15,054 nucleotides of DNA from a virus (IMGVR_UViG_2657244961_000003:1-15054), one strand, 5' to 3'; shown: positions 1-15,054, counted from the stretch's first letter. Numbers and translations are program-made. Notes: a model not told the origin generated them from the sequence alone.

Positions 1-1420
1 TGTTAGCCGTGCTCAACAGGGGGATCTTTTCACCGCTGGTACCGAGTTCTCTTAAACCAAGGTATTGGATAACGGCCAGTGTGCTTGTTTTAGCCAGAAT
101 ATCGCGACCGACTGACGTTAAATCAGTCTGAGCTACCGTATCCTTACCAGTGAAATAAGGCAGTTTGTTTGCACCAGTCGCAAGGCCAGCGAGCGCGGTT
201 AAAGTTGCATCCAGAGGCTGTTTGCCTGCCAGCGCATTTGTCATTGTTGTCGCAAAGTTCGGGTCATTGCCAAGTGCTGCGGCAAGCTCATTCAGGGTAT
301 CAAGAGCTTCTGGTGATGAACCAACCAATGCGGATATGGCAGCTCTTACATAAGCGGTCGTAGCAATCTGCGTATTATTTGTGCCCTGTGCGGCGGTCGG
401 CGCAGTAGGGACACCCGTTAATGCAGGGCTTGCCAAAGGCGCTTTGAGAGCCAGGGCATTGTTGATAGTTGTGCTGAAATTCGGGTCGTTATTGATCGCA
501 GCCGCTATTTCTTTCAGCGTATCCAGTGTGCCAGGCGCACCGTTGATAAGTGCAGTTATAGCTTCCTTAACAAAGGCTGTATTTGCGATCTGCGTGCTGT
601 TTGTACCTTGCGCTGCCGTCGGCGCGGTTGGCGTTCCTGTCAGACTCGGGCTTTCTATTGGCGCTTTGGTATCAGCAAGATCTTTTACAGACTTAACGGC
701 TTTAGGGGTCGCCGCCATTGTTTCGCTGTCGCTGTTAGTTTCGCTACTGAGCTGAACTAATCCCTTTTGCGTTGTGCTTGCATCCTGCGCCGTATACTTG
801 CTTTTTGCCAGATCGTAGGCTTTTTTAACCGCCAGCGAACTTGCCGCAACATCACTTCTGGTACTGGTTACAGAGTCTGAAATATCAATGCCGATCGTGC
901 GGTTAATACGCTCGGATGTATCAATCATCTCCTGGGTAATGGCAGATACGCCAGCAGGGATATTCACCGTACAAACAAGCAGTTCCCCATCTCCCAACTG
1001 ATATGAATCGGTATAGGTTCTGGTAACAAATTCAGCCGCATGAATATGTGACGCTGTATTAACCTGATAGGTATCCTCTCCAAGGAGATATCTTCCCTTC
1101 AGCACAATTGCATATTTCTTACCTGCGCTAAGTGCAAGAGAAATATCCTTACGATGCTGAATAGTTACCTGGTAGAATTCACCAATATCCACCGACGCCG
1201 CGCCTGCGGTTTTATCACCATCCACTGAGGTGATTAACAGGTTCATCCCACCGCCAGGCTTAGGTAAGAAACCGGCATAAAATCCCGGGTCAACAATCCC
1301 CCTGAATTTTCGGTTTAGCGCGGCTGACAGATATGGTTCGTGGTATTGCACATCAGCCACCAGAGCCAACGACTCGGGTGATGGGTAAGTAACTGATGTA
1401 ACAACTGTAACGTCATTCAT
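1..1420 (-). CDS. Phage side tail fiber protein (Stf-like), N-terminal 473 codons; C-terminus continues past the left window edge
   Basis: Hand translation from ATG at 1420 (MNDVTVVTSVTYPSPESLALVADVQYHEPYLSAALNRKFRGIVDPGFYAGFLP...) stays open to position 1. Contains collar-like motif SLAVKKAYDLAKSKYTAQDASTTQKG (recalled from P2 H / Mu S / lambda Stf type fibers) and C-terminal DTLNELAAALGNDPNFATTMT repeat units. In-window end reads ...GLRELGTSGEKIPLLSTAN. Absent from the ORF track only because no stop codon lies inside the window. Confidence 0.85.
   Translation of the reverse strand, partial: MNDVTVVTSVTYPSPESLALVADVQYHEPYLSAALNRKFRGIVDPGFYAGFLPKPGGGMNLLITSVDGDKTAGAASVDIGEFYQVTIQHRKDISLALSAGKKYAIVLKGRYLLGEDTYQVNTASHIHAAEFVTRTYTDSYQLGDGELLVCTVNIPAGVSAITQEMIDTSERINRTIGIDISDSVTSTRSDVAASSLAVKKAYDLAKSKYTAQDASTTQKGLVQLSSETNSDSETMAATPKAVKSVKDLADTKAPIESPSLTGTPTAPTAAQGTNSTQIANTAFVKEAITALINGAPGTLDTLKEIAAAINNDPNFSTTINNALALKAPLASPALTGVPTAPTAAQGTNNTQIATTAYVRAAISALVGSSPEALDTLNELAAALGNDPNFATTMTNALAGKQPLDATLTALAGLATGANKLPYFTGKDTVAQTDLTSVGRDILAKTSTLAVIQYLGLRELGTSGEKIPLLSTAN
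144..660 (-). repeat. Tandem intragenic repeat units of about 222 bp (74 codons) inside the tail fiber gene, two full units plus a partial one; boundaries approximate
   Basis: Unit starts atctgcgtattatttgtgccctgtgcggcggtcggcgcag at 366 and atctgcgtgctgtttgtaccttgcgctgccgtcggcgcgg at 588. The second halves of the units beginning near 144 and 366 are also clearly alignable (gcatttgtcattgttgtcgcaaagttcgggtcattgcc vs gcattgttgatagttgtgctgaaattcgggtcgttatt). Confidence 0.6.
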
Positions 1421-1431
1421 CAAGCATATCC

Positions 1432-1866
1432 TTATGCTGTTGTCGTGTTTATGGCCATAACTGCGGTATATGTTTTGCCCACATACAGCGAGTCTTCCTG
1501 GACACAAATAATGGCGATTGGCTTGTTCTCGTTATCCAGAACAACCAGAGTGTTGAATGGGTAGTTTTTCCCTTCCTGCAACTGGCTTTGATCAAGGTCC
1601 ATTCGGACAGTAATTATCCCGCCTGAGTAGGTTGGGACGAGGTTGATGGTGCAAAATTGACTGGTCAGTTCTGCCAGATCGAAAGCCTTTGGCAGTTCTC
1701 CAATCTCATAAGTGCCATCTCCTTTCTTAGTAACCAGTGAACTGGTACCGAAAACGGCCTTGCTGATTAAAAATCGAGAGCCTTTGTTAATGGACGATTC
1801 AGCGCGCCGCTGATAGTAATAGTCCAACAACTGACTCTTATAGAGGTTTGTTGAGACGTCAGACAT
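1432..1866 (-). CDS. Hypothetical phage tail-associated protein (144 aa), directly upstream of the tail fiber gene
   Basis: ORF track; AGGGA Shine-Dalgarno-like sequence upstream of the ATG at 1866; 11-nt gap to the tail fiber start; same strand as the rest of the tail operon. No recognisable motif. Confidence 0.55.
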   Translation of the reverse strand: MSDVSTNLYKSQLLDYYYQRRAESSINKGSRFLISKAVFGTSSLVTKKGDGTYEIGELPKAFDLAELTSQFCTINLVPTYSGGIITVRMDLDQSQLQEGKNYPFNTLVVLDNENKPIAIICVQEDSLYVGKTYTAVMAINTTTA

Positions 1867-1916
1867 GATTTTCCCTAATCAATGTTGTGAAGCCTCATTG
1901 TAAGAGAAGTAACTTG

Positions 1917-1941
1917 TCACCCCGCCCTACGGACGGGGTGA
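1917..1941 (-). other. GC-rich intercistronic hairpin (10 of 11 bp stem, 3-nt loop) between the 279-aa and 144-aa tail genes
   Basis: tcaccccgccc tac ggacggggtga; begins 3 nt downstream of the stop of the 279-aa gene on the transcribed strand; no U-run follows on the minus strand. Confidence 0.3.
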
Positions 1942-1944
1942 TTG

Positions 1945-2784
1945 TCAGGCGTCGCTATCCAGCAACAAATCATCTGCGCGTGTGCGATCAAACGTAGGTG
2001 TCGCTTTCACAATAGTGCCACCAGGCGTTGCGGTGATCGGGGCGCTAATCGACGTAACTCCAGTAAGCGAAGTTGTATCCGAAGTTTCAAACCAGCAGAA
2101 TGCTTTTTCGGTATCAGAAATCTCGTTCAAAGTGATCATGTCGGCCTGTTCATTTAAAACAACCGACAAATAGAGCGTAAGCCCATCAAACACTATATGC
2201 AGTGGCAGTAGAGGCTTTACGAACTGATTAAACTTTCTGAGAATTTCTTCTGTAATTGCGGACTGATCTATCGTGCCAGTAATACCCATTGTCCGGGCCA
2301 GGTCGTTTATGGGAATACTGATCATCCCTCTGGAAGTCAGAAACATCTCGCCGAATGTGCCGCCGGTAGTCTCCAGTGTGCTTTCTGGTATTAGAACTGT
2401 GCCATAGGGATGACGCTCAAGGTCCACCGGTGCATATATCGGATCCCATAAAACAGAAATACCGTTAAATTCGCGGTAAATTGTCTGGTTTATAGGACGT
2501 TCAGTTCCCTTAAAGTGGATCTCATCAAGCCGCTGTTGTAACAACATCGGAACGGAAGATGAGTTCGAGGTTCTGATAGTAAAGAACTGGCCAAGTTCAT
2601 TTGTCCTGGTCTCCAGATCCTCCTTGCTCATGGAGAAAATAGACTTCCGGTTGGTAATTCGCTCCAACCATGGGTCAACAAAGGTGTCCATCATTGACTG
2701 AACCAAATCAGCCAATGATTTATAGAGCAATGACTTTTGCTTAGCTGATGTAAGCCGGTTATTAAACCAGGAACGCTGCATCAC
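1945..2784 (-). CDS. Putative phage baseplate / minor tail protein (279 aa)
   Basis: ORF track; ATGA start-stop overlap with the upstream 477-aa gene (2781-2784) indicates translational coupling; position between baseplate-like genes and the tail fiber. Confidence 0.55.
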   Translation of the reverse strand: MMQRSWFNNRLTSAKQKSLLYKSLADLVQSMMDTFVDPWLERITNRKSIFSMSKEDLETRTNELGQFFTIRTSNSSSVPMLLQQRLDEIHFKGTERPINQTIYREFNGISVLWDPIYAPVDLERHPYGTVLIPESTLETTGGTFGEMFLTSRGMISIPINDLARTMGITGTIDQSAITEEILRKFNQFVKPLLPLHIVFDGLTLYLSVVLNEQADMITLNEISDTEKAFCWFETSDTTSLTGVTSISAPITATPGGTIVKATPTFDRTRADDLLLDSDA

Positions 2785-4214
2785 TCCTCCTCATACGAAA
2801 TATTAAAGGTGGAGTTTTCTGTATCCAGATAAACGAAATCGTAAAAGCCGTTGGACTCATTCCACTCGACAAATTCCAGATAAAAGTCGCGGAAATAACC
2901 CAGCGTTTCGATAAACGCCCAAACGTCTTTTTTCTTAATCAGGATGTACTTTCCGACGCGGTTCGGATCAAAGAAAGTTGAATCGCGCCCAAATTTTGTT
3001 TCCAGTGCCGACTTCAGCTCATCGGTCACATTCTCAATGGTCAGGCTTGCCGATATCCGTCCGGTGATGGTTATCTTAAATGGTAGTTTTCTGACCTCTT
3101 TATACGAGAATTTCTTGTTCAACTCATTCGGCACCTTCTTAAAGGCGGTCAGGATCATTTCTTCAAGCTCTGACTGACTTTTATTCGGATGCCATCCTGA
3201 AATAAATATCTTATTGATATTCTGAACATTATAAGCACCATCTAATTTCTCTTGCTGGCCTTCGCCCCATGCCTTTACCCAGGACAGCCCCGGGATGTTA
3301 CGAACCAGAAAATACGTATAGTCCCCGCCCCATACGACCTGATCATCATAGGCAAGGTAATATTGTGCACGGTTACGTGTGATCTCCGTTGTTTCAGCAT
3401 CGGTACCTGCGGTTATAGGTGTCGTTGTCTTAACTGAAATCAAATTAGCTAAATCAGCCGCAGAATCGACAGGCGTCAGGTTTTGGCCAGCAACCAGGGT
3501 TATATCGCCGTTGGTGCACCATACCTTAAGCGTAATTGTCGAACCTTCTGGCGGTATTTGCCCAATTAGCCCATCGCCGAATCGAACCCCCAACTGCTCG
3601 GATGGTTTATAAAACTCAACGTAGACCTGGCTTTTACTACCGGCTAACCGGAACATAGTGCTGGAAGACCACTGCGTGGTCTTCCCATCGGTCGTCACGA
3701 ATACTTCCAGCTTATAGCAGACAGCAGTAAGAGCCTTTGATAACACGACTTCCAGAAATTCTTTGGCTGCCGTAACGGTATATGTCACCTCCTGGATTTC
3801 CAACTGTGCCACTTCTACCGTACCGGTGCCGTCAACCAACCTGCATACATCCATAGTCATGTAAGGGTACTGGTCGTCAGATATTAAAGGCATGTTTTTG
3901 GGGATTACCGCTGGGGCATCTTCACTTGTGGCGGTGATCTCAATCATCCCCGATGACGGTGTTGGCTTGGTACCAACATAACTGTTCGTTTCTGCCGCAG
4001 CCAGGATAGAGGAACGCCGCGTCGCGGTCGATATAAAGCCTTCAGCCAGCGCCGCATCGGCATACTGAAAGCACCTGTAGACAATCTGGGTAATAAACAA
4101 TGTCAGCATCGAGACAAATTGAGAGCCGACAAACTTCGACCAGAATGAATCTTTCTCGACAAGCTCTTCAAACTCTGCACGAATACTGTCTTTAGTCGGT
4201 GTTGTTTTACTCAT
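2781..4214 (-). CDS. Putative baseplate protein, tentatively baseplate-J-like (477 aa)
   Basis: ORF track; ATGA overlaps at both ends (4211-4214 and 2781-2784). N-terminal segment RRSSILAAAETNSYVGTKPTPSSGMIEITAT resembles, from memory, the conserved N-terminal region of baseplate J / gp6-type proteins. Not verified by search. Confidence 0.55.
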   Translation of the reverse strand: MSKTTPTKDSIRAEFEELVEKDSFWSKFVGSQFVSMLTLFITQIVYRCFQYADAALAEGFISTATRRSSILAAAETNSYVGTKPTPSSGMIEITATSEDAPAVIPKNMPLISDDQYPYMTMDVCRLVDGTGTVEVAQLEIQEVTYTVTAAKEFLEVVLSKALTAVCYKLEVFVTTDGKTTQWSSSTMFRLAGSKSQVYVEFYKPSEQLGVRFGDGLIGQIPPEGSTITLKVWCTNGDITLVAGQNLTPVDSAADLANLISVKTTTPITAGTDAETTEITRNRAQYYLAYDDQVVWGGDYTYFLVRNIPGLSWVKAWGEGQQEKLDGAYNVQNINKIFISGWHPNKSQSELEEMILTAFKKVPNELNKKFSYKEVRKLPFKITITGRISASLTIENVTDELKSALETKFGRDSTFFDPNRVGKYILIKKKDVWAFIETLGYFRDFYLEFVEWNESNGFYDFVYLDTENSTFNISYEEE

Positions 4215-4570
4215 AGCACCACGTCCTGTGTGATAGTTATATCCCTGATACGAATGGATATTTTCAACTTATCAAAAGCATCTCCCTCGGCTACTGACAA
4301 GCCAGAAATCGGTATGTCAGGTAAATCTACCGTCAGTTTTTGCAACAGCATTGCCTCAACCGCAATTTGAACATGCGACAAGTTGGTCGGTTCGTGTTTA
4401 AACTGCGGTAAAACATTGCCCCATGACGGATCCCCGTATACCTCACCCTGATAAGTGTTTAGCCACTCATATAAACGAGCGCCCCAGGCCTCCTCCTGGG
4501 ACTCATACGTTTTTACGCCGGATAACTCCAGCGTCAGTAAAGGATCAATTTCGTTATTGTTGGCCATCAA
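4211..4570 (-). CDS. Putative small baseplate protein, tentatively GpW/gp25-like (119 aa)
   Basis: ORF track; ATGA overlap with the tape measure stop (4567-4570); size and residue pattern (GEVYGDPSWGNVLPQF...EP...IAVEAMLLQKL) loosely resemble GpW/gp25-family proteins. Tentative. Confidence 0.45.
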   Translation of the reverse strand: MMANNNEIDPLLTLELSGVKTYESQEEAWGARLYEWLNTYQGEVYGDPSWGNVLPQFKHEPTNLSHVQIAVEAMLLQKLTVDLPDIPISGLSVAEGDAFDKLKISIRIRDITITQDVVL

Positions 4571-7500
4571 TCAACTCTCGCGTAGTCATTCATCAACGGA
4601 TCATCAATTGACAGTGGCACCGTGCGCATAACGCCCGGTTGAGGCGTGCTGACCTTTACGACAGTTCCCTGGCCTTTCGCCGAGTCTTTAGTGTGCTCTT
4701 CAATCCTGGCAAGCAATGAGGTCATCTGCGCAAACAGCCGCTTCGTTTCACCATCAAGTGAAACGGTATTATCAGCCAACTGCATTGTCGGCTTGGCACC
4801 GGAGCCGCCAAGGTCACTAATAACCTGTCCGTCTATCTGCATACGACCGGTTGGTTGCTGCAAATCGTTGGCGACAGTCGTCACCTGGGGCGTGGAGGCT
4901 GGTTGAGGAGAATTATTTGAGCGCATTCCCCGGGCATTAATGAGTTTGTCATACAGTCCATCAATCCCCATTTGTGCACCGAGTTGGTCAAAGTAACTTG
5001 AGTTGTTTGCTACCGGACGTGCCTCTTCAGCTGGCATAGGTGTATCAACATACACATTGCCAGCTGCCGTTACTGTCCCCTTTCCTCGTGCGCGTTCTTC
5101 GAGGGTTCCCTGGACGACTTCTCGACGCATCCCCCGGCCATTCATGAATTTGTTGACCAGATCGTTAACACCAACAGCATTACCGATTTTGTCTACCAGA
5201 CCGCCCTTCTCAAACGGACTATCACCAGGGGTAAACGCCAGACCAGTAGACTGATCGATAACGGCGTTATCAGGCAGTGCCCCCCTTATTCCATATTGCG
5301 CTCCACCCTGTGCTCCTGCTCCAGGTGTATAGATTTCACCACCTAAATAGCGAGCACGATGAGTATTGACCTTGATCGCATACTCACGGTTTTCCTTCGA
5401 TAAGTCACCTGTGCCTTTTTTCCAGTTGTTAATAGTCCTAAAACCAGCGTTATATGCGGTGATGGCCTCGTTCCAATCTCCCTTTGCTTGTTTCAAATAC
5501 TTGCTCATGAGAAGAGCAGCAGCTTCTGCCGATTTTTCCGGATTAAACGAATCTTCCCGGGATAATCCAGTTTCCTTACGAGCAATGTCCGTAAACTGAA
5601 ACATTCCTAGCGCACCAGTTTGAGATTTTGCATACGGATTGCCATTAGATTCAGTAGCTGCAATAGAATGAAGAGTGCCTTCTGGAAGACCATATTTATT
5701 CTCTAGTTCAGCAAAATACGGAGCCAACTTATCGAGATTTGCCTTACCTTCAGCGCCAAGACTTCCGACTTTCACATCCAAGTTGCCATTGTTGTAGGTA
5801 TCCGCAGCTTTCTGAATGTCATTCCTAGTGCCAGTGGTATTAAGCGATGATGATGACGAGCTATTTTGACCAATAGCATTATCAATTTTCTGCAACGCGC
5901 TATTGCCCGTTTCTACGGCATTTGCATTGATAATCTGATTGGCAGTTTCTTTAGCTGTTTTATTGCTATCTTTCGCCGTGTCCAGTGCCGCATTTATCAC
6001 GCGGGTAGCAATATTAGTCTGTTTAGCATCGGATTCAGTTTTAGAATTAGATGTCTCCTGGTGGCTATTAACCGGAGCTTTTAACTCTGGAGTGATTTCT
6101 TTTGCATTAGCCTCGCCGATCGGATTGGGTATTTTTGATACAATCATTGCCGCAGGGGTATTTTTAACGGCATCAACCGCTGCATCTAATGCTTTACCGG
6201 GTAAATTTTTAACCCCATCCAAAATATTACCAGCCGCCTCTTTAATGTGTTTCCCTGGGTTCTTAATGAAATCAATTGCACTATCAATTGCATCACTGAA
6301 AACCTGTTTCAGGTTATCGACAGTAAAGAAGTCTTTGATGGCATCCAGCTTTTCAAGCAGCTTATTAGATGTATCGCTAAACCATGCTGAAACAGCATCA
6401 CCAATCTTTGCTGTGTAATCATCGAACTTGGTAGAAATGGTGTCGCCAAGGTTAGAAATATATATTTCTAAGTTGGTAATCCCATTATCAATGGCCTGGG
6501 CAATACTTTCCGTCGAAAATGATTGCAACATATTGCCGATATCCTCAAATCCAAGTGATTTGAGAACCTCACCAATGGCGCTGCTAATACCAGATACCAG
6601 TCCCCCCATATCAAGAACATTAGCTAACGTATAAGCGGCTTTTTGCTGGAATGATGGATCTTGTCCTGATTTAAGCCCAAACGCTCGACGTTGCGCTTCT
6701 GTATCATTCCAACCGGTTACCGCATCATAAATACCTCCAGCCACTGTGCCGACTAGGGGAATTGCGCGTAACGCCCCTTTACCAACTGCCTTTAATCCAA
6801 GTTTACTTGCTGCCCGGGCAGCCAAATCTCCGCCTTCATGGGCGAGAGTCTTCTTGCCACCACCGCGTAGCATTCCTACAAGTTTCTTTGCCCCTAGAGC
6901 GCCAAAAGCGAGTGCTCCAGCTTTTTTCAGCATGCCACGCCCCATTAACAACGACGCGACGCCACCGGCCCCCTTCCCTAACAGGCTAAATAGTTTGGAC
7001 AGCAAGCCGCCCTTCTTTTTCCCGGTGTTTTTGGCTATCTGATCAAGGGCGCTGAGAATCTTGTCATTGCCCTCTTTAATTTCGCTGGTCTGCTCCTGAA
7101 GTTCCTGAACCGTCTGTTTTTGGGTGTTAACCTGAACGACATCGGCACTATTTTGCGATTTACGCCTAAAAAAACCTTTTCTACGGCTGTTATCGTCATT
7201 GCCACGAATCACATCGGCAATAGACTTTCTGGCACCATTAAGCGATCCACCAACTTCTTTTGATATCCCGCCAAGCTCCTTCCCTGCAGCCCACAATGGG
7301 CCAGCCACGGCATAACCTAACGCATCGACGGCACGAGTCTCTGAAGGGTTTCCTATGCCTTCAGCTACTTTTGACAGTTTTTTTAATAAACCTGATTCAG
7401 CATTTAGACGCTCATCATCCTCTTTGCGCCTGGCCTTTTCAGCACGTTCAGCACGGACATCTTCCGCTGCGGCCTTACTCCCTGACTTTCCAATAAAACG

Positions 7501-7959
7501 ACCACGCGCATCGCGTTGGTTTTGGCTTTTTTGTGCACCGCCTTTTTGACCGAACATTTCGCGAGCGTGTTCGGCAGCTTCGGTCCGTTGCGCCTTTACA
7601 TCTTCTGTTATAGCCTTCTTGCGTCGTTTTTTACCCTTTCGCGTAGTTGATTTGGCCTGCTGTTCCTGTTGAGCAACATCCTCCTGAACTACACGAGAAA
7701 CGTCCCCTAAATTAAGCCGTTTCATTGCGTCAACAATAGGGGCTACTGATGGCGCTTTAGCCACAAAGTCAGGCCGGGAATTTTCGATTGTGCGATTTAA
7801 TGCCGACACACTGCGAGAGACAGGACCAACAGTTGCAACGCGTCCCCCTTTCAAATCTTCAACAGCTTCCCGGATACCTGCAAGCTCTTCCAGCTCTTTT
7901 GCGCTGGCGGTTTCAACTGTCCTTATAACATCGTCAATGTTGGCGTTTTTTCTTTCCAT
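4567..7959 (-). CDS. Phage tail tape measure protein (1130 aa) with embedded soluble lytic transglycosylase (SLT) domain
   Basis: Largest ORF in the operon. Charged, coiled-coil-like N-terminal third; Gly/Ala-rich hydrophobic segments (GGLLSKLFSLLGKGAGGVASLLMGRGMLKKAGALAFGALGAKK...). Canonical SLT family motifs ...IAATESNGNPYAKSQTGALGMFQF...AITAYNAG... at about residues 760-880 (roughly nt 5320-5720). Confidence 0.85.
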   Translation of the reverse strand: MERKNANIDDVIRTVETASAKELEELAGIREAVEDLKGGRVATVGPVSRSVSALNRTIENSRPDFVAKAPSVAPIVDAMKRLNLGDVSRVVQEDVAQQEQQAKSTTRKGKKRRKKAITEDVKAQRTEAAEHAREMFGQKGGAQKSQNQRDARGRFIGKSGSKAAAEDVRAERAEKARRKEDDERLNAESGLLKKLSKVAEGIGNPSETRAVDALGYAVAGPLWAAGKELGGISKEVGGSLNGARKSIADVIRGNDDNSRRKGFFRRKSQNSADVVQVNTQKQTVQELQEQTSEIKEGNDKILSALDQIAKNTGKKKGGLLSKLFSLLGKGAGGVASLLMGRGMLKKAGALAFGALGAKKLVGMLRGGGKKTLAHEGGDLAARAASKLGLKAVGKGALRAIPLVGTVAGGIYDAVTGWNDTEAQRRAFGLKSGQDPSFQQKAAYTLANVLDMGGLVSGISSAIGEVLKSLGFEDIGNMLQSFSTESIAQAIDNGITNLEIYISNLGDTISTKFDDYTAKIGDAVSAWFSDTSNKLLEKLDAIKDFFTVDNLKQVFSDAIDSAIDFIKNPGKHIKEAAGNILDGVKNLPGKALDAAVDAVKNTPAAMIVSKIPNPIGEANAKEITPELKAPVNSHQETSNSKTESDAKQTNIATRVINAALDTAKDSNKTAKETANQIINANAVETGNSALQKIDNAIGQNSSSSSSLNTTGTRNDIQKAADTYNNGNLDVKVGSLGAEGKANLDKLAPYFAELENKYGLPEGTLHSIAATESNGNPYAKSQTGALGMFQFTDIARKETGLSREDSFNPEKSAEAAALLMSKYLKQAKGDWNEAITAYNAGFRTINNWKKGTGDLSKENREYAIKVNTHRARYLGGEIYTPGAGAQGGAQYGIRGALPDNAVIDQSTGLAFTPGDSPFEKGGLVDKIGNAVGVNDLVNKFMNGRGMRREVVQGTLEERARGKGTVTAAGNVYVDTPMPAEEARPVANNSSYFDQLGAQMGIDGLYDKLINARGMRSNNSPQPASTPQVTTVANDLQQPTGRMQIDGQVISDLGGSGAKPTMQLADNTVSLDGETKRLFAQMTSLLARIEEHTKDSAKGQGTVVKVSTPQPGVMRTVPLSIDDPLMNDYARVD

Positions 7960-8040
7960 GATCTTATCGCCTACCGTTTCGGTTTAAGTTTTTCTTCCAG
8001 CTTCTCCAACAGGAAAAACGCATAGGATTCAGTGAGCCTT

Positions 8041-8922
8041 TCAGCGTCCTGAATCGGTATACCCCCATACAAAACCAGGTTGGACACTAAGGTCTGATAG
8101 CTTTTCAATCCCCACCTGTGGAATGAAGTCGGTAGCCCGAAAGGGCACCCACAGACGGGTATACGCACCCTCTGTGGACTCCTTTTTATCCTGGTTTGGG
8201 CATTTATGCGGCGGGAGACGAAGACGCATTTCACCTTTATCGATGTAGCACGGTAAACCATGTTCGAGCTTTTCATGAGCCAGTCGGATGTGTGCCGCCA
8301 GCTTCATAAATTCAGTATCAATGGCCATCCGTTTAATCGTTTCATAACGACGCTCAGCCTGATCTTCACGAGTACCGCTAACATCGTTATAAAGCTCACA
8401 CTGATAAGCGAATTCCCAAAAACGCAAATCAACGATCGCTTCTTTGAATTCCGCGTCGTCTTCAGGTGGCAATGCTGCACGGCGCATCTCCAGCATTTCC
8501 ATTGCCCAACCATCAAGCGGCACGATACGCCATTGATAGGGTACGCCCTCTACAGACACCTCAATATCGTCAATGAACGGTTCCGCTTCCAAGACCTGGA
8601 TATCTTCAGCCAGAGCATTCATATCGCAATCGTAATAATGCTCTTTACCGCAATGTTTACAGGTGTAGGTGAATGTCTCGACCGGTGTTTCACGGGAGCC
8701 GGTAAATATCCACCATAACGAGGTAATTCGGTCCTGCGCCGTCCATGTCAGGGGATCATGTTTCGCGGGTTCAGCCAGCAAGGCTTTTAAATACGCCGTT
8801 GTCTGTTGTTCTTGTTCCTCCGGTGTTATCGAGTTGAAACGCATCGCATCAGCAATATTTGGCTGACGGAACTGGATCAATTCAGTTGGCCGCGATGGTA
8901 GCGGGAAAAGAGGTAAAAGCAT
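8041..8922 (-). CDS. Putative tail assembly chaperone (293 aa), assigned by position between a major-tail-sized gene and the tape measure gene; contains a Cys cluster (CKHCGKEHYYDCD)
   Basis: ORF track; synteny. A +1-frame ORF (7971-8276) overlaps its 3' end and stops 12 nt before the tape measure start, consistent with a G/GT-like frameshift product. Product call is positional only. Confidence 0.5.
   Translation of the reverse strand: MLLPLFPLPSRPTELIQFRQPNIADAMRFNSITPEEQEQQTTAYLKALLAEPAKHDPLTWTAQDRITSLWWIFTGSRETPVETFTYTCKHCGKEHYYDCDMNALAEDIQVLEAEPFIDDIEVSVEGVPYQWRIVPLDGWAMEMLEMRRAALPPEDDAEFKEAIVDLRFWEFAYQCELYNDVSGTREDQAERRYETIKRMAIDTEFMKLAAHIRLAHEKLEHGLPCYIDKGEMRLRLPPHKCPNQDKKESTEGAYTRLWVPFRATDFIPQVGIEKLSDLSVQPGFVWGYTDSGR

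Positions 8923-15054: not shown

What the first reader, a model, noticed from the sequence alone, without database searches (positions are those of the whole stretch)
7971..8276. Possible programmed frameshift extension of the tail chaperone-position gene (G/GT-like), but in the +1 frame
An open +1-frame window (7971-8276) overlaps the last 236 nt of the 293-aa gene and stops 12 nt before the tape measure start codon. This is the classic position for a tail assembly chaperone frameshift product. The needed shift is +1 or -2 rather than the common -1, and the extension would be short: 23 aa if the shift is at the TGA stop (reading ...GR then ERLTESYAFFLLEKLEEKLKPKR).
Basis: inference. Interest (0 to 1): 0.45.

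Follow-up and report, generated by a model that had tools for sequence, protein, structure and literature searches.

The report
P1 tail-chaperone gene hides +1 frameshift
In phage P1 and its relatives, the essential tail-assembly gene pmgB, which sits just before the tape-measure gene, carries a conserved UUU-C slip site where some ribosomes most likely shift +1 and make a second protein with a different 55-residue tail; this would be P1's unannotated counterpart of lambda's G/GT chaperone pair.

Summary
The window is a P1-like phage-plasmid. The finding lies at the 3' end of pmgB (8041-8922, minus strand), between the tail tube gene tub and the tape-measure gene sit. The +1-frame ORF is real. 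In this window alone it is barely more than chance (P about 0.006).

Comparison with about 100 related loci (31-99% protein identity; Escherichia, Salmonella, Cronobacter, Pantoea, Xenorhabdus, Serratia, Aeromonas, Vibrio, metagenomes) makes it convincing:
- The +1 frame is always open for 52-66 codons and usually ends just before sit.
- Its peptide aligns without gaps and is under purifying selection (pN/pS 0.25, against more than 1 in the other frames).
- The wobble phase switches exactly at codon 261.
- Codon 261 is TTT in every locus and is followed by C (once by T), the known bacterial +1-prone UUU_Y site.
- No start codon is conserved in the +1 frame.
- No in-frame fusion turned up in 1.84 billion representatives of 15 billion proteins.

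The shift is therefore at UUU_CGG (8142-8137), not at the TGA stop. The products would be PmgB (293 aa) and a 316-aa trans-frame form.

PmgB's predicted fold resembles the T4 gp51/gp26 hub-assembly chaperones. No product has been shown experimentally. I rate it a new member of a known kind.

The parts
8041..8922 (-). pmgB 0-frame CDS (293 aa, 34.1 kDa). It is the essential, non-virion tail-assembly protein at the chaperone position between tub and sit.
   Evidence: ORF list. PHROG 1854 'PmgB-like', E = 3e-153. 98% nt identity to P1 pmgB. Function from PMC9024508. AF2 model pLDDT 85 with residues 270-293 disordered.
8137..8142 (-). Proposed +1 slip site UUU_CGG (codons F261-R262). tRNA-Phe would re-pair from UUU (8142-8140) to UUC (8141-8139), and the next codon read would be GGG (8138-8136).
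   Evidence: TTT is present in every locus analysed. It is followed by C in all but one, which has T. Other invariant Phe and Arg columns use mixed codons. The wobble phase switches exactly here. UUU_Ynn is a known +1-prone site in bacteria (PMC5009743).
7971..8138 (-). +1-frame extension: 55 codons (GLPTSFHRWGLKSYQTLVSNLVLYGGIPIQDAERLTESYAFFLLEKLEEKLKPKR) plus the TAG stop at 7973-7971. The predicted trans-frame product joins 8922..8140 to 8138..7974, giving 316 aa and 37.0 kDa.
   Evidence: Translation. Gap-free alignment across the family. pN/pS 0.25 in this frame against 1.12 and 1.52 in the other two. Identical in 81 of 84 close P1-like loci. AF2 of the tail alone gives three helices, pLDDT 78. 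Sizes.
8041..8136 (-). 0-frame tail of PmgB after F261-R262 (31 aa plus TGA), overlapped by the +1 extension. Beyond a short F..P motif (F266, P268) it is not conserved.
   Evidence: The 0-frame tail length varies from 8 to 35 codons across the family, with no conservation beyond FRxxxFxP. 0-frame pN/pS is about 1. Disordered in the AF2 model. Nucleotides at rel +15 and +21 are conserved beyond what the +1 frame needs.
7971..8303 (-). Full stop-to-stop open stretch of the +1 frame (110 codons). The part upstream of 8142 is not conserved as +1-frame coding sequence.
   Evidence: In relatives the upstream +1 stop lies as close as 1-2 codons before the TTT (L007, L008, L014, L113).
4567..7959 (-). 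sit, the tape-measure protein with an SLT domain (1130 aa). It starts 11 nt after the stop of the +1 extension.
   Evidence: Pfam SLT, E = 1e-26. PHROG 2533. Tape-measure assignment in PMC9024508.
8937..9548 (-). tub, the tail tube protein, immediately upstream of pmgB.
   Evidence: PHROG 1842 'tail tube protein', E = 3.7e-105. P1 annotation.

Best explanation
pmgB encodes two proteins that share residues 1-261.

- Most ribosomes read straight through and make PmgB (293 aa). Its last roughly 25 residues are a poorly conserved, disordered tail.
- At codon 261 a fraction of ribosomes carrying peptidyl-tRNA-Phe on UUU slip one base forward onto UUC. In P1 the A-site codon at that moment is CGG, which is read by a minor tRNA-Arg. 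These ribosomes then read GGG and 54 more codons in the +1 frame and stop 11 nt before the tape-measure gene sit. The result is a 316-aa protein with a conserved, basic, helical 55-residue tail.

By analogy with lambda gpG/gpGT, the shared body would bind or chaperone the tape-measure/hub assembly. The alternative tail would add a second interaction, for example with the tube or baseplate hub. The recoding would fix the ratio of the two forms.

Shown here: the conserved overlapping coding frame, the exact position of the frame switch, the invariant UUU_Y, and the absence of a start codon or of any in-frame fusion.

Inferred: that ribosomal +1 slippage is how the frame is reached, how efficient it is, and what the tail does.
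For: 1. Position and role. The gene order is tub - pmgB - sit. pmgB is essential, its deletion gives no tails, and PmgB is not found in virions (PMC9024508).

2. An open, conserved +1 frame.
- In 20 first-round loci with 35-75% protein identity, the +1 frame is open for 52-58 codons after codon 261.
- In 93 loci (33 distinct peptides), located independently through the +1-frame NLxLYG motif at a fixed distance from the site, it is open for 52-66 codons.
- It usually ends a few nt before sit.
- The trans-frame proteins align without gaps across the junction.

3. Selection.
- pN/pS of the extension is 0.25 (median) in the +1 frame, against 1.12 in the 0 frame and 1.52 in the +2 frame.
- dN/dS is 0.02-0.37, and the signal holds in the codons beyond every 0-frame stop.

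4. Phase switch.
- Upstream of the site the most variable codon position is 0-frame position 3.
- Downstream it is 0-frame position 1, which is the +1-frame wobble, in 39 of 50 codons (binomial P = 1e-10).
- The switch falls at TTTC.
- Two codons after the slip, the 0-frame third base is an invariant T while the first two bases vary. This fits only +1-frame coding of Leu/Ile/Val.

5. The slip site.
- TTT in 20/20, 84/84 and 93/93 loci.
- The next base is C in all but one locus, where it is T.
- Elsewhere in these genes Phe codons split 114 TTT: 114 TTC, and invariant Arg columns use 5 different codons.
- UUU_Ynn is described as especially +1-prone in bacteria. UCC_UUU_CGU is the influenza PA-X +1 site (PMC5009743).

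6. The shift window is bounded. L007 has a +1-frame stop one codon before the TTT. L008, L097, L107, L109 and L110 have the 0-frame stop 8 codons after the A-site codon.

7. No conserved start. The first ATG/GTG/TTG in the +1 frame lies anywhere from codon +2 to +43, almost never with a Shine-Dalgarno-like sequence upstream and never at a conserved position. In three of the four Xenorhabdus loci there is none before +43.

8. No in-frame fusion.
- The fused query was covered at most 91% by any of 25 protein clusters.
- An index search with the extension profile found only 35-99 aa fragments.
- A full HMMER scan of 1.84 billion representatives found only 35-89 aa fragments plus two spurious repeat proteins.

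9. Consistent with published data. The published complementing clone ppmgB ends at the pmgB TGA, so it lacks the last 23 codons of the extension. It rescued only 4.7-fold (PMC9024508).
Against: - No trans-frame protein has been observed. The P1 virion proteome did not detect PmgB at all, which is expected for a chaperone but is uninformative here.
- No stimulatory element was found. The consensus RNA structure downstream is worth -0.88 kcal/mol and the window's own fold has z = 0.27. There is no conserved Shine-Dalgarno-like sequence upstream (alignment).
- The A-site codon is not always a slow one. It is CGG in most lineages but CTC, CGC, CAC or TGC in others. A 'hungry codon' therefore cannot be the universal stimulator.
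- Unstimulated UUU_Y sites are generally low-efficiency.
- The weak complementation is not specific: pmgA (11-fold) and pmgC (6-fold) were also poorly complemented.
- The function assigned to the tail rests only on analogy with lambda.
Confidence: 0.85

Rival explanations
1. The conserved +1-frame sequence is a separate small gene, translated from its own start codon or by coupling or reinitiation. Some records already annotate it that way.
For: phi456 annotates a 38-aa 'Orf23' with a GTG start, and Cronobacter phage JK004 annotates a 29-aa gene_9 with an ATG start. Public protein sets hold dozens of 35-99 aa ORF calls in this frame.
Against: - The called starts are at arbitrary, non-homologous positions.
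- The JK004 ATG is ATA in the window.
- The first canonical start varies from +2 to +43, with no conserved Shine-Dalgarno sequence. Three of the four Xenorhabdus loci have none before +43, and L099 and L100 none before +32.
- Purifying selection and the +1 wobble pattern begin at codon +1, directly after the TTT. That is upstream of any start in most loci.
- A separate gene would not explain an invariant TTT-pyrimidine at the frame junction.
Confidence: 0.06
2. The shift into the +1 frame happens elsewhere: at the TGA stop, or by -2 or +1 slippage on the U GGG GGU run at about 8064-8070.
For: In the P1 subgroup the run gta tgg ggg tat permits GGG-to-GGG (-2) or GGG-to-GGU (+1) re-pairing and is conserved in JK004. 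Stop codons can stimulate +1 shifts. Phage Mu uses -2 in its tail chaperone gene (PMC5009743).
Against: - In Xenorhabdus, Serratia, Citrobacter, Aeromonas, Vibrio and others, the 0-frame stop lies 8-18 codons after the slip site. That is upstream of the position equivalent to the G run, which is itself absent there.
- +1-frame selection already acts on the 20-30 codons before those sites.
- CGC_UGA offers no +1 re-pairing for tRNA-Arg.
Confidence: 0.04
3. The open frame is a chance by-product, or the conservation reflects a non-coding function such as an RNA element controlling sit translation, and no second protein is made.
For: In the window alone the open frame is only weakly unusual: P about 0.006, and 18% in synonymous shuffles.
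Against: - The frame is open with near-constant length in every intact locus examined (the one disrupted close P1-like locus is).
- A codon-phase substitution pattern and pN/pS of 0.25 point to coding sequence, not RNA structure.
- No conserved RNA structure was found.
- The extension is retained intact in L101, where other genes separate pmgB from sit.
Confidence: 0.02

Closest known systems
Lambda gpG/gpGT tail assembly chaperones and the conserved tail-gene frameshift (Levin 1993; Xu, Hendrix and Duda 2004, as summarised in PMC5009743)
   Same: The gene sits between the tail tube gene and the tape-measure gene. There are two products with a common N-terminal body and different C-termini. 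The second ORF has no start of its own and ends at the tape-measure gene. The protein is needed for tail assembly but absent from virions. The arrangement is never replaced by a fusion.
   Different: The direction is +1, not -1, and there is no X_XXY_YYZ heptamer. The shared body is about 260 aa with a Cys/His cluster and a T4 gp51/gp26-like fold, rather than a G protein of about 130 aa. The alternative tail is only 55 aa. No experimental product or ratio is known.
+1 and -2 variants of the tail-chaperone frameshift (Mu -2; haloarchaeal HSTV-2 +1; about 350 '+1' annotations among SEA-PHAGES actinophages, PMC10274946)
   Same: These also reach the +1 frame in the tail chaperone gene, so the class of event is already established.
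   Different: They are different phage lineages with different protein families and slip sites. No such event is annotated or described for P1 or Punavirus in any record or paper I could search.
UUU_Ynn +1-prone sites: Yersinia YopN-TyeA, and influenza A PA-X (UCC_UUU_CGU)
   Same: The slip chemistry is the same: tRNA-Phe moves from UUU to UUC, and no RNA structure is required. P1's UUU_CGG matches PA-X's UUU_CGU apart from the wobble base of the Arg codon.
   Different: The biological context differs. In the PmgB family the A-site codon varies (CGG, CTC, CGC, CAC, TGC) while UUU_Y is invariant. The E-site codon is not conserved.
T4 gp51 and gp26 hub-assembly chaperones (Pfam PF12322 T4_baseplate)
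   Same: - The PmgB model matches BFVD 'baseplate hub subunit / T4-like baseplate hub assembly protein' models over its full length (E = 2e-9, TM 0.62/0.72).
- 13 of 16 family members give in-register sub-threshold PF12322 hits.
- The match to gp51 is collinear and includes the CxxC motif.
- These are non-structural assembly factors (PMC3004832).
- pmgB and the gp25-like pmgA flank sit, while in T4 genes 26 and 25 are adjacent.
   Different: PmgB is below the Pfam gathering score. T4 makes a second gene-26 product by internal initiation (26'), not by frameshifting, and T4 genes 26 and 51 are not directly upstream of the tape-measure gene 29. Whether gp51/gp26 act on the tape measure is unknown.

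Membership tests
G/GT-type tail assembly chaperone with programmed frameshift | The gene lies immediately upstream of the tape-measure gene and downstream of the major tail/tube gene. | tested here: met
   tub (8937-9548), pmgB (8041-8922), sit (4567-7959), all on the minus strand. The order is the same in relatives.
G/GT-type tail assembly chaperone with programmed frameshift | An overlapping second ORF, conserved as coding sequence, has no start of its own and ends at or near the tape-measure gene. | tested here: met
   52-66 codons open in all intact loci examined, pN/pS 0.25, no conserved start.
G/GT-type tail assembly chaperone with programmed frameshift | A conserved slippery sequence sits at the frame junction (classically a -1 heptamer). 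| tested here: inconclusive
   A conserved slip motif is present (UUU_Y in every locus). It is a +1 motif, not the canonical -1 X_XXY_YYZ heptamer. +1 and -2 variants are accepted members of the class (PMC5009743).
G/GT-type tail assembly chaperone with programmed frameshift | Two protein products are detected in a fixed ratio. | not testable with these tools
   No proteomic or reporter data exist. The virion proteome lacks PmgB altogether.
G/GT-type tail assembly chaperone with programmed frameshift | The protein is required for tail assembly but absent from the virion. | not testable with these tools
   Taken from the literature only: the pmgB deletion gives no tails, and PmgB was not detected by LC-MS/MS of virions (PMC9024508).
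G/GT-type tail assembly chaperone with programmed frameshift | Structural relationship to solved tail assembly chaperones. | tested here: inconclusive
Pfam PF12322 T4_baseplate (T4 gp26/gp51) | Score at or above the Pfam gathering threshold (24.5 bits). | tested here: not met
   The window's PmgB scores 14.4 bits (E = 0.03). 13 of 16 relatives give sub-threshold hits, the best at E = 3.7e-4. T4 gp26 and gp51 themselves score 216 and 178 bits.
Pfam PF12322 T4_baseplate (T4 gp26/gp51) | The same overall fold. | tested here: met
   Foldseek against BFVD gave 40 hits at E <= 1e-3. The top hits are annotated baseplate hub subunit or T4-like hub assembly protein, with about 280 aligned columns and TM up to 0.62 (query) / 0.72 (target). 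hhalign against gp51 is collinear but weak, at 37% probability.
UUU_Ynn +1 shift-prone sites | UUU in the P site followed by a pyrimidine, allowing tRNA-Phe to re-pair at +1. | tested here: met
   TTTC in 92 and TTTT in 1 of 93 loci located independently of the motif, TTTCGG in 84/84 close loci and in 20/20 first-round loci.
UUU_Ynn +1 shift-prone sites | A slow-to-decode 0-frame A-site codon. | tested here: inconclusive
   It is CGG in the window and in most lineages. From general knowledge of E. coli tRNA pools, CGG is read by a minor tRNA-Arg. Other lineages have CTC, CGC, CAC or TGC.

The most novel reading that the evidence does not exclude
PmgB and, by extension, the enigmatic T4 gp51/gp26 'hub assembly catalysts' are the T4/P1-lineage equivalents of G/GT tape-measure chaperones. 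The two-isoform logic would then hold even in myophage lineages where no tail-chaperone frameshift has been annotated. In the P1 clade the ratio would be set by an unstimulated UUU_Y +1 slip. In P1 itself its efficiency could depend on the supply of the minor tRNA-Arg(CCG), so tail-assembly stoichiometry would respond to host translation state.
Probability: 0.25. Interest if true: 0.6.

Novelty: new member of a known kind. Interest (0 to 1): 0.5.

Why it matters
P1 is one of the most heavily used phages in genetics, and P1-like phage-plasmids sit in 471 of 5,426 complete E. coli genomes. Yet the GenBank and RefSeq records I inspected (P1 reference, an E. coli plasmid, phi456, JK004) leave this stretch as an 81-nt 'intergenic' gap or call an arbitrary mini-ORF.

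If the frameshift is real:
- An essential P1 tail gene makes a second, unannotated protein.
- pmgB constructs that stop at the TGA are incomplete. This may explain the 4.7-fold complementation reported in PMC9024508.
- Annotation pipelines should join the two ORFs.
- The tail-chaperone frameshift rule would extend to the P1 lineage, with a minimal, structure-free +1 site that is easy to test.
- It would give a functional handle on the T4 gp51/gp26-like protein family.

Tried and rejected
- **Stimulatory RNA structure.** RNAalifold on 19 junctions gave -0.88 kcal/mol with no covarying helix. The window's own fold has z = 0.27. Rejected.
- **Upstream Shine-Dalgarno-like stimulator.** A GGGUG lies 3 nt before the TTT in the P1 subgroup only and is not conserved elsewhere (alignment). 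Rejected as a general feature.
- **Natural in-frame fusions.** I searched with the fused product, with the extension profile through the word index, and with a full HMMER scan of 1.84 billion representatives. None was found. Two long hits are translated repeats.
- **L108.** This locus looked like an in-frame fusion. However, it carries compensating 1-nt indels in homopolymer runs in an NCTC assembly with several broken genes. I read these as probable sequencing errors or a decayed element and discarded it.
- **AF2 of the chimeric 316-aa product.** I modelled the body and the tail separately instead.
- **Direct profile match to T4 gp26.** It matched only the CxxC motif, at 22% probability. gp51 was collinear but weak, at 37%.
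- **Pfam at default thresholds and PDB sequence search for PmgB.** Nothing significant.
- **Literature not held.** The P1 genome paper (Lobocka 2004) is not held, and I did not have the text of Xu et al. 2004 either. I therefore cannot exclude that a P1 frameshift was mentioned in one of them.
- **CGG as a universal 'hungry codon'.** Rejected after the metagenome loci showed CTC, CGC, CAC and TGC at that position.

Full report
**What the window is.** All the genes around the finding lie on the minus strand and match phage P1 tail genes. The order is R, 16, bplA, pmgA, sit (1130 aa, SLT domain), pmgB (293 aa), tub and pmgC. The 1.1-kb stretch around the finding is 97-99% identical to P1, P7, SJ46 and other Punavirus records, and 72.7% identical to Cronobacter phage JK004. 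It also occurs on plasmids of 471 of 5,426 complete E. coli genomes. The '293-aa gene' is therefore pmgB, and the 'tape measure' is sit.

**Checking the observation.**
- The ORF at 7971-8276 (minus strand) exists. Stop to stop, the frame is open from 7971 to 8303, which is 110 codons.
- It is in the +1 frame of pmgB and overlaps its last 236 nt.
- Taken alone this is weak evidence. With the 4.55% +1-frame stop frequency of the neighbouring genes, 110 open codons has P about 0.006. In synonymous shuffles of pmgB, the overlapping part stays open 18% of the time.

**What is known about pmgB.** Gonzales et al. 2022 (PMC9024508) showed that pmgB is essential, that its deletion gives heads but no tails, and that PmgB is absent from the virion proteome. 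From its position they suggested it is a tape-measure chaperone. They found no homology by HHpred and did not mention a frameshift.
- None of the six papers that mention pmgB describes one.
- The P1 reference record, the RefSeq/PGAP record of an E. coli plasmid, and other phage records annotate either nothing or an arbitrary mini-ORF in the 81-nt gap.

**Comparative evidence.** I collected pmgB-sit junctions from several sources:
- annotated phages (L001, L002);
- GTDB genomes (L003-L016);
- IMG/VR (L017-L096);
- contigs encoding diverged homologues (L097-L110);
- metagenomes (L113-L192).

The hosts include Escherichia, Salmonella, Cronobacter, Pantoea, Chimaeribacter, Citrobacter, Buttiauxella, Xenorhabdus, Serratia, Aeromonas and Vibrio. 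PmgB identity goes down to about 31-36%.

In every intact locus the +1 frame is open from the same point for 52-66 codons. It usually ends a few nucleotides before sit. The 0-frame stop, by contrast, wanders between 8 and 35 codons after that point.

The +1 peptide is conserved: FG(L/I/V)xTSFxxxxLxGWxxLxxNLxLYGxQPxxDxxxLxEWxAxxxNxxLxEKxK. Proteins built by joining the 0 frame up to F261 with the +1 frame align without a single gap across the junction.

**Where the frame changes.**
- Upstream of codon 261 the most variable codon position is the 0-frame third base. Downstream it is the 0-frame first base, which is the +1-frame wobble, in 39 of 50 codons (P = 1e-10). The switch falls exactly on TTTC.
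- Two codons after the site, the 0-frame residue is A/P/S/N/G/V while its third base is an invariant T. This makes sense only if that T is the middle base of a +1-frame Leu/Ile/Val codon.
- pN/pS of the extension is 0.25 (median) in the +1 frame, against 1.12 and 1.52 in the other two frames. The signal holds in the part beyond every 0-frame stop.
- L007 has a +1-frame stop one codon before the site. Five loci have the 0-frame stop ten codons after the TTT. This brackets the shift to about 11 codons.

**The slip site.** Codon 261 is TTT in 20/20 diverse loci, in 84/84 close P1-like loci, and in 93/93 loci located independently through the +1-frame NLxLYG motif at a fixed distance.
- The next base is C in all but one locus, where it is T.
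- Elsewhere in these genes Phe codons are 114 TTT: 114 TTC, and other invariant Phe and Arg columns use mixed codons.
- The 0-frame A-site codon is CGG in the window and in most lineages, but CTC, CGC, CAC or TGC in others. The invariant core is therefore UUU_Y.
[quoted passage not shown] It is the presumed YopN-TyeA site, and UCC_UUU_CGU is the influenza PA-X +1 site.
- In window coordinates: TTT is 8142-8140 and CGG is 8139-8137. The +1 reading resumes at GGG (8138-8136) and ends at TAG (7973-7971).
- In the P1 reference the site is at 44593-44588 on the complement strand.
- The predicted products are PmgB (293 aa, 34.1 kDa) and a 316-aa, 37.0-kDa trans-frame form.

**Rivals.**
- *A separately initiated small gene* is what some annotators and gene callers chose. 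Their starts are not homologous, though. The first canonical start lies anywhere from +2 to +43, almost never with a Shine-Dalgarno-like sequence and never at a conserved position, and most Xenorhabdus loci have none before +43. Selection begins upstream of all of them.
Most relatives terminate the 0 frame upstream of the equivalent positions.
- *A non-coding explanation* is contradicted by the codon-phase signal and by the lack of any conserved RNA structure.
- *In-frame fusions:* no search found one, including a full HMMER scan of 1.84 billion representatives of 15 billion proteins. As with lambda G/GT, this suggests that the out-of-frame arrangement, and hence a ratio of two products, is itself selected.

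**What kind of protein PmgB is.**
- AF2 gives a confident model (pLDDT 85, pTM 0.82) for residues 1 to about 262. The 0-frame tail is disordered.
- Foldseek against viral models finds full-length matches to proteins annotated 'baseplate hub subunit' or 'T4-like baseplate hub assembly protein' (E = 2e-9; TM 0.62/0.72).
- 13 of 16 family members give in-register but sub-threshold hits to Pfam PF12322. That family contains both T4 gp26 and T4 gp51.
- A collinear but weak profile match to gp51 includes the CxxC motif. gp26 and gp51 are listed as hub assembly chaperones (PMC3004832).
- Modelled alone, the 55-aa tail forms three helices (pLDDT 78). It is basic (pI 9.2), whereas the 0-frame tail is acidic.

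**A link to published experiments.** The supplementary primer table of PMC9024508 shows two things.
- The pmgB deletion removes the slip site and most of the extension.
- The complementing clone ends exactly at the pmgB TGA; the reverse primer is ...tcagcgtcctgaatcgg.

Any frameshift product from that clone lacks the conserved last 23 residues. Complementation was 4.7-fold, the weakest of the five genes tested. This fits the model but is not diagnostic, because pmgA and pmgC were also poorly complemented.

**Comparison with what is known, and verdict.** Tail-chaperone frameshifts in the -1, -2 and +1 directions are established. The UUU_Y chemistry is also established. This is therefore a new member of a known kind rather than a new mechanism.

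What appears to be new:
- the event in P1/Punavirus and its wide family of phage-plasmids;
- the exact site;
- the link to the T4 gp51/gp26-like fold.

I put 0.85 on a genuine programmed +1 frameshift at UUU_CGG. Its efficiency, its stimulators and the role of the tail remain inferred, and a product still has to be shown.

Noticed in passing
window 10333-11100: A complete IS1 (768 bp, terminal repeats at both ends) carrying insA and insB with the A6C motif at 10639, where IS1's known -1 frameshift occurs. It sits between pmgC and the kilA-like gene. In P1 that position, by my recollection of the P1 gene map, holds simABC, c4, icd and ant. Rfam finds no c4 RNA anywhere in the window.
   Followed up: partly
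window 13554-14722 (+): Two overlapping genes lie downstream of a 281-aa ORF (12540-13385) that I take, by position and recollection of the P1 map, to be repL. One is a DUF3800 protein (234 aa) and the other a 159-aa partner. They match the PADLOC candidate defence system PDC-M04 (A: E = 2e-95; B: E = 1e-51). This looks like an accessory defence cargo on this P1-like element.
   Followed up: partly
window 8041-8922 (PmgB residues C88, C91, H95, H221, C241): Cys and His residues that are invariant across the family suggest a metal (zinc) site. The CxxC..H part aligns with the CxxC of T4 gp51.
   Followed up: partly
PMC9024508 supplementary Table S2, corresponding to window 8041-8057: The published pmgB complementation clone ends at the pmgB TGA, so it truncates the +1 extension by 23 codons. 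Rescue was only 4.7-fold.
   Followed up: yes
L114-L135, L109, L122, L136, L140, L148, L188 (metagenome loci): These sub-clades of the family keep UUU_Y but have a different A-site codon: CTC in a gut-metagenome clade of about 20 loci, plus CGC, CAC and TGC. The residue after Phe in the trans-frame protein is then Ser, Ala or Thr instead of Gly.
   Followed up: yes
L108 (E. coli NCTC assembly UGEA01000008.1), locus 2002-2716: The pmgB homologue is split by a 1-nt insertion in an A run and a 1-nt deletion in the TTT of the slip site, and neighbouring genes also look broken. This is probably homopolymer sequencing error or a decayed element, not a natural fusion.
   Followed up: partly
L101 2548-4429: In one metagenomic relative, a ParA-like gene, a ParD-like gene and a small gene are inserted between pmgB and the sit homologue. 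The 56-codon +1 extension is nevertheless intact, so the extension travels with pmgB rather than with the sit start.
   Followed up: no
L111 3803-4429 (T4 gene 26) and window 4211-8922: T4 gene 26 (PF12322) is directly followed by gene 25. In P1 the PF12322-like pmgB and the gp25-like pmgA flank sit. T4 makes a second gene-26 product (26') by internal initiation. I did not test whether other PF12322 genes carry conserved overlapping frames.
   Followed up: no
window 11164-11691 (+): A 175-aa Cys-rich ORF lies between IS1 and the KilA-N/ANT gene. It has no Pfam or PADLOC match, and it may not be a real gene.
   Followed up: no
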